This document shows positions 1 through 64,000 of a stretch of DNA of 64,000 nt, piece by piece. The notes under the pieces were generated by a model. The model worked only from the letters and a program-made list of their open reading frames with translations, made no database searches and had not been told where the DNA came from. The DNA comes from an uncultured Gammaproteobacteria bacterium (GTDB lineage Bacteria; Pseudomonadota; Gammaproteobacteria; Chromatiales; Chromatiaceae), in NCBI GenBank assembly GCA_963753615.1, contig CAVWCW010000029.1, positions 1,418 through 65,417 of the forward strand, written 5' to 3'. The stretch's first letter is position 1. Each line of letters opens with the position of its first letter. The position numbers and the translations under genes are program-made.

Positions 1-1
1 G

Positions 2-88
2 GCAGTGGATCGAGGTATGACCATCGATCAGGTGCGCCTGATGGAAAAAACAGGAGGCAAGTCCGGGCATTGGCTGCGGCAGGGGTAG
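2..88 (+). CDS. 3' end of an unidentified CDS entering from upstream (partial)
   Basis: The frame is open from the window edge (...VDRGMTIDQVRLMEKTGGKSGHWLRQG) and ends at TAG 86-88. It is too short to assign a family. Confidence 0.25.
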   Translation, partial: AVDRGMTIDQVRLMEKTGGKSGHWLRQG

Positions 89-158
89 AAAGTACCGACG
101 GTTCGAACGTGTCCCCGGTCTGGCGGGCTCGCGAGCAAGAATTCAACAAGAGACTCCT

Positions 159-416
159 ATGGCAAAATTTATCGAATGGTCCGGGGAACTGAGCGTCGGC
201 ATCGAGGAGATCGATGAACAGCACAAGGTGCTCGTGGATCTCGTCAACGAGATGCATGACGCAATTCACCGGCGTCGCGGCAGTGACGTCGTGAAGGATG
301 TGTTGTCCGAACTCGCTGAATATACGAAGATCCATTTCGCGGTGGAGAGCTGGATCCTTCCGCTGAGTTCATTTGTAGGTATTGCTGTCACAGCGAATGT
401 TGAAGAACAGCCCTAG
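159..416 (+). pseudogene. Bacteriohemerythrin, 3'-truncated (only the first ~62 codons look hemerythrin-like)
   Basis: MAKFIEWSGELSVGIEEIDEQHKVLVDLVNEMHDAIHRRRGS...EYTKIHFAVE is a typical hemerythrin N-terminus with the first His/Glu ligand motifs. After about nt 345 the frame reads unrelated sequence ([22 protein letters not shown]) and stops. Full-length family members are about 130-150 aa. Confidence 0.7.
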
Positions 417-1699
417 GTCCGGCGGTTTCGGGTCTGCCTGGCACGTTGCAGCATGGGCCCTGGTGTGCCTGCTGGTTTCCGCATGTGACCAGCAACAAGA
501 CGCATCCCATGGCGGCAACGCCCCCGCGAACCAGGCAGAGTCCGCGCTCGAACACGCCCGCAAGCACCTGGACCCCAAGTACGTCTGCCCGATGCACCCG
601 AAAATCGTGCGCGACCAGCCGGCGTCCTGCCCGATCTGCGGCATGGACCTGGTGGCGAAGGTGCTGGACGAAGCCGCGGACGAGCGCCCGGCGGTGACCC
701 TGAGCGCGGCGGTGGCGCAGAACATGGGGCTGCGCACCGCGAGGATCGAGCGCGGCACCCTGTGGAAGTACATCAAGACCCAGGGCACGGTGGCCTACGA
801 CGACGACCGCGTCATCCAGGTGCACCCCCGCACCGCGGGCTGGATCGAGAACCTGTACGTGCGCACCGACGGCGTTCGGGTCGAGCGCAAGGACGACCTG
901 GCGGACTACTTCTCCCCCGAGGTCCTCTGGGCGCAGCAGGATTACATCGATACCCTCGAGGAAGGCGAGGTCGATTCCTTCGGCGGCGGTGACGACAGCG
1001 AGGATTTGTTCCGGGCCTTCCGGCAGCGCGCGGGCGTGGACATGCTGCGCTACTACAAGGTGCCGGGCATGGACGTCATGGGCATCGAGAAGAGCATGAC
1101 GCCCAAGTCCATCGTGCCGATCAGGGCGCCCCAGGGCGGGGTCATTACCGAACACCGGGTGCGCGAGGGCATGTACGTGACCCCGGCGGATGCCATGTTC
1201 ACCATCGTCGACCTGAGCGAGGTCTGGGTGATGGTGGACGTCTTCGAGCACCAGATCGCCTGGCTGCGGCCCGGACTCACGCGCGGAGATCACCACCCCC
1301 GCCTATCCGGGACGCGTCTGGGAAGGGCAGGTCGAGTTCGTCTACCCGGAGGTGCATCCCCAGGCCCGCACCCTCAGGGCCCGCCTCGAGTTCACCAACC
1401 AGGACGAATTGCTGATGCCCAATATGTTCGTCGAGGCGGTGATCTACGGCGGCCCGAAACGCGACGTCCTGATGGTGCCGCGCGAGGCACTGATCCTCAC
1501 CGGCGAGCGCGAAATGGTGGTCAAGGTCCTGGGCGACAACCGCTTCCAACCGGTAGAGGTGGAAACCGGGATGTGGCAGGGGTCCTCGGTGGAGGTGCGT
1601 TCCGGCCTCGCCGAGGGTGACGAGGTGGTGCTGTCCGGGCAGTTCCTGATCGATTCGGAGTCCAATCTGCAGGCCAGCTTCCGCCGCCTCACGGAGTAA
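397..1699 (+). pseudogene. cusB: CusB-like RND periplasmic adaptor with an N-terminal metal-binding CxxC motif; one frameshift near 1280
   Basis: Lipoprotein-like signal (LLVSAC). [24 protein letters not shown] is a heavy-metal-binding motif. The N-terminal part is in the frame of ORF 382-1620. The C-terminal part ([37 protein letters not shown]...LIDSESNLQASFRRLTE) is in the frame of ORF 1352-1699. The break could be a sequencing error. Confidence 0.8.
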
Positions 1700-1705
1700 G
1701 CCGGC

Positions 1706-4700
1706 ATGCCGACCCGTCTGATCCGCTGGTCCATCGAGAACCGCCTGCTGGTGGTGATCGCCACCCTGATCCTGGCGGGCTGGGGCTGGCTGTCGGTGAA
1801 ACAGATCCCGCTGGACGCGATCCCCGACCTGTCCGATGTGCAGGTGATCATCCGCACGGAGTTTGCCGGCCAGGCGCCGCAGGTGGTGGAACAGCAGGTC
1901 ACCTACCCCATCACCACCACCATGCTCGCCGTGCCCGGCGCCAGCGCGGTGCGGGGTTATTCGTTTTTCGGTGATTCCTACGTCTATGTGATCTTCGAGG
2001 ACGGCACCGACCTCTACTGGGCCCGTTCGCGGGTGCTGGAGTACCTGAACCAGGCCGCGGCGAACCTGCCCGCGGGCGTGCAACCCAGGCTGGGCCCGGA
2101 TGCCACCGGGGTCGGGCTGGATCTACAGCTATGCGCTGGTGGACCGCAGCGGCGGCCACGACCTGTCCGAGTTGCGCAGCATCCAGGACTGGTTTCTGAA
2201 ATACGAACTGCAGACGGTTCCCGGCGTGGCCGAGGTGGCGACCGTCGGCGGCATGGTGCGCCAGTACCAGGTGGTGGTGAACCCGGAGAAGCTGCGCGCT
2301 TTCGGCATTCCCCTGTCCGGCGTGACCGGGGCGATCCGCCGCGCCAACCGGGAGGTGGGCGGCTCGGTGATCGAGCTGGGCGAGGCGGAATACATGATCC
2401 GCACCCGCGGCTATCTGGGTTCCATCGAGGACATCGAGGCGGTGCCGCTGGCCGTGACCGCGGACGATATCCCGATCCTGCTGCGCGACGTCGCCCGGGT
2501 CCAGGTGGGCCCGGAGATGCGCCGGGTGGTCGCCGATCTCGACGGCGAAGGCGAGGTGACCGGCGGCATCGTGGTCATGCGCTACGGCGAGAACGCGCTG
2601 GATACCATCGCCGCGGTCAAGGCGCGCATGGAGGCGCTCAAGCAGGGGCTGCCCGAGGGCGTGGAGATCGTCGAGACCTACGACCGCTCGGGGCTGATCC
2701 AGCGCGCGGTGGACAACCTCTCCGACCGGCTGATCGAGGAGTTCATCGTCGTCGCCCTGGTCTGCCTGCTGTTCCTGTTCCACCTGCGCTCGGCCTTCGT
2801 CGCCATCGTCACCCTGCCGCTCGGCATACTGGCGGCCTTCCTGGTCATGCGCTACCAGGGCATCAACGCCAATATCATGTCCCTGGGCGGCATCGCCATC
2901 GCCATCGGCGCCATGGTGGATGCCGCCGTGGTGATGATCGAAAACGCCCACAAGCACCTGGAGCGGGCGGGCCCCGGGCTCAGCCGGGCAGCAACACTGG
3001 GCGGTGATCGCCAGGGCCTCCGAGGAGGTCGGGCCGGCGCTGTTCTACTCGCTGCTGATCATCACCCTGAGCTTCCTGCCGGTGTTTACGCTGGAGGCGC
3101 AGGAGGGCCGGCTGTTCGCGCCGCTGGCCTTCACCAAGACCTACGCCATGGCGGCGGCCGCGGGGCTGTCGGTGACCCTGGTGCCGGTGCTGATGGGCTA
3201 CTTCATCCGCGGCCGCATCCCGCGCGAGACGGCCAACCCCCTGAGCCGGTTTCTGATCTGGGCCTACCGGCCGCTGCTCAACCGCGTGCTGGCCGCCCCC
3301 GGGCCATCCTGGTCGTCGCCGTGCTGGCGGTGTTGAGTCTGTTGCTGCCGGTCTACGGCATCGGCGGCGTGCTGGAGCCGGTGCGGTGGCCGTTGCTGCT
3401 GCTGCGCACGGCGGCGCCGCGAGACGGCGGGCCCGCGGTGAATCGGGTCGAGCGCTGGCAGGAGCAGCTGGCTGACGGCTGGCAACAGGGCTTTGCCGGC
3501 ATGCCCGGGCTGGCGCGGTTGGGCCAGGGGCTGGGCTCGGAGTTCATGCCCGAGCTGTTCGAGGGTGATCTGATGTACATGCCGACGACACTGCCCGGGC
3601 TTTCCATCGGCAAGGCGCAGGCGCTGTTGCAGCAGACCGATCGCCTGATCAGGCAGCTCCCGGAAGTGGAACGGGTGTTCGGCAAGATCGGCCGCGCCGA
3701 TACCGCCACCGATCCGGCACCGCTGACCATGATCGAGACCATGATCCAGCTCAAGCCGCGGGACCAGTGGCGCCCCGGCATGACCGTGGAAGGGCTGATC
3801 GACGAACTCGATGCCACGGTCCAGTTTCCGGGCCTGACCAATGCCTGGATCATGCCCATCAAGACCCGCATCGACATGCTCGCCACCGGCATCAAGACCC
3901 CGGTCGGCATCAAGGTGGCCGGGCCCGATCTGGAGAAGATCGAAGCCATCGGCCGCGACATCGAGCGGGTATTGCAGGGGCTTCCGGGTACGCTTTCCGC
4001 CTACTCCGAGCGCGTCGGCGCCGGCCGCTATATCGAGATCGTCCCCAAGCGGCAGGCAGCGGCCCGCCTGGGTCTGAACATCGAGGACATCAACCAGGTC
4101 GTCAGCGCCGCCGTCGGCGGCATCAATATCACCGAGACCGTGGAGGGGCTGGAGCGTTACCCGGTCAATGTGCGCTTTCCGCGCGAGCAGCGCGACGATC
4201 CGGCCAAGCTGCGCGAACTGCCGCTGGTGACCCCGAGCGGGGCCCAGATACCGTTGTCGCAGGTGGCCGAGGTCAAGGTGGTGGAGGGCCCGCCCATGCT
4301 GAAGAGCGAGAACGCGCGCCTCAACGGCTGGACCTTCGTCGACATCCGCGGCGTGGACCTGGGCAGCTACGTGCGCCAGGCACAGCAGGCGGTCAGCGAC
4401 CGAGGTCGAACTGCCCCCGGGCTATTCCATCAGCTTGTCCGGGCAGTACGAGTACCTGCTGCGCGCCCAGCAGCGGCTCGCCCAGGTGGTGCCGCTGACC
4501 CTGATTATTATCTTCGGCCTGCTGTATCTGAGCTTTCGGCGGGTCGGGGAGGCCCTGCTGGTGATGCTGTCCTTGCCGTTCGCCCTGGTGGGCGGTTTCT
4601 GGTTCATCTGGCTGCTGGGTTACGAGCTGTCGGTGGCGGTCGCGGTCGGGTTTATCGCCCTGGCGGGCGTGGCCGCCGAGTTCGGTGTGGTCATGCTGAT

Positions 4701-4992
4701 CTACCTGGACAATGCCCTCAATCGTTATCGCGACGAACAGCGCCTGAACACCGAGACCGATCTCCGCTCGGCCATCGTCGAGGGCGCGGTGCTGCGGGTG
4801 CGCCCCAAGGCCATGACCGTGGCGGTGATCATCGCCGGCCTGCTGCCGATCATGCTGAGCGCAGGCACCGGATCGGAGGTCATGCGCCGCATCGCGGCGC
4901 CCATGGTCGGCGGCATGATCACCGCCCCCCTGCTCTCCCTGTTCGTAGTGCCCGCGATCTACCTGCTGTGGAAACGCCGGCGCTTGAGCTGA
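1706..4992 (+). pseudogene. cusA: CusA/CzcA-family heavy-metal RND efflux permease, interrupted by about four frameshifts
   Basis: Four ORF pieces are collinear with CusA. 1706-~2113: [17 protein letters not shown]...LGPDATGVG. 2100 frame: [31 protein letters not shown]...ENAHKHLE. 3004-3300: [34 protein letters not shown]. 2100 frame again, then 4435-4992: [13 protein letters not shown]...[15 protein letters not shown]. Shifts lie near 2114-2116 (GGG run), 2965-2990, 3296-3300 (C run) and ~4400. Confidence 0.9.
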
Positions 4993-5024
4993 GCAGGCGA
5001 ACGGGTCCCCGGCGAGCGTCGTAC

Positions 5025-5940
5025 CTATTTGCCCTTGGTCTCGGACTCCACCAGCTTGTAGGCACTCGGAATCCGCAGATAACCGGCGGCAAGCGGCTTG
5101 GTGGAGACGGAAGTCAACTCCAGTATCCGGTCGTCTCGCAGGTCCCGGCTTTGCACCGAAACGAACTCTTCGTCCTCGGTGCCGACGCCGAGCCAGCCGA
5201 ACTCCATGTTCCGAGCCATGCCGAACAGCCGCGACAGGGTAATCAGTTCCCGGTCGGTGATGCGAAGCCGCGCGCTGTTGGCCATGCAGTGCTCGATCGA
5301 CCGGTTTGCCGTCGAGCAGTTCGTGCACGACGCGGCATTCGATCCCCGCGACACTGCGCGTCTTCTTAGTCGGCTTGAGTATTGCCGCCTCCGTTCGCCG
5401 CGCCGATCTGGGTGGCGGAACATCCGATGCCTCACCGTCGGTCGGTTCAGCTTGGGGCGCTGCCGAATCTGCGCCATCCCGATCCGGTTGGTTTACGGTG
5501 TTGGGCAACGGGGTTTCAGGCGCGATCTCGGCCCTGTCGTCGGCCTTGGCCTGGGTTTCGGACTCCGTCGGAAGCGTATCTTTATCCTCCTTTTCGGGCT
5601 CGGCTCGAACCTCGTTCTTCGCGACGCCTGCCTCGACCACCTGCTCGGAACCCGATACCGGACCCAACCGAGGCGTCACGGCCGGCGTCAACTGTGTGTA
5701 GGTCTGATTAGCCTGGTCCACCGCATACACGGGGAAAAACTTCCCGGCCTGGAACAGCAGATAACGGTCTGCCTCAGCCGGATCGTCGATCCTGGCGAAA
5801 AATCGCGCGAGGGAAAATTGCTTCACCGCTTGCTCCGTATTGGGTCCCCCCAACTCGAAGGTGAGGGTGGCGTCGGCGTAGGTCGCCGAGGCCCCGCAAA
5901 CGGCCAGCGCCAGAGCACACAGACTCAGTCTCTTCGACAT
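5025..5940 (-). pseudogene. Secreted hypothetical protein (signal peptide, acidic/Pro-rich linker); frameshift near 5300
   Basis: MSKRLSLCALALAVCGASATYA is a signal peptide (ATG at 5940). The N-terminal part is in the frame of ORF 4393-6027, up to ...VAGIECRVVHELLDGKPV. The C-terminal part (IEHCMANSARLRITDRELITLSRLFGMARNMEFGWLGVG...YKLVESETKGK) is in the frame of ORF 5025-5477. Confidence 0.55.
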
Positions 5941-6133
5941 CACGGATTTCCCCCTAGTCGGCGAGGCTGTCCCACAAAAGCGCGATTGGATCGATAAGTT
6001 CTTCACGGAAGACTCCTGTTTCGCCATCTATTGTTTTAAAGACTTTATGAAGCGAAACCCCATCATAACAGAGCGATGCTCAGGGCAAGAAACCCGCCGC
6101 GGGCAAGACTGGGGAAAACGCTGATCGATGGCC

Positions 6134-7312
6134 CTAGCCGCCGCAAAACCTCAAGCATTTCGTCGCCGCCATCGGCCTTCCCAGCCAAAAGCCTTGGCCA
6201 AGGTCGCAGCCCAAGTCGACGAGCGCGTTCCAAGCGGCCTCCGTCTCGATGCCCTCCGCAACCACCGTCATGTCCAACTCGTGGGCCAGCATAATGGACA
6301 GGCGGGCGATGGTCTGGCAGGTCGGGTCTTTGTCGATGTGCTTGACGAAGGACCGGTCGATCTTGAGCTCGGTGAAGGGAATACGCGCGAGTTTCTCCAA
6401 AGACGAGTAGCCGGTGCCGAAGTCGTCGATCGACAACCGAAATCCCTTCATGCGAAAGCGGGTGAGAATATCCAGCGATTTGCCAAGGTCCTCCATGACG
6501 TGGCTCTCGGTAATTTCCAGGGACAGGAATCCCGGATCCAGATTCTGTGCCCTCACCAGTGCCGCCAGGCGGTCCGGAAACGCCAGGTCCTTGAGGGTTC
6601 CCGGGGAAAAGTTGACGGATACCCGGATCGGCATACCTGCATCATGCCATGCCCGGCACTGGGTTATCGCCTGTCGGAGCACCAGGTCGTCGATGTCGTC
6701 GATGGTGCACGTGCTCTCCGCCAGTGGGATAAAGCGATCCGGGAGAACCAAGCCTCGCTCCGGACTCTGCCAGCGGACCAAGGCCTCGGCGGCCACGATG
6801 CGGCGGCTGTCCATCTCGAATTGCGGCTGAAAATGAGCGATAAACTGACGGCTCGACAGGGCATTCAGCAGATCATGCAAGCTTACCGGAGACTGCGCGT
6901 CGAGCTCAGGTAACTGGGACACTCTGGAGCTCCCCGACGACAGGGTCGCCAAGAGCCTCTCCAATTCCGTCTTTCGGAAGGGTTTGTTGAGTGAACCCAG
7001 AACCTGCAATCCGAGCTCGGTGGCCAGCTCATGAGCGGAATGCAGGACGTTTCGATCTACGCCGCTCACCAGAATCAGCGGCGCCTCGAACTCCTTCTCC
7101 CGCAAAAAGCGGATCAACTCGATGCCGTCGACGTCCGGCATGAACAGGTCCAGGACAAGCACATCGATACTGTGGTCCAGCGACGCCATGAACTCCTTGG
7201 AGTGTTGGACGCAGGATGCGTCGAAGCCCGCCCCCTCGGCCACGGCGCAGACGAATTCGCCCATGTCGGGTTCATCATCGATGATCATCAGCCTGCGCTT
7301 GCGCCTGCTCAT
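6134..7312 (-). CDS. Response regulator receiver + EAL domain c-di-GMP phosphodiesterase
   Basis: REC domain: MIIDDEPDMGEF...VLVLDLFMPDVDGIELI. EAL domain: FQPQFEMDSRRIVAAEALVRW, EITES, DDFGTGYSSL, LKIDRSFV. The start ATG overlaps the upstream kinase stop (ATGA). Confidence 0.9.
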   Translation of the reverse strand: MSRRKRRLMIIDDEPDMGEFVCAVAEGAGFDASCVQHSKEFMASLDHSIDVLVLDLFMPDVDGIELIRFLREKEFEAPLILVSGVDRNVLHSAHELATELGLQVLGSLNKPFRKTELERLLATLSSGSSRVSQLPELDAQSPVSLHDLLNALSSRQFIAHFQPQFEMDSRRIVAAEALVRWQSPERGLVLPDRFIPLAESTCTIDDIDDLVLRQAITQCRAWHDAGMPIRVSVNFSPGTLKDLAFPDRLAALVRAQNLDPGFLSLEITESHVMEDLGKSLDILTRFRMKGFRLSIDDFGTGYSSLEKLARIPFTELKIDRSFVKHIDKDPTCQTIARLSIMLAHELDMTVVAEGIETEAAWNALVDLGCDLGQGFWLGRPMAATKCLRFCGG

Positions 7313-10215
7313 ACTCCAGCTTCCTTATCCAATGCGTTGCGAATCCTTGCCGCCAGCTCGGCGATGCGGTAGGGCTTCGGCACCAAGTTCTGACGATAGC
7401 GCACAAATGCGGAATTGTCCGCACGCTGGGAATATCCCGAAGCCAGCAACACCTTCAGGCCCGGGAACTTCCGAGTGGCCGTTTCGGCGAGGGAAAGGCC
7501 ATCCATTTTCCCTGGCATCACCAGGTCGGTAAACAGTAGTTCCACCGTCGGATGCGCCGCCAGGATTTCCATAGCCTGCTGCGCATCGCCCGCCGTCAAC
7601 ACGCGATAGCCAAGCCGGCTCAGGCCGGTCTTGGCCAGCATGGCCAGATCTTCTTCGTCGTCCACCACCAGGATGGTCTCGCTGCCGCCCGGCGCTTCCG
7701 CCAGTGATTCCGCGGTGTCGTCGGGCTTGGTGGCGGCGGCTGCGGAACGCGGGAGATACAGCCGTACGAGGGTTCCCCGCCCCGGCTCGGACTCGACCAA
7801 AACATCGCCCCTGGCCCGCTTGACGAAACCGTAAACCATGCTGAGACCCAAGCCGGTGCCTTTTCCCGGGGGTTTGGTGGTAAAGAAAGGCTCGAAGATA
7901 TGTTCACGCTGATCGGGGTCTATACCCACCCCGGTGTCGCTTACGGTGATCGTCACATACTCCCCGGGGGCTACTCCCTTGTGATTGGATCCGCTTGCCC
8001 CGTCCAATATCAGGTTCGCGGTTTCCAGGGTCAGGACGCCCTCCCCCGCCATGGCATCCCGAGCGTTGATGGCGAGATTGACCAGGGCATTTTCCAGCTC
8101 ATCGGGGTTGATCTCGGTCAGCCAGAGCGCATCGGCCAGCTTCGTCTCGACCTCGACCGCTGCGGTCAGGACGCGCTGCAGCATGTCGCTCATGCTCTTA
8201 ATAGCCCGGTTGACGTCGACCGGGCTGGCCTCCGTCACCGAGCGGCGGGAGAACGCCAGCAGCCGCTGGGTCAGGTCCGCGCCGCGCAGGCCGGCCCGAA
8301 GGGCCCCGTCGACCCGGCGCCGAAGGAGCCCGTCGGATTCCAGTTCATCGCCGATAAGCTCGAGATTACCAATGATGATGCCCAGGAGATTGTTGAAGTC
8401 GTGAGCGATACCGCCCGTCAGCTGTCCGATGGCCTCCATTTTATGAGATTGCCGCAGGGCCTCTTCGGTACGCAGGCGTTCGGTTACATCCGTGGCAATG
8501 CCGCACACGCCCCTGCTGGCCCCTTCCCGGTCGAGCAGCGGAAACTTGATTGACATATACTGATGCTCGCCGTCCGCCTGGAGAGCCCTTTCTTCGAATG
8601 CCCGCGGCACCCCCACCTGCAGGACTTCGCGGTCGTTGGCCGCGAAAGCGTCGGCGAGTTCCCGCGGAAACAGGTCGTAATCGGTCTTGCCCGACAGATC
8701 TTCGTTACTGGGGTTGAATAATTCCTGGAAGCGCCGATTGACCAGTCGGTACCGACCGTCCGAATCCTTGAAGAAGATTACGGCGGGGGAATAATCCATA
8801 AAGGACTGCAGCAACGCCTGGCTCTCGTGCAGGGCCTTCTCCGCCTGCTTGCGCCGCGAGATATCGAAAAAGGTTACCACCGCACCCACCGTTCGGCCTT
8901 CCCGTTGGATCGGTGAGGACCAGAATTCGACGGGGAAGCCCGTGCCGTCGCGGCGCCAGAACCATGCTTCCTCGGCGTGAACCTGGATTCCCTGCCGGTA
9001 TGCCCTACAAGCCGCGCATTCGCGATCCGCAATGGGACTGCCATCGGCATCGGTATGGTGCATCAGGGAATGCATGTGCAACCCCAGCAACTCCCGGGCG
9101 GATGCGAACCCCAGCATGCGGGCACAGGCCGCATTGGCGAAGGTGCAGCTGCCGTCGAGATCGAGACCGTAGATAGCCTCGGCGGTCGATGCCAGCAGGT
9201 TGCTGATATGGGCCTTGCTCTCCTTCAGGTCGATGGCCACGGCTTTGAGAAACATGCCGAGATCACCCAGTTCATCGTTCGAGGTGCGCCCCGAGGGGTA
9301 GTCGTAATCCCCTGCCTGGATGGCGCGCATCGCGTCTTCCTGGTGGGAAAGGAATCGCTTGAAATAGCGGTTGGCCAGACGCCATAGCAGGAAGGTAAGC
9401 ACCACCGACACCGCGACGAGCGCATAGATCTTCCAGATCAAATCCTGACGGATACGAATCAAACCTTCCGTCAAGGTGGCGACCGTCGCGGCGGTCACCT
9501 CGAAAAGCCGCGCCGACGTCTTGTCCAGAAAATCGTCCCGGTCTCTCATGCCCAGGAAGTTCAAGTAATTGGTTTCTGCATTGCTGATGTATTCGTTCAC
9601 ATACCGGGTCAATTTCTGGTTCTCGGCAATACGCGCGATACGCTCGGCCAATTCCTTCATCTCTGGAATTCGGGACAGCTCGCGATTGCGGTAGGTATAG
9701 CCGCGAAGGATCAGCAGGCGGCTGAAGAGTTCGCGTAAATCGCTTTGGCGGTGGGGGGGTTCATTCGCAATCTGGTCGTAGATGCGCTTTGATTCTGCCG
9801 GCATCGCACTGCTGAATTCATCATCGGCCCGGCTGCGCGCCCGAAGCTCCCGAACGGCGTTGCGGTAATAACCCAGGCTGGCTTCCAGGGTACTCAAGCG
9901 TTGCGCCAAGGCCGGGTCGATTTCCGCATTCTCGCGGGAAATCTCGCGGGCCAGACCCTGGGCTCGGTCAATCTTCTCCTCCAACGCCAGATCGTCGGCA
10001 CCGATTGCCAACCACTCCCCTAGATTCCGCGGTACGTGGTGAGAATCCTCCAGATCGGCGACGAGAAAACGGAAGTCATTGACACGGTTTATTCGCTGAC
10101 TGGCCCCCTCCAGCTTTTCGAGGCTGAAATAGACCATCGCCGCCACTATGAACGACATGGCGGTAAGAACGAAAAAGAACCCGAATACCTTTCGGGACAG
10201 CGTCAACCGAATCAA
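7309..10215 (-). CDS. Hybrid sensor histidine kinase (TM/HAMP-like, two PAS, HisKA, HATPase_c, C-terminal receiver)
   Basis: H-box GGIAHDFNNLLGII; ATPase motifs DTGVGI and GKGTGLGLSMVYG; C-terminal REC ILVVDDEEDL...LFTDLVMPGKMDG. PAS-like blocks lie in the middle. The start is a TTG that overlaps the SBP gene stop, so the start is somewhat uncertain. Confidence 0.9.
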   Translation of the reverse strand: MIRLTLSRKVFGFFFVLTAMSFIVAAMVYFSLEKLEGASQRINRVNDFRFLVADLEDSHHVPRNLGEWLAIGADDLALEEKIDRAQGLAREISRENAEIDPALAQRLSTLEASLGYYRNAVRELRARSRADDEFSSAMPAESKRIYDQIANEPPHRQSDLRELFSRLLILRGYTYRNRELSRIPEMKELAERIARIAENQKLTRYVNEYISNAETNYLNFLGMRDRDDFLDKTSARLFEVTAATVATLTEGLIRIRQDLIWKIYALVAVSVVLTFLLWRLANRYFKRFLSHQEDAMRAIQAGDYDYPSGRTSNDELGDLGMFLKAVAIDLKESKAHISNLLASTAEAIYGLDLDGSCTFANAACARMLGFASARELLGLHMHSLMHHTDADGSPIADRECAACRAYRQGIQVHAEEAWFWRRDGTGFPVEFWSSPIQREGRTVGAVVTFFDISRRKQAEKALHESQALLQSFMDYSPAVIFFKDSDGRYRLVNRRFQELFNPSNEDLSGKTDYDLFPRELADAFAANDREVLQVGVPRAFEERALQADGEHQYMSIKFPLLDREGASRGVCGIATDVTERLRTEEALRQSHKMEAIGQLTGGIAHDFNNLLGIIIGNLELIGDELESDGLLRRRVDGALRAGLRGADLTQRLLAFSRRSVTEASPVDVNRAIKSMSDMLQRVLTAAVEVETKLADALWLTEINPDELENALVNLAINARDAMAGEGVLTLETANLILDGASGSNHKGVAPGEYVTITVSDTGVGIDPDQREHIFEPFFTTKPPGKGTGLGLSMVYGFVKRARGDVLVESEPGRGTLVRLYLPRSAAAATKPDDTAESLAEAPGGSETILVVDDEEDLAMLAKTGLSRLGYRVLTAGDAQQAMEILAAHPTVELLFTDLVMPGKMDGLSLAETATRKFPGLKVLLASGYSQRADNSAFVRYRQNLVPKPYRIAELAARIRNALDKEAGV

Positions 10216-11363
10216 TCCAGCGCCTCCTCGCCGCTCGGTGCGTATAGCAGCCCGGACAGCCCGCCCTGCTCATGGGCATCGCGAACCCGAGCCTTGAGAA
10301 AATACCTGTCGATCATCGTCTCTACCCAGGTATTCACGCCATTTTCCCAACGCTCATCCATTTCGGCGCTGAAGCTCATGCTGGACAGCGAATCGGTCTC
10401 CACTTCCAGGGGGGTTCCCAACCATTCCGCGATCTGCGAGGCACTTTGTTCCGGGTGCTCGCCAATGAACCGGTTGGCGTGCTGCAACAATTGGAATAGC
10501 GCCGAGGCGATTTCGGGCTGGGAATCGAGAAATAACTGCTGGGCGGCGACCGCACAGCAAGGGTAGTTTCGCCATTTCCCCTCGGGCGGTAACTCGCTCA
10601 ATCGGGCTACCAGCTTGCCGGCATCTTGATAGCGGGCCTGGGCCAGGAACGGCTGGTTGACCACGAAGCCGTCGATGAGCCCATTCTGCAGCGCCGGGAT
10701 CAGATTTTTCGGGCCATAAAGATTGACCAGGATGATATCCACGGTATCGTCGTCGAGCGTCTGACTGTAGCGGATACCGGAGGCATCGAGGGCCTGTTCG
10801 AAGATCAGATTCTGCACCGACATTGCGATCTTGTAACCGATGCGCAGCGGTTTACGATGCTCGCGCATATAGGTTAAGAACCCGTCCCAATCATCGATCG
10901 GCAGGTCCTGGCGCAGGATCAGACCGGCGCCCTCGAAGTTGGCCGGCGACACGATTTTGATGGGACTGCCCTGGTCGATGAGCAGGAGCATCGCCGGCAC
11001 ACCGCCAAAGCTGAGGTCGAATTGATCCTCGGCCAGCTTGCGGATCAGTTCTATGCCGCCGGTACTCGAGTCGATCACCACCCGTGCAATGCCCTTTCCC
11101 GCAGCGATCAGTTCGTACTCTCTGCGATACTCCAGCGGTTTCAACCAGACACCCAGATGCTCGCGGAAGTAATCCGGATTCGAAGCGGCGATGTAGAGCG
11201 GGGAATGGTGGTCGTGGGGGGCATGCCCGACCCGGACAACGGGCAGTGACTTTTCCTGCAGTTCGCAGGAGGCCGTGAACACTAAGGCTGCGACCAACCA
11301 CCACCGGAGGAACAATGGTGAAACTGGAGAGGTTCTGCGACAACGAATAGGCCAGTACCGCAC
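10212..11363 (-). CDS. Periplasmic substrate-binding protein (NMT1/ABC nitrate-sulfonate-bicarbonate SBP-like), probably a sensor partner of the kinase
   Basis: Lipoprotein-like leader (LVFTASC). VRVGHAPHDHHSPLYIAA...FDLSFGGVPAMLLLIDQGSPIKIVSPANFEGAGLILR resembles SBP type 2 folds. The gene is translationally coupled to the downstream kinase. The start codon (GTG at 11363) is uncertain. Confidence 0.7.
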   Translation of the reverse strand: MRYWPIRCRRTSPVSPLFLRWWLVAALVFTASCELQEKSLPVVRVGHAPHDHHSPLYIAASNPDYFREHLGVWLKPLEYRREYELIAAGKGIARVVIDSSTGGIELIRKLAEDQFDLSFGGVPAMLLLIDQGSPIKIVSPANFEGAGLILRQDLPIDDWDGFLTYMREHRKPLRIGYKIAMSVQNLIFEQALDASGIRYSQTLDDDTVDIILVNLYGPKNLIPALQNGLIDGFVVNQPFLAQARYQDAGKLVARLSELPPEGKWRNYPCCAVAAQQLFLDSQPEIASALFQLLQHANRFIGEHPEQSASQIAEWLGTPLEVETDSLSSMSFSAEMDERWENGVNTWVETMIDRYFLKARVRDAHEQGGLSGLLYAPSGEEALD

Positions 11364-11694
11364 GGTCGTACCTCCTTAATCGAAACCCGGGTTCGGTTTT
11401 CGTTCTCGGTCAAATCCGATAGCGGGTCAAGCCGGTCGTCATCCCGCGCGGATCGCCAACTGGCTGCGGCTGGCTGGAGGGTGCGAGAAATTCATCGGCG
11501 AAAAGGCGTTCTATTTTTCTCGATTGTAACATTCCGCCGTTACGAGGTGGCCGCGGGGCTCGGCCGGGCCCTTGCGTAGTGGGTTTAATGCAGCCCCGCA
11601 ATCCACCGGGGTCCCGCCGCGCGACCGGAGAACGCGATTAATGACAACGCCGGAGCCTATGGCTTTTCTTGGAGTTTGGCGCAGCTTACGGATC

Positions 11695-14600
11695 TCAAGC
11701 CGCTTCGCGCAAACCCGCCAACAGTTCCCCCAGTTCGGACACTCTGGGCTTGACCAGCCAGAAACGCCCGGCATACCGCCCGAAGTCCTGCACCAGTTCC
11801 CGTCCCCAGGGGCTCCCGGTGGCGGCCGTATAGTGGCGCAGCAGGCGGCGCAGGGCCTCCCGGTGGGGTTCGGTGGCCTCGGTGATGATGCGCTGGATAT
11901 CCACTAACTCGTGATTGTAGCGATCGGCGAAGTCGCCCGCTTGGTCGAGCAACATGGCGGCGCCCCCGGTCATGCCGGCGCCGAAATTGCAGCCGGCCGG
12001 GCCGAGGACTACCACCAGGCCCCCGGTCATATATTCGCAGCCATGATCCCCGATCCCTTCCACCACCGCGATGGCGCCGGAGTTCCTGACCGCGAAGCGC
12101 TCCCCCGCCTGGCCGGCGGCATAGAGCCTGCCACCGGTGGCGCCGTAAAGGCAGGTGTTGCCCAGGATGACGTTGTCGCGGCCCGCGAACGGGCTGTCCG
12201 GCGGCGGATACAGCACAATGCGCCCCCCGGCCATGCCCTTGCCGACGTAGTCGTTGGCATCGCCTTCCAGATACAGGTGCAGACCGCCGGTGTTCCAGGC
12301 GCCCAGGCTCTGGCCCGCGCTGCCTTGGAGCCGAATGCGGATCGGGTTGTCCTCCTGTCCCTGGTTGCCGTGACGCCGGGCGATCTCGCCGGCCAGGCGG
12401 GCTCCGATCGAGCGGTTGTGGTTGCCGATCGCATAGCTGAACGCCCCGCCGCGTCCCGCTTCGATGGCTTTGCCGCAGTCCGAAAGCATGCGCTCGGCCA
12501 GCTCGCCGCGGTCGAAAGACGGATTGCGCGCCTGCCGGCAACTGCGCGGGGCGTCGTCGCAAGCACCGCCGGAGTCCAACAGGGGGGCGAGGTCGAGCCG
12601 TGCCCGCTTGGGGCCTTCGCCGAGGTGGATCTCCAGCAACTCCGTGCGTCCGATCAACTCGCCGAGGCTGCGCACCCCGAGTTCAGCCAGGTGTTCGCGC
12701 ACCTCTTCGGCCAGGGCGCGGAAGAAACCCATCACCCGCTCGGCCTCGCCGCGGAAGTGCCCGCGCAGCAGCTCGTGCTGGGTTGCGACCCCCGTGGCGC
12801 AGTTATTGAGGTGGCAGATGCGCAGGTACTTGCAGCCCATGGCCACCAGGGCGGCAGTGCCGAAGCCGTAGCTTTCGGCCCCCAGCAGGGCCGCCTTGAC
12901 CACGTCCAGGCCGGTCTTCAGGCCGCCGTCGGTCTGCAGCCGCACCCGCCCCCGCAGTCCGTTGCGGCGCAGGGTCTGCTGGGTCTCGGCCAAGCCCAGT
13001 TCCCAGGGGCCGCCGGCATAGCGCACCGAACTAAGGGGGCTGGCGCCGGTGCCGCCGTCGTGGCCGGAGATGGTGATCTGATCCGCATAGGCCTTGGCCA
13101 CCCCCGCGGCCACGGTGCCCACCCCGGGTTCGGCCACCAGCTTGACCGAAACCCAGGCATCGGGGTTGACCTGCTTGAGGTCGAAGATGAGCTGCGCCAG
13201 ATCCTCGATCGAGTAGATGTCGTGGTGGGGCGGCGGCGAGATCAGGGGGGTGCCCGGGCGGGTGTAGCGCAGGCGGGCAATCAGCTCGTTGACCTTGGCC
13301 CCGGCCAGTTGGCCGCCTTCCCCCGGCTTGGCGCCTTGGGCGATCTTGATCTGCAGCACCTCGGCATTGACGAGATACTCGGGGGTGACGCCGAAGCGCC
13401 CGGAGGCCACCTGCTTGATCTTCGATACCCGCTCGCTGCGGTAGCGGGCCGGGTCCTCGCCGCCCTCCCCGGAATTGGAGCGCCCGCCGAGACGGTTCAT
13501 AGCCAGGGCCAAGGTCTCGTGGGCCTCCGGCGACAGGGCCCCCAGGGACATGGCGCCGGTCTCGAACCGGGGCAGGATCGCCTCCACCGGCTCCACTTGG
13601 TCCAGCGCCAGGGGCCGGGCCGCCGGGCGCAGCCACAGCAGATCGCGCAGAGCGGTGGGCGGACGCTGGTTGACCAGCCGGGCGTAGCGGCGGTAGCGCT
13701 CGGGGTCGTCGCCGGCCACCGCCTGGTGCAGGGCCTGGACCACGTCCGGATTGAAGGCGTGGTATTCGCCGCCGTGCACGTACTTGAGCAGGCCGCCGGG
13801 GGACAGGGGCGCCTGGGGCCGCCAGGCCTGGCGGCTGAGCTCCGCCTGCTCCGCTTCGAGTTCGTCGAAGCCCGCCCCACCGATTCGCGACGGGGTACCG
13901 GCGAAGCACAGATCGACAATCTCGGGATGCAGGCCCACCGCCTCGAACAGCTGGGCCCCGCGGTAGCTGGCGATGCTGGAGATGCCCATCTTGGAGAGGA
14001 TCTTGCGCAGCCCCTGGTTGATGCCCTGACGGTATTTGGCCATGGCATCAACCCCGAACCGGGCCAGGCAGGCATAGGCCAGGTAGGGGTAGACGGCGGT
14101 GGCGCCGTATCCGATCAGCGCCGCGAACTGGTGCGGGTTGATGGCGCAGCCGGTCTCCAGCAGCAGATTGGCGTCGCAACGCAGGCCCTCGCGGATCAGC
14201 CGCTGGTGCACCGCCCCGACGGCCATAAGCGCATGCATGGGCAAGCGCTCGGCGGCGATCTCCCGATCCGACAGCAGCAGCAGTGTGCGCCCTCCGCGCA
14301 CCGCCGCGGTGGCCTGACTGCACAGGGCGCCGATGGCCTCGGCCAAGCCCTGGCCACGAGGGTAGTTGAGGTTGAGCCGGGCATAGGCGTAACGCGGGTC
14401 GTTCTGCAAGCGAATGCGGTTGAACTTGCCGGCCGACAGCACCGGGCTGGCCAGCACCAGGCGGGCGGCGTGCTCTGTGTCTTCGAAAAACAGGTTCTGC
14501 TCGCGGCCAAGGCAGGTCTCCAGGGACATGACGATGGACTCTCGCAGGGAGTCGATCGGCGGGTTGGTTACTTGGGCAAACTGCTGGCGGAAGTAGTCGA

Positions 14601-16113
14601 ACAGGGACCGCGGCTGAGCCGAGAGCACCGCCAGCGGGGTATCGTCGCCCATCGATCCCAGAGGCTCCTTGGCGTTCTCCCCCAGGGCCCGCAGCACCTG
14701 CTCGAGCTCCTCCAGGCTCAGGCCAAAGGTCTTCTGGTAGCGCATCAGCTCGGACTCCGGCAGGCGCACACTGTCCAGCCCCTCGGGTTCGTCCAGGCAG
14801 GCGTCCAGGCGTCGGGCGTGGGCCTGCAGCCAGGCCTTGTAGGGCCGGCGCCGGGCCAGCCGGGCATCGACATCCGCCGGCAGCAGCAACGCACCCTTGT
14901 CGGTATCCACCGCCAACATCTCGCCGGGCTTGAGCCGGCCCTTGCGGACGATCTGATCTGGCTCGACCGGGCACAGGCCGACTTCGGAACCGAGCAGGAT
15001 ACGGCGGTCCTCGGTGATCCAATAGCGGGCCGGCCGGAGGCCGTTGCGGTCCATGACGCAAGCCCCGTAGCGGCCGTCGGTGAGCACGATGCCGGCAGGC
15101 CCGTCCCAGGGCTCCATGTGCATGGAGTGATACTCGTAGAAGGCGCGCAGGTCCGGGTCGATGCCGGGCTGGTTCTGCCAGGCCGGGGGGATCAGCAGAC
15201 GCATGGCGCGGAACAGGTCCATACCCCCCATCACCAGTGCCTCCAGCATATTGTCCAGGCTGCAGGAGTCGGAGCCGGTCATGGAGACCCAGGGCCGGAT
15301 ATCCTCCATATCGCGGATGTGAGGGGACTTGAACTTGTAGGACCGGGCTTGGGCCCAGTTGCGGTTGCCCTGGATGCTGTTGAGCTCTCCGTTGTGGGCC
15401 AGGAAACGGAACGGCTGGGCCAGACGCCATTCGGGCCAGGTGTTGGTGGAGAAACGCTGGTGGAACACCGCCAGGGCCGAGGCCAGGCGCGGATTCTGCA
15501 GATCCGGGTAAAAAGACGGCAGATTGCGCGGCAGCACCAAGCCCTTGTAGGCGATCACCCGGCACGACAGGCTGGCAACGTAGAAGTAATGATCCTGATG
15601 GTGGATCGCCTTGCGGCAGCGCTGACGGGCCAGGTAGAGGCGGCGTTCGAGTTCGGCCGGCGCCATCCCCTCCGGGGCGTTGACGAACAACTGCTCGATG
15701 ATCGGCAGACCCTTCAGGGCCTGGGGGCCGCAGGCCTCCGAATCCAGGGGCACCGGACGCCAGCCCAGGGGGCGCAGGCCGGTACGTTCCAGCTCTTCCG
15801 TTAGCAGCAGCCGGGCCGCCCCGGCCCATTCGGCCTCAGGGTGAAGAAATACCATGCCCACGCCGAAGCGCTCGCCAAGATGCAGGCCGCGCTCGCCCGC
15901 CAGCTCGCGCAGAAACCCCTCTGGCAGCTTGAGCAGCAGGCCGCAACCGTCTCCGCTCTTGCCGTCGGCATCCACCGCGCCGCGATGGGTCAGACGCGAC
16001 AGGGCGCCGACGGCGTTGCGCACCAGCTGGTGGCTGGGCTCGCCGTCCATCTGCGCCAGCAGGCCGAAGCCGCAGCTAGCATGGTCGAAATCTGGAGCGT
16101 AGAGGCCTGGCAT
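11695..16113 (-). CDS. gltB: Glutamate synthase large subunit
   Basis: MPGLYAPDFDHASCGFGLLAQMDG is the Ntn amidotransferase N-terminus. The ORF is continuous and about 1470 aa, with FMN/3Fe-4S and GXGXG C-terminal domain signatures (LYGATGGRLYAAGQAGERFAVRNSGA). I chose the ATG at 16113 rather than the ORF-track start at 16191. Confidence 0.95.
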   Translation of the reverse strand: MPGLYAPDFDHASCGFGLLAQMDGEPSHQLVRNAVGALSRLTHRGAVDADGKSGDGCGLLLKLPEGFLRELAGERGLHLGERFGVGMVFLHPEAEWAGAARLLLTEELERTGLRPLGWRPVPLDSEACGPQALKGLPIIEQLFVNAPEGMAPAELERRLYLARQRCRKAIHHQDHYFYVASLSCRVIAYKGLVLPRNLPSFYPDLQNPRLASALAVFHQRFSTNTWPEWRLAQPFRFLAHNGELNSIQGNRNWAQARSYKFKSPHIRDMEDIRPWVSMTGSDSCSLDNMLEALVMGGMDLFRAMRLLIPPAWQNQPGIDPDLRAFYEYHSMHMEPWDGPAGIVLTDGRYGACVMDRNGLRPARYWITEDRRILLGSEVGLCPVEPDQIVRKGRLKPGEMLAVDTDKGALLLPADVDARLARRRPYKAWLQAHARRLDACLDEPEGLDSVRLPESELMRYQKTFGLSLEELEQVLRALGENAKEPLGSMGDDTPLAVLSAQPRSLFDYFRQQFAQVTNPPIDSLRESIVMSLETCLGREQNLFFEDTEHAARLVLASPVLSAGKFNRIRLQNDPRYAYARLNLNYPRGQGLAEAIGALCSQATAAVRGGRTLLLLSDREIAAERLPMHALMAVGAVHQRLIREGLRCDANLLLETGCAINPHQFAALIGYGATAVYPYLAYACLARFGVDAMAKYRQGINQGLRKILSKMGISSIASYRGAQLFEAVGLHPEIVDLCFAGTPSRIGGAGFDELEAEQAELSRQAWRPQAPLSPGGLLKYVHGGEYHAFNPDVVQALHQAVAGDDPERYRRYARLVNQRPPTALRDLLWLRPAARPLALDQVEPVEAILPRFETGAMSLGALSPEAHETLALAMNRLGGRSNSGEGGEDPARYRSERVSKIKQVASGRFGVTPEYLVNAEVLQIKIAQGAKPGEGGQLAGAKVNELIARLRYTRPGTPLISPPPHHDIYSIEDLAQLIFDLKQVNPDAWVSVKLVAEPGVGTVAAGVAKAYADQITISGHDGGTGASPLSSVRYAGGPWELGLAETQQTLRRNGLRGRVRLQTDGGLKTGLDVVKAALLGAESYGFGTAALVAMGCKYLRICHLNNCATGVATQHELLRGHFRGEAERVMGFFRALAEEVREHLAELGVRSLGELIGRTELLEIHLGEGPKRARLDLAPLLDSGGACDDAPRSCRQARNPSFDRGELAERMLSDCGKAIEAGRGGAFSYAIGNHNRSIGARLAGEIARRHGNQGQEDNPIRIRLQGSAGQSLGAWNTGGLHLYLEGDANDYVGKGMAGGRIVLYPPPDSPFAGRDNVILGNTCLYGATGGRLYAAGQAGERFAVRNSGAIAVVEGIGDHGCEYMTGGLVVVLGPAGCNFGAGMTGGAAMLLDQAGDFADRYNHELVDIQRIITEATEPHREALRRLLRHYTAATGSPWGRELVQDFGRYAGRFWLVKPRVSELGELLAGLREAA

Positions 16114-16744
16114 ACGGGATCGACTCCGACGAGTCAAGGGCATCATTTCCAGTATAGCCCCCCTCGACGCCGCGCCAGGGACGCACCGCACAGGGCTTCT
16201 GCGCGCACAACCGCTTTCCGGGATCTTTGTAAGGCTCAGCGGACAGGTCTCGCGGCCTGGCAGGGGTCGATTGGAACCACCGCTTCCGCCATGAGGACGG
16301 TGCCCGCCCGCGGGCGCGGGATGACCCGCTCGCCCGGCGCATTTCCGGGTAACTCCAAGAATCTTCCTACGGAAATTCCAGAAATTTCCGGCAGGTGTCG
16401 TTTGAACATGCTGGCATGCTTGACCCTGTTCGGTTTCGGCGCACCGGGTGCGATATCAGAGACGAGCCGCTGAACGCCTGCCCGCGGATGCAGTATTTTG
16501 CTGGATTGTCTTCCATCGACTCGCGTTCAAGCCTGGCCGGCGAGGGTTGAAGTTTTCGCGAGCAGGCTTGCGGGCCGCAGGATTGCGGACGTCGGGCGCC
16601 CTCCGGAATGCCGTTTGCGGGGGCTGCTATCCCCCGGTAGTTCCCCGGGGAACCCAAACGCAGGCCAAGCCGACCGCTGATTGGAACAGCAATGTCGCCG
16701 AGGCAATCTCGGCACATCAGACAAGAGGGATTTGCGGTGGACAC

Positions 16745-17506
16745 GACTTCCCCGGCGACGGCACCGAGCACGTGGAAGTCCAGGCCGGCAACGGTACCAC
16801 CCTGACTGATGAGGTGCACTTCATCGGTTATCCCCGAACCGTGACCGAGGCACGGCTATACTATGTCCACGATGACCACCTCGGCACCCCGCGGGCGGTG
16901 ACCGACGAGGAGAAGACGTTGGTTTGGCTTTGCGAATCGGATCCGTTCGGCACCACCCCCGCCCAGGTGGCGGATCAGGACGGGACCGTATTCCTGTTCA
17001 ATCTGCGGTTTCCGGGGCAGTACTTCGACGAATAGTCGGGGCTGCATTGCAACTACTTCAGGTATTTCGATCCAAGTACCGGACGTTACATAACATCCGC
17101 TCCCCTCGGCTTACAAGGCGGCTTGTATACCTATCTTTGCGTCAATGCAAACCCGTTAAGGTTCACAGATCCAAGGGGGTTGGACAATGTTCGTTGTACT
17201 ACTGATCCTCTGACCATAGATGGTCGCTGCAAGCAAATATGCCGTCCAATACATGACAAGTGCTATGACGACAATAGTTGTACAGCAGATTCATGGACCA
17301 GTGATAGCGGTTGCGATGCGGAAGCATGTGATAACTGCAATAAGGAAGGGGCAACGTGTTTTGTTTGGTGTGATCAGGCCGAGCCAATGGGTATAGCGCC
17401 CGAGCCCGGAACCCCTGAGGACTATTGTCCTGCGAAGCACAGACACATGAAGATCCCTGGCGATTTCCCAACTGTTGAAGCTGCAAAAGCAGTTTGCGGG
17501 AGTTAA
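16745..17506 (+). pseudogene. Orphan Rhs/YD-repeat core tip plus a variable Cys-rich C-terminal (toxin-like) domain, with an in-frame TAG at 17033-17035
   Basis: RLYYVHDDHLGTPRAVTDEEKTLVWLCESDPFGTT...NLRFPGQYFDE-stop-SGLHCNYFRYFDPSTGRYITSAPLGLQGGLYTYLCVNANPLRFTDPRGL is the conserved RHS core end with the DPxGL demarcation motif (ending at 17182). A 107-aa domain with 12 Cys follows. No upstream YD-repeat body or PAAR/VgrG is present. The 5' boundary is uncertain. Confidence 0.75.
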
Positions 17507-17509
17507 ACT

Positions 17510-17842
17510 ATGAATCAGTCAATAGGTATTGCTGTAACCGCTGCTTCTGCGATCGTGGTCTTTTTCCTCCATACGGTGCTCAAGGCCGAAGTAATCCCAC
17601 TGGTTTTGCTCTTGCTTTCGGCTGTTCTTGTTGTATTGGATTATCCTAGGCGATATTATTATTTTACCGGCTTGGTGCTGTACCCATTGATCACAACGAC
17701 AAGTATTGCAACAGTTCGCGACCAGTCTCTATACCCGATCGTCATATTCTATGAACTATCGATGGTTGCGATGATATTGTTCGGCACGTTTTTGGGGATA
17801 AAAGTAAAGCGCTGGATTGAAGCCATGAATGCGAAAAGCTGA
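17510..17842 (+). CDS. Small polytopic membrane protein, candidate cognate immunity protein
   Basis: The ATG lies 3 nt after the toxin-domain stop. The 110-aa product has about 3-4 hydrophobic helices (IAVTAASAIVVFFLHTV, IPLVLLLLSAVLVVL, MVAMILFGTFLGI). The gene is AT-rich like the rest of the island. Confidence 0.55.
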   Translation: MNQSIGIAVTAASAIVVFFLHTVLKAEVIPLVLLLLSAVLVVLDYPRRYYYFTGLVLYPLITTTSIATVRDQSLYPIVIFYELSMVAMILFGTFLGIKVKRWIEAMNAKS

Positions 17843-18037
17843 TTACTATGTTTAGCAGCAAGAGCACTGCGGTCACGCATTGGGGTCACAGCATTCGCAG
17901 CAATCGGGTCAGGTCAGGTCTCTACCCCACCGTGAGTCGGTCCGTGAATAATAGGGGACGACAGGGGACGGACCACGTTTCTTAGAGGATTAATGCGGAA
18001 CGTTCTATAATACCCCGCCTCTACTACCCAGAACGCT

Positions 18038-18451
18038 ATGACAGATGAGATGAAAAGCAGAATACTTGATGCTGCGATCATCGTCGTGAGATGTTGCGGG
18101 GCAATTTTTAGTTCCTATCTGATCTTATTGGGGCTTATGCTGATCATTGGCGGCCCGGATGGAGGCGCCCCTCTCGAATCGAGGATAATTGGCGCTTATT
18201 ATTTTACCTACAGTTTAATTTGTGCTTTTTGTTTGTTCGTGAAGTACCGATTTATTCTAAACAAGATTCGCCAATTTTCGTTTCTTTATGCTCTTTTATT
18301 TTTCCCTCTGGCTTTTCTTTTGTATAAAGACCATGATACTATAACGATCTCGCCAAGCCCTTTTGTTGCTTATATTAGTGCGGTTGCAGTTTTCGCTCTT
18401 GTACTGACCCGATCAGGTTGGACAAAAGGGAATCGCCGATCAAATCTCTGA
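18038..18451 (+). CDS. Small polytopic membrane protein (immunity-like, orphan)
   Basis: 137 aa with about 4 predicted TM helices (AIFSSYLILLGLMLIIGG, YYFTYSLICAFCLFV, FLYALLFFPLAFLLY, AYISAVAVFALVL). It lies in the AT-rich island. Confidence 0.5.
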   Translation: MTDEMKSRILDAAIIVVRCCGAIFSSYLILLGLMLIIGGPDGGAPLESRIIGAYYFTYSLICAFCLFVKYRFILNKIRQFSFLYALLFFPLAFLLYKDHDTITISPSPFVAYISAVAVFALVLTRSGWTKGNRRSNL

Positions 18452-18687
18452 CCGGGAAAGCGGAGCACCTGAGAAGTAGTATTTTCCGCTGCGGCAAAGA
18501 AAAACATGGAAGCTTTGTGCATCAAGGCCAGGACTATTACTCGACCTACGGAAATGGACTGCGGTGGTACTTCGGAGGCCATATTTTCATGGGTATGATC
18601 CCAGACAACAATCAAACGCCCGAGATGATGGTCGATGACTGGACTAAGATTTGGTTAAGGAAATGGGGCAATTCTTGCGAAGGATAG
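18418..18687 (+). other. Possible orphan toxin C-terminal fragment lacking a proper start
   Basis: The ORF has only a non-ATG start and overlaps the previous gene. The product is soluble (GSFVHQGQDYYSTYGNGLRWYFGGHIFMGMIPDNN...). Another small membrane-protein gene follows directly, as in Rhs/CDI orphan toxin-immunity arrays. Confidence 0.25.
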
Positions 18688-18708
18688 TAATAGCTCAGAC
18701 CTGTAGAA

Positions 18709-19116
18709 ATGCCAATCTATTTTGAAGAACATGAAACCACTCTTACCAGAGCGACGAAGGTGGCTTCAGTTGTTCTCGGGGTCTTCTTTCTCGTCTATGG
18801 AGGTATCGCGGGATTAGCTGGTGCTGACCCAGAGGGAGCGCTGGGATTTCCGGTGAGGCTGCTTGGCGTGCTGGTGTTTCTTGTTGGAATGATATTCATT
18901 CTTCCCAATCGCGCCCTTGATAGGGTCAAGTGGATCTTTTACGCTTCTGTAGCGCTGGTGTTCGCATCTTCTGCGATAATGTTGTTTCTTATGTTTCTTG
19001 ACGACGTATCAATGGTAGCCGGATACGCGGTATATGGAATGATTGTTCTTTTATCGGCAGCCGCGATCACGTCTTTTTACGGATATAAACAAGGGCGAGA
19101 AGTATCTGACAGATAG
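18709..19116 (+). CDS. Small polytopic membrane protein (immunity-like, orphan)
   Basis: 135 aa with 4 hydrophobic helices (VASVVLGVFFLVYGGIAGLAG, LLGVLVFLVGMIFIL, IFYASVALVFASSAIMLFLMF, MIVLLSAAAITSFYG). Confidence 0.5.
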   Translation: MPIYFEEHETTLTRATKVASVVLGVFFLVYGGIAGLAGADPEGALGFPVRLLGVLVFLVGMIFILPNRALDRVKWIFYASVALVFASSAIMLFLMFLDDVSMVAGYAVYGMIVLLSAAAITSFYGYKQGREVSDR

Positions 19117-19139
19117 CCCAAAGCCCCCGGACACTAAGT

Positions 19140-19385
19140 AGCGTTGCCCTCATTGCGAAAGACCTTGGCCAACTGATCCCGCTTGAGCAGGTGCGGGGTT
19201 TTTCAGATCGTGCTGTCGTAAGGGTTCCTGTCCACCAAGCAATCGATTCCGAGGGACCGGCAGTACCAGGGCACTTGATTCCGCGCCTGCTCGAGAGCCG
19301 GATCCGGCTGGTTGAACAGGTGTTTCAGCAGATGGATGCGCAGTATTTTTTCCGGCGCTACCCGCCGTCGTCCACGGCGTTCCAT
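19140..19385 (-). mobile_element. IS5-family transposase N-terminal remnant (truncated, with an internal stop)
   Basis: RGRRRVAPEKILRIHLLKHLFNQPDPALEQARNQVPWYCRSLGID...NPYDSTI-stop-KTPHLLKRDQLAKVF matches the InsH-type N-terminal domain pattern (LRIHxLQxxFNLSDPxxEExL...PDxSTIxxFRHLLE). No DDE catalytic domain follows. Confidence 0.6.
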
Positions 19386-19472
19386 GAGAAATGAAGCGGT
19401 CAGGTCTTTCTTTGTGCACAGTCAATAATACGCAGAAAAATAGGCTCTTCGACGACCCGAGTGGAATTCAGA

Positions 19473-19548
19473 GAATTACGGTGACAGTATACTAAATATG
19501 TTTATTGAAGCGGCATATTTGGTGTATTTGATATACTGTCACCGTTAT
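19473..19548. repeat. 76-bp near-perfect palindrome (18-bp arms with 1 mismatch, perfect over 14 bp, plus an inner 7-bp inverted repeat)
   Basis: ACGGTGACAGTATA at 19477-19490 and TATACTGTCACCGT at 19531-19544. The inner repeat is AAATATG...CATATTT. The palindrome sits between the two IS remnants. Confidence 0.8.
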
Positions 19549-19559
19549 TGCGTTTTTCA

Positions 19560-19795
19560 ATCTGCTTACCGGTCCAGCATGGTTTGACCGAGTGGAGTCC
19601 CTGCTGCCGGAGCACCGTGAGCGTCTGTTTCCGCCCACCGAAACGCTGTCGATGTTCTTGGGCCAGGCACTGAGTGCGGATCGCTCCTGTCAACAGGCGG
19701 TCGATGAGGCGGCGGTCAAGCGCCTTAGCGGCGGCGTCCGCGGCGTACCATGCGATAATGAGGCTGGATCGCTGCTCACTACCGCTGCCCGTTAA
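19560..19795 (+). mobile_element. IS4-like transposase N-terminal fragment (remnant)
   Basis: AWFDRVESLLPEHRERLFPPTETLSMFLGQALSADRSCQQAVDEAAVKRL resembles the N-terminal region of IS4-family transposases. It stops after about 75 codons with no catalytic domain. Confidence 0.45.
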
Positions 19796-20287
19796 TAATC
19801 ACAAGAAGCTTCTAGTTACATATCCGGCGATTCCGCGCATAAGAACAGAAACGTCGGTACGAATTGATTCGATTGCAACTTCGTTAGAGCCATGATCCGT
19901 CTGCTCTTTGATACATACACTACGATCCGATTGAATCACAAATTAAGTTTGGATACCTATTCGTATATAGGGTGTCCGCGTTCGTTGGTTCGCACTGAAA
20001 TCTGACCTTCTGGAAGCAGATTCTTGCATCGAATCCCCAATATCTATCGAGCTTCAGCCAGTCCTTATAGGCCGCTCGGGCATGGGAGCCGTTAGAGGAG
20101 CGATACAGGAATGCCGCGGCAGCATCTCCGGCCCCCATGCGCGGCTGGGTGCCTTTTCCTGCCCGTGGCTGCAAGCAACAGCAGCGTAACCGGTCAAACC
20201 ACACCGAATACGCCGAATTGGGGCACCAGGTCCTCCGGCGGTCTGGACTACAATTTAGGAACAATCATCGGCCGCCGGCGACCCTGA

Positions 20288-21685
<1,398 letters not shown>

Positions 21686-21806
21686 TCTCCCGCCTCCGAC
21701 CGCCCGGCCCTTGCCATCTGCCGGCGCAACCCCATATCCTGGGCAACCTTCCAAGACCGGGCCCAAACCGGCTCAGCAACAATCCCCGGAAAACCAGGAG
21801 AGAAGT

Positions 21807-23216
21807 GTGTCGGAGAGAAAAGTAGACGTCGCCATCATCGGGTCCGGCAGCGCCGGGCTCTACGCCCTGAGCAAAGTCCGCCCGGCGGGCAAGAGCTTCG
21901 TCCTGATCAATGGCGGCGAGCCGGGCACCACCTGCGCCCGGGTCGGCTGCATGCCTTCCAAGGCCCTGATCCAGGTGGCGGAGGATTATCACCGCCGCAC
22001 CATCTTCGGGCGCTACGGGATCGACGGGCACGAAGGTCTGGACCTGGACATCCCCGAAGCCCTGGAGCACGTGCAAGACCTGCGCGACACCTTCGTCGAC
22101 CGCGTGCTGTCCAACAGCACCGACAATCTGGGGGACGAGTTCGTCGAAGGTTATGCCCGCTTCGCAGAACCGAATCTGTTGGAAGTGGACACCGGCGAGC
22201 GCATCCGCGCCGACAAGATCATTATCGCCACCGGGTCGCGCCCGCTGGTGCCGGAAGCCTGGCGGGTATTTGGCGACCGGGTGCTGACCACCGACGACTT
22301 CTTCGAGCAGGAGGATCTGCCGAGTTCGGTGGCGGTAATCGGCATGGGCACCATCGGTCTGGAACTCGGCCAGTCCCTGCAACGCCTGGGCATTCAGGTC
22401 ACCGGCTTCGACCAACTGGAGACCGTCGGCGGGGCCCAGGACCCGGACGTTTGCCACTGCGCCCACGAAATCCTGGGCAAGGAGTTCCCCATCCACCTGG
22501 GCCAGCGCGCCGAGATCAGCGAGGCCGACGACGGCCGGCTGCGGGTCAGCGCCGGCGAGGTATCGGTAGTAGTGGACAAGGTCTTGGCGGCCATGGGCAG
22601 GGCCCCGAACCTGCAGGGCCTGGGGCTGGAAAAACTGGGCTGCGAACTCGACGAACGGGGCATACCCGTCTTCGACCGCAATAGTATGCAGCTGGGCGAG
22701 CTGCCGGTATTTATCGCCGGCGACGTGACCGGCGAGCGCCCGGTGCTGCACGAGGCCGGCGACGAGGGCCGGATAGCGGGGTTTAATGCCGCTGGCGAGC
22801 AGATCCAGCGCTTCCAACGCAAGGTGCCCCTGTTCATCAACTTCTGCGACCCGAATATCTGCATCGTCGGCCAGCGCTGGGACGAACTGGACCAGGAGAC
22901 TACCGCGGTGGGCGAGATCAAGCTGGCGCCGGTGGGCCGGGCCCTGATCATGGGCAAGAACAAGGGCATAATCCGCATCTACGCGGACAAGGCCAGCGGC
23001 CGCCTGCTGGGCGCGGAAATGGTAACCACCAAGGGTGAGAACCTGGCCCACCTGCTGGCCTGGAGCATCAGCCTCGGCCTGAGCGTGGGCGACCTGCTGC
23101 GCATGCCCTTCTACCATCCGGTGATCGAGGAGGCGATGCAAGCCGCCCTGTATGACCTCTACGCCAAGGTGGACAAGAAAAACAAGGGCGGGATTACCGA
23201 GTTGGTGCCTATGTAA
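21807..23216 (+). CDS. Dihydrolipoyl dehydrogenase-like class I pyridine nucleotide-disulfide oxidoreductase
   Basis: VDVAIIGSGSAGLYA is the FAD fold. GTTCARVGCMPSKAL is the redox-active CxxxxC. AVIGMGTIGLELGQ is the NAD fold. The dimerisation C-terminus includes PFYHPVIEE. I chose the GTG at 21807 with AGGAGAG upstream rather than the ORF-track start inside gltD. Confidence 0.85.
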   Translation: MSERKVDVAIIGSGSAGLYALSKVRPAGKSFVLINGGEPGTTCARVGCMPSKALIQVAEDYHRRTIFGRYGIDGHEGLDLDIPEALEHVQDLRDTFVDRVLSNSTDNLGDEFVEGYARFAEPNLLEVDTGERIRADKIIIATGSRPLVPEAWRVFGDRVLTTDDFFEQEDLPSSVAVIGMGTIGLELGQSLQRLGIQVTGFDQLETVGGAQDPDVCHCAHEILGKEFPIHLGQRAEISEADDGRLRVSAGEVSVVVDKVLAAMGRAPNLQGLGLEKLGCELDERGIPVFDRNSMQLGELPVFIAGDVTGERPVLHEAGDEGRIAGFNAAGEQIQRFQRKVPLFINFCDPNICIVGQRWDELDQETTAVGEIKLAPVGRALIMGKNKGIIRIYADKASGRLLGAEMVTTKGENLAHLLAWSISLGLSVGDLLRMPFYHPVIEEAMQAALYDLYAKVDKKNKGGITELVPM

Positions 23217-23308
23217 GCGTACAGCGCGCAGCGCTGAGCCCCGGCGCTGCTGGCAGCAGCATCAGGCCTGTGCCCCCGGGGACTGGCCGGATAAGAATCG
23301 GGCCAGAT

Positions 23309-23902
23309 TCAGTCAGCGTCCGCCGCATCGCCCGCGTGCCGAATCCAATCCGCTAGCGCGGCGGTCTCTCGCCGCAGCAGCCCGTCATCTCGATAGACAT
23401 GGCTAATGAGAGCGATGCCCTGGGCTCGGCCCAGAAGGTGCAATGCCAGGGCATCGGCGCGCTCACCCTGGCCCAATTCCTCGAACCGCTGCGCCAGCCA
23501 ACTGCGGAACAGGTCGAACAGGGCGCGCGCCGCCTGCTGCAGCTCGACTCGGTCCTTTCCCAACTCGGTATTCAGGCTGCCTATAGGACAGCCGTAGCGC
23601 ACCAATTCGTGGTTGCGACCGGTAATCATTTCCACCAGTGCCAGCATCCGATCCCGGGGGTCGCTGCGCTCGCGCTCCCAGGCATCAAGCAGGGCGCGGA
23701 ATTCTGCGAGGCGGCTTTCGATCACCGCCTGCAGCATGTCGTCCTTGGTCTTGAAGTAATGGTAGATATTGCCCCGGTGCAGACCCGTTGCCTGCACGAT
23801 GTCGGTGAACGACGTGCGATTGTAGCCCTGGTGATAAAACAATCGCTTGGCGTGATCGACTATGTTGGCGCGTGTTTTGGCGCCCTTGTTGGCCAGGGCC
23901 AT
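23309..23902 (-). CDS. TetR/AcrR family transcriptional regulator
   Basis: TRANIVDHAKRLFYHQGYNRTSFTDIVQATGLHRGNIYHYFKTKDDML is a canonical TetR HTH. The ATG is at 23902. Confidence 0.9.
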   Translation of the reverse strand: MALANKGAKTRANIVDHAKRLFYHQGYNRTSFTDIVQATGLHRGNIYHYFKTKDDMLQAVIESRLAEFRALLDAWERERSDPRDRMLALVEMITGRNHELVRYGCPIGSLNTELGKDRVELQQAARALFDLFRSWLAQRFEELGQGERADALALHLLGRAQGIALISHVYRDDGLLRRETAALADWIRHAGDAADAD

Positions 23903-24019
23903 GGGATGTCTCCGAACTCGGTTAAGGCCGACGCTGCCAGCGCCCGCGGCCGGCTGCAAGCCGCCAGGATACGCCCAGCGGGGTCAATCATGAAATCCCC
24001 CGGCGAACCAACGCTCCGC

Positions 24020-25029
24020 TTACGCCAGGGGCCTGGCCATAGGCATCGGGCGCCCCTGCTGCTTTTGCATCTCCTGCATTTGTAAGCGAATGGCCTCGCG
24101 CCAGCCATAGCGGGGCGCGTAACCGAGAAGCGCCCGGGCCTTGGCGTTGTCGGCGCCGGTTTCTTCCAGCAGGTGCACGATGCTGCGGGTGACCAGCGGC
24201 TCCCAGGGCAGCATCGGGTCCAGCCATTCCATCAGCCCCGCAAATCGGTACGCGAGCCCGAACGACACCCCGAAGTGGGGCGTCGGCAATCCATATTCCT
24301 GCTGCAGCCAAGTCAGCACCTCGCGCACGCTCGGCACCTCCGGCCCGACGATATTAATACCCTCGAACGCCTCCAATCCCTCGGCGGTGGCCGCCAGGGC
24401 GAAGGCCTCACCGATATCGCGCCCGTCCAGGATCGGCATCCCGGTGCGTCCTCCCGCGACCCAAGGGACCAGGTGGGTTTTCAGGCGTGGCACCAGGATC
24501 GGCAACAGGCCTAGTCCGTAGCGGCGTCCGGCGAAAAGACCCAGGCGCAGATTCACCACCCGAAACCCCGCGCCGGAAGATTCACGCAAGCGCTCCTCAA
24601 TCGCCACCACGTTGCTCAAGTGGGGCCAGAAGGCCCGCGGGATCCCGGGCTGGCCGCATCCACCGAGCGCCCTGGAGCCGCCGCGCTGCTGGTGCTGGTA
24701 TTGACGAAGCGCCGCACCCCCGCCTTACGCGCGGTCTCGATCAGGGCCAGGCTCGGTTCGAGAAACAGCCGTCGCGATGCCTCGGCATGCCCCCACAGCG
24801 AGGTCCAAGCGGCTGCGTGGCAGACCACGTCTATGTCCTGAACCAGGGTTCGCAGATAGTCGGGGTCACGCAGATCTCCTTCCCGCACCTCGGCCGCGAG
24901 TCCGGATGCCAACCGGGCTCGATCGCGGCAGGCGGCCACTACCCGAACCGACTTCCGGCTCGCCAGCGCTTCCAACACATGGCTGCCGACGAAGCCGGTC
25001 GCGCCGGTAACCAGTATGGTCTTTTCCAT
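24020..25029 (-). pseudogene. NAD-dependent epimerase/dehydratase (SDR), split by one frameshift near 24640-24685
   Basis: N-terminal piece: MEKTILVTGATGFVGSHVLEAL (Rossmann GxxGxxG), ORF 24616-25029. C-terminal piece: ...GIPRAFWPHLSNVVAIEERL...ARALLGYAPRYGWREAI, ORF 24020-24619 in another frame. Confidence 0.8.
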
Positions 25030-25143
25030 TCATAGACTCCAATTTTGGATGCTCGTCCAATTATTCTAAGACAACTATCCAATTAATCAAGCGATCGAAA
25101 GCGGTGATGTTGGCGCAAACGAGGCTGAGAGGGATCGGAGTTT

Positions 25144-25230
25144 AGCCCGGATATTTCACCAGGCCGCCAGGCGGGTGCGCATAAGCGGCTGGAAATCAGA
25201 AACCTTGAATAGAACTTGGGAGGCGCCTGC
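25144..25230 (+). repeat. Solo copy of the ~90-bp repeat also found, inverted, at 42762-42848
   Basis: AGCCCGGATATTTCACCAGGCCGCCAGGCGGgTGCGC..AAGC...TGGAAAT..GA.ACC.TGAATAGAACT.GGGAGGCG.CTGC aligns at about 85 percent identity with the reverse complement of 42762-42848. It lies in the intergenic gap between the MFS stop and the SDR start. Confidence 0.8.
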
Positions 25231-25236
25231 CGGCGC

Positions 25237-26520
25237 CTAGCGCCCCTCGAAAGCCAGGGCCGCGCGCCGGCCCTCGTCCTCATCCACGAACGTGAGCACC
25301 AGAGCACCGGCAACGAACAGCACCGCCACCGAAAGGATCGAGGCCCGGGGACTGCCGGTCAGTACCCCCACCCAGCCCATGATCATAGGGCCCAGCACGA
25401 CGGCAAACTTGCCGAGCATATTGTAGAAGCCGAAGAATTCGCCGGCCTTGTCGGCCGGGATCATACGCGCATACATGGAGCGGCTGAGGCTCTGGATGCC
25501 CCCCTGCACCAGACCGATGGCGACCGCCAACCCATAGAACTCCCAGGTCTGTTCCATTTGATAGGCCCAGAGAAGAACCAGAAAATAGACAAAGATGGCC
25601 AGCATAATGCCCTGGCGGGGGCCCCGGGACTGGCCCAGGCGACCGAATACCAGGGCGGAGGGAAATCCCACCAGCTGGGTAATGAGCAGGGCCAGCAGCA
25701 GATTGTTGGCATCGAACCCCAAAGACAGTCCATAGTCCACCGCCATGCGGACGATGGTGTCGACGCCGTCGATGTACAGCCAGTAGGCGGCGAGGAACAG
25801 AAAGGTCATGCGCAATTCGCGCACCCGGGCGAAGGTGGCCGCGAGCTGCCGCACGGCGCCACTCAAGGCCGGGCCCCAGCCGACCGCCCGCTCGGGCTTG
25901 GACTCGTGCACGAACAGCATTACCGGCAGCGAAAACAGGGCCCACCAGAGGGCGACGCTGAGAAACGACAGGCGCACCGCCTCGGCCGCATCGGCCAGTC
26001 CGAACCACTGGGGCTGCAGGGTCATCAAGACATCGAAGGCAAACAGCAATCCACCGCCCAGGTAGCCAAGACCGAAACCCAGGGCCGAGACCCAGTCCAG
26101 GGTCGACTCCTCGGCCACCTCCACCAGCAGGGCATCGTAGAAGATGTTGCCGCCGGAAAAGCCGAGGATAGCCGCACCGTAAAGCAGCAGGGCCGCCAGC
26201 CAGCCGCCCTGGGAGACCAGAAACAGGCAGCCGGTCATGACCACGCCCATGGCGGCGAAGAACAGCAAAAAACGCTTCTTGGCCCCGCTGCGATCGGCGA
26301 GCGCACCGAGCAGCGGGGCCAGCACCACCACCAGCAGGCTGGCACTGGAGTTGACGACCCCGAGCCAAAAGGTGCTGTCTACCGCCGCCTTGTCAGCGGC
26401 CCAGTACTGCTTGAAGAAGACCGGAAAGAAACCCGCCATTACAACCGTGGCAAAGGCGGAGTTGGCCCAATCGTAGAGGGCCCAGGAGAGGTGCGGGGCC
26501 AGAGCGACGCGCCTGATCAT
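25237..26520 (-). CDS. MFS transporter (UMF1/Atg22-like)
   Basis: SWALYDWANSAFATVVMAGFFPVFFKQYW...LADRSGAKKRFLLFF is typical of the UMF1 family. About 12 hydrophobic segments. The ATG is at 26520. Confidence 0.85.
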   Translation of the reverse strand: MIRRVALAPHLSWALYDWANSAFATVVMAGFFPVFFKQYWAADKAAVDSTFWLGVVNSSASLLVVVLAPLLGALADRSGAKKRFLLFFAAMGVVMTGCLFLVSQGGWLAALLLYGAAILGFSGGNIFYDALLVEVAEESTLDWVSALGFGLGYLGGGLLFAFDVLMTLQPQWFGLADAAEAVRLSFLSVALWWALFSLPVMLFVHESKPERAVGWGPALSGAVRQLAATFARVRELRMTFLFLAAYWLYIDGVDTIVRMAVDYGLSLGFDANNLLLALLITQLVGFPSALVFGRLGQSRGPRQGIMLAIFVYFLVLLWAYQMEQTWEFYGLAVAIGLVQGGIQSLSRSMYARMIPADKAGEFFGFYNMLGKFAVVLGPMIMGWVGVLTGSPRASILSVAVLFVAGALVLTFVDEDEGRRAALAFEGR

Positions 26521-26548
26521 GGCGGGGCCGCTTCCGGAAGGGATAGGT

Positions 26549-27172
26549 CTAGTCCTCTTGCTCGGAGAAGTTCGCAAGCATCGCCATCTTCACCAGGTCG
26601 GCCAGGGAATTGGCTTGCATCTTGTCCATGACCCGCGCCCGGTGCGCCTCCACCGTCTTGGCGCTCACCCCGAGCCGGGTGGCAATCTCCTTGTTGGACT
26701 GACCGCTGGTGACCATACCCATGACCTCGAGTTCACGCGGGGTCAGATGGGCCAGGCGAGCCGCAATCTCGGCGCGCTGGGCCTGCTCGCTGCGCAGTTC
26801 CTGATCCAGGGTCAGGGCGTTGCGAATGGAATCCAGCAGTATCTCGTCGTTGAACGGTTTTTCGATGAAGTCCACGGCCCCCGCCTTCATCGCCCGAACC
26901 GCCATCGGTACGTCGCCGTGACCGGTGATGATGATAATCGGGATGCGAATGTTTTCTTGCAGGAAGTGTTCCTGCAGATCGAGACCGCTCATGCCGGGCA
27001 TGCGCACGTCGAGCAGCAGGCAACCCGAGCGTCCGGGGTAGTAGCCCTCGATAAAGGCATCAGCAGAGGCATAGGTCTCCACGTTCATGCCGATGGACTC
27101 GATCAACCACTTGAGGGAATTGCGCATTGCCTGGTCGTCGTCGACGACAAACACGGTCTTGTCCTGGTGCAT
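26549..27172 (-). CDS. FixJ/LuxR-family response regulator
   Basis: REC domain: VFVVDDDQAMRNSL...LLLDVRMPGMSGLDLQ...IIITGHGDVPMAVRAMKAGAVDFIEKP. LuxR HTH: LTPRELEVMGMVTSGQSNKEIATRLGVSAKTVEAHR. The ATG at 27172 overlaps the kinase stop (TGATG). Confidence 0.9.
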   Translation of the reverse strand: MHQDKTVFVVDDDQAMRNSLKWLIESIGMNVETYASADAFIEGYYPGRSGCLLLDVRMPGMSGLDLQEHFLQENIRIPIIIITGHGDVPMAVRAMKAGAVDFIEKPFNDEILLDSIRNALTLDQELRSEQAQRAEIAARLAHLTPRELEVMGMVTSGQSNKEIATRLGVSAKTVEAHRARVMDKMQANSLADLVKMAMLANFSEQED

Positions 27173-29751
27173 CAGCAAACTCCTGAAACTTGTTCTTGGT
27201 TCGTCGTATACATATAGGTTGGCAGCACCAGGGTGAACTGGCTGCCGCCGCCGGGGATCGATTCCGCCGCGATACGCCCGCCATGGTCTTCGACGATGGT
27301 CTTGCTAATGGCTAGCCCCATGCCCATGCCGCTCGTCTTGGTGGAGAAAAAGGGCTCGAACAAATGGCGCATGTCGGTATCCGGGATCCCCGGTCCGGTA
27401 TCACTTACGGTTACCCGAACGCTATCTTCGCCCCAGGCACTGGTGTGGATGCTGAGAAAGCGCTGAAACTCCGGAACCCGCTCCAGGGCATCCATCGCAT
27501 TGCGCACCAGATTCAACAGCACCTGTTCGATCTGCACCAGGTCGACCCGTACCGGCAGCGCCTCGGGGCTGAGGTCCAGATGGATCTCGATCCCCAGCTT
27601 GCGCATATCGTACTCGACAAAGGAGCAGACCTCACGCACCATGTCGTTGATTTCCACACTGCTGCGCACCGGCGGCTGACGCGCAACCAGGTTGCGCAGG
27701 CGGCGGATGATCTCGCCGGCGCGTTCGGCCTGCAGAGAGATCTGCTCCAGCACCTCCAACATCGTCTGGTTGTCGAAATTGCCGCTGCGTACTCGGCGCA
27801 TGGCCCCGCGAGCGAAGTTTACGATGGCCGACAGAGGCTGGTTCAGCTCGTGCGCCATACCGGTCGACATCTCACCCATACTGGAGAGCCGGCACACGTG
27901 CACCAACTCTGCATGGTGCTGGCGCGATTGCTGCTCAGCCAGCCGCTCCTCGGTAATGTCGCGACCGTACACATTGACGTAGTCCAGCCCCGGAACCGGC
28001 GCCAGCAACAGGGAATAGATGCGCTCGCCCTGATGGATCTCATGCTCCCGCGGGCGATCAGTCTCCAGGCTCTCGGCCACCTTATTGCTCCAGAACAGGG
28101 GCAGGGTCTGACCGCGGCTCACCCCCCAGTAGCTCAGCAGGGGCTCGCTGGCGGCATTGGCGAACAGGATCACGCCGCGCCGGTTCACACGCAGGATCGG
28201 GCTCGGGCTCTCGCTGGCGAACCGAGCGAGATTCGACATTTCGCGTTCCACCCGCTGGCGCCTGGTAATGTCGTGGAGGTAGACGGTGCAGGTCTGGCGT
28301 GACTCCAGTTGGATGGCGACGATCTCCACCTCGAGCGGAAACTCCGAGCCATCGGATCGCACACCGACCATCTGGCTGGGCGCCTCCGCCGCCCCGCTGC
28401 CTGGGAAACTCCGGCATGCCGCCAACAGCTGGGCGAACGCAGCGCGGCTGCGTTTTGCCAACAACAGGCTTGGCAAGTCGCAGCCGATGAGATCGGAGCG
28501 CCGATAGCGGAACAGCTTCTCGGTGGTAGCGTTGGACTCGATGATCTCTCCCGACTCCTCGATGGTGACGATGCCGTCGCGGGCGGTGTCCATGATCACG
28601 CTCTTGAGGATTTCGGACTCGCGCATCTCGCTCTCGTGGCGGCTACGCATCTCGTCTCGCGCCGCCAGCACCAGACGGATGAACTGGTTGACCCAGCTTT
28701 CCAACTGAAGCAGCTGATTGCCGCCGCGCAGCGGCGGGCGCTCGAAACCCAGAGCCCGGCTCGAAAAGCGCGACAGCCGCCGCAGCACGAAATTGAGCCG
28801 CGCCGAAATCAGGAACATCACCAGGGTGAAAGCGGCTATGAATACTGCCGCGGCGATCACCCGCTGGCGCCGCTCAAGGGCCAGGATCTGACCGTTGGTG
28901 GAAGACGCCCCGTTCCAGGGGACGAAGGTGGCGAACTCAAGGTTGAGATCCGACCCCCGGTAGTCGAAAAACGACTGCGAGGTCACCAGGAATTTGCCCT
29001 CCCAGAACTCGACCCGGCTGCCTGCCGGCATCGCCCCGGGGTCGCTGCTGGCCAGGATTCGCTGTTCCTCCCCGTCCAGCACCGCCACGACCCCTTGCTC
29101 TTCCACCACCCCCTGCTGAGAGGCATGCAAAAAGACGTCGTCGATCGGCACCAGAAGCATCAGTGAGCCGACTTCCAGGCCCGCATTGTCGCGCACCTGC
29201 TCGGCCGCGATCAGGTAAGGGGCCCCGTTGAGGGCAGTCAGATAGACTTGGACCTGGCTCTCGTTCAGGTAGAGATCGGCCAGCTGCATCAGGTCCCGGG
29301 GCAGGGGCTTGCCGGCGAACAGGAAGAGTTCCCGGGGACGGCCCTCGGTGTCGAACAGCAGGGCGTGGCTCGGACGCGCCACGGAATGCCAGAACGGCGC
29401 CTCCGGCATCCAATCCGGCCAGCGCTCCGAATAGACTTCCAGTTGGGCCGGCTCAGGGTCGAACCAGGCAAAGCCATCCAGATAATTGACCATGCGCCGG
29501 TGGTTGGCCATCAGCTGCAGGGTAGCGGCGTAACTCTCGGTGTAGTGTTCGAAGCGGTGAAAACCGTCTTGGGCCTCACGATCGAGGCGGGCCTCGAGGT
29601 CGCTACGGAAGATTTCCTCCAGGGCCCGCGACTGCAGGGGATCCAGCACCACCCAAACCACGGCGCCGCAGGCCAATCCAAACAGGAGCGACACCACCGG
29701 AATCGGCAGAGAGCGCAGGGCGCGGTGGAAGAAACTTCGACGCAGCGGCAT
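27172..29751 (-). CDS. Sensor histidine kinase with a large periplasmic/TM N-terminus and PAS domains (FixL/DctS-like H-box)
   Basis: H-box GEMSTGMAHELNQPLSAI; ATPase motifs LLNLVRNAMDAL, DTGPGI and GMGMGLAISKTIVEDHGG. Two PAS-like segments are present. Confidence 0.9.
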   Translation of the reverse strand: MPLRRSFFHRALRSLPIPVVSLLFGLACGAVVWVVLDPLQSRALEEIFRSDLEARLDREAQDGFHRFEHYTESYAATLQLMANHRRMVNYLDGFAWFDPEPAQLEVYSERWPDWMPEAPFWHSVARPSHALLFDTEGRPRELFLFAGKPLPRDLMQLADLYLNESQVQVYLTALNGAPYLIAAEQVRDNAGLEVGSLMLLVPIDDVFLHASQQGVVEEQGVVAVLDGEEQRILASSDPGAMPAGSRVEFWEGKFLVTSQSFFDYRGSDLNLEFATFVPWNGASSTNGQILALERRQRVIAAAVFIAAFTLVMFLISARLNFVLRRLSRFSSRALGFERPPLRGGNQLLQLESWVNQFIRLVLAARDEMRSRHESEMRESEILKSVIMDTARDGIVTIEESGEIIESNATTEKLFRYRRSDLIGCDLPSLLLAKRSRAAFAQLLAACRSFPGSGAAEAPSQMVGVRSDGSEFPLEVEIVAIQLESRQTCTVYLHDITRRQRVEREMSNLARFASESPSPILRVNRRGVILFANAASEPLLSYWGVSRGQTLPLFWSNKVAESLETDRPREHEIHQGERIYSLLLAPVPGLDYVNVYGRDITEERLAEQQSRQHHAELVHVCRLSSMGEMSTGMAHELNQPLSAIVNFARGAMRRVRSGNFDNQTMLEVLEQISLQAERAGEIIRRLRNLVARQPPVRSSVEINDMVREVCSFVEYDMRKLGIEIHLDLSPEALPVRVDLVQIEQVLLNLVRNAMDALERVPEFQRFLSIHTSAWGEDSVRVTVSDTGPGIPDTDMRHLFEPFFSTKTSGMGMGLAISKTIVEDHGGRIAAESIPGGGSQFTLVLPTYMYTTNQEQVSGVC

Positions 29752-29828
29752 TTCAGAATGCGGACCAAACCCTCACGGTGGGCCCGATGCCCACTCTCGG
29801 ACTGGCCCGAGGCCCTGAAACTAGCAGC

Positions 29829-30218
29829 TTATGGCGGTATTTCCAAGCCTTTGCCGTAACCGCTGCCCGCGGCCGGGCGACCCGGCATGGTCGCGTCGAG
29901 GGCGGTGTCCGGTACCGCCATCAACTCGTTCAGCGCGTTGCGGGTCGCATCGTCCAAATGCTGAAACGCCAAACCCACCCCGCCGCCGCGACTATGAACC
30001 ACGCGCGCATCGGCGACACAGAAGTGCTCCGCATCGGGCCCCGGCAGGTACAGGTACACCCGCAACTTTTCGTCCCTGGGCACAGTGACCCGGCCGGTAT
30101 CGACGAACATGCCGCCGCGACCGAGATCGCGCATGCAACCGCTCAGCATCCCTAGCTTCGGGTAGCTGAGGACGACCTGCAATTCCAACCGGCGGCGTAT
30201 ACTGGATCTTGAATCCAC
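29829..30218 (-). CDS. PilZ domain protein
   Basis: IRRRLELQVVL...GCMRDLGRGGMFVDTG matches the RxxxR ... (D/N)xSxxG-type PilZ pattern in a 129-aa protein. Confidence 0.7.
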   Translation of the reverse strand: MDSRSSIRRRLELQVVLSYPKLGMLSGCMRDLGRGGMFVDTGRVTVPRDEKLRVYLYLPGPDAEHFCVADARVVHSRGGGVGLAFQHLDDATRNALNELMAVPDTALDATMPGRPAAGSGYGKGLEIPP

Positions 30219-30411
30219 TACCCCATCCTCCTTTGGTTGCCACCCGCTGCCCCTCGGAGCGCGGGCTGGTGCAAACCATCACCATCGGCCGGCCCTCTGT
30301 CGGGGCCTGTCTTGTGCCGATCATATCGGCTAGTATCCCCTTTTCGTTTCCGCAGCGTAATTCGGAAACGCACCCATCGAATCAGGGTAAACCCTTAGAC
30401 TCCTACCGCGA

Positions 30412-30888
30412 ATGCCCCCTCAAGACCTTATCGACTTCGAACACGCCGCCACCCCGGGCCTGCTTCGGCGCCTCGCGGCCATCGGTTACGACTGCCTGCT
30501 GCTGATCGCACTCTACGTGCTTGTCGGCGCCCTGGTAGTGTTGCCCGCGGGCATGCTTTTCGGGGTCCCGGAGCCCGCCAGCGACGCACTGGTACGTCTA
30601 CTGTTGCAGCTGCTGCTGACCCTGGTGACCCTCGGGTTTTTTGTCGGCTTCTGGCTGCACGGCGGCCAGACGCTCGGCATGCGCGCCTGGCGCGTCCGAG
30701 TAGTGCGTGCCGATGGACGCCCCCTGCACGCCGGCAACGCCTTGCTGCGGGCCCTGGGTGCGCTGTTGTCATGGGCGACCCTGGGGCTGGGTTTCCTGTG
30801 GATGCTCGTGGATCGAGACCGCCTGACCTGGCACGACCGGATCTCCGCCACCCGGCTGGTGCTGCTGCGCAAGTCGGAGCGACACTGA
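30412..30888 (+). CDS. RDD family membrane protein
   Basis: LLRRLAAIGYDCLLLIAL...GGQTLGMRAWRVRVVRADG...LTWHDRISATRLV is the RDD family signature with 3 TM helices. Confidence 0.8.
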   Translation: MPPQDLIDFEHAATPGLLRRLAAIGYDCLLLIALYVLVGALVVLPAGMLFGVPEPASDALVRLLLQLLLTLVTLGFFVGFWLHGGQTLGMRAWRVRVVRADGRPLHAGNALLRALGALLSWATLGLGFLWMLVDRDRLTWHDRISATRLVLLRKSERH

Positions 30889-30892
30889 GGCG

Positions 30893-31954
30893 CTACAATC
30901 GGCGCATGTACCAGAGTGCCAACCCCAGTACCGCCAGCACCGGAAAGATGCTGGCGAACAGCGGGTCCAGTTGGTAGACCACCGCCATATGGGCGAACGC
31001 CCTGTTCGCCAGCAGAAAACCGATGCCGACCACCGATCCGGCGAACACCCGCTGCCCCACACCGGCGCTGCGCAGGCTGCCGAACACGAAGGGGATCGAC
31101 AGCAGCAGCATCACCAGCACCACCAGGGGCGTGGTGATCTTGCCCCAGAACGCCACCTCGTAGAGACTGGCATTCTGGCTGTTGTCGCGCAAAAAGCCGA
31201 TGTAACGGTACAGCCCGGCGATCGGCAGCACCGAGGGCTCCACCATCACCATGTCGAGCAGGGCCGGGTTCAGCAATGACTTCCAATAGGCGCGATCCAA
31301 GTGGCGGCTGCGGACTCTGTCGGGCAGAAACTCGCTTTGGTGGATGTTCTCCAATTCCCAGCCCTCGCCGGTGTGCCGCGCGGACTCGGCATGGCTGGCC
31401 AGCTTCAAGTGCTGGGCGTCGTCGAATTCGTAGATAAAGACATCGCCCAACGCGGCGCCCGGACGAAATTCGCGGATATTGATGTAGGAAGTACCGTCGC
31501 GGGTCCAGAATCCGTATTTCGTCTTGAGCGTAATCTGGCCGGAGATGGCCTCGGCACGCATGCGTTGCGCGTACTGCTCGGTCTCGGGTGCCAACAGCTC
31601 GCCGACTACAATCGCCAACCCCATCAGCAGCAGCCCGGCCTGCATCACCGACCAGACGATGCGCGACAGCGATATGCCGGCCGCGCGCATGGCGATCAGC
31701 TCCGCATGGTTGGCCATGGCTCCCAGCCCCACCAGGCTGCCGAGGAGGGTGGCGATGGGGAAGATCTCGTAGGCGAACCTGGGCAGCACCAGGCCCACGT
31801 AGAAGAAGGCCTGCAGCAGGCCATAGCTGCCCCGCCCCACCTCCCCCAGCTCTTTCTCCAATTCGACGAAGGCAATCAGGGTGAGCAGCACCAGCAGCAC
31901 CAGCAGGGTGGCTCCAATCACCGCCCGGCCGATGTAGCGGTCGAGCACCCTCAC
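30893..31954 (-). CDS. lptG: LPS export ABC transporter permease LptG
   Basis: VRVLDRYIGRAVIGATLLVLLVLLTLIAF... is the YjgP/YjgQ family. I propose the GTG start at 31954, which overlaps the lptF stop (GTGA). The ORF-track extension to 32059 is probably not translated. Confidence 0.85.
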   Translation of the reverse strand: MRVLDRYIGRAVIGATLLVLLVLLTLIAFVELEKELGEVGRGSYGLLQAFFYVGLVLPRFAYEIFPIATLLGSLVGLGAMANHAELIAMRAAGISLSRIVWSVMQAGLLLMGLAIVVGELLAPETEQYAQRMRAEAISGQITLKTKYGFWTRDGTSYINIREFRPGAALGDVFIYEFDDAQHLKLASHAESARHTGEGWELENIHQSEFLPDRVRSRHLDRAYWKSLLNPALLDMVMVEPSVLPIAGLYRYIGFLRDNSQNASLYEVAFWGKITTPLVVLVMLLLSIPFVFGSLRSAGVGQRVFAGSVVGIGFLLANRAFAHMAVVYQLDPLFASIFPVLAVLGLALWYMRRL

Positions 31955-33060
31955 CGCCAGGGTATCCTCAGCCAGCGCCGGCGCAAGGACCGCCCGCTGG
32001 CGGTATCCAGGCCCATCAGACCCAGCGCCACCAGCAACATGCTCGCCGGCACCCACCAAAGGCCAAGCCAGGCCGGCGTAGCGCCGTCCTCCATGAGGTT
32101 CTGCGACACCCCGAGCAGGTTGAGAAAAACGAAGTAGACGAGAAACGCAGTAACCATGCGCGCGGTCATCCCCTGGCGCGGTCGGGACCGGGCCAGCGGT
32201 ATGCTGAGCAGAGCGAAGGCGAGCACCGCCAGCGGCTGCATCAGCCGGTTCTGGCCCTCGGCCTTGTCCTCGAGGTCGGCGGATGTAAGCAGTTGTACAG
32301 TCGGCAGCTCCTTGCGCCGGGCCCGATGCGGCTCGTTGTTGCTGCGTCTCACCCTCAGGGCATACTCGTCGAACGAACCGATACGGTAATCGCGGTTGCC
32401 CACCACACCCTCGTAGCGAATGCCGTCGTCCAGCACCAGGTAGGTATCACCCGTGATCGGGTCCACCCGACGGTGCCCGCTGGCGGCTACCATCAGGCCC
32501 ACCTTGCCGTGCTCCCGGTTCTGCACGAAAATCTCGCGCATGGTCTGCTGCTCCGTGTCCAGCTCGGCCACATAGAACACCAGGTCGCCGGCGCTGTACT
32601 CGTTGAAACGCCCGGGCTCGATCAGCGACAGCTCCGCCGCTGCCCCGCGCGCCTGGTTCTTGATCAGCGTGATCATCTGGTTTCCCCAGGGCAGCACCGA
32701 AGCCGCCAGCCAGGCCACCATCAGCGCCACCGGCAGGGAGGCCACCAGTACCGCGCGGAAGATGCGCAGCGGGCCCACCCCGCAGGCCTCCAGCACGACC
32801 AGTTCGTTGTCCCGATGCATGCGCCCGAGGCTGATTAGGATCGAGAAGAAAAACGCTGGCGGAATCAGCACCGAGAGATTGCGAAGCAGTTCCAGGCCAA
32901 TCAGCTCCAGCAGGATTTGGGCCGCCACATCGCCGCTGGCCACCTTGCGCAGATAGCGGATGAAGGTAGTGGCCAGCAGGATCAGCACCAGCACCGAGAC
33001 CAGCGCCAGCAGGGTCTTGACCACCTCGCGCAGCAGATAGCGGTCGAGGGTGGATATCAT
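31951..33060 (-). CDS. lptF: LPS export ABC transporter permease LptF
   Basis: MISTLDRYLLREVVKTLLALVSVLVLILL... (ATG at 33060). The gene is divergent from pepA, as in E. coli and Pseudomonas. Confidence 0.85.
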   Translation of the reverse strand: MISTLDRYLLREVVKTLLALVSVLVLILLATTFIRYLRKVASGDVAAQILLELIGLELLRNLSVLIPPAFFFSILISLGRMHRDNELVVLEACGVGPLRIFRAVLVASLPVALMVAWLAASVLPWGNQMITLIKNQARGAAAELSLIEPGRFNEYSAGDLVFYVAELDTEQQTMREIFVQNREHGKVGLMVAASGHRRVDPITGDTYLVLDDGIRYEGVVGNRDYRIGSFDEYALRVRRSNNEPHRARRKELPTVQLLTSADLEDKAEGQNRLMQPLAVLAFALLSIPLARSRPRQGMTARMVTAFLVYFVFLNLLGVSQNLMEDGATPAWLGLWWVPASMLLVALGLMGLDTASGRSLRRRWLRIPWR

Positions 33061-33320
33061 CGGAAGAGCCGCGCTTCGGCCGCTGCAGGCCCCGGATATA
33101 GCTGTCGCATTTTGATTCCGGACTGGAAGCAAACCCGCTGTTGCTGTGAAAAGCGGGATGTCTTTGGGTAGACTAGCGGGCAAAGCCAGCCCCGGCTTCG
33201 CGCGTCGAGAACAAACCGCGCCGCCAGTCCGGGCCATGCTACACCAAAAGCAGGACAGCGAGAAACGAGCGGCGCCTGGCGACGGCCAGACCGGCAACCC
33301 AGCACGAAACGGGAGAACCC

Positions 33321-34820
33321 ATGCAATATAAAGTGAAGACTGCGGCACCCTCGGCCATCAAGAGTCCCTGCCTGGTGGTGGGCGTGTTCGCCAAGCGGCG
33401 CTTGAGCGCGGCAGGCGAGGAATTGGACCAGGCCAGCGCCGGGGCCTTGAGCCAGACACTGAAGTTCGGTGACATCGAGGGCGAGATCGGCGACAGCCAG
33501 ATGCTCTACCAAGTGCCGGGCTGCAAATGCGAGCGCGTGCTGCTGCTGGGACTGGGTGACCCCAAGGAACTCAAGCTCGCGGACCTGCGCAAGGCGGCCG
33601 CTGAGGCGGTAGCGGTCCTCAACCAGGGGCACAGCACCGGTGCGGTGTTTCACCTCGACGGCATCGCTCCGGTCGACGGCGACCCCTACCGCACTGCCCG
33701 CGATCTGGTGCTGACCGCAGAACAGACGAGCTACCGCTTCGATCAGCTCAAAAGCGACCCCAAACCGCCCAAGCGGCCCCTGCGAGAGATTACACTCGCC
33801 GCCACCGATCCGAATGCGGCCAACACCTTGCGCCTGGCCGCCAGCCACGGCAAGGCCGCAGGGGCCGGCGTCAACCTGGCCCGCGACCTGGGCAATCTGC
33901 CGGGCAATGTCTGCACCCCCAGCTACCTGGCCGAGCAGGCCCTGGCCATGGGCAAAGCCAACGACCGACTGAGCGTCGAAGTGCTGGAAGAGAAAGACAT
34001 GGAAAAGCTCGGCATGGGCGCCCTGCTCTCGGTATCCCGCGGCAGCCGCCAGCCGGCCAAGCTGATCGTAATGAACTACCGGGGCGGCAAGACCAAGGCC
34101 AAGCCTATCGTGTTGGTGGGAAAAGGCCTTACTTTCGACGCCGGCGGCATCTCCATCAAGCAGTCCGCCGGCATGGACGAGATGAAATTCGACATGTGCG
34201 GCGGGGCCAGCGTATTCGGCACCATCGCCGCCTGCCTGGAGCTGAAGCTGCCGCTGAACGTGGTCGGCGTGGTACCCGCCTCCGAGAACCTGCCGGACGG
34301 CGATGCCAATAAACCGGGCGACATCGTCACCAGCATGTCCGGCCAGACCATCGAGGTGCTCAACACCGACGCGGAGGGCCGTCTGATCCTGTGCGACGCC
34401 CTGACCTACAGCGAGCGCTTCAAGCCCGAACTGGTAGTGGACATGGCCACCCTCACGGGCGCCTGCGTGGTAGCCCTGGGCCAGCATGCCTCGGGCCTGT
34501 TCAGCGCCGACGACGAGCTGGCGGACGAACTGCTCGCGGCCGGCCAGCACAGTGGCGACCGGGCCTGGCGCCTGCCCCTTTGGGACGACTACCAGAAGCT
34601 GCTCGACAGCAACTTCGCCGACATGGCCAATATCGGTGGCAAATACGGCGGCGCCATCACGGCTGCCTGCTTCCTGGCCCGTTACACCAAGAAGTACCGC
34701 TGGGCGCATCTCGACATCGCCGGGGCGGCCTGGCTCACGGGAGAGGAAAAGGGCGCCACCGGCCGACCGGTGCCCCTGCTCACTCAATTCCTGCTGCGGC
34801 GCAGCGGCAAGGCGGGCTGA
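33321..34820 (+). CDS. pepA: Leucyl aminopeptidase (M17)
   Basis: VGKGLTFDAGGISIK, MKFDMCGGA and the NTDAEGRL metal-site motif are present. The length is 499 aa. Confidence 0.95.
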   Translation: MQYKVKTAAPSAIKSPCLVVGVFAKRRLSAAGEELDQASAGALSQTLKFGDIEGEIGDSQMLYQVPGCKCERVLLLGLGDPKELKLADLRKAAAEAVAVLNQGHSTGAVFHLDGIAPVDGDPYRTARDLVLTAEQTSYRFDQLKSDPKPPKRPLREITLAATDPNAANTLRLAASHGKAAGAGVNLARDLGNLPGNVCTPSYLAEQALAMGKANDRLSVEVLEEKDMEKLGMGALLSVSRGSRQPAKLIVMNYRGGKTKAKPIVLVGKGLTFDAGGISIKQSAGMDEMKFDMCGGASVFGTIAACLELKLPLNVVGVVPASENLPDGDANKPGDIVTSMSGQTIEVLNTDAEGRLILCDALTYSERFKPELVVDMATLTGACVVALGQHASGLFSADDELADELLAAGQHSGDRAWRLPLWDDYQKLLDSNFADMANIGGKYGGAITAACFLARYTKKYRWAHLDIAGAAWLTGEEKGATGRPVPLLTQFLLRRSGKAG

Positions 34821-34832
34821 GGAGCGCCGAGT

Positions 34833-35264
34833 TTGACCCAGGTCGACTTCTACCTGCCGGGTCCGGGCGCCCGGGACAACCGCTTCGGCCTCGCATGCCG
34901 GCTGGCGGACAAAGCCTACCGTCAGGGCCACCGGGTATACCTGCACGCGGCCTCCGCCGAGCAGGCCCGACACCTGGACCGGCTGCTGTGGACCTTCCGC
35001 GACCAGAGCTTCGTGCCCCACGGCCTTGCCGGACAGGCCGACCCGGCCCTGACTCCGGTGCTGGTGGGCTGGCGACCGCCACCGGAGGGCGAACATGACG
35101 TGCTTATCAACCTGGCCCCCGAGGTGCCGGATTTCTTCAGCCGTTTCCGCCGGCTCGCCGAGCCCCTGGACGACGACCCCGGCATCCGCGAGGCCGGGCG
35201 CGAGCGCTACCGCTTCTACCGCGACCGGGGCTATCCCCTGCAATCCCACCAGATCGGCGCCTGA
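34833..35264 (+). CDS. holC: DNA polymerase III chi subunit
   Basis: MTQVDFYLPG...ACRLADKAYRQGHRVYLHAASAEQARHLDRLLWTFRDQSFVPH is the HolC pattern. The gene sits directly after pepA. TTG start. Confidence 0.85.
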   Translation: MTQVDFYLPGPGARDNRFGLACRLADKAYRQGHRVYLHAASAEQARHLDRLLWTFRDQSFVPHGLAGQADPALTPVLVGWRPPPEGEHDVLINLAPEVPDFFSRFRRLAEPLDDDPGIREAGRERYRFYRDRGYPLQSHQIGA

Positions 35265-35295
35265 GGCGGCCCGATTCACAACCTCCGAGGCCGCC

Positions 35296-35595
35296 ATGAG
35301 CGAAGAACAACCCAAGGTCCCGATACTCACGGAAGTATTGCCCGAGGCAAGCACACCGCACGCCTTTGCCGGGGCTGCCTTGAGCCGCTTGAGCGGGGGC
35401 GCCGACGATCTACGGCATCTGCTGGCGCCGATGATCGAAGCGGCTGCCGGAGCGGCCACCGAGCGGGCGATGGCGGAGATGAAGCGGGTGCTGGAAGAGG
35501 AACTCGAAGTCGAACTGCAGCGCCGACTGGCGGAGCTGATCCAGCAGTTGGGGCCGGACCAGCCGCCCGACCCCGAGACCGACGCCGAGGCCTGA
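35296..35595 (+). CDS. Small acidic hypothetical protein
   Basis: 99-aa ORF with GC3-rich codons and a coiled-coil-like C-terminus (RVLEEELEVELQRRLAELIQQL). No recognisable family. Confidence 0.45.
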   Translation: MSEEQPKVPILTEVLPEASTPHAFAGAALSRLSGGADDLRHLLAPMIEAAAGAATERAMAEMKRVLEEELEVELQRRLAELIQQLGPDQPPDPETDAEA

Positions 35596-35614
35596 GCCCC
35601 GCGTACGGCACCCG

Positions 35615-37138
35615 GTGGAACGCCTGCTGCGCAGCCCGCGAACCCTGCTCGCCCTGATCGGCGGCTACCTGCTTTGGCAAGTGATCCTGCGTCTGCTGAT
35701 CGGCGGCGGCCTGGGACTCGACGAGGGTGAGCAGCTGATTCTCAGCCAGCGCCTGCAGCCCGGCTATGGCCCGCAGCCGCCGCTGTACACCTGGCTGCAG
35801 ATGGGCCTGTTGCGGCTCGGCGACAACCCCTTGCTGTCGCTCAGCCTGCTGAAAAACGGCCTGTTGTTCGTCACCTACGCCGCGGTCTATCTGGCCGCGC
35901 GCCGCCTTTGCCCCAATCCGGAGAGCGCAGCCCTGGCGGCCCTGTCCCTGCTGCTGCTGCCGCAGATCGGTTGGGAGTCTCAGCGCGACCTCACCCACTC
36001 GGTGCTGGTCACCACACTCAGCGCCCTGACCCTGTGGCTGGTGCTCGGCATGACGGCGCGCCCGGCGCAATGGGGGGACTACGTCTGGCTCGGAATCCTG
36101 CTTGGCCTCGGGGTGCTGTCCAAGCTCAACTACCTGCTGTTTTTCGGCTCCCTGCTGCTGGCCCTGGCCAGCCTGGACCGCTGCAAGCTGCTGCGCCCAG
36201 GCCTGCTGTTGAGCCTGTTTATCGGCGTGCTGATCGCCAGCCCCTACCTGCTGTGGGTGGTCGACAGCCTGGACGCCGCCGGCGCCAGCCTGGGCAAGTT
36301 CGAGACCGACACCGGCGGCCTGGCCGCCCGCGCAGTCGGAATCTGGGCCCTGGCCCGGGCTTTGGTCTCTTTCGCCGCCCTGCCGCTGCTGGTCTACTGG
36401 CTGGTGTTTCGGACCTGGCCGGACTGGCCTCGGATCGCCCAGGACCCCGCGCGCCGGAACATGTGGCTGCTGTTGGTGCGCACCCTCTGGATCGGCCTCG
36501 GGTTGCTGCTGTTGTTCGTGCTGTTCAGCGGCGCCGAACGCCTCAAGGACCGTTGGCTGCTGCCCCTGCTGTTCTACCTGCCGCTGCTGTTGTTCGCCCC
36601 CGGGCTGCCGCCGGCGTCGGCCGGGCGCTCGCGCCGCTATCTGGCGGTACTGCTGAGCGCCATGTTACTGATCCCGGCCGGGCTGGCGGCGCGGGTATGG
36701 GTCGGCCCGCTGTTGGACAAGTACGGCAAACCTCACTTCCCCGCCGAACTGCTGGCCCGGGGGGTGCGCCAGGCGTTCCCGGCCCCGGCCCTGGTGCTGG
36801 CCGAAGACAGCCTGATCGCCGGCAATCTGAAATTCTACCTGGACCAGGCGTTCGTCAGCTTCCCGCCCCAGGAATTCCCGCTGGCGGCGATCGCCGGCCG
36901 CCGCGAACTGCTGCTGGCCTGGGACGCGGGGAAGCGCCCGGCCCCGCCGCCCGAATTGCTCGCCTACCTGGAACGGCACTTCCCCGGACGCACGCCCGAC
37001 GCCGAGCCGATCCTGTTGCGTGCACCCCTGCTGCATTCCGAAGACCGCAGCTTCCGCCTCGGCCTGCTGCGGGTGCCGGCGCCACCCTGGGACGCGGGGG
37101 CCGCGGCGGTGCCGATACCGGCGCCGGGCGACCACTGA
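35615..37138 (+). CDS. ArnT/PMT-like (GT39/GT83-type) membrane glycosyltransferase
   Basis: About 11 TM segments. The N-terminal loop LGLDEGEQLILSQRLQPGYGPQPPLYTWLQ fits the DE/aromatic motif of the dolichyl/undecaprenyl-phosphate sugar transferase family. GTG start. Confidence 0.8.
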   Translation: MERLLRSPRTLLALIGGYLLWQVILRLLIGGGLGLDEGEQLILSQRLQPGYGPQPPLYTWLQMGLLRLGDNPLLSLSLLKNGLLFVTYAAVYLAARRLCPNPESAALAALSLLLLPQIGWESQRDLTHSVLVTTLSALTLWLVLGMTARPAQWGDYVWLGILLGLGVLSKLNYLLFFGSLLLALASLDRCKLLRPGLLLSLFIGVLIASPYLLWVVDSLDAAGASLGKFETDTGGLAARAVGIWALARALVSFAALPLLVYWLVFRTWPDWPRIAQDPARRNMWLLLVRTLWIGLGLLLLFVLFSGAERLKDRWLLPLLFYLPLLLFAPGLPPASAGRSRRYLAVLLSAMLLIPAGLAARVWVGPLLDKYGKPHFPAELLARGVRQAFPAPALVLAEDSLIAGNLKFYLDQAFVSFPPQEFPLAAIAGRRELLLAWDAGKRPAPPPELLAYLERHFPGRTPDAEPILLRAPLLHSEDRSFRLGLLRVPAPPWDAGAAAVPIPAPGDH

Positions 37139-37154
37139 TCGGGACGATGCGGCC

Positions 37155-39422
<2,268 letters not shown>

Positions 39423-39700
39423 ACGCGTTGGACCTGCTGCAACGGATTCTGCCGGCCGGGATTTGGCGCTGGGCGATTGTAGGCGCTAGGCCGGGGTAAG
39501 GCCAAGGGGAGCGGCCAGCCTTGGGCGGGCAAACCGGGGAATATCGCTGGGGGAAATGCCGAAAGACCACGCCCCCGGGCCGGAAATGTTATAGAACAGC
39601 GATTGCCTTGGGGAAAATCCGGGCTAGTCGGTCTGCTGGAAATACGCCGCTTCGGCGCCTCGCCGTGGAGTCGGATCGAATCCGGCGCCCGCGGCTCTAT

Positions 39701-41230
39701 TCAGGCGATCGGTTCTCCCGCGATTTCTTCGCCGTCTTTGAGGCGCGATGAGGAAGGACTGTCGGGTTCCTGTTTGGTCGGCGGATCCTGGGCGAAGCGT
39801 CGGGAGGAACCGTCGGACATTGGGGGCATCGGGGCACCATTGCCGCGAGACGCGTCGTCGGTGCTCCACACCGCTTCGTACAGGGTGCCTCCCCGGCTGT
39901 TGCCGCTGATTGCGAAGGAGCCACCCGACAGTACCGCCCGCTCCCGCGTCGAGGCCATCCCTGCCGCGGAATCTGCGTCCGCGGAGGGTGAATAGAAGGC
40001 AAAACCGTTGTCCTCGACGCTCAATCGGATAGCCCCGTCGGATCCCCGCAGCCGGATGTGCACCTCATCCGAGTTCGCTTTAATGCCGATATAGCTGAGT
40101 ATCTCCTGGAGAATCCGGAAAATGATGTTCTTGAGTTCCGGCGGGATCTGTTGTTCGGCGATCTCAAAGGCAGTATCGATGGAGACGTTCGGATAAATCG
40201 ATCCGAATTCCCGGCAGGCCCAATCGATTGTACTCAGCAGGCCGATTTCATGCAGGCTTGGCGGGTGCATTTCCATCGCCAGCGTCCTCACCTCCTGCAT
40301 CGCCTGCTGGATCGCCTTGACGATGGATCCGAGCGGCGCACGCCGCCGTTCCGACGGCGAAGCACCGGTAGTCGTGCAGGCCGCTTCCACCTGCAACTTG
40401 ACCGCGGCCAGGGTCTGCGCCACCCCTTCGTGCAGCTTGTTCGCGACCCGCCTCCGTTCATTCTCCTCGGCGCTCAGCATGCGCGCCGACAGCAGCTCGA
40501 GTGTCTTGGTCCTGGCCAGGATCGTCTCCTGCTGGGACCTGATCACCCGGTGGCCCCGCGCTACCACGTACATCAAAAACGCGTACACCAGGGTCAAGGA
40601 AAGGATGATCCCGCCGACGAGCATCAGCTCCAGGCGTTCTGCTTTTGCTACCAATCCGCTGACGTCTGTGTAGATCTCGAATACCCCAAGCACCGGGGTC
40701 CATGGATCCACGCGCACCGGCAGGTAGGTCTGGATCAGATTATCGTCGTCGCTCTCTTCGTCCCAAACAAGAAAGGACGAACCATAAACGAGCCGGCTTC
40801 TCGGCCGCCCGCGCATCGCCGCGGCGAAACCAGGGTTGTCTCCCGAGGTGCTGCCGATCTGGGATCTCCTGGTGGAAAAAACCACGACACCCTGCTGGTT
40901 GTAGATCTTTATCCGGACCACGGCAGTATCCCGCATGGTCTTGCGGATCGCAGTCTGCAGTTCCACCGGTATCGTCGGGTCAAACACCTCATCGGCGCGA
41001 ACGCTCAAACGCTGCTCAAGAAAACCCGTAAGCTGGGGCTTTACCGAGTTGAGCGCAGTCTGGGCGACTACGGCGTTGCTTTGCTCCCCGAGTTCAACGA
41101 TGGCGGTGATCGCCAGTTCACGGATCAGCAGGCTGAGAAAGACCGCAGCGACGACGAGACTTAATAGACCGGCGAGCGAAAAGATTCTGGATTGAGCGAA
41201 CGGGATGTCTTTTCCAGTGGAGTTGTTCAT
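39701..41230 (-). CDS. Sensor histidine kinase, HisKA_3 (NarX/LiaS-type) with a two-TM periplasmic sensor domain
   Basis: H-box EENERRRVANKLHEGVAQTLAAVKL, followed by an HATPase region (ILQEILSYIGIKANS...VEDNGFAF). The C-terminal tail is Ser/Pro/Asp-rich. Confidence 0.85.
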   Translation of the reverse strand: MNNSTGKDIPFAQSRIFSLAGLLSLVVAAVFLSLLIRELAITAIVELGEQSNAVVAQTALNSVKPQLTGFLEQRLSVRADEVFDPTIPVELQTAIRKTMRDTAVVRIKIYNQQGVVVFSTRRSQIGSTSGDNPGFAAAMRGRPRSRLVYGSSFLVWDEESDDDNLIQTYLPVRVDPWTPVLGVFEIYTDVSGLVAKAERLELMLVGGIILSLTLVYAFLMYVVARGHRVIRSQQETILARTKTLELLSARMLSAEENERRRVANKLHEGVAQTLAAVKLQVEAACTTTGASPSERRRAPLGSIVKAIQQAMQEVRTLAMEMHPPSLHEIGLLSTIDWACREFGSIYPNVSIDTAFEIAEQQIPPELKNIIFRILQEILSYIGIKANSDEVHIRLRGSDGAIRLSVEDNGFAFYSPSADADSAAGMASTRERAVLSGGSFAISGNSRGGTLYEAVWSTDDASRGNGAPMPPMSDGSSRRFAQDPPTKQEPDSPSSSRLKDGEEIAGEPIA

Positions 41231-41405
41231 TGTTGTTTACAGCGCTATCGATCCGGCCCCAGAGTTCTACCGAGGACCACGAAATTCTAGCTTACCGGGC
41301 GCGGGTCGGGGTACCCGATCATGCCGAAAAGGTGCAGGCAAGCGCCGTCCAGCATAGTGCCGCCGGAAACGAGCGCAAACAATCTGGCGGGTCCCCAGCG
41401 GGGAT

Positions 41406-41421
41406 TGTGACGGTTTTCACA
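41406..41421. promoter_or_regulatory. Perfect CRP/Vfr-type palindrome TGTGA-N6-TCACA
   Basis: TGTGAcggtttTCACA sits in the 355-bp intergenic region, about 180 bp upstream of the kinase start at 41230. Both consensus half-sites match perfectly. Confidence 0.35.
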
Positions 41422-41585
41422 GAGGATGCCCCCGCTGGACAACGAGCGATATTCCGAGAATTCCCTCGACGCCGGGCCTAGATTCGGCTGCGACCGCTCC
41501 CTGGCGGCGTCCAGAGCCCTTCCGGTTTCCGGTACCGGCTTCACCCTGCTCTGCCCGTCGTCCGCAGAGGCGCGGCGAAACCTGC

Positions 41586-41975
41586 TCATTGCAAAGAGAG
41601 CTCTTTCGCAAACAGCGCCCCATTCACCCGGGCCAGGATGTCCTCCATGCAGGTCGGGGAATCTTTTGAAATGAAACAATCCGCCCCCGCGCGAAAGGCG
41701 GCCTGCCGGTATTCGGGGAGGTCGTAACTGCTGAGGATGACGACGACGACACCAGCGTGTCCCAGCTTGATATCTTTCGTCAAACCCACGCCATTGACAT
41801 CCGGTAGCTTGATGTCCATAAAAACCAGATCGGGTTCCAGAAAACCAAGCTTTTGCAATGCCTGGCCCCCACTTTCAGCTTCCTCGATGCCCATTGACGG
41901 GAAGTTGCTCTGCAGCATTTCCCGGGTTGCCGAGCGAAAGCTTCGAGAGTCTTCAACAAGCAGCGTGCGAAACAT
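41586..41975 (-). CDS. Single-domain (CheY-like) response regulator
   Basis: MFRTLLVEDSRSFRSA...DLVFMDIKLPDVNGVGLTKDIK...VVILSSYD...FISKDS. The ATG is at 41975. The upstream part of the ORF-track frame is unlikely to be translated. Confidence 0.85.
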   Translation of the reverse strand: MFRTLLVEDSRSFRSATREMLQSNFPSMGIEEAESGGQALQKLGFLEPDLVFMDIKLPDVNGVGLTKDIKLGHAGVVVVILSSYDLPEYRQAAFRAGADCFISKDSPTCMEDILARVNGALFAKELSLQ

Positions 41976-42588
41976 AACGACTCCAATGATCCCTAAGAGA
42001 ACGCCAAGGTATAGCGTTTCTCGTGCCGGGCCGGATTCCGCTGGCATTCTTAATCGCCGCATCCGATTGCAAAATGAGGCTCGCGGAAACCCCGTCTTCA
42101 AAAGGCGGACGGTAAAGAGCCAGGGATGACATGCTCAAACGCCCCGACAGCGAACTCGGCTGTGTCCATACGGTGCCTGCGCGTGGCTGGATTCCGGAAC
42201 GCTTGCCCATGCCAAAAAAGCCAGTCCGCCTAATCCAGTGAGCGAAGACTCGGTTTTCGCCGGTCGGCGTTCGGTACGGATTCGGAGCGCCCTCTCCTCC
42301 GAGCCTTGTTAAGTTTTCGTGAAATCACTGGCTCTGACTGTTAGGTCAAGTCTGGAAATTAACGCGGGCAACACTGTAGATGCTTAGTACAAACCCTATC
42401 AACCTAAAGACTGACGTATGGCATCACCCACGCCGATCAGGATTACACGTTCCACTCAACCCGCTGAAACAAATGAAAATACTGGGTTTCCGACAGCACC
42501 CACGCCGAGACCCGTGCAATGAATCGCCAAACGCGGCCCTCGACAGCGTTTACCCGGTAACGGGTGTGCAACCGGTGCATGACAGGCT

Positions 42589-42848
42589 AGCCCGGATATT
42601 TCACCGGGTATCGCGTCCCTGGCGAAGGGCCTGTGCGGCTGGGCGCCGCTCTGGAGCGAAATCGATAGCCGTAGCTACCGATTGAGTGAAGAGCAAGCCC
42701 AGCCGCGCAGGAACCAGCCAGGGGTGCGATAGCCAGGCGGCGTTATACAGGGTGTCTCACTGCAGACGCCTCCCGAGTTCTATTCATGGTCTCGAATTTC
42801 CATTAGCTTCCGCGCAGCCGCCTGGCGGCCTGGTGAAATATCCGGGCT
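42589..42848. mobile_element. MITE-like 260-bp element bounded by 17-20 bp terminal inverted repeats
   Basis: AGCCCGGATATTTCACC at 42589-42605 and its exact reverse complement GGTGAAATATCCGGGCT at 42832-42848. The right-hand ~87 bp also recur at 25144-25230. No ORF of convincing coding character lies inside. Confidence 0.4.
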
Positions 42849-43104
42849 CTAGCTCTCTGCCGGTGATTGTTCGTCGCGGTTGCAGGAACCCTGGCACTGG
42901 GCCGGGAAAAGCTGGCGGGACGGGACTCGCCGAAGAGCCCTGTTACCCGGTAAATTGGATCGGCCCGATGCAATCTGCATCGGCTATGTGCTTACCTGGC
43001 TGTTTTTGATCTATACTCCGACGGAGTTGGTTCGGCGCACGCAAAAATCATCATTTAGATCTGCAAGGTTATTATTTGCCGTTTTTGGCATGAGGCGGGG
43101 TTCG

Positions 43105-43755
43105 ATGGGAAAACTGAGCATATTGCTCGCGGAGGATCACTCGATACTCCGGGAAGGTTTGAAGTCACTGTTGTCGGCTCAACCGGATATCGAAATCGCG
43201 GGCGAAGCGGAAGATGGCCAGAAGGCCATCCAGCAAGCCAACGCTTTACAGCCGAATCTGGTTTTGATCGATTTGACGATGCCCCGGATGAATGGGACCG
43301 ACGCCATCCGGGCAATCAAGCGGCGCAACCCGGAGATGTGCATCATCGTGCTGACCGTACATAAGGCCGCAGAGTACGTGCGAGCCTCGCTCGAGGCCGG
43401 CGCAAGCGGTTACGTACTGAAGGACGACACCCACCAGGAACTGCTCACTGCGATACGCACCGTCGTCGCTGGTCGAACCTACTTAAGCCCGGGCATATGC
43501 GATCAGGTCGTAAGCGGCTTCCTGGGCCGGGCTACCGTTTCCGAAACGGAAGTCCCCTGGGACACCCTGACGGATCGGGAGAAATCGGTTATCAAGTTGG
43601 TTGCCGAGGGCTACAAGAACCGAGAGATCGCAGAATTCCTTTCTGTCAGTATCAAGACGGTTGAAAAACACCGATCCAACCTGATGAAAAAGCTCGATCT
43701 TCACAATGCCTCGGCCCTGACGGCCTACGCGATACAAAACGGTTTAGTCGGGTAA
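43105..43755 (+). CDS. NarL/LuxR-family response regulator
   Basis: REC domain: ILLAEDHSILREGL...LVLIDLTMPRMNGTDAIRAIK...IIVLTVH. LuxR HTH: LTDREKSVIKLVAEGYKNREIAEFLSVSIKTVEKHR. I chose the ATG at 43105, preceded by GAGGCGGGG. Confidence 0.9.
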   Translation: MGKLSILLAEDHSILREGLKSLLSAQPDIEIAGEAEDGQKAIQQANALQPNLVLIDLTMPRMNGTDAIRAIKRRNPEMCIIVLTVHKAAEYVRASLEAGASGYVLKDDTHQELLTAIRTVVAGRTYLSPGICDQVVSGFLGRATVSETEVPWDTLTDREKSVIKLVAEGYKNREIAEFLSVSIKTVEKHRSNLMKKLDLHNASALTAYAIQNGLVG

Positions 43756-43901
43756 TTATCCGAATATGCTGACGAAATGCGGGACCTTGTCGTATCCGGT
43801 CATTTTTCGCGCAGTTCTTGGATAAAGGGTAACCGCCTAGCGTATCGGGCCGAGAGCGGAAACTTGCGTCGACAGGGTGCCTTGCCAGCATGTAGTCGAA
43901 C

Positions 43902-43953
43902 GCGGCTGGTGGGGTCGTCAGCCTGGCGCCTTACGCTGTTCCAGCCGCTTTTT
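43902..43953 (+). terminator. Possible intrinsic terminator after the NarL-type regulator
   Basis: GCGGCTGG (43902-43909) pairs with CCAGCCGC (43941-43948) and is followed by TTTTT (43949-43953). The 31-nt interior is long but can partly self-pair. Confidence 0.35.
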
Positions 43954-43984
43954 GTTCCCTGCCCCAAATCCAACCAAAGTCGAA

Positions 43985-46141
43985 CTAGTCGAGCCCCGAG
44001 TCTTCCGGGGCATCTCGGAGCGGCCAATCCGCCCGGATGATCGTCCCCCTCCCGGGACGGCTTTTCACCGACAGTCCGCCGCCGGTCAGTTGCGCCCTCT
44101 GTTTCATGCTGCGCAGTCCGAATCCCGGCTCCGAAGCGCTTCTACGATGCGTAACGAACCCTGCCCCGTCGTCCTTTATCGTCAACTTGATCGAGCCTTT
44201 ACCCCGCCTCAGCGCCAGGTCTATCCGTTGCGCCCGGGCGTGTTTGCCGATGTTGTTGAACGCCTCCTGCAGGATGCGGAAGGCCGCAATTTTCTGTTCC
44301 GCGTTCAACTCCTGTTCTTCAAACTTGACCCGTTTCGTGATCTCGATCTCCGGCAATACTTTCCGATATTCCCGGCAAAACCAATCGATCGTTGAAACCA
44401 GCCCGAGATCCTCGAGCATGGCCGGGTGCAGATCCATGGAGATCCGCCTGACCTCCTCGGTCGCATGGCGGGTCATGGAGATCAGACTCTTGAAATTCTG
44501 CTGCTGGCGCTCGACCAACTCGCCATCCAAGCCCTTGACCACGTTCTCTATACCCAGTTTGATCACGCTGAGGATCTGCCCAATGCCGTCGTGTAGCTCA
44601 CTGGCGATGCGCAGCCGCTCCGCTTCCTGGGCAGAAACCAGTTCGGCGGAGAGCCTCTGCTGCTCCCGCTCCGATTCCCGGAGGTCCAAATCACCCTCGA
44701 CCTGGGCGGTGATGTCCATGAGATTGCCGAGAATCATGTTTTCTTCTTGCCACCGAATCGGCGCATTGCTCATTTGCAGCCAGACCTGGCTACCGTCTTT
44801 GCACCGCCCTCGCACCACCTGCTCGTGGAAAACTATGCTCGCGGCGGAATCACCGGCGCCAGACAGTTCGGGAGCCTCCGGAAACCCCCCAAACGACAGC
44901 AGCGACCGAATGTCCCGATCTTCTAGCTCCGGGCTGGAATATCCGAACATCTCGGCGAAGCGCCGATTGGCGAACCGGATCCGATCGTCGTGCACCAGGT
45001 AGATGCCGATCAAGGTGCTTTCGACCAGACAGGCATACTTCTCTTGCGCCGCCCGCAGCAACGACTTGTCGCGCAGGTGCTCCTCTAATTGCTCCCCGAG
45101 TCGGCGATTGACGCTTGAAAGCGTCTCTGTCTTCTCGTCAACCTGACGCTTGAGTTCTTGGTTGAAAAACTGGAGCGTACGCTCTGCCTGCCGCCGCTCC
45201 GAAACATCGTCGACCACGACAAAGGCGTGCCCCCTGGCTGCCGCTGCGGGGCCTTGCGATCGGTTGCGGGTCAGCGAAAATTCGAGTTCGGCTCCGGTGA
45301 GGGGGTCGCGAATCTCCATCATGGCGAAACCGTCGGTATTCATCCGCGCCCACAACTGCTTCCACTGCGCCGCCACCACGCATTCCGCCGACCGGCACTC
45401 CGGGTGCAGCAGATCATGCAGGCACAGCCCAGTGGACGTTCGCACCGACCCGAGAGACCATTTCTCCACCGCTCGATTTATGCGGGAAATCCTGCCGGAT
45501 TGGTCGAGCACCGCGGTCAGCTGCGGCAGGGCATCGACCGTAGACTCCCAATGCTTCTTGGCCTCCAACACCTGCCGCTGGACGGCTGCCTTTTCCGCTT
45601 CGGAACGGATTCTATCCAGTGCGGCGACCAGGATTCCGGCCAAGGCCCGAAAGATCTGAATTGACTCGGGCTCAAGATTCTGCGGGGACTCTGACCCAAG
45701 CAGGATTCGCAGATACCCGCCACCTCCACAGGTGAGCGTTAGCAACGCCGCGTCCATGCCATACACCTCGAGCGATGGCGACAACAGTCTGATTTCCTTC
45801 GGTTCCAGAGTTGCCTCTTCTGCCCCGCCCGTTTCCGCACTGGTGAACCGACGATCCCATAACCAGGCTTCGGTTCGCCTAACCGCCTGCTCGGGTGTGA
45901 TTCGGGTCCAGCCAGGACCCGTAGCCGAATACTCCGATTTCAGATCGGAGTCGGTGAACCACACCAAGATGCATTCGGCTGCATCATTCTCGCTCAGCAA
46001 CTCGGAAAGCGCGGCAAAAAACTCTTCGACATTAGCGCCACGCGCCGCCAGGCCAGCCACATCGGCCAACAGCGAAAGCTGGGGGGAGCCGAACTCGACG
46101 TTATCGGCACTCATTCGGACATTTGTTGTCGCAAGCCTCAT
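43985..46141 (-). CDS. Cytoplasmic multi-PAS/GAF sensor histidine kinase, HisKA_3 type
   Basis: H-box AQEAERLRIASELHDGIGQILSVIKL; HATPase motifs ILQEAFNNIGKHA, KDDGAGF and GFGLRSMKQRAQLTGG. PAS-like blocks are upstream. No TM segments are evident. Confidence 0.9.
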   Translation of the reverse strand: MRLATTNVRMSADNVEFGSPQLSLLADVAGLAARGANVEEFFAALSELLSENDAAECILVWFTDSDLKSEYSATGPGWTRITPEQAVRRTEAWLWDRRFTSAETGGAEEATLEPKEIRLLSPSLEVYGMDAALLTLTCGGGGYLRILLGSESPQNLEPESIQIFRALAGILVAALDRIRSEAEKAAVQRQVLEAKKHWESTVDALPQLTAVLDQSGRISRINRAVEKWSLGSVRTSTGLCLHDLLHPECRSAECVVAAQWKQLWARMNTDGFAMMEIRDPLTGAELEFSLTRNRSQGPAAAARGHAFVVVDDVSERRQAERTLQFFNQELKRQVDEKTETLSSVNRRLGEQLEEHLRDKSLLRAAQEKYACLVESTLIGIYLVHDDRIRFANRRFAEMFGYSSPELEDRDIRSLLSFGGFPEAPELSGAGDSAASIVFHEQVVRGRCKDGSQVWLQMSNAPIRWQEENMILGNLMDITAQVEGDLDLRESEREQQRLSAELVSAQEAERLRIASELHDGIGQILSVIKLGIENVVKGLDGELVERQQQNFKSLISMTRHATEEVRRISMDLHPAMLEDLGLVSTIDWFCREYRKVLPEIEITKRVKFEEQELNAEQKIAAFRILQEAFNNIGKHARAQRIDLALRRGKGSIKLTIKDDGAGFVTHRRSASEPGFGLRSMKQRAQLTGGGLSVKSRPGRGTIIRADWPLRDAPEDSGLD

Positions 46142-46781
46142 TTTCCGACCACCTAGTGTACGAACTTGTGTGCGGTGCAGCCAGACCCGAAGGTGAGCCG
46201 TCCGCCACCCACCCCGCCGGAAGAGGCAGCATGGCCAGATTGTCTGGGCGCGGAACCCCCGTTGGCAACCGCGATTGGATCAGCTGGGAAACTCCATTTT
46301 TAGATCCAATACTATTGTTGCCCGTCGCGCCTTAGTCAAGCGCCCCCGGCTTTCGCGCCCCCGCCTTACCAGCGACCAGCGCAGGAAAAAACAGTTTGAA
46401 CCAGCTCTGTCATAAGACCGGGAAGACAACTTCCAGTTCGCAGCAGCGACTTAGAATTGCGTTTGGAGGCCGACCACCAGAAACACAGCGGATTCCATGA
46501 AGCTCACCACGCTGCCATGAAAAACAATGCGTTAACAATCTCTACCGGACTTCGTTCAGCATCGGAAGCGGATGCTGAAACGTATCAGTTAGCTGTATCT
46601 TCGTTAGTTTCTCGCCAACATTAACGACTGGCGACGAACCCTTTTTCCGCACCAAACTCGCAGGGAGACGGTGCTTCTTCACTGCATGTTAACTTTCGTA
46701 AATGCCCGCAACCACCAACCCGGACCCTGCCGAAGCCCCACTCAGCGAGTCTCCGGCCGACCAGCCCGCCGCCGGTCCACC

Positions 46782-48293
46782 TCACCGCTCTCCAGCCTCC
46801 AGCGAGACAGGGCCGGCGAACTCGAAAGTCCGGAAAACGGACAGCTGCGCCCCATGCTGCCAAGCATCCGAAGGAAGACCGGCCTTCGTCGCCAAGGCGT
46901 CGAGCGTCTGCTCCCGGTCCCAGCCGGCCAGGGTCGGGACCTGGGGCAGGAATACGGCGCGCTTGCCGTCTCGCTGCAACACGATCCCATCGAGCCCAGG
47001 GGTATAATCCTGGGGCGATGCGATGGGCTTCGGCACCGTCAACACGCTGACCTCCAAATCCAACCGCCCCAACTCCTCGGCGCCCACCGGACGGAAACGC
47101 CAGTCGTGGCGGGCGGCATTGACGCCGTTACGGATCACCGCCTCGAATAGAGGAAATTCCGGCTCCACAAATCCCTGGCAGCCCCTCAGCCGGCCCTGCT
47201 CGCGCAGGGTAACGAAGGCGCCCCCGGGCCGGCGCAGGGTTTCGGGCAGGCCGTCCACCAGGGCCTGGAGGCCATCCAAGGCGCCGTTTCCGGGGTCGGC
47301 GCTCTCGCGCACCGCGTAGCCGGCCAGGCGGTGCAGATACTCCAAATGCTCCGGGGCCACACTCTGCTCGTCGGGGTCGAAGAAGCCAATGCCCAGATAG
47401 CTCACCGAGTGCCGGTAGTCGCCGGACTGGGCGCCACTGGTGGCGTAGTCGAGCAGCTTGGTGCGGGTGCCGGTGGGCAGCATTTCGAGCAGGATCAGGA
47501 TCGGCTCGGCGCCGCAAGCGGTGATCCCGGTGTCTTGACGGTAAGTACGGAAGGCCTCGGGATCACCGCCGGCGATGCGCTCATAGGCCCCCAGGTCGAG
47601 GGCCCGCAGGTGCTCGGCGGCCTCGGCGTCGGCGGGAAAGGGCTGGTAGCCGAAGCGCCGGCCATAGTGGGTGAAGTCGCTGGACACCAGCAGCAGGCTG
47701 AATTCGTCAAACCAAGGCCGCAGCAACTCGGCAGCGGCCGCGTGGTCACCCGCTTCCATGGTCCCGACCAGGATCGGTACCAAGCGCCAGCCCGGGGCCA
47801 GGCTGCGCTGCAGGAAAGGCAGCTGGATCTCGATTGCGTGCTCCCCCTGGTGGGCTTCGTCCTCGGCCCCCACCAGGGGCGAGCGGCGCAGCGCCCGCAC
47901 CGCCTCCCGGTCGAGGGGGACGTCGCCCAGGGGCGTCCGGTAGGCGCCGACCGCGGCGATGGACAAACCCCGGAAGCCACCCTTGTGGGCCGGCGCCAGC
48001 ACCAACACCCGCCGGAATTGTCGGCCCTGCAGCAGGCGGTAGCCCACCGCGGCGCTGGGGCCGCTGTATCGGTAGCCCGCATGGGGGCTGATCAGGGCAC
48101 GAAGGCGACCGCTCACGGCGGGGGGCTCGGCCTCGGCCAGCAATTGATCGATCGACTCGCTCAAGACCGCCGGCTCGCCCGGGTACCAGCTGCCGGCGAT
48201 TCCCGCCGGCTTCACGGGCAATTCGCCGGCCGGGGAGGGACCGAGCCAGGCCGCCAGCAACAGGGCGGGCAGGAGAGACAGCCGGGTGGTCAT
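46782..48293 (-). CDS. AmmeMemoRadiSam system protein B (Memo-like) fused to protein A (AMMECR1 domain), with an N-terminal signal-peptide-like leader
   Basis: The leader is MTTRLSLLPALLLAAWLGPSPAG. The Memo part has GSWYPG and ISPHAGYRYSG. The AMMECR1 part has GGAFVTLREQGRLRGCQGF. The start overlaps the radical SAM gene stop (ATGA). Confidence 0.9.
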   Translation of the reverse strand: MTTRLSLLPALLLAAWLGPSPAGELPVKPAGIAGSWYPGEPAVLSESIDQLLAEAEPPAVSGRLRALISPHAGYRYSGPSAAVGYRLLQGRQFRRVLVLAPAHKGGFRGLSIAAVGAYRTPLGDVPLDREAVRALRRSPLVGAEDEAHQGEHAIEIQLPFLQRSLAPGWRLVPILVGTMEAGDHAAAAELLRPWFDEFSLLLVSSDFTHYGRRFGYQPFPADAEAAEHLRALDLGAYERIAGGDPEAFRTYRQDTGITACGAEPILILLEMLPTGTRTKLLDYATSGAQSGDYRHSVSYLGIGFFDPDEQSVAPEHLEYLHRLAGYAVRESADPGNGALDGLQALVDGLPETLRRPGGAFVTLREQGRLRGCQGFVEPEFPLFEAVIRNGVNAARHDWRFRPVGAEELGRLDLEVSVLTVPKPIASPQDYTPGLDGIVLQRDGKRAVFLPQVPTLAGWDREQTLDALATKAGLPSDAWQHGAQLSVFRTFEFAGPVSLEAGER

Positions 48294-49270
48294 TGCCAGA
48301 CTCCTGGTATCGGGTCATTGCACTGGGGGCAGCGCCCGTCCGGGGTCAAGCGGCGTTCCAATACACGGTAGCCGATGCGCCGCAGCAGCGGAGTGCCGTC
48401 GCGGGGGCAGTAGGTGGTCTCCGCCTCGTGGCCGAACAGGTTGCCGATATAGACGTGCTCCAGGCCGGCGTCGAGGGCCTCGGCACGCGCCCGCTCCAGG
48501 GTCTCGACCGGGGTTGGCGGCAGGTTGCGCATACGGTACATGGGCTGGAAGCGGCTGAAGTGCAGGGGCGTACCAGCCCCCAACTCGCGCCGGATCCACT
48601 CCGCCATGCGCCGCACCAGGGCCATGTCGTCATTCAGACTGGGGATCAGCAGGTTGGTCAGCTCGAGCCAGATGCCGGCGCTACGCATGGCCACCAGACT
48701 GTCGAGCACCGGCTGCAGGCGCGCCCCGCAGACCTCCTGGTAGAAGCGGTCGTCGAACGCCTTGAGGTCGGTGTTGCTGGCGTCCACCCAGCGGCATAGT
48801 TGGCGCAGGGGCTCCGGGTTGATGTAGCCGGCGGTCACCAGCACATTGCTCAGTCCCGTCTCCCGGGCCAGTTCGGCGCTGTCGCGCACGTATTCATAGA
48901 ACACCACCGGGTCGGAATAGGTGTAGGCGATGGCTTGGCAGTCGCGCTCCCGGGCGGCCCGCACCAAGTCTTCGGGCAGGGCCTGGTGGATCTGCTCCAT
49001 TTCCTCGCCACCGCGTTGGGACAACTGCCAATTCTGGCAGTTGCGACAATGCAGGTTGCAGCCGGCGGTGCCGATGGAAAGCACCGAGCTGCCGGGACGG
49101 AAGTGGTACAGGGGTTTCTTTTCCATCGGGTCTATATGGATCGCCGACGGACGCCCGTAGGTGGTGGCCCGGAGCCGGCCTTCGATATTGACCCGAATCC
49201 GGCAGTCCCCTGCCCCGCCTTCGGGGATCACGCAATAGCGCGGACAGAGTTCGCAGCGGACCTCACGCAT
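48290..49270 (-). CDS. AmmeMemoRadiSam system radical SAM enzyme
   Basis: MREVRCELCPRYCVIPEGGAGDCRIR is an N-terminal Cys cluster. GCNLHCRNCQNW is the CxxxCxxC radical SAM site. The C-terminus has a CPRDG...CPQC cluster. The ATG is at 49270. Confidence 0.9.
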   Translation of the reverse strand: MREVRCELCPRYCVIPEGGAGDCRIRVNIEGRLRATTYGRPSAIHIDPMEKKPLYHFRPGSSVLSIGTAGCNLHCRNCQNWQLSQRGGEEMEQIHQALPEDLVRAARERDCQAIAYTYSDPVVFYEYVRDSAELARETGLSNVLVTAGYINPEPLRQLCRWVDASNTDLKAFDDRFYQEVCGARLQPVLDSLVAMRSAGIWLELTNLLIPSLNDDMALVRRMAEWIRRELGAGTPLHFSRFQPMYRMRNLPPTPVETLERARAEALDAGLEHVYIGNLFGHEAETTYCPRDGTPLLRRIGYRVLERRLTPDGRCPQCNDPIPGVWQ

Positions 49271-49284
49271 CGTTCGCACCCAGC

Positions 49285-49512
49285 TCAGGGACGCTCCAGG
49301 GGCCGGTACCACTCGGCCTCGCGGTTGCTCAGTTCCCCGGCGCGCAGGCGAGTCAGTACCGCCTGGGTGTCGATACGGCGCCAACCTCCTGTCTCCTGCC
49401 CCACCTGCTGCAACCCAGCCCCCAGGTGGCCGGCGATGACGAACAGGTTGGCCAGCACCAAGGCCAACAGCTGGAACTCGCGCCAGCGCAGGTGTCGCAG
49501 CCAGGGTTTCAT
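49285..49512 (-). CDS. Small hypothetical protein (one TM helix), just upstream of the radical SAM gene
   Basis: 75-aa ORF with strongly GC3-biased codons. It has the hydrophobic segment FQLLALVLANLFVIAGHLGAGL. Its stop lies 12 nt before the radical SAM start. Confidence 0.4.
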   Translation of the reverse strand: MKPWLRHLRWREFQLLALVLANLFVIAGHLGAGLQQVGQETGGWRRIDTQAVLTRLRAGELSNREAEWYRPLERP

Positions 49513-49554
49513 ACTGTCTAGTATAGCGACCGCAGACCGCTGAGCGGCACAGGA

Positions 49555-49899
49555 TCAGCTCGGCAGCAGGATCACGCGGGTCTCGGCGCTCTCGCGGTCG
49601 ATCTCCAGCTGCAACTCACAGTATTCGCTGGTGGTATCGATGGGGGTCGGGTCGTCGGCGCAATTGCAGCCGGCGATCACCCCCTGGTAGAACACCCCGA
49701 CCTTGGCGCGGATTGCCCCGGGCGCCTCTGCCACGCCCAGCAGCATCACGCCGAGATTGCCGTCCTGGGCGTAGCTGCCGCTGGCCAGGCCCTGCTGCAG
49801 CGGCAGATCGTCGGCGCCCAAGCCGGCCAGCTCCTGTTTGAGTTGGTCCGCAAAGGCTGGTGTGCCCCAGGCGGCGAGTGTCAAGGGGAGTCGAATCAT
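49555..49899 (-). CDS. Hypothetical protein (114 aa)
   Basis: Clean ORF with GC3 bias, on the same strand and upstream of the AmmeMemoRadiSam genes. It contains a GCNCADDP motif. No family recognised. Confidence 0.55.
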   Translation of the reverse strand: MIRLPLTLAAWGTPAFADQLKQELAGLGADDLPLQQGLASGSYAQDGNLGVMLLGVAEAPGAIRAKVGVFYQGVIAGCNCADDPTPIDTTSEYCELQLEIDRESAETRVILLPS

Positions 49900-49959
49900 C
49901 TCAAAGCTCGTGCGGGGAACCCAGGTCTATCTTCGAGTCCCTGAACCGCCGGGTCAAAC

Positions 49960-50580
49960 CTATTCCCGCCAGTATTCTGGACGGTCCAGGGCACGGGCGC
50001 AGATCACCGAGCCCTGACAGGCCCCGATCACCCCCGGGCGCAGTTCCTGCACCATCCAGGCATCCGCATGCTCCGGGGGGATCGGATAGGGGGCGGTAAA
50101 ACCGAGCACCCCCGCCGGCCGGAAACCGTGGCGGGTGTAGTATTCGGGGTGGCCGAGCACGAATACCAGATCGACCCCGGCGGCCAGGCCACTTAGTCCG
50201 GCCGCGATTAACCGACCGCCTATGCCTTGACGCTGGGCCGACGGCGCCACCGCCAGCGGGGCCAGCAGGGCGGCGGACCAGGGAACCCGGGGCTCCAAGC
50301 CAGCCCGAGAAAACAGGATGTGACCCAAGGCGCGCTCGCCGCGCAGCGCAATTAGCGATAGCACCGGTTGGGCGCTCGGGTCGGCGAGCAGCGCCCGCAC
50401 CAAATCGGCCTCCGCATCGGTGCCGAAGGCAGCGCGCTCAACCGCCAATACCCGTTCCAGATCTTCATCCCTTGCCGACCTGATGTGCACCCTCCACCTC
50501 CCCCGAACCTCTTGGGTCACGACATCGGCGCTTTGGGCACAGCTGCCCGCGCCGTGACCGGCAGTATACAACTGCGCCAT
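49960..50580 (-). CDS. GNAT family N-acetyltransferase
   Basis: IRSARDEDLERVLAVERAAFG...LGHILFS...VAPSAQRQGIGGRLIAAG is the acetyl-CoA binding Q/RxxGxG/A motif. The true start may be the internal GTG at 50490. Confidence 0.8.
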   Translation of the reverse strand: MAQLYTAGHGAGSCAQSADVVTQEVRGRWRVHIRSARDEDLERVLAVERAAFGTDAEADLVRALLADPSAQPVLSLIALRGERALGHILFSRAGLEPRVPWSAALLAPLAVAPSAQRQGIGGRLIAAGLSGLAAGVDLVFVLGHPEYYTRHGFRPAGVLGFTAPYPIPPEHADAWMVQELRPGVIGACQGSVICARALDRPEYWRE

Positions 50581-50615
50581 AATGGGTACGAACCGAAACC
50601 CACCGGAACGCCCCC

Positions 50616-50903
50616 ATGCCGAAGGTCAAGCGTCTGCTCCTCGATATCCTCAAACCCCACCACCCGAATCCCCTCGAATTCGGCCGGATACTGGCGGAAC
50701 AAGGGGCCTATCGGATCCAGCTCCGGGTGTTGGAAATGGACGAAAATACCGAGAGTATGGAACTGGTGATCGAGGGCGAGAACATCGACTTCGAACGGAT
50801 CCAGTCCAGCATCGCCGAACTCGGTGGCTCCCTGCACAGCATCGACGAGGTAGAGGTGCTGGGGGAGGCGGTCGCTGGTGGGGAAGTGAAGGGAGATGGG
50901 TAA
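50616..50903 (+). CDS. DUF211 (COG1888) family protein
   Basis: VKRLLLDILKPHHPNPLEFGRILAEQG...ENTESMELVIEGENIDFERIQSSIAELGGSLHSIDEV matches the mainly archaeal DUF211 pattern (LDVLKPH...IEGxxIDFdxI...GGxIHSIDEV). Confidence 0.8.
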   Translation: MPKVKRLLLDILKPHHPNPLEFGRILAEQGAYRIQLRVLEMDENTESMELVIEGENIDFERIQSSIAELGGSLHSIDEVEVLGEAVAGGEVKGDG

Positions 50904-50994
50904 GCTGTGAGCAGCGGATGAACCGGGGAAACAGCCCGGCGCTTGGTAGAACCGCTGTGCTCGTTCCACCCTACGACTGAAAGCACAACGCCGC

Positions 50995-51576
50995 ATGCCC
51001 CTATTGCAAAAATTCCATTTCCTGCTGCACGTTTCCCGCTCCCACGGCATTGCCCGCCGCTACTTCGTGGTAAACGGCTTCGACGGCGCCCTGACCATGC
51101 TCGGCCTGACCACCGGCTTCTATTTGAGCAACGACGTAGCCCTGGACATCGTCATCGCCGCTTGCTTGGGAGCCGTCATCGCCCTCGGCATGAGCGGCCT
51201 GAGCAGCGCCTACCTGAGCGAGTCGGCGGAGCGGCGCAAGTGGCTGAGCGAGTTGCAAGGCGCCATGCTCAGCGATCTCTCCGACAGCGCCCACAGCGAT
51301 GCGGCCCGGGTGGTGCCGGTGTTCGTGGCTCTGATCAACGGGCTCGCTCCGGTGCTGATCTCGCTCCTTATCCTGCTGCCCCTGTGGCTGGCTCGGGCCG
51401 GAATGCCGCTACCGTTGGAACCTCTCCTGATCGCGATCTTAACCGCCCTTTTCTGCATCTTCGGGCTAGGTCTGTTCCTGGGTCGGGTGGGCGGCACCTC
51501 GCCCCTGGGCAGCGGCTTAAAGGCGGTGCTGATCGCCCTGGTCACGATCGTACTGGTGCGGCTGGTGGGGGGCTGA
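50995..51576 (+). CDS. VIT1/CCC1-family (TIGR00267-like) membrane protein
   Basis: RRYFVVNGFDGALTMLGLTTGF...GMSGLSSAYLSESAERRK plus C-terminal TM helices. This family is a common partner of DUF211 genes. Confidence 0.8.
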   Translation: MPLLQKFHFLLHVSRSHGIARRYFVVNGFDGALTMLGLTTGFYLSNDVALDIVIAACLGAVIALGMSGLSSAYLSESAERRKWLSELQGAMLSDLSDSAHSDAARVVPVFVALINGLAPVLISLLILLPLWLARAGMPLPLEPLLIAILTALFCIFGLGLFLGRVGGTSPLGSGLKAVLIALVTIVLVRLVGG

Positions 51577-51577
51577 G

Positions 51578-54224
51578 GTGGACGCAGGGACGCCCTGGCA
51601 CCGGCTGAAAACCGACGCCGCCGTGGCCCGGCTCGACAGCGATGCCGAAACCGGCCTGCGCCCCGAACGGGCCCGGACCCGGCTGGAGGAACAGGGGCCG
51701 AACCAGATTGTCGAGGGCCGGCGGCGCTCGCCGCTGGCAATGCTGCTGGGCCAATTCAAGGACTTCATGATTCTGGTGCTGCTGGCCGCAGCCCTGATCT
51801 CCGGGCTGATCGGCGAGCCGGTGGACAGTATCGCCATCCTGGTGATCGTCATCCTCAACGCGGCGATCGGCACGCTGCAGGAACTCCGCGCCGAGCGCGC
51901 AGTGGCGGCGCTCAAGCGCCTGGCCGCACCCCAGGCCCGAGTACGCCGGGGCGGCCAAGTGCTGAGCCTGCCCGCCGCCGAACTGGTACCCGGCGACTTG
52001 GTGTTGCTGCAGGCCGGCGACCTGGTGCCGGCGGACCTGCGCCTGCTGGAATGCGCCGAGCTGGAGTGCGACGAGTCGACGCTTACCGGCGAAGCCCAGC
52101 CGGTAACCAAGCAGGCCGAGGCCCTGGACCAACCGGAACTAGCCCTGGGCGACCGCACCAATCTCGCCTTCAAGGGCACGTTAGCGACCCGGGGTCGTGG
52201 CCTGGGACTGGTGGTGGCCACCGGCATGGAGACCGAACTCGGGCGCATCGCCGGCCTGCTGCGCGGCGAGGCCCGGGTGCGCACCCCGCTGCAGCAGCGG
52301 TTGACCCGCTTCGGCCGCTACCTGGCGCTGGCGGTGCTGGGGATCTGCGCCCTGGTGTTCCTGGCCGGGCTGCTGCAGGGCCAGCCGCTGCTGCTGATGT
52401 TCCTGACCGCGGTGAGCCTGGCGGTGGCGGCGATACCCGAGGCCCTGCCGGCGGTGGTCACCATCTCCCTGGCCCTGGGGGCGCGCAAACTGGTGCGCCA
52501 CCAGGCGTTGGTGCGCAACCTGCCGGCGGTGGAGACCCTGGGTTCGGTCACCTATATCTGCTCCGACAAGACCGGCACCCTGACCCAGAACCGTATGACC
52601 CTGGAGCGCCTACTGGCCGCCGATGAGGCGCGAGAGACGCTGGCCGCGGGCCTGGGCGCCGCCCCCTGGGACCAGCTCGGCCGGGCCCTGGCCCTGAGCA
52701 ACGACGTGGCGTTTCACGACGGCCGGCCCGCCGGCGAGCCTACCGAGCTGGCCCTGTACCAGGCGGCCGCCGCGGCCGGCCTGGACAAGGCCGCGCTGGA
52801 AACCGACCTGCCCCGCCTGGCCGAAATCCCGTTCGACAGCAAACGCAAGCTGATGACCACTCTGCACCGGGACGACGACGGCGTGTTGGCCCTGGTCAAG
52901 GGCGCCCCCGAGGTGCTGCTGCCGCGTTGCAGCGACCGGCTCGGGCCCAGCGGCGCCGAACCCCTGGCCAGCGACGCCCTGCTGCACCAAGCCCAGGCCC
53001 TCGCCCGCCAGGGCTACCGCGTGCTGGCCCTGGCCGAGCGCCGGCTCCCCGCCCTGCCCGAGCCCCCGGCGAAGGCGGAACGAGCGGCTTACCCTGCTCG
53101 GCCTGGCGGCCCTGATCGACCCGCCGCGGCCGGAAGCGGCGCAGGCGGTGGCCGACTGCCGCAGCGCCGGCATCACGCCGGTGATGATCACCGGCGACCA
53201 TCCGGGCACGGCGCACGCCATCGCTACCCGTCTCGGCATCGCGGAAGACAGGGACAGGGTGATGACCGGCCACCAGCTGGCCAAGCTCGACGATGCCGAG
53301 CTCGACCGCCGGGTGGAGGCGATACGCGTCTACGCCCGGGTCAGCCCGGAGCAGAAGATCCGTATCGTCAAGGCGCTGCAGGCCCGCGGCGAGTTCGTGG
53401 CCATGACCGGCGACGGCGTCAACGACGCCCCGGCGCTCAAGCGCGCCGGAATCGGCGTGGCCATGGGCCTAAAGGGCACCGACGTGGCGCGCGAGGCCGC
53501 CGACATGGTGCTGCTGGACGACAACTTCGCCACCATCGTGCGGGCGGTGCGCGAGGGCCGGCGGGTGTTCGACAACATCCGCAAGTTCATCAAGGACACC
53601 ATGAGCTCCAACTCGGGGGAGATCTGGACCCTGTTCCTGGCCCCCTTCCTGGGCCTGCCGATCCCGCTGCTGCCGATCCACATCCTGTGGATCAACCTGG
53701 TCACCGACGGCCTGCCGGGGCTCGCCTTCACCGCCGAGCCGGCGGAGCCCGGGGTCATGCGCCGCCCGCCGCGCCCGCCGGACGAGAGCATCTTCGCCCA
53801 TGGCATGTGGCAGCACATCGTCTGGGTCGGGCTGTTCGTCGGCGGGGTCTCCATCGCCTCCCAGGCCTGGGCCATCGGGCGCGGGGTGGAGTACTGGCAG
53901 ACCGTGGTGTTCACCGTGCTGACGGTGTCCCAGCTGTTCCACTCGCTGGCCGTGCGTAGCGAGCGCGAATCGCTGTTCCGCATCGGCCTGCTCAGCAACA
54001 AGCCCATGCTCGGCGCCGTCTTGCTGACGCTCGCCCTGCAACTGGCGGTGATCTATGTCCCGGCCCTGAACCCGATCTTCAAGACCCAGCCCCTGCCGCT
54101 GTTCGACCTGCTGGTGTGCCTGGGGCTGTCGTCGCTGACCCTTTGGGTGGTGGAATTGGAGAAATGGCTGATCCGGCGCGGGCTGCTATACCGGGGAGCG
54201 AACGCAGCCCCGGGCGGCGCGTAG
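51578..54224 (+). pseudogene. P-type cation-transporting ATPase (type II, SERCA/PMCA-like) with one frameshift near 53065-53085
   Basis: Cation_ATPase_N is present (WHRLKTDAAVARLDSDAETGL), as are TGE (LTGEAQPV), PEALPAV and the ICSDKTGTLTQNRM phosphorylation site. After the shift come LLGLAALIDPPRPEA, MITGDHPGTA, MTGDGVNDAPALKRAGIGVAMG. The GTG start abuts the VIT gene stop. Confidence 0.9.
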
Positions 54225-54254
54225 GAGGCGCGCCCCCGCGCCGAGCCGTCGTCG

Positions 54255-54554
54255 GTGCGGACTCAGTCGCCACCTCGCACCGAGGAACGGCTGCTGGACG
54301 ATATCCGCAGCTTCTTCCGTCGCTTGGTGCCGGCGGACGCCGGCTACAAGCACAACGACATCCACCTGCGCGACTGCCCGCCGGACGAACCGGAAAACGC
54401 CCATTCCCACCTCATCGCCATGCTTCTGGGGGCCAGCGAGAACCTCCGGGTGGTGGACGGCAGGCTCGGCCTGGGCCAGTGGCAATCGCTGATGCTGGTG
54501 GAACTGGACGGCCCGCGCCGACGCCGGGTCAACCTGCAGATTGTGGGCGACTGA
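54255..54554 (+). pseudogene. YjbQ/UPF0047 family protein, 5'-truncated remnant
   Basis: FFRRLVPADAGYKHND...ENAHSHLIAMLLGASENLRVVDGRLGLGQWQSLMLVELDGPRRRRV matches the C-terminal ~90 aa of the ~138-aa family. The N-terminal ~55 residues are missing. The remnant is in the same frame as the ATPase 3' end, separated by TAG 54222-54224. Confidence 0.65.
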
Positions 54555-54679
54555 GCGTCCATCTCCTGGTCTTCTGCGCGCATAACTGGTATTTTCTCGC
54601 GATTAACCTAAGGCCCGCCCTGAGCATCGGATGCCGGCGCGGTTGCGCCGCCAACCGGCCCGTTTCCTGGAGAACGCCC

Positions 54680-55800
54680 ATGACCCGTTTCGCCCTGTTC
54701 GGCGCCGCTTGCGCCTCGCTGTTGCTCCTCGGCGCCTGCCAGCAACAGGCGCCGGAAGCCGAACCGGCCGCGGTCTCGCGCCCGGTCAAGACGCTGCTGA
54801 TCGCCGCGCCGGATTCCGGCGGGGTGCGCAACTTCCCGGCCCGCATCGACGCCAGCCGGCGCGCCGAGCTTTCGTTTCGGGTGCCGGCAAGGTGATGGAA
54901 CTGCCGGTGAAGGAAGGCGATCAGGTAGAAACCGAGCAGGTGGTGGCCGAACTCGACCCCAAGGACTTTGAGATAGTGGTCAACGACCGCCAGGCCACCT
55001 TCAGCAACGCCAAGAAGAACTTCGACCGGGCCAAGGAACTGATCGAAAAAGGGCACATTTCGAAGATGGACTATGACCGCCTGGAGGCCGAGTTCAAGAA
55101 CGCCGAAGCGGCTCTGAAGTCAGCGCGCCTGGACCTGGAGTACACCCATCTCAAGGCCCCCTTCGCCGGCGTGATTGCCAAGCGCCACATCGAGCGCTTC
55201 GAAGAGGTGCAGGCCAAGCAATCGGTCCTGACCCTGCAGGACGTGACCGCCCTGGACGTAAAGTTCGACATCCCCGAGTCGATCATCCGGAGCATCCGCG
55301 CCAGCGAAGAAGCCGGCCGGGCCCGCGACCAAGTCGGGACCTATGCCAGCTTCGAGGGTATGCCCGGGCAGCAGTTCCCCCTGACCTTCAAGGAGATTTC
55401 GACCAAGGCGGACGCCCAAACCCAGACCTTCGAGGCCACTTACACCATGCAGCAGATCGAGCAAGGCTCGGTGCTGCCGGGCATGACCGCCACCGTTACC
55501 ATGGACCTGAGCAAGTTCGTTGGCGGGGACGTCGTGTTCAACGTGCCGGTCGGCGCGGTGGTTGGGGACTACAAGCTTGACCCGCGGGTGTGGGTGGTGG
55601 ACGAAAAAAGCATGACCGTGGCGCCGCGGGCCGTTCAGGTGGGCCGCATGCTGGGGGACCTGATCAAGGTCACCGACGGCCTGGAGCCCGGCGAGCGCAT
55701 CGTCACCGCCGGCGTGCCCTTTCTCACCGAAGGCATGAAGGTCACTCTGATTCCCGACCGGGAGCAGGCCGAGCCTCGCCCCGGGGAGCGGGTGCAGTAG
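54680..55800 (+). pseudogene. RND efflux periplasmic adaptor (HlyD/MFP), lipoprotein; one frameshift near 54885
   Basis: MTRFALFGAACASLLLLGAC is a lipobox. The text reads ...AELSFRVP, then a shift, then GKVMELPVKEGDQVETEQVVAELDPKDF (biotinyl-lipoyl-like), a coiled coil, and the C-terminal VTDGLEPGERIVTAG. A single missing G in CCGGC would restore the frame. Confidence 0.85.
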
Positions 55801-55846
55801 GCGCACCCGGACTCCCCCAGGCACAGAACCCAATAAGAGGCAGGCC

Positions 55847-58800
55847 ATGAACATCGGCGAATATTCGGTCAAGACCCCGGTCGTATCCTGGCTGCTGATC
55901 ATCATTATGGTGGGCGGCGGCATTTGGGGCTTCGAGCAGATGGGCAAGCTGGAGGACCCGGCCTTCACCATCAAGCTGGCCAAGATCATCACTTACTATC
56001 CCGGCGCCAGCGCCCAGGAGGTGCAGGACGAGATCACCTACCACATCGAAGACGCCATCCAGCGCATGGAGCAGGTGTGGAATATCAAGATGTCGGTTTC
56101 GCGCCCGGGTGTGTCCGACATCCTGATCGAGTTCAAGAGCAAGTACCGGGCCAAGGATTTCCCGGCCATTTTCGACGAACTGCGGCGCAAGATCGCCGAC
56201 ATGAAGGGCAAGCTGCCGCCGGGGGCCCAAGAGCCCAATATCATCGACGAGTTCGGCGACGTCTACGGCGTGTATTATGCGCTCACCGGCGAGGGCTACA
56301 GCTGGCGCGACCTCTGGGACTTCGCCGACCGCTTCAAGCGCCAGCTGGTGCTGGTTCCCGGGGTGCGCAAGATCACCATCGACGGCGAGCAGAAAGAGAC
56401 GGTGTACGTCGAAATGTCGCGGGCCCGCATGGGCGAGCTGGGCATCTCGGTGGAGACGATCGCCCAGATCCTGCAATCCCAGAACGTGGTCGCCGATGCC
56501 GGCAATGTGCGGGTCGGCGACGAGTACCTGCGCATCGAGCCCACCGGCGAGTTCAGCTCGGTGAAAGCCATCGGCAATGTGCTGATCGGCTCCGACGAAC
56601 GCAGGCTGATCTACCTGAGCGACATCGCCGAGATCGTTCGCGCCTACGACGAAGTACCGACCAAGCTCTATTACGTCAACGGCAAGCGGGCCCTGACCCT
56701 GGGCATCTCCATGCAGGGCGGCGAGAATGTGGTGGCCGTTGGCGAGCGCCTGGCCGCGCGGGCCAAGGAACTCGAGTCCACCATCCCCGCCGGCATGGAA
56801 CTGGTGCAGATCTACAACCAGCCGCTGGAGGTGGATAAATCGGTCAGCGGTTTCCTGGTCAGCGTCGGCCAGGCGGTGGCCATCGTGATCATCGTGCTGC
56901 TGCTGTTCATGGGGCTGCGCATCGGCTTGATCATCGGCGCGGTACTGCTGATCACGGTGGCCGGCACCCTGCTGATCATGAACCTGACCGGCATCGAACT
57001 GCAGCGCATCTCCCTGGGGGCCCTGGTGATCGCCCTGGGCATGCTGGTGGACAACGCCATCGTCGTCGCCGAGGGTATGATGGTGCGCATGCAGGCGGGC
57101 ATGCGCGCCGCCGAGGCGGCCGGCGAGGCCGTGGGCAAGACGATCTGGGCGCTGCTCGGAGGCACGGTGATCGGTATCCTCGCCTTCTCCGCCATCGGCC
57201 TGTCGCCGGACAGCACCGGCGAGTTCGCCAACTCCCTGTTCTGGGTCATCCTCTACTCGCTGCTGCTGTCCTGGGTCACCGGCATCAGCACCACCCCGCT
57301 GCTGTGCGCCCTGCTGCTGAAACCGGGCCAGCCCGGAGAAGGGGAGCCGAAAGACCCCTACGGCGGCCTGATGTTCCGGCTCTACCGCGGTTTCGTCGAC
57401 CTGGCCCTGCGCCTGCGCTGGCTGACCGTCGCGGTGGTGCTGGGGCTGTTCGTCGCCGCCTTGATCGGCTTCGGCAGCGTGCAAGCAGGCCTTCTTCCCG
57501 GAGTCCAATACGCCGCTGTTTTTTGTCGACGTCTGGGAGATCGAGGGCACCGACATCCGCCGCACCCGCGACGACACCCTCAAGGTGAGCGAGTTCCTGC
57601 GCGGCCTGGAGGGGGTGGAGCAGACCACCACCGTGGTCGGCGGCCCCCACCAGCGCTTCACCCTGGTCTACGACTCCAGGGAAGCGGCGGCGGCCTATTC
57701 CCAGATCATCGTCCAGACCGACAGCCGGGAGCGCATCGCCGAGGTGTGGGACAAGGTCGCCGAATTCATGCGCACCGAGCTGCGCGGAGACCGATCCCAT
57801 TATCAAGTCCCTGCGCATCGGCCCCGGCCGCGACAGCAAGATCGAGGCCCGCTTCCACGGCCCCGAGCCGGCCGAGTTACGGCGGTTGTCCGAGCAGGTC
57901 CAGGCCATTATGCGCGCCGACCCGGAGGCCAAGGACATGCGCGACGACTGGCGCCAGCCGGTGAAACTCGTCAAACCGATCTTCAACGAGCAGGTGGGCC
58001 GACAGCTCGGCATCACCCGCGAGAACCTGGCCGCCGCCCTGCAGTACGCCTTCGACGGCACCCGGGTGGGACGCTACCGGGACGCCAACCTGGTGCTGCC
58101 GATCCTGATGCGGGCGCCGGAGGACGAGCGTGGCGACGTCGGCAACCTGCAGGACATCAGCGTCTGGAGCCCGGTGCTGCGACAGGCAGTCCCCGTGGCC
58201 CAGGTGGTGAGCGGCTTCGAAACGGTGTGGGAGAACACGGTGATGCGCAGCCGCAACCGCCAACTCACCATCATCGCATCGTGCAACCCCACCGGCGAGC
58301 TGACCGCGCCCCTGTTCGGGCGCCTGCAGCCGCAGATCGAGGCCATCGCGCTGCCCCCCGGCTACAGTTTCTCCTGGGGCGGCGAGTACGAGGACTCTGC
58401 CCGCGCCCAGGGCGCCCTGTTCGGCGCCCTGCCCGGGGGCTTCCTGCTGATGATCCTCACCAGCATCCTGCTGTTTGCCAAGGTGCGCCAGCCGCTGATC
58501 ATCTGGCTCACGGTGCCGCTGGCCATCGTCGGCATCACCGCCGGCCTGTTGGCCTTCGACGGCGCCTTCGACTTTATGTCGCTGCTCGGCGCCCTGTCCC
58601 TGATCGGCCTGCTGATCAAGAACGCCATCGTGCTGATCGAGGAAATCGACCAGCAGATCGAAGAAGGCAAGGAACCCTACACCGCCATCCTCGACTCGGG
58701 CGTCAGCCGCCTGCGGCCGGTGATCCTGGCCGCCGCTACCACGATCCTGGGATTGATCCCGCTGCTGCAGGACGTGTTCTTCGTCAATATGTCGATCACC

Positions 58801-58899
58801 ATCATGGCCGGGCTGGGGTTTGCCACCGTTCTCACCCTGGTGTTCGTGCCGGTGCTCTACGCGATTCTGTTCCGAATCAAGCGGCCGGCGGCGGGCTGA
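55847..58899 (+). pseudogene. AcrB/HAE1-type RND efflux permease with two frameshifts (near 57478 and near 57790)
   Basis: Three collinear pieces. (1) MNIGEYSVKTPVVSWLLIIIMVGGGIWGF... up to GFGSV. (2) KQAFFPESNTPLFFVDVWEIEGTDIRRTRDDTLKVSEFLRGLEGVEQTT...FMRTEL. (3) DPIIKSLRIGPGRDSKIEARFHGPE...LTLVFVPVLYAILFRIKRPAAG. Confidence 0.9.
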
Positions 58900-59041
58900 A
58901 CGAGGCGGGGATCGTATTCATCGTCGAGCTCGGCGGCTGAGCGATCGGCCGGCGCCGGGACATGCGCTTCGCCCAAGCCCCAACCAAGACGCCCCGCAGA
59001 TCAAAAAAATCTTTGCCATAGCGGCGACAGGGATCCATGCC

Positions 59042-60706
59042 ATGTCAACACCACTGCTGTTGCCGCAGAATGACCCAGACCGGCAAGGGCGCGCCGACGA
59101 CCTCGCCGAGATGCGCGACACCTACGCCTACCGATACGCGTACAACGACAGCATCGCCACCGCGATCGAGGTGCCCCGCAGCGAGTATCCCGACCTGCAC
59201 TACAAGCGGCAATTGTTGAAGAACCTGGCGCCTCTGTTGTTGAGCCTGCCGCGAGTGCTGGGACAAACCCTACGCAGTTGGAGCGGCAAGGCGGTTGGCG
59301 ATCACCACAACTACTTCTTCTTCGCCAACTCGCCCTATCCGGACCGCCGCTTCATCCGCGACTTCCAAAGCGACCGCGAGTTCGGCCTGCAGCGGGTGGT
59401 GGGAATGAATCACTTGATGACCCGCGCCCTGAGCGCCGAGGAAACACTCCCGCCCGGCCTCCCCGCGGCCGAGCTGGAGCCCTTGTTTACGCGCCTGAAA
59501 ACGGGTCAGAGTCTGGCCGAGGCGCTGGCCGCCGGGCGCCTCTTCCTGGCCGATTATCACCCACTGCAGGGCTTGGCCGACGACCCGGGCGAGTTCGACG
59601 GCGCGCGCCAGTACATTACCGCCCCCTTGGCCCTGTTCCACCTTGGAGCCGAGGGCAGCCTGCTGCCGGTTGCGATCCGCCTGCAACAGCAGGCGGCCCC
59701 CGAGGCCCCGCTGTTCGGCCCCCACCAGGGCGAGCATTGGCAGGCCGCCAAGTTGTTCATGCAGGCCGCCGACGGCAACTACCAGGAGATGATCAGCCAC
59801 GCCACCCGCATCCACTACCTCGCCGAGGCATTGGCCCTCGCCAGCCGGCGCAACCTGCACCGCCGTCACCCCCTGATGGCCCTGCTCGATCCGCACCTGA
59901 GCTATACACTGAAGGTCAATTCCGGCCGCCTGTCCCTGGCCGATAAACAGCGCCAGCCCGGCACTTTCGGCAAGCTGTTCGGCGGCTCCTACCAGGCGAT
60001 GATCGACCTCATGGCCGAGTCCATGCGCAGCTTCGACTTCCAGGCCAACGCCCACCCCGTCGACCTGCGTTGCCGCGGCATGGACAATTCGGAGCTGTTC
60101 TACCCCTACCGTGACGACGGGCAGCTGATCTGGAAGGCCCTGCAGGACTTCGTCGAAGAATACCTGTACGGTTATTACGCGGCGGACCAGGACCTGGAAG
60201 CAGACCCGGAACTGCAGGCCTGGGCGGGCGAGATGGGGAGCCGGGATGGCCTTCGGTTAAACGGCTTTCCCACCGCCATCAGCAGTATCGGACAACTGCG
60301 CGATACGCTAACCAACCTGCTGTTTACGCTCACGGCCCGTCACAGCTCCATCCACTTTGCCCAGTATCAGTACGCCGGTTATGTGCCCAACATGCCGCTC
60401 GCCTGTTACCTGCCGCCGCCCACCGACCCGGACCGCCCCCTGGAGCCGGACTACCTTCTCAAAGCGCTGCCACCCTTTAGCCCGGCCCTGCACCAATCGT
60501 TCATCTTTTACCTGACCAACTTTCGGGTCAACCGCATCGGCGATTACCGAATGGATGCCTATGACACCTCTGGCCAGGCCGCCATCCTGCGCTTTCGCGA
60601 CAAGCTACGGGAGGTGGGCGCGCGCATTGACGCCGGCGATCGCAAGCGCCTCTGTTCTTACCGGCACCTGCACCCGGACTGGATTCCCAACGGAGCAACG
60701 ATCTGA
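59042..60706 (+). CDS. Lipoxygenase (short, PLAT-less bacterial type, 554 aa)
   Basis: WQAAKLFMQAADGNYQEMISHATRIHYLAEALALASRRNLHRRHPLMALLDPHLSYTLKVN has the HxxxxH iron ligands (H253, H258). ARHSSIHFAQYQYAGYVPNMP has the HxxxH/N ligands (H434, H438). The C-terminus IPNGATI ends in the terminal Ile ligand. No signal peptide is seen. Confidence 0.85.
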   Translation: MSTPLLLPQNDPDRQGRADDLAEMRDTYAYRYAYNDSIATAIEVPRSEYPDLHYKRQLLKNLAPLLLSLPRVLGQTLRSWSGKAVGDHHNYFFFANSPYPDRRFIRDFQSDREFGLQRVVGMNHLMTRALSAEETLPPGLPAAELEPLFTRLKTGQSLAEALAAGRLFLADYHPLQGLADDPGEFDGARQYITAPLALFHLGAEGSLLPVAIRLQQQAAPEAPLFGPHQGEHWQAAKLFMQAADGNYQEMISHATRIHYLAEALALASRRNLHRRHPLMALLDPHLSYTLKVNSGRLSLADKQRQPGTFGKLFGGSYQAMIDLMAESMRSFDFQANAHPVDLRCRGMDNSELFYPYRDDGQLIWKALQDFVEEYLYGYYAADQDLEADPELQAWAGEMGSRDGLRLNGFPTAISSIGQLRDTLTNLLFTLTARHSSIHFAQYQYAGYVPNMPLACYLPPPTDPDRPLEPDYLLKALPPFSPALHQSFIFYLTNFRVNRIGDYRMDAYDTSGQAAILRFRDKLREVGARIDAGDRKRLCSYRHLHPDWIPNGATI

Positions 60707-60825
60707 GGCGATGCGCCCGCGTCGGGAACCCCGGCGCGGCACGCCCCAGACATCCGCAACCGAGCTACGGCCCCCCAACCGCCAATGCGGAACTCGCCGC
60801 CGAGCGAATCGCGCTCGATCCGCGC

Positions 60826-61236
60826 TCAGTTCTTGGCGGCGGCGATTTGCTGCAGGGTCTGGGCTTCGAGATCGATGCCGACCTCCAATCCCGGGTTGAG
60901 CGAAATGCCGAAACCCACCCCAAGACGCTCCAGCACCCAAGTGAATTCTGCCACCAGCCCGCCCTCGTACCCCGGATAATCGCGCACAAAGGCCTTGGCC
61001 CGCTCCGGGCCGGTAAACAATACCAGGATCTCCCCCCCGCTATCCTCGTCCTTCAGGGACAGGGGTTTAGCCTTCTGGGACGTCACAAAGCCGCCGATCT
61101 GGTGCTTTTCGTAGACCGGCATAAACACCTCCGAGGCCATCAGGGTATCGATGAACTGCTGGGGGGTGGCGCGGCCCTCTTGGGCATCGAGCAGAACGCG
61201 CTCGAGGTCGTTGCTGGGCTGGAATTCCTGACTCAT
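60826..61236 (-). CDS. SseB-family protein
   Basis: NDLERVLLDAQEGRATPQQFIDTLMASEVFMPV...ILVLFTGPERAKAF resembles the SseB N-terminal domain pattern. The length is 136 aa. Confidence 0.7.
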   Translation of the reverse strand: MSQEFQPSNDLERVLLDAQEGRATPQQFIDTLMASEVFMPVYEKHQIGGFVTSQKAKPLSLKDEDSGGEILVLFTGPERAKAFVRDYPGYEGGLVAEFTWVLERLGVGFGISLNPGLEVGIDLEAQTLQQIAAAKN

Positions 61237-61719
61237 GGGGGCTCCTGAAATGCTTTGGCAAGCCCACTATATGTAGGCGGCCCAGGCAAAGGCAAGAGAA
61301 GCGCCGATCAAATGCTTTTTCGTTCGGCCTCTGGAAAAAACTGCACGGAACGGCTGCTTTCAACGTTGCCCAAAGCAAGCGGCCAATGTTTGAACGAGTT
61401 CACTCGGCTTCTCGTCCCGTCTTGACCTGAACGGCGCCCTAACCTAAGTTTCAAGGGCGGCGGCCTGCTCCAAGCCGGCGTTTCCGAGGTCCTGGACCGA
61501 GACGCGCCTCTGCGGGGCTACCCCGCGGTAACTTACTCGAAACGGCATCCCGCTGCATGAGCGACGCTGCGCCCCAGCGCAGACCCGCTCATGCGGGACA
61601 AGACTGGTTGGAGCCGGTCGCCGCATTTTCGCTTCCGGGCGGCTAAAAATGGCGGGGCTTCCTGCCCCGCACGAGAAGCGCTGTTAAACAAGGGTTTCAC
61701 CAAGGGGGTCGACAGCCCG
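61237..61719 (+). ncRNA. Candidate structured non-coding RNA region upstream of the reverse transcriptase (possible retron msr-msd); boundaries unknown
   Basis: 483 bp with no credible ORF and several GC-rich hairpins: 61435-61459; 61510-61528 (CTGCGGGG-cta-CCCCGCGG); a composite 61548-61598 (TCCCGC..ATGAGCG..CTGCGC-ccca-GCGCAG..CGCTCAT-GCGGGA); and 61652-61670 (GCGGGGC-ttcct-GCCCCGC). A 9-bp inverted repeat GCTTCTCGT (61407-61415) / ACGAGAAGC (61671-61679) brackets them. Confidence 0.3.
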
Positions 61720-63108
61720 ATGCAGCAGCGCCAACGGGTCGCCTTGGCCTTGGCCGACGCCTTTCTCTGCGGTGCTCCCAAGCCATCCGAGCTGATCGAG
61801 CGCGGCAGCGCCGCCCTGGGCGATCGCGTGCCCTGGCTGGCCCCCCTGGCGACCCGCACAGGATCGGCGTTCGGTGCACAATGGCCGCCGGAATCCGCCG
61901 CGCTGGGGCGGTTCATACTAGCCGACCCGGCCTTCCGCCAGAGTTGGCGCGAGCCTGGCCCAAAGCCGCGTATCCGCCGTTGGTTTCTGCCCGCCTCGAC
62001 GATGGGCGAGCCGGTGCCCCCTCTGGCGGCCTGCGCCCTGCCCTCACTGGCCAGCCCGGGCGAACTGGCGGCATGGCTGGGGCTGAGCTGCAGCGAACTG
62101 GACTGGCTGGCCGATCCCTGGGGCAGCGAGCGGCACTCCGCGGTCGGGGCCCTGCGCCATTACGTTTACCGCTGGATTTCCAAACGCCGCGGCGGCCAGC
62201 GCCTGCTGGAGGCGCCCAAGCCCCGCCTGCGCTCCGTGCAGCGGCAGATTCTGCGAGGCATTCTGGACCCGGTGCCGCCGCACCCCGCAGCCCACGGCTT
62301 TCGCCGCGGCCGCTCCTGTCTCAGCCATGCGCAATCCCACTGCGGCCGGGTCCTGGTGCTGCGCATGGATCTGAGCAACTTCTTCACCCAGGTGCCGGCA
62401 CGCCGGGTGCATGCCCTGTTCGCCTCCCTCGGCTACCCCCCCGCGGTAGCCCGCTGCCTGACCGGGTTGTGTACCAATCGCACCCCGGCCCGGGTGCTGG
62501 GTGGTCGGCTCGGGGAGCGGCCCGAGCTCGACTGGCAACAACGCCAGGCCTTGCAGCATCCGCACCTTCCTCAGGGGGCCCCAAGCTCGCCGGCCCTGGC
62601 CAACCTGGCACTATTCCGTTTCGATCTGCGCCTGGCCCGCGCCGCTGCTGCCCTGGGCGCCCGCTATACCCGCTACGCCGACGATTTGGCCTTCTCTGGG
62701 GGCGCGGTCTTCGCCCGACGCGTTGGGGCCTTTCACGGGCTGATCTGCCGCGTCGGCCTGGAAGAAGGGTTTCCGGTGGAAACCCGCAAGACCCGGGCCA
62801 TGCGCCAAGGGGGGCGCCAGCAGCTGACCGGCATCCTGGTCAACCGCCACCCCAACCTGCGACGGCGCGACTATGACCGCCTCAAGGCTATCCTGCACAA
62901 TTGCCTCAAGCTCGGGCCAGCGGGACAGAACCGGGAAGGCCACCCGGATTTTCGAGCCCACCTGCAGGGCAGGATCGCCCATCTGGAGCTGTTGAACCCG
63001 CCCCGGGGACAGAAGCTGCGGGCCCTGTTCGAGCGCATTGAGTGGGGGGAGTCCGTTATCCACGCCACGGGCGAGCGCGGTCCAATCTGCTCCCCGGGTG
63101 CCCGCTGA
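61720..63108 (+). CDS. Retron-type reverse transcriptase with a ~140-aa N-terminal extension
   Basis: RT motifs present: AHGFRRGRSCLSHAQSH, VLRMDLSNFF, LPQGAPSSPALANL, YTRYADDLAFS (YADD at 62674-62685), QQLTGILVN and RRRDYDRLKAILHN. The ATG at 61720 has AAGGGGG 11 nt upstream. The frame is open back to 61591. An alternative internal ATG at 62002 would give a canonical ~368-aa retron RT. Confidence 0.9.
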   Translation: MQQRQRVALALADAFLCGAPKPSELIERGSAALGDRVPWLAPLATRTGSAFGAQWPPESAALGRFILADPAFRQSWREPGPKPRIRRWFLPASTMGEPVPPLAACALPSLASPGELAAWLGLSCSELDWLADPWGSERHSAVGALRHYVYRWISKRRGGQRLLEAPKPRLRSVQRQILRGILDPVPPHPAAHGFRRGRSCLSHAQSHCGRVLVLRMDLSNFFTQVPARRVHALFASLGYPPAVARCLTGLCTNRTPARVLGGRLGERPELDWQQRQALQHPHLPQGAPSSPALANLALFRFDLRLARAAAALGARYTRYADDLAFSGGAVFARRVGAFHGLICRVGLEEGFPVETRKTRAMRQGGRQQLTGILVNRHPNLRRRDYDRLKAILHNCLKLGPAGQNREGHPDFRAHLQGRIAHLELLNPPRGQKLRALFERIEWGESVIHATGERGPICSPGAR

Positions 63109-63925
63109 ATGCAGCCCCGTAGGAGGGTAAGATCGCCCGAGGTCGAAACCCAGATTCGAGGCTGCCGACAGCGGCATCGGTCGAGCCGCGGTTCGGAGCA
63201 ACTGCGGGCTGGCTCGGAACGGGCAACCCCGACAAACCCCCTGCCCAAGACGGAAGGTTGGCGGGCGCCACCAGCCTCAGGTCATGCACCAGGCCGTCGC
63301 GAAAACGAGACACCGAGGTCGGGCGGCGTACCCGAGCAGCACCAGGCACACCCACGCCCCCGATGCCGGCTGCGTATGAGCGGTCCCGAAGTTCGGGGGT
63401 ACTACTACAAAAAAAGATACCGCGGAACTGAGTAAATGCGGATGCGAACTGGAAAATGGCGCCAAGCGCCATTAGACTCATAAGGGTGTTTCGAAAAATA
63501 CAGCGGCCCCTGCCAGGACGCTGGGGTTCGGGGCGATTCAACCGCCCCGTTCCAAAGGTAAGCGAAATCGCACGGGAAATGCCGTTGCCCAGTTGTGACG
63601 CCGCCGAGCGGAATACGTTCTTTGCAGAGAACGGGCGATACAAGTCTTGTTCGCGGTCGGCCAGCGCCATAAACAGGCAAACGACGCCAGGAAGCGGTTG
63701 AAGTTTTGTATCTGCCGGAGAGCGCGAGTTGACCGATCGGGTCTCGAAACGGGAAGTTGTTCTGGGCATAGGCCTGGTGCAAAATCGACGCGGAATTCCG
63801 GTTCAGCTAACGCTAAACGCCAAGTTGGATCAGGTGGCCGGCGATGCGCAAACCCTTACCCAAGATTCTGAATCTCTACTAGCGGATAACTCGAGGTTGG
63901 TCCCATGGTCCATACGTTGAAGGAA

Positions 63926-64000
63926 ATGAAAATCAGCGTTTCGGATTTGACCTTGGGTTGTTTCGTCTCCAGGTTGGACCGCCCTTGGCTGGACACGCCC
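63926..64000 (+). CDS. 5' end of an HD-GYP-type regulator (DUF3391 N-terminal domain), partial
   Basis: MKISVSDLTLGCFVSRLDRPWLDTP matches the typical start of DUF3391/HD-GYP proteins (...G.YV..LDRPWLDTPF). A GAAGGAA RBS lies before the ATG at 63926. The gene runs off the window. Confidence 0.6.
   Translation, partial: MKISVSDLTLGCFVSRLDRPWLDTP

Follow-up and report, generated by a model that had tools for sequence, protein, structure and literature searches.

It was found that a 168-nt segment of the window (the whole 64,000-nt stretch of DNA analysed here), at positions 61457-61624 on the + strand, is very probably (about 0.85) the msr-msd ncRNA of a stand-alone clade-11 retron. The segment lies in an ORF-free gap of 483 nt (61237-61719) between a divergent SseB-like gene (60826-61236, - strand; Pfam SseB, 5e-11) and the gene of a retron-type RT of 462 amino acids (61720-63108, + strand). 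Several lines of evidence speak for this: the RNA is structured and covaries, it keeps its position and its promoter, certain G residues are conserved, the RT is of the retron kind, and published clade-11 ncRNAs are homologous. A retron msr-msd upstream of the RT had already been proposed by the first-pass annotation of the gap. That proposal holds, given covariation across about 80 loci, the retron geometry with its opposing Gs, the retron-type RT and the clade-11 homology, but the anatomy and the boundaries that were proposed with it do not.

The lack of a coding-quality ORF in 61237-61719, as first described, was borne out by an ORF check, and all four hairpins, like the inverted repeat of 9 bp, were found at the coordinates given for them. 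When the entire gap was folded, the + strand folded better than its shuffles (z = -3.3), while the - strand did not (z = -1.2). An Rfam scan of 60000-64000 with E values up to 10 returned no relevant family match. A consensus promoter scan revealed a promoter-like site for the SseB-like gene (TTGCCT-18-TATAGT, 61295-61266, - strand), which is the sole sigma-70-type match in the gap at the scan threshold.

Is the RNA conserved with the RT? Six close-relative loci (L001 and L015 to L019) were recovered, and their RTs are 62-87% identical to the window RT. L015 and L016 have the same gene order as the window: lipoxygenase, SseB, gap, RT, gap, and HD-GYP. In the upstream alignment of these closely related sequences, seven with the window, only 61406-61632 is near-invariant and the flanks diverge; the mean column identity of the RNA is 89%. 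Four elements were predicted when the seven sequences were folded with RNAalifold: a terminal helix, a hairpin of variable sequence, the hairpin at 61510-61528, and a long nested stem-loop (about 61548-61598). A covariance model of 179 positions, R1, was built from the window and the six relatives. It scores 208.9 bits on the + strand of the window and 36 bits on the - strand. The ncRNA has a single copy in the genome.

I then applied R1 to 83 further loci, 80 of which came from a degenerate-pattern scan with an RT alignment and one genome per species. In 78 of the 83, it gave a full-length match in the orientation of the RT gene and immediately before it. The matched loci belong to Acidobacteriota, Planctomycetota, Actinomycetota, Myxococcota, and Pseudomonadota. 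On the window, the match of the family-wide model stops at 61624-61630, and across the loci a2 and the RT start are separated by an estimated median of 14 nt. The ncRNA is contiguous with the RT, as in classical retrons. Among the whole-genome relatives in the class sample, the nearest two, L004 (G163:C413) and L005 (G346:C9), have an RT homologue interrupted by a single in-frame stop (TGA and TAG, respectively), while their ncRNA match is still full-length. These RT copies may be decaying, or the stop may be an artefact of the match end.

In the resulting alignment of 84 sequences, 89.6% of the cells are paired, compared with 34-55% when the partners are slid by one to three columns. Compensatory changes were found in 52 of the 56 pairs. 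The covariation score is 0.527 versus 0.05-0.11, and none of 500 shuffles reaches any observed value. Because the sequences were aligned by fitting them to the model, the structure is favoured and the pair counts are somewhat inflated, but the margin is still large. Many U-G pairs fit the + strand only (for example, 154:173 in 73/84); together with the scores of the two strands, they fix the RNA on the + strand. The conservation and covariation in homologous loci that had been suggested as a check are thus present for two of the four hairpins, those at 61510-61528 and 61548-61598.

Folded alone, the 168-nt RNA recovers the consensus structure with a minimum free energy of -96.7 kcal/mol (z = -5.85). 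Its terminal helix of 17 pairs is formed by a1 (61457-61473) and a2 (61608-61624), a long-range inverted pair also found by RNAalifold. All 17 pairs show compensatory changes, and 93% of the cells are paired in the 84 sequences. The middle of this helix is imperfect, with one U-C mismatch in the window and a 2x2 loop in L019 and L001. Directly after a1 comes an unpaired base, G61474, which is conserved as G in 76 of 83 sequences; it is the candidate priming (branching) G and would carry the 2′-5′ branch. It had been said that a branching G could not be placed with confidence; a candidate can now be named, and its position after a1 agrees with the published layout of clade-11 ncRNAs. On the opposite side, G61607, just before a2, is G in 81/83 and G61602 is G in 82/83. 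In the window's own minimum-free-energy fold, G61607 is paired with C61475 and is not free.

Between a1 and a2, the msr part has two hairpins, which are followed by the long nested msd stem. The msr stem-loop 1 (61477-61508) varies in sequence and length, and its covarying helices 2-4 have compensatory changes at every pair, with 82-91% of the cells paired. The msr stem-loop 2 (61510-61528), CUGCGGGG-CUA-CCCCGCGG, is almost invariant; 99.3% of its cells are paired, and the GGGG/CCCC core is kept in 78-83 of 83 sequences. This motif is also present in the published clade-11 ncRNAs. The msd stem-loop spans about 61548-61598 with consensus pairs at 61553-61596, and all 17 pairs of its helices 7 and 8 show compensatory changes. 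In alignment A5, the msd stem (61553-61596) has a seemingly unusual conservation of sequence across the five phyla, as in GC.UGAGCG...CGCUCA.GC and the apical CUGCGC/GCGCAG, where each base is kept in 53-81 of 83 sequences. The msd sequences of defence retrons are, as a rule, highly variable.

A putative promoter lies directly upstream of the RNA, with TTGACC at 61422-61427 as the -35 box, a 17-nt spacer, and TAAGTT at 61445-61450 as the -10 box. It was deduced from the sequence and the relatives: TTGACC-17-TAAGTT agrees with the consensus at 8 of 12 positions (3 of 6 in the -10 box), which is under the scan threshold. The -35 box and the stretch CCTAAGTTT, which contains the -10 box, are invariant in the seven close relatives. 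In 68 of 82 loci, the first base of a TAnnnT hexamer stands 11-14 nt upstream of a1, and such hexamers are found almost nowhere else. In the window, a1 starts seven nt after TAAGTT. Since the -10 box stands at a fixed distance from a1, the RNA would start at a1. Transcription would proceed from this promoter, and the ncRNA is probably co-transcribed with the RT gene.

The RT was analysed by PADLOC, PDB, and Foldseek searches. The best PADLOC match is RT_other (3.7e-151, 503 bits), followed by the retron model RT_outgroup (1.3e-140, 467 bits, profile positions 4-407 of 407) and RT_XIII (2.5e-91, 305 bits); the top matches are all retron RT models. In a phmmer search of the PDB, 14 of 15 matches are retron RTs, the best being Ec86 (4e-28). 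The AlphaFold model of the RT has a pLDDT of 92.9, and its best Foldseek match is the Ec86 RT, at a TM-score of 0.84 over the Ec86 chain, with retron RTs occupying ranks 1-18. The catalytic YADD (319-322) is invariant. In region X, which reads HAQSH, H207 is invariant in 99 sequences, and an H or Y stands in place of the N of NAxxH. In region Y, LTG (369-371) is conserved and aligns with the VTG of Ec86. Judging from these matches and from the predicted fold, the RT is of the retron lineage. The assignment to clade 11 in particular is made from the PADLOC model name, the taxonomy, and the ncRNA identity in relatives.

Pfam recognises only RVT_1 in the RT. Residues 1 to about 80 (61720-61960) are modelled as an N-terminal five-helix bundle with a pLDDT of 92-98. 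This domain is conserved across the family, and W39, A12, and G18 are nearly invariant. When it was searched alone against the PDB by fold, no match was found (best E value 3.9). In the protein database, the RT is called as a longer protein (P0001, 505 aa) which starts at ATG 61591 in the 3′ arm of the msd stem, with 43 codons running through the ncRNA and the repeat described below. The longer ORF gains only about 5 bits of PADLOC score. Since the homologues are 435-455 aa in length and ATG 61720 is conserved, the start at 61591 is regarded as mis-called.

In 88 loci, I clustered every ORF of 90 aa or more that lies up to about 3 kb from the RT, and no flanking family occurred in more than five loci. 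The only recurrent clusters were the RT and frames overlapping it. Neither a tripartite-type effector or accessory gene nor an RT-fused effector domain was found here. Downstream of the RT, there is an ORF-free stretch of 815 bp in which a block (63430-63925) is kept in L015 and L017 and not in L019; the block contains a hairpin, ATGGCGC-CAA-GCGCCAT, at 63456-63472. This stretch was considered as a second retron RNA and rejected, as the block (about 63430-63925) is limited to close syntenic relatives. It appears to go with the upstream region of the HD-GYP gene and not with the RT family.

How might the retron work? A sigma-70-type promoter (61422-61450) would start transcription at or next to G61457. 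The pairing of a1 (61457-61473) with a2 (61608-61624) would set the unpaired G61474 opposite G61606/G61607. For retrons, a priming geometry has been described in which G residues face each other where a1/a2 ends on the inner side (PMC7736814, Figure 2B legend). The RT would bind the msr hairpins, chiefly the invariant stem-loop at 61510-61528, prime from the 2′-OH of G61474, and copy leftwards from G61607 through the long stem-loop. In an experimental census, the RT-DNAs of Mestre-1894 and Mestre-1913 start opposite the GG just 5′ of a2 and that of Mestre-1928 starts at the base just 5′ of a2, while all three end 3-14 nt 3′ of the invariant hairpin (PMC10849725). When these ends are mapped to the window, the predicted template runs from G61607 to about 61532-61543, so that the msDNA template would lie within 61532-61607. 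Copying would thus stop about 3-14 nt 3′ of stem-loop 2, and the product would be an RNA-linked single-stranded DNA of about 65-76 nt.

A different geometry had been proposed for the same gap, in which the 9-bp repeat 61407-61415/61671-61679 would be the a2/a1 repeats of an RNA of about 273 nt with all four hairpins. The repeat is a perfect match in the window, but it is one of 34 inverted pairs of at least 8 nt in an 801-nt scan (61100-61900), and it is not conserved: it carries a mismatch in L015 and L016, and its 3′ arm is absent from the other four relatives (L017, L018, L019, and L001). The -35 box comes only after its 5′ arm, and its 3′ arm lies beyond the end of the family model, inside a diverged copy of a dispersed repeat. 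The repeat, about 85 nt long with three hairpins, was outlined from an alignment of eight copies; the copy here occupies 61625-61705, between the ncRNA and the RT start. The segment 61637-61698 of this spacer has at least 39 other copies in the same genome with 75-96% identity, including C27:82346-82407, C21:184673-184734, C11:3197-3258, and about 36 more. With at least 40 genomic copies, the dispersed repeat is REP- or MITE-like and is outside the retron RNA family. Its consensus contains ...TTTTCAGGCGGTTGGACGCCTGAAAATGGCGGGGCATCCTGCCCCGCACGGGAAACGCGATTAAATCAGCGTTTCCC..., and its middle hairpin with a T-run scores as terminator-like on the - strand. It is absent from L019 and L001, and related sequence flanks the RT in L015 to L018. 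The insertion of the repeat accounts for the a2-RT gap of 95 nt here in place of about 14. The 9-bp repeat was therefore rejected as a1/a2, and the larger geometry is scarcely credible. The hairpins do not form one unit, either; two of them belong to the RNA and two lie outside it. The first (61435-61459) overlaps the -10 box, so its 5′ arm is upstream of the presumed transcription start, and it gives no family-wide folding signal (mean z = -0.08 in 83 loci). The fourth (61652-61670) is the middle hairpin of the repeat, whose third hairpin holds the 3′ arm of the 9-bp repeat, and is absent from L019 and L001. The true terminal helix was missing from the features first listed.

The RNA might instead act in cis as a leader of the RT mRNA, such as an attenuator or an RT autoregulation site, and never be reverse-transcribed. 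It stands directly upstream of the RT start with the short median gap given above, is probably co-transcribed with the RT gene, and some clade-11 retrons made no RT-DNA in E. coli. However, the a1/a2 helix with its opposing conserved Gs has the priming geometry of retrons; the downstream enzyme is a retron RT, and homologous clade-11 ncRNAs gave sequenced RT-DNA from the equivalent GG. This makes the cis-acting role improbable. It is less probable again that the RNA is a non-retron template, for rolling-circle cDNA of the DRT2 type or a homopolymer of the DRT9 type. A stand-alone RT with an ncRNA and without an effector does resemble some DRT systems, and the DRT2 and DRT9 RTs occur low in the fold list (ranks 21 and 27). 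Yet retron RTs make up all of the best matches by sequence and by fold, the TM-score of 0.84 to Ec86 contrasts with 0.34-0.40 to DRT2/DRT9, and the RT-DNA of the clade-11 relatives is a single msd copy. The probability is negligible that the segment is a 5′ leader or regulatory region of the SseB-like gene on the - strand, which it adjoins. Transcripts from the promoter-like site at 61295-61266 would have only a short SseB leader, clear of the ncRNA; both the folding and the R1 score disfavour the - strand, and SseB is missing from most of the loci in which the RNA occurs.

The msr-msd RNA of a clade-11 retron is therefore the preferred reading. The lineage is already catalogued and the window RNA is a newly annotated member of it; thus, the gain is one of annotation and not of discovery. 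An unannotated gap of 483 bp has become a bounded retron RNA in which the promoter, a1/a2, the priming G, the template, and the repeat insertion are placed. The covarying alignment of 84 sequences and the coordinates make the lineage easy to test. A question for the whole clade is what role a retron has that lacks an effector but possesses a strongly conserved msd and, at the N-terminus of its RT, an orphan domain. From the conservation of the msd stem and the msr hairpin across five phyla, the lack of an effector gene, and the orphan N-terminal domain, it may be speculated that clade-11 retrons are not toxin-antitoxin defence modules, and that the msDNA-RT particle plays a sequence-specific role in the cell, in which the N-terminal domain serves as a built-in effector or host-factor adaptor. 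I regard this as a tentative and rather unlikely proposal.

Compared with Retron-Eco1 (Ec86; PDB 7v9u and 7v9x), the window system shares the YADD, QGxxxSP, and V/LTG motifs and the logic of a1/a2 with a priming G. In contrast, Ec86 is a tripartite system with an effector and lacks the N-terminal helical extension, and its ncRNA has no sequence similarity to the window RNA and no Rfam or CM cross-match. Type XIII (RT clade 10: Mx162, Mx65, Sa163, and Ne144) has extra N-terminal residues and an upstream ncRNA with a1/a2, and RT_XIII is the next-best specific model. However, the window RT matches RT_XIII with a much lower score than RT_outgroup or RT_other, and Type XIII has its own conserved SWIM/winged-helix and HEAT/ARM partner genes, none of which is at the window locus.

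The closest known systems are the clade-11 retrons. Retron RTs were classified into 11 clades, of which a branch of clade 2 and clade 11 have the stand-alone (msr-msd)-RT organisation (Mestre et al. 2020, PMC7736814). In a 2026 survey, the OutgroupA/B ncRNA models define clade11-A and clade11-B, with no recurrent accessory module, and clade11-A is enriched in Pseudomonadota, Actinomycetota, and Acidobacteriota, including Bryobacterales and Micrococcales (PMC13712802). The taxonomic spread of the R1 loci agrees with that of clade11-A in this survey. Clade-11 ncRNAs are also listed in the experimental census of Khan et al. (PMC10849725 supplement), and the R1 matches include close counterparts of them: the match in L037 is 80% identical to Mestre-1875 (Myxococcus xanthus DZ2), that in L091 is 87% identical to Mestre-1840 (Nakamurella), and that in L084 is 74% identical to Mestre-1823 (Arthrobacter). 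These published RNAs have the invariant hairpin in common with the window and, like it, UGG at the junction with a2. For several clade-11 retrons, RT-DNA was sequenced in E. coli; by PAGE, the yield ranged from 0 (Mestre-1840, -1856, -1912, and -1914) to 2.5 times that of Eco1, the top being Mestre-1928 (PMC10849725). The window differs from these examples in that its RNA shares only the invariant hairpin and the general architecture with them at the sequence level, and in that the dispersed repeat has lengthened the spacing between a2 and the RT. Its lineage is uncultured and has few close relatives (RT at most 87% identical). Otherwise, the window has the same organisation as the clade-11 stand-alone retrons, with a full-length RT_outgroup match, no accessory gene, and an ncRNA composed of a1, a G, a variable hairpin, an invariant CYCNGGGG-NNA-CCCCNGRG hairpin, a long msd stem, UGG, and a2.

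Follow-up and report, generated by a model that had tools for sequence, protein, structure and literature searches.

A probable two-component retron, an msr-msd RNA and its reverse transcriptase without a linked effector gene, in an uncultured Gammaproteobacteria bacterium

The retron-type reverse transcriptase (RT) gene at positions 61720–63108 of the window, the whole 64,000-nucleotide stretch of DNA that was analysed, is preceded by a conserved and covarying RNA with the architecture of a retron msr-msd element, namely an a1/a2 closing stem, msr hairpins, a long msd stem and opposing guanosines. The RNA and the RT are co-inherited as a single unit, and no protein-coding partner is linked to the RT. 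The locus is most probably a two-component, effector-less retron, consisting of a promoter, an msr-msd RNA of ~170 nt, the RT and nothing more. Retron defence is currently modelled as tripartite, and a locus with no linked effector does not conform to that model.

The features of the coding part of the locus are as follows:

61702–61708, plus strand: possible ribosome-binding site AAGGGGG, read from the sequence
61720–63108, plus strand: retron reverse transcriptase of 462 aa (retron models, Ec86-like predicted fold)
61720–61950, plus strand: family-specific N-terminal five-helix domain, residues 1–77 (AF2 pLDDT ~90)
62476–62565, plus strand: 30-aa insertion N253–H282, directly before the QGAPSSP motif and conserved family-wide
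62674–62685, plus strand: YADD catalytic motif, with Y319, A320, D321 and D322 invariant in the family alignment

Extended to its longest form, the open reading frame begins at 61591 and encodes 505 aa; 61720 is the better start, because the homologues begin at the methionine of MQQRQRVA.

The gene encodes a genuine retron-type RT, well past chance. The protein matched Pfam RVT_1 (2e-16), and no other domain was recovered in the Pfam scan. Among the PADLOC retron models, RT_other (503 bits, E-value 3.7e-151) and RT_outgroup (467 bits, 1.3e-140) aligned nearly end to end, and the Ec86 RT sequence from the PDB was matched at 7e-45. Retron models rank best in PADLOC, NCBIfam and PDB searches, in agreement with the earlier note, which had read the protein as a retron-type RT and not as one of group II intron or DGR type. 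The AF2 model (pLDDT 87) was closest to the solved structure of Ec86 RT, with a target-normalised TM-score of 0.83–0.84 and 23–24% identity, and its top 18 structural matches were all retron RTs. All the RT motifs quoted in that note were found, YADD being residues 319–322. The two retron-specific regions, X (NAxxH, between RT2 and RT3) and Y (VTG, in RT7), are both present: region X (xAxxH) as SHAQSH, with invariant H207, aligned with NNATPH of Ec86, and region Y (LTG, G371) within QQLTGILVN, aligned with RKVTGLVIS of Ec86. The open reading frame is uninterrupted, and every catalytic residue is conserved in the family alignment.

The family is large, with more than 7,000 database proteins at E ≤ 0.001, and its hosts are mostly Beta-, Gamma- and Alphaproteobacteria. 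Only two relatives were recovered when species-representative genomes were scanned. The two best PADLOC models are untyped; PDLC03740 (RT_outgroup) directly follows PDLC03739 (RT_Ec107-like), the model for the stand-alone Ec107-like lineage, which is at most an indirect pointer to the stand-alone retrons of clade 11.

The features of the upstream RNA and its promoter region are as follows:

61422–61450, plus strand: promoter-like site, with -35 TTGACC (61422–61427), a 17-nt spacer and -10 TAAGTT (61445–61450)
61457–61624, plus strand: retron ncRNA (msr-msd), from a1 through a2 (covariance model, nhmmer, minimum free energy (MFE) fold and covariation)
61457–61473, plus strand: a1 arm of the closing stem, pairing with 61608–61624
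61474, plus strand: candidate branching (priming) guanosine G61474 at the inner end of a1, invariant in all 78 aligned sequences
61477–61508, plus strand: variable msr hairpin 1, from the MFE fold and visible as a hairpin in most alignment rows
61510–61528, plus strand: near-invariant msr hairpin 2, CUGCGGGG-CUA-CCCCGCGG, 8 pairs, 98.9% of cells paired
61553–61596, plus strand: msd stem-loop, predicted template of the msDNA hairpin (inverted repeat, covariation and MFE fold)
61607, plus strand: opposing guanosine G61607 at the inner end of a2, likewise invariant in all 78 sequences
61608–61624, plus strand: a2 arm of the closing stem, pairing with a1

The covariance model matched the locus at 61452–61633 (142.9 bits, E 1e-28). 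Of 86 related loci, 77 carried a match to it immediately 5' of the RT, and switching the filters off added one; the others mostly have no upstream DNA, and one is interrupted by an IS element. With nhmmer the element was found in 72 of the 86 loci, directly upstream of the RT and on the same strand, and it was also upstream of the RT in all three further Burkholderia and Paraburkholderia loci. Support for the structure comes from covariation in alignments of 46 and 78 sequences. Compensatory changes were observed in 31 of 40 pairs; 93–94% of cells were paired, against 35–48% in controls with slid partners, and none of 500 shuffles reached the observed values. The single-sequence MFE was -98.1 kcal/mol (z = -6.2). 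A scan of 60500–64000 with Rfam at E ≤ 10 returned chance matches only and no retron family.

The a1/a2 helix has 17 pairs, of which 15 show compensatory changes, and 92.8% of its cells are paired. G61474 is unpaired in the MFE fold, and a conserved AGACUcG segment precedes G61607. Hairpin 1 of the msr differs in sequence and length among loci, and no consensus structure was recovered for it with RNAalifold. Conservation within the RNA is highest in hairpin 2, where at one position C-G is replaced by U-A in 20 of 46 sequences. Within the msd stem-loop, compensatory changes were found in seven of nine pairs of helix 3 and in all six pairs of helix 4. The promoter-like site ends ~6 nt 5' of a1, and most of 75 related loci have a TAnnAT-type box (often TGCTATCAT) equally far from a1. 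It was not called by a promoter consensus scan, its -10 box agreeing with the consensus at three of six positions; the site is promoter-like by positional conservation and weak by consensus.

The earlier note had suggested that the long flanking non-coding DNA might carry the function. Upstream of the gene this proved correct, the msr-msd at 61457–61624 having been unrecognised at the time; downstream it did not hold. The 817 nt that follow the RT were considered as part of the element and rejected: 63109–63431 is unconserved even in close relatives, and for 63432–63925 conservation is limited to two close, syntenic relatives, beside the HD-GYP gene.

The limits of the unit were established by comparison of related loci. 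Between Burkholderia species with unrelated flanks, nucleotide homology runs from ~8 nt before the RNA to the RT stop. The unit was delimited as promoter, msr-msd and RT because this homology spans the RNA 5' end to the RT stop and because no protein family recurs beside the RT: no family of open reading frames of at least 100 aa within 3.5 kb was present in more than four of 87 loci. No conserved small open reading frames were found beside the RT, the sole clusters being translations of the RNA region, and the gene contexts of the related RT loci are all different.

At the locus itself, the neighbours previously listed were confirmed, an SseB-like gene on the minus strand, a lipoxygenase and an HD-GYP-type gene that starts at 63926. 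The lack of a linked effector, first seen here, extends across the family (87 loci) and is not a feature of this locus alone. The window ends 892 nt past the RT stop, and the context further downstream was taken from relatives with 87% identity. The SseB-like gene was rejected as an effector; it accompanies the RT only in two syntenic relatives of 87% identity and had no PADLOC match. No defence-island context was found: the ten genes at 35–56 kb are housekeeping genes with no PADLOC matches.

Characterised retrons, Ec86 among them, suggest by analogy the following working scheme. A single transcript would begin at ~61456, and the RNA would fold with a1 and a2 closed. The RT would bind the msr hairpins and prime from the 2'-OH of G61474, the likely primer judging from characterised retrons, and would copy the template leftwards, from ~61606 through the msd stem-loop, halting before the msr. 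The expected product would be a branched msDNA of ~55–75 nt with its 5' end set by the conserved AGACUcG segment. Our best guess is that the RT-msDNA particle acts with a partner encoded elsewhere or via the N-terminal helical domain of the RT, and not with a cis-encoded toxin. In the literature searched, no experiments on any member of this retron family were found.

It is possible but unlikely that the locus belongs to a normal tripartite retron whose effector, or a host factor that it needs, is encoded at another site in the genome. The msDNA-RT complex would then restrain an unlinked protein until phage infection. Such an arrangement would agree with the use of an effector by every characterised retron defence system and with the way in which type XIII RTs, which are related, co-evolve with a separate HEAT/ARM protein (PMC7736814); moreover, purifying selection clearly acts on both RT and RNA, yet nothing is linked to them in ~90 loci. 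On the other hand, even from one Burkholderia species to another the surroundings of the cassette are unrelated, and its homology does not extend past the RT stop. It looks self-sufficient and seems to move alone, and any trans partner would need to be present already in each recipient; no candidate was identified.

A second explanation, considered quite unlikely, is that the RT itself serves as effector or sensor, its N-terminal helical domain, perhaps together with the 30-aa insertion, replacing a separate effector. The N-terminal extension is conserved in every RT homologue (query coverage 96%). The earlier note was right about its existence but had put its length at ~140 residues; the family-specific part is ~100 residues long, because the models of other retron RTs align from residues 102–105. 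In the AF2 model the confidently folded five-helix domain is followed by an extended linker that reaches about residue 110, and its conserved features are a LADAxLAG motif and the invariant W39 and W76. The domain was found only in this RT family: when it was sought in other architectures, all 109 matches looked like the same RT or its N-terminal fragments. The 30-aa insertion had also been noted before and was borne out by the Ec86 alignment, which breaks there, the profile advancing from 253 to 282 while Ec86 advances from 155 to 158; in the AF2 model it forms two short helices, where pLDDT dips.

RT-fused effector domains are carried by types I-C, VII-A1, XI and XII (PMC7736814). However, the known fused effectors are C-terminal and recognisable enzymes, whereas the domain here is a helical bundle of 77 residues. 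No fold match to the isolated domain was obtained in PDB and BFVD at E ≤ 0.001, it has no Pfam match and it lacks catalytic-looking conserved residues. The suggestion that the extension is the effector has gained no positive support; an RNA-binding or oligomerisation module could equally be envisaged.

Decay of a retron, e.g. one of type XIII like Mx162/Mx65, with loss of the effector genes at the locus, is very improbable. RT_XIII was the third-best model (305 bits) and type XIII RTs are also enlarged, but RT_other and RT_outgroup exceed it by 160–200 bits. Comparison of homologous loci also argues against an effector deleted at this locus alone, since the partner is missing family-wide and not locally. 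The intact reading frame, the conserved catalytic residues and the compensatory evolution of the RNA all speak against decay; a truly decayed copy (L023) looks different, being truncated by an IS element and having lost the RNA.

The probability that the gene is a non-retron RT, of the group II intron, DGR or UG/Abi/DRT kind, is negligible: the weak matches to group_II_RT_mat (47.7 bits) and Drt2 (34.9 bits) cover the shared RT4-5 core and lie far below the curated cut-offs of 300 (TIGR04416, group II) and 390 (Drt2), the TIGR04416 match is limited to two short stretches, all top PADLOC matches are retron models, the structural matches agree, and the upstream RNA has a retron architecture, unlike an intron or a DGR template repeat.

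Retrons are seen as three-part, toxin-antitoxin-like phage sensors and serve as genome-editing tools. Effector-less lineages have been catalogued and are as yet unexplained, and the probable two-component retron described here appears to be an ordinary member of a large lineage of this kind, whose cassette spreads as a minimal unit of ~1.7 kb. The advance lies in one more member and an explicit RNA model, not in a new type of system. With its predicted priming G, template and promoter, the RNA is now sufficiently defined to make the locus a convenient test case for effector-less retrons, and the short msd makes it a compact candidate for RT-DNA production. A more far-reaching proposal, tentative and unlikely, is that the lineage is self-contained, the N-terminal domain and the 30-aa insertion giving the RT-msDNA particle a direct activity. 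If so, sensing and growth arrest would take place without a separate toxin, or the role would lie in nucleic-acid metabolism outside defence, and the tripartite rule for retrons would be broken.

Among characterised systems, Retron-Eco1 (Ec86, type II-A3) shares with the locus the NAxxH and VTG regions, the YADD motif and the a1/a2 stem with opposing guanosines. Its RT is shorter, at 320 aa, lacks both the N-terminal domain and the 30-aa insertion, and works with a nucleoside deoxyribosyltransferase-like effector whose gene lies alongside.

Type XIII (Mx162, Mx65, Sa163 and Ne144; RT clade 10) is the nearest typed model, with 305 bits over residues 102–441 in one stretch, and likewise has an enlarged RT with the msr-msd upstream of it. 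The link to Mx162/Mx65 drawn in the earlier note is a relationship and no more, type XIII having SWIM/HEAT partners and its RT model scoring 305 bits against 503 for the best model. Its winged-helix/SWIM and HEAT/ARM partners are found neither here nor in ~90 related loci, and the first ~100 residues of the RT are unaligned to the type XIII model. The msd stem-loop spans 44 nt here, whereas the msDNA of Mx162 is 162 nt long. Type XIII tends to vertical inheritance; the present cassette occurs in differing contexts even within Burkholderia.

The Ec107-like retrons, a stand-alone branch of RT clade 2, are the other known effector-less lineage, and Ec107 makes msDNA. Their RT clade is different: PADLOC RT_Ec107-like scored 173 bits here, and the N-terminal extension is lacking in Ec107-like RTs. 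They occur mainly in Bacillota and enterobacteria (Toro 2026, bioRxiv 10.64898/2026.05.14.725207).

Stand-alone (msr-msd)-RT cassettes have been described in RT clade 11 and in a branch of clade 2 (Mestre et al. 2020, PMC7736814), and also by Toro (2026, bioRxiv 10.64898/2026.05.14.725207). An uncharacterised RT-based system, as the earlier note had considered, is not what the locus represents, given the end-to-end matches to PADLOC retron models and the cassettes already published. Clade 11 was said to be essentially actinobacterial (Mestre et al. 2020, PMC7736814), whereas the RT family here is mostly from Beta-, Gamma- and Alphaproteobacteria; clade11-A is enriched in Pseudomonadota (Toro 2026, bioRxiv 10.64898/2026.05.14.725207). 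The clade 11 stand-alone retrons (msr/msd families A and B) are likewise two-part, with no recurrent accessory gene, share a retron-type RT with regions X and Y and a canonical ncRNA, and are likewise hosted by Pseudomonadota and soil bacteria. By description, the locus corresponds to the stand-alone (msr-msd)-RT cassettes that Mestre et al. reported (2020, PMC7736814).

The ORF at 61720-63108 (+) encodes a retron-type reverse transcriptase (RT) of 462 aa, and the DNA upstream of it encodes a covarying retron-type RNA. The RT motifs quoted in the earlier note were all found, and the retron assignment made there was borne out by PADLOC, by a PDB search with the family profile and by superposition of an AF2 model. 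RVT_1 was the sole Pfam match (residues 153-361, 2e-16). The top PADLOC model was RT_other (503 bits, E 3.7e-151), followed by RT_outgroup, described there as "retron" and matched over its full length (467 bits), RT_XIII (305 bits), and then types III-A, XI, XII, II-A and others. Among the NCBIfam models, the St85, Ec67 and TIR retron RTs were matched below threshold; the group II intron RT scored 48 bits against a cut-off of 300, and Drt2 35 bits against 390. The top PDB matches were retron RTs only, with the classical Ec86 RT at 7e-45. The AF2 model (pLDDT 87, pTM 0.75) superposed best on Ec86 RT (target-normalised TM 0.83-0.84), and its best 18 structural matches were all retron RTs.

The intergenic DNA upstream of the RT is conserved at the nucleotide level in related loci (blastn), always immediately 5' of the RT and on its strand, and iterated nhmmer recovered the element in 72 of 86 related loci. 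The layout of A2, an alignment of 46 diverse RNA copies, is the msr-msd arrangement as in Mestre et al. 2020 (PMC7736814).

Features of the retron (RNA parts from the A2 alignment)
61422-61427 and 61445-61450 (+): promoter-like site, TTGACC and TAAGTT with a 17-nt spacer
61457-61473 (+): a1 arm of the closing stem
about 61477-61508 (+): variable msr hairpin
61510-61528 (+): almost invariant msr hairpin
61553-61596 (+): long msd stem-loop
61608-61624 (+): a2 arm of the closing stem
61702-61708 (+): candidate ribosome-binding site AAGGGGG, read from the sequence
62674-62685 (+): YADD motif of the RT, read from the sequence

The a1/a2, almost invariant msr hairpin and msd helices were recovered by RNAalifold. 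In an explicit 40-pair structure, 93.1% of cells were standard pairs, versus 35-48% with the 3' partners slid by 1-3 columns; both sides had changed in 31 of the 40 pairs, and none of 500 column shuffles reached the observed values. R1, the covariance model built from the alignment, gave a single full-length match in the window (61452-61633, 142.9 bits) and matched 77 of the 86 related loci, one more weakly with filters off, and likewise all three additional loci from Burkholderia and Paraburkholderia. Most of the loci missed have no upstream DNA on the contig. The exception is a decayed copy of this retron at locus L023 (L023:2836-5288): its RT is N-terminally truncated (match from residue 61) and immediately follows the ORF of an IS-type DDE transposase, and no msr-msd RNA is detectable there even with filters off. 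The model-guided alignment of 78 sequences, with 94.3% of cells paired, is biased towards structure, and an independent MAFFT alignment agrees with it. Positions 61474 (first after a1) and 61607 (last before a2) are G in all 78 sequences; they are what the Figure 2 legend of PMC7736814 calls the "two opposing G residues" of a retron ncRNA. The window RNA alone has a folding energy of -98.1 kcal/mol (z = -6.2), and no Rfam model detects it.

The longest ORF option, used in the public record P0001, starts at 61591 (505 aa). The start at 61720 is the better one, because in an alignment of 27 homologues its equivalent, the methionine of MQQRQRVA, lies at or near the start of every sequence, and because 61591 falls within the msd/a2 portion of the RNA; the 505-aa annotation is without homologue support. 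The a2-to-RT spacer (61625-61719) is about 95 nt long here and 20-40 nt in most relatives, with a further insertion of about 80 nt in the two closest; within it lies a perfect GC hairpin (GCGGGGC-TTCCT-GCCCCGC, 61652-61670), scored as a minus-strand terminator.

Ahead of a1, a TAnnAT-type box, often TGCTATCAT, ends at a distance of 6-9 nt in most related loci, and the promoter-like site of the window stands at the same position. It is proposed from this positional conservation, since the match was too weak to be called in a consensus promoter scan. By analogy with characterised retrons, a single transcript would start at about 61456, its msr hairpins would be recognised by the RT, and the 2'-OH of G61474 would prime cDNA synthesis. 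Copying would begin within the conserved AGACUcG segment, at about 61606, and continue through the msd stem-loop, giving a branched msDNA of about 55-75 nt.

The retron has no linked effector, as the earlier note had claimed. ORFs of at least 100 aa within 3.5 kb of the RT were clustered over 87 loci (at least 1.5 kb available upstream in 56 and downstream in 55), and no family occurred in more than four of them, those few being duplicate records or generic transporters. Among small ORFs (30-130 aa), the only recurrent family was translations of the RNA itself. The flanking genes differ: lipoxygenase plus SseB / HD-GYP in the window and its two 87%-identical relatives, DUF2459 / cupin at the P0005 locus (a metagenome contig), DUF389 / IS plus H-NS in B. 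cenocepacia, glyoxalase / DUF3141 in B. ubonensis, aconitase / hypothetical in B. stagnalis, and AraC / HNH fragment plus VgrG in Paraburkholderia. Nucleotide homology between B. cenocepacia and B. ubonensis/B. stagnalis runs from about 8 nt before the RNA to 13-23 nt short of the RT ORF's end; therefore, RNA and RT are inherited together, with nothing else. For the action of the RT-msDNA particle, an unlinked partner or host factor is ranked first among the possible explanations.

The flanking non-coding DNA had been suspected of carrying the function; this held upstream, where the msr-msd RNA had been overlooked, and failed downstream, where comparison with relatives ruled out the 817 nt after the RT as part of the element. 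The 320 nt that follow the RT stop codon lack conservation in the two syntenic relatives. The roughly 500 nt 5' of the HD-GYP gene (63432-63925), apparently non-coding, are 81% identical to them and may serve that gene as a long leader or a regulatory region.

Ten genes at 35-56 kb, including topoisomerase IV subunit A, a P-type ATPase, histidine kinases, a radical SAM enzyme and an efflux membrane-fusion protein, are housekeeping and have no PADLOC match, so the setting is not a defence island. An RND efflux pump gene (ACR_tran, 55847-58899) is apparently split over three frames (55847-57964, 57585-58940 and 57886-58899), each with plausible protein sequence followed by Arg/Pro-rich nonsense; this points to at least two frameshifts at about 57.4-57.9 kb, and hence to a pseudogene or to faulty assembly. 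The lipoxygenase gene adjoining the pump (58820-60706; Pfam Lipoxygenase, 1.5e-45), of an enzyme class uncommon in bacteria, is conserved in L003 and L004, the two syntenic relatives. Between the convergent lipoxygenase and SseB-like genes, a GC-rich hairpin (60702-60750, -) is probably a bidirectional terminator; its Rfam match (MAT2A_D, E 0.048) is at chance level.

Second in rank is the possibility that the RT acts through its own N-terminal domain. The extension noticed earlier is present in every listed homologue (about 435-455 aa; query coverage 90-100%); other retron RT models align already from residue 102-105, and its private part is therefore about 100 residues, not 140. In the AF2 model, residues 1-77 form a confidently predicted bundle of five helices, with an extended linker after it; modelled alone, the bundle matched nothing in the PDB or BFVD at E<=0.001. 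Residues 1-117 had only 109 matches among 1.84 billion representative proteins, and the eight inspected were all RTs of the same family or N-terminal fragments. One of the eight, a metagenomic homologue of 647 aa (P0148), has about 215 extra residues ahead of this domain, including a strongly acidic Glu/Asp/Trp-rich stretch; its start may have been called wrongly, or the added length may be genuine. The insertion of about 30 aa noted earlier is real and a family trait: N253-H282, the exact break point of the Ec86 alignment. A decayed element and a non-retron element rank last, both being very unlikely.

Stand-alone (msr-msd)-RT cassettes are known from RT clade 11, which has more than one ncRNA consensus, and from a branch of clade 2 (Mestre et al. 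2020, PMC7736814). Clade 11 has been divided by ncRNA model into A and B, has no consistent accessory module, and its clade11-A is enriched in Pseudomonadota, with Actinomycetota and Acidobacteriota also present (Toro 2026, bioRxiv 10.64898/2026.05.14.725207). The family of the window RT, with named hosts Burkholderia, Paraburkholderia, Janthinobacterium, Nevskia, a gammaproteobacterial MAG and Micavibrio and many copies from soil and peat metagenomes, matches this description, and its best PADLOC models are untyped retron models; judged by description, we infer that it belongs to clade 11. The myxobacterial Mx162 and Mx65, to which the RT had been likened, are relatives of a different type, XIII (clade 10), in which the partners are SWIM and HEAT/ARM proteins. 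The earlier picture of an enlarged, effector-less retron RT with meaningful upstream non-coding DNA stands, and its novelty was overstated. The interest of this retron lies in what effector-less retrons do, a role that the explicit RNA model makes directly testable; the retron itself is an addition to a known, catalogued and functionally unexplained kind.
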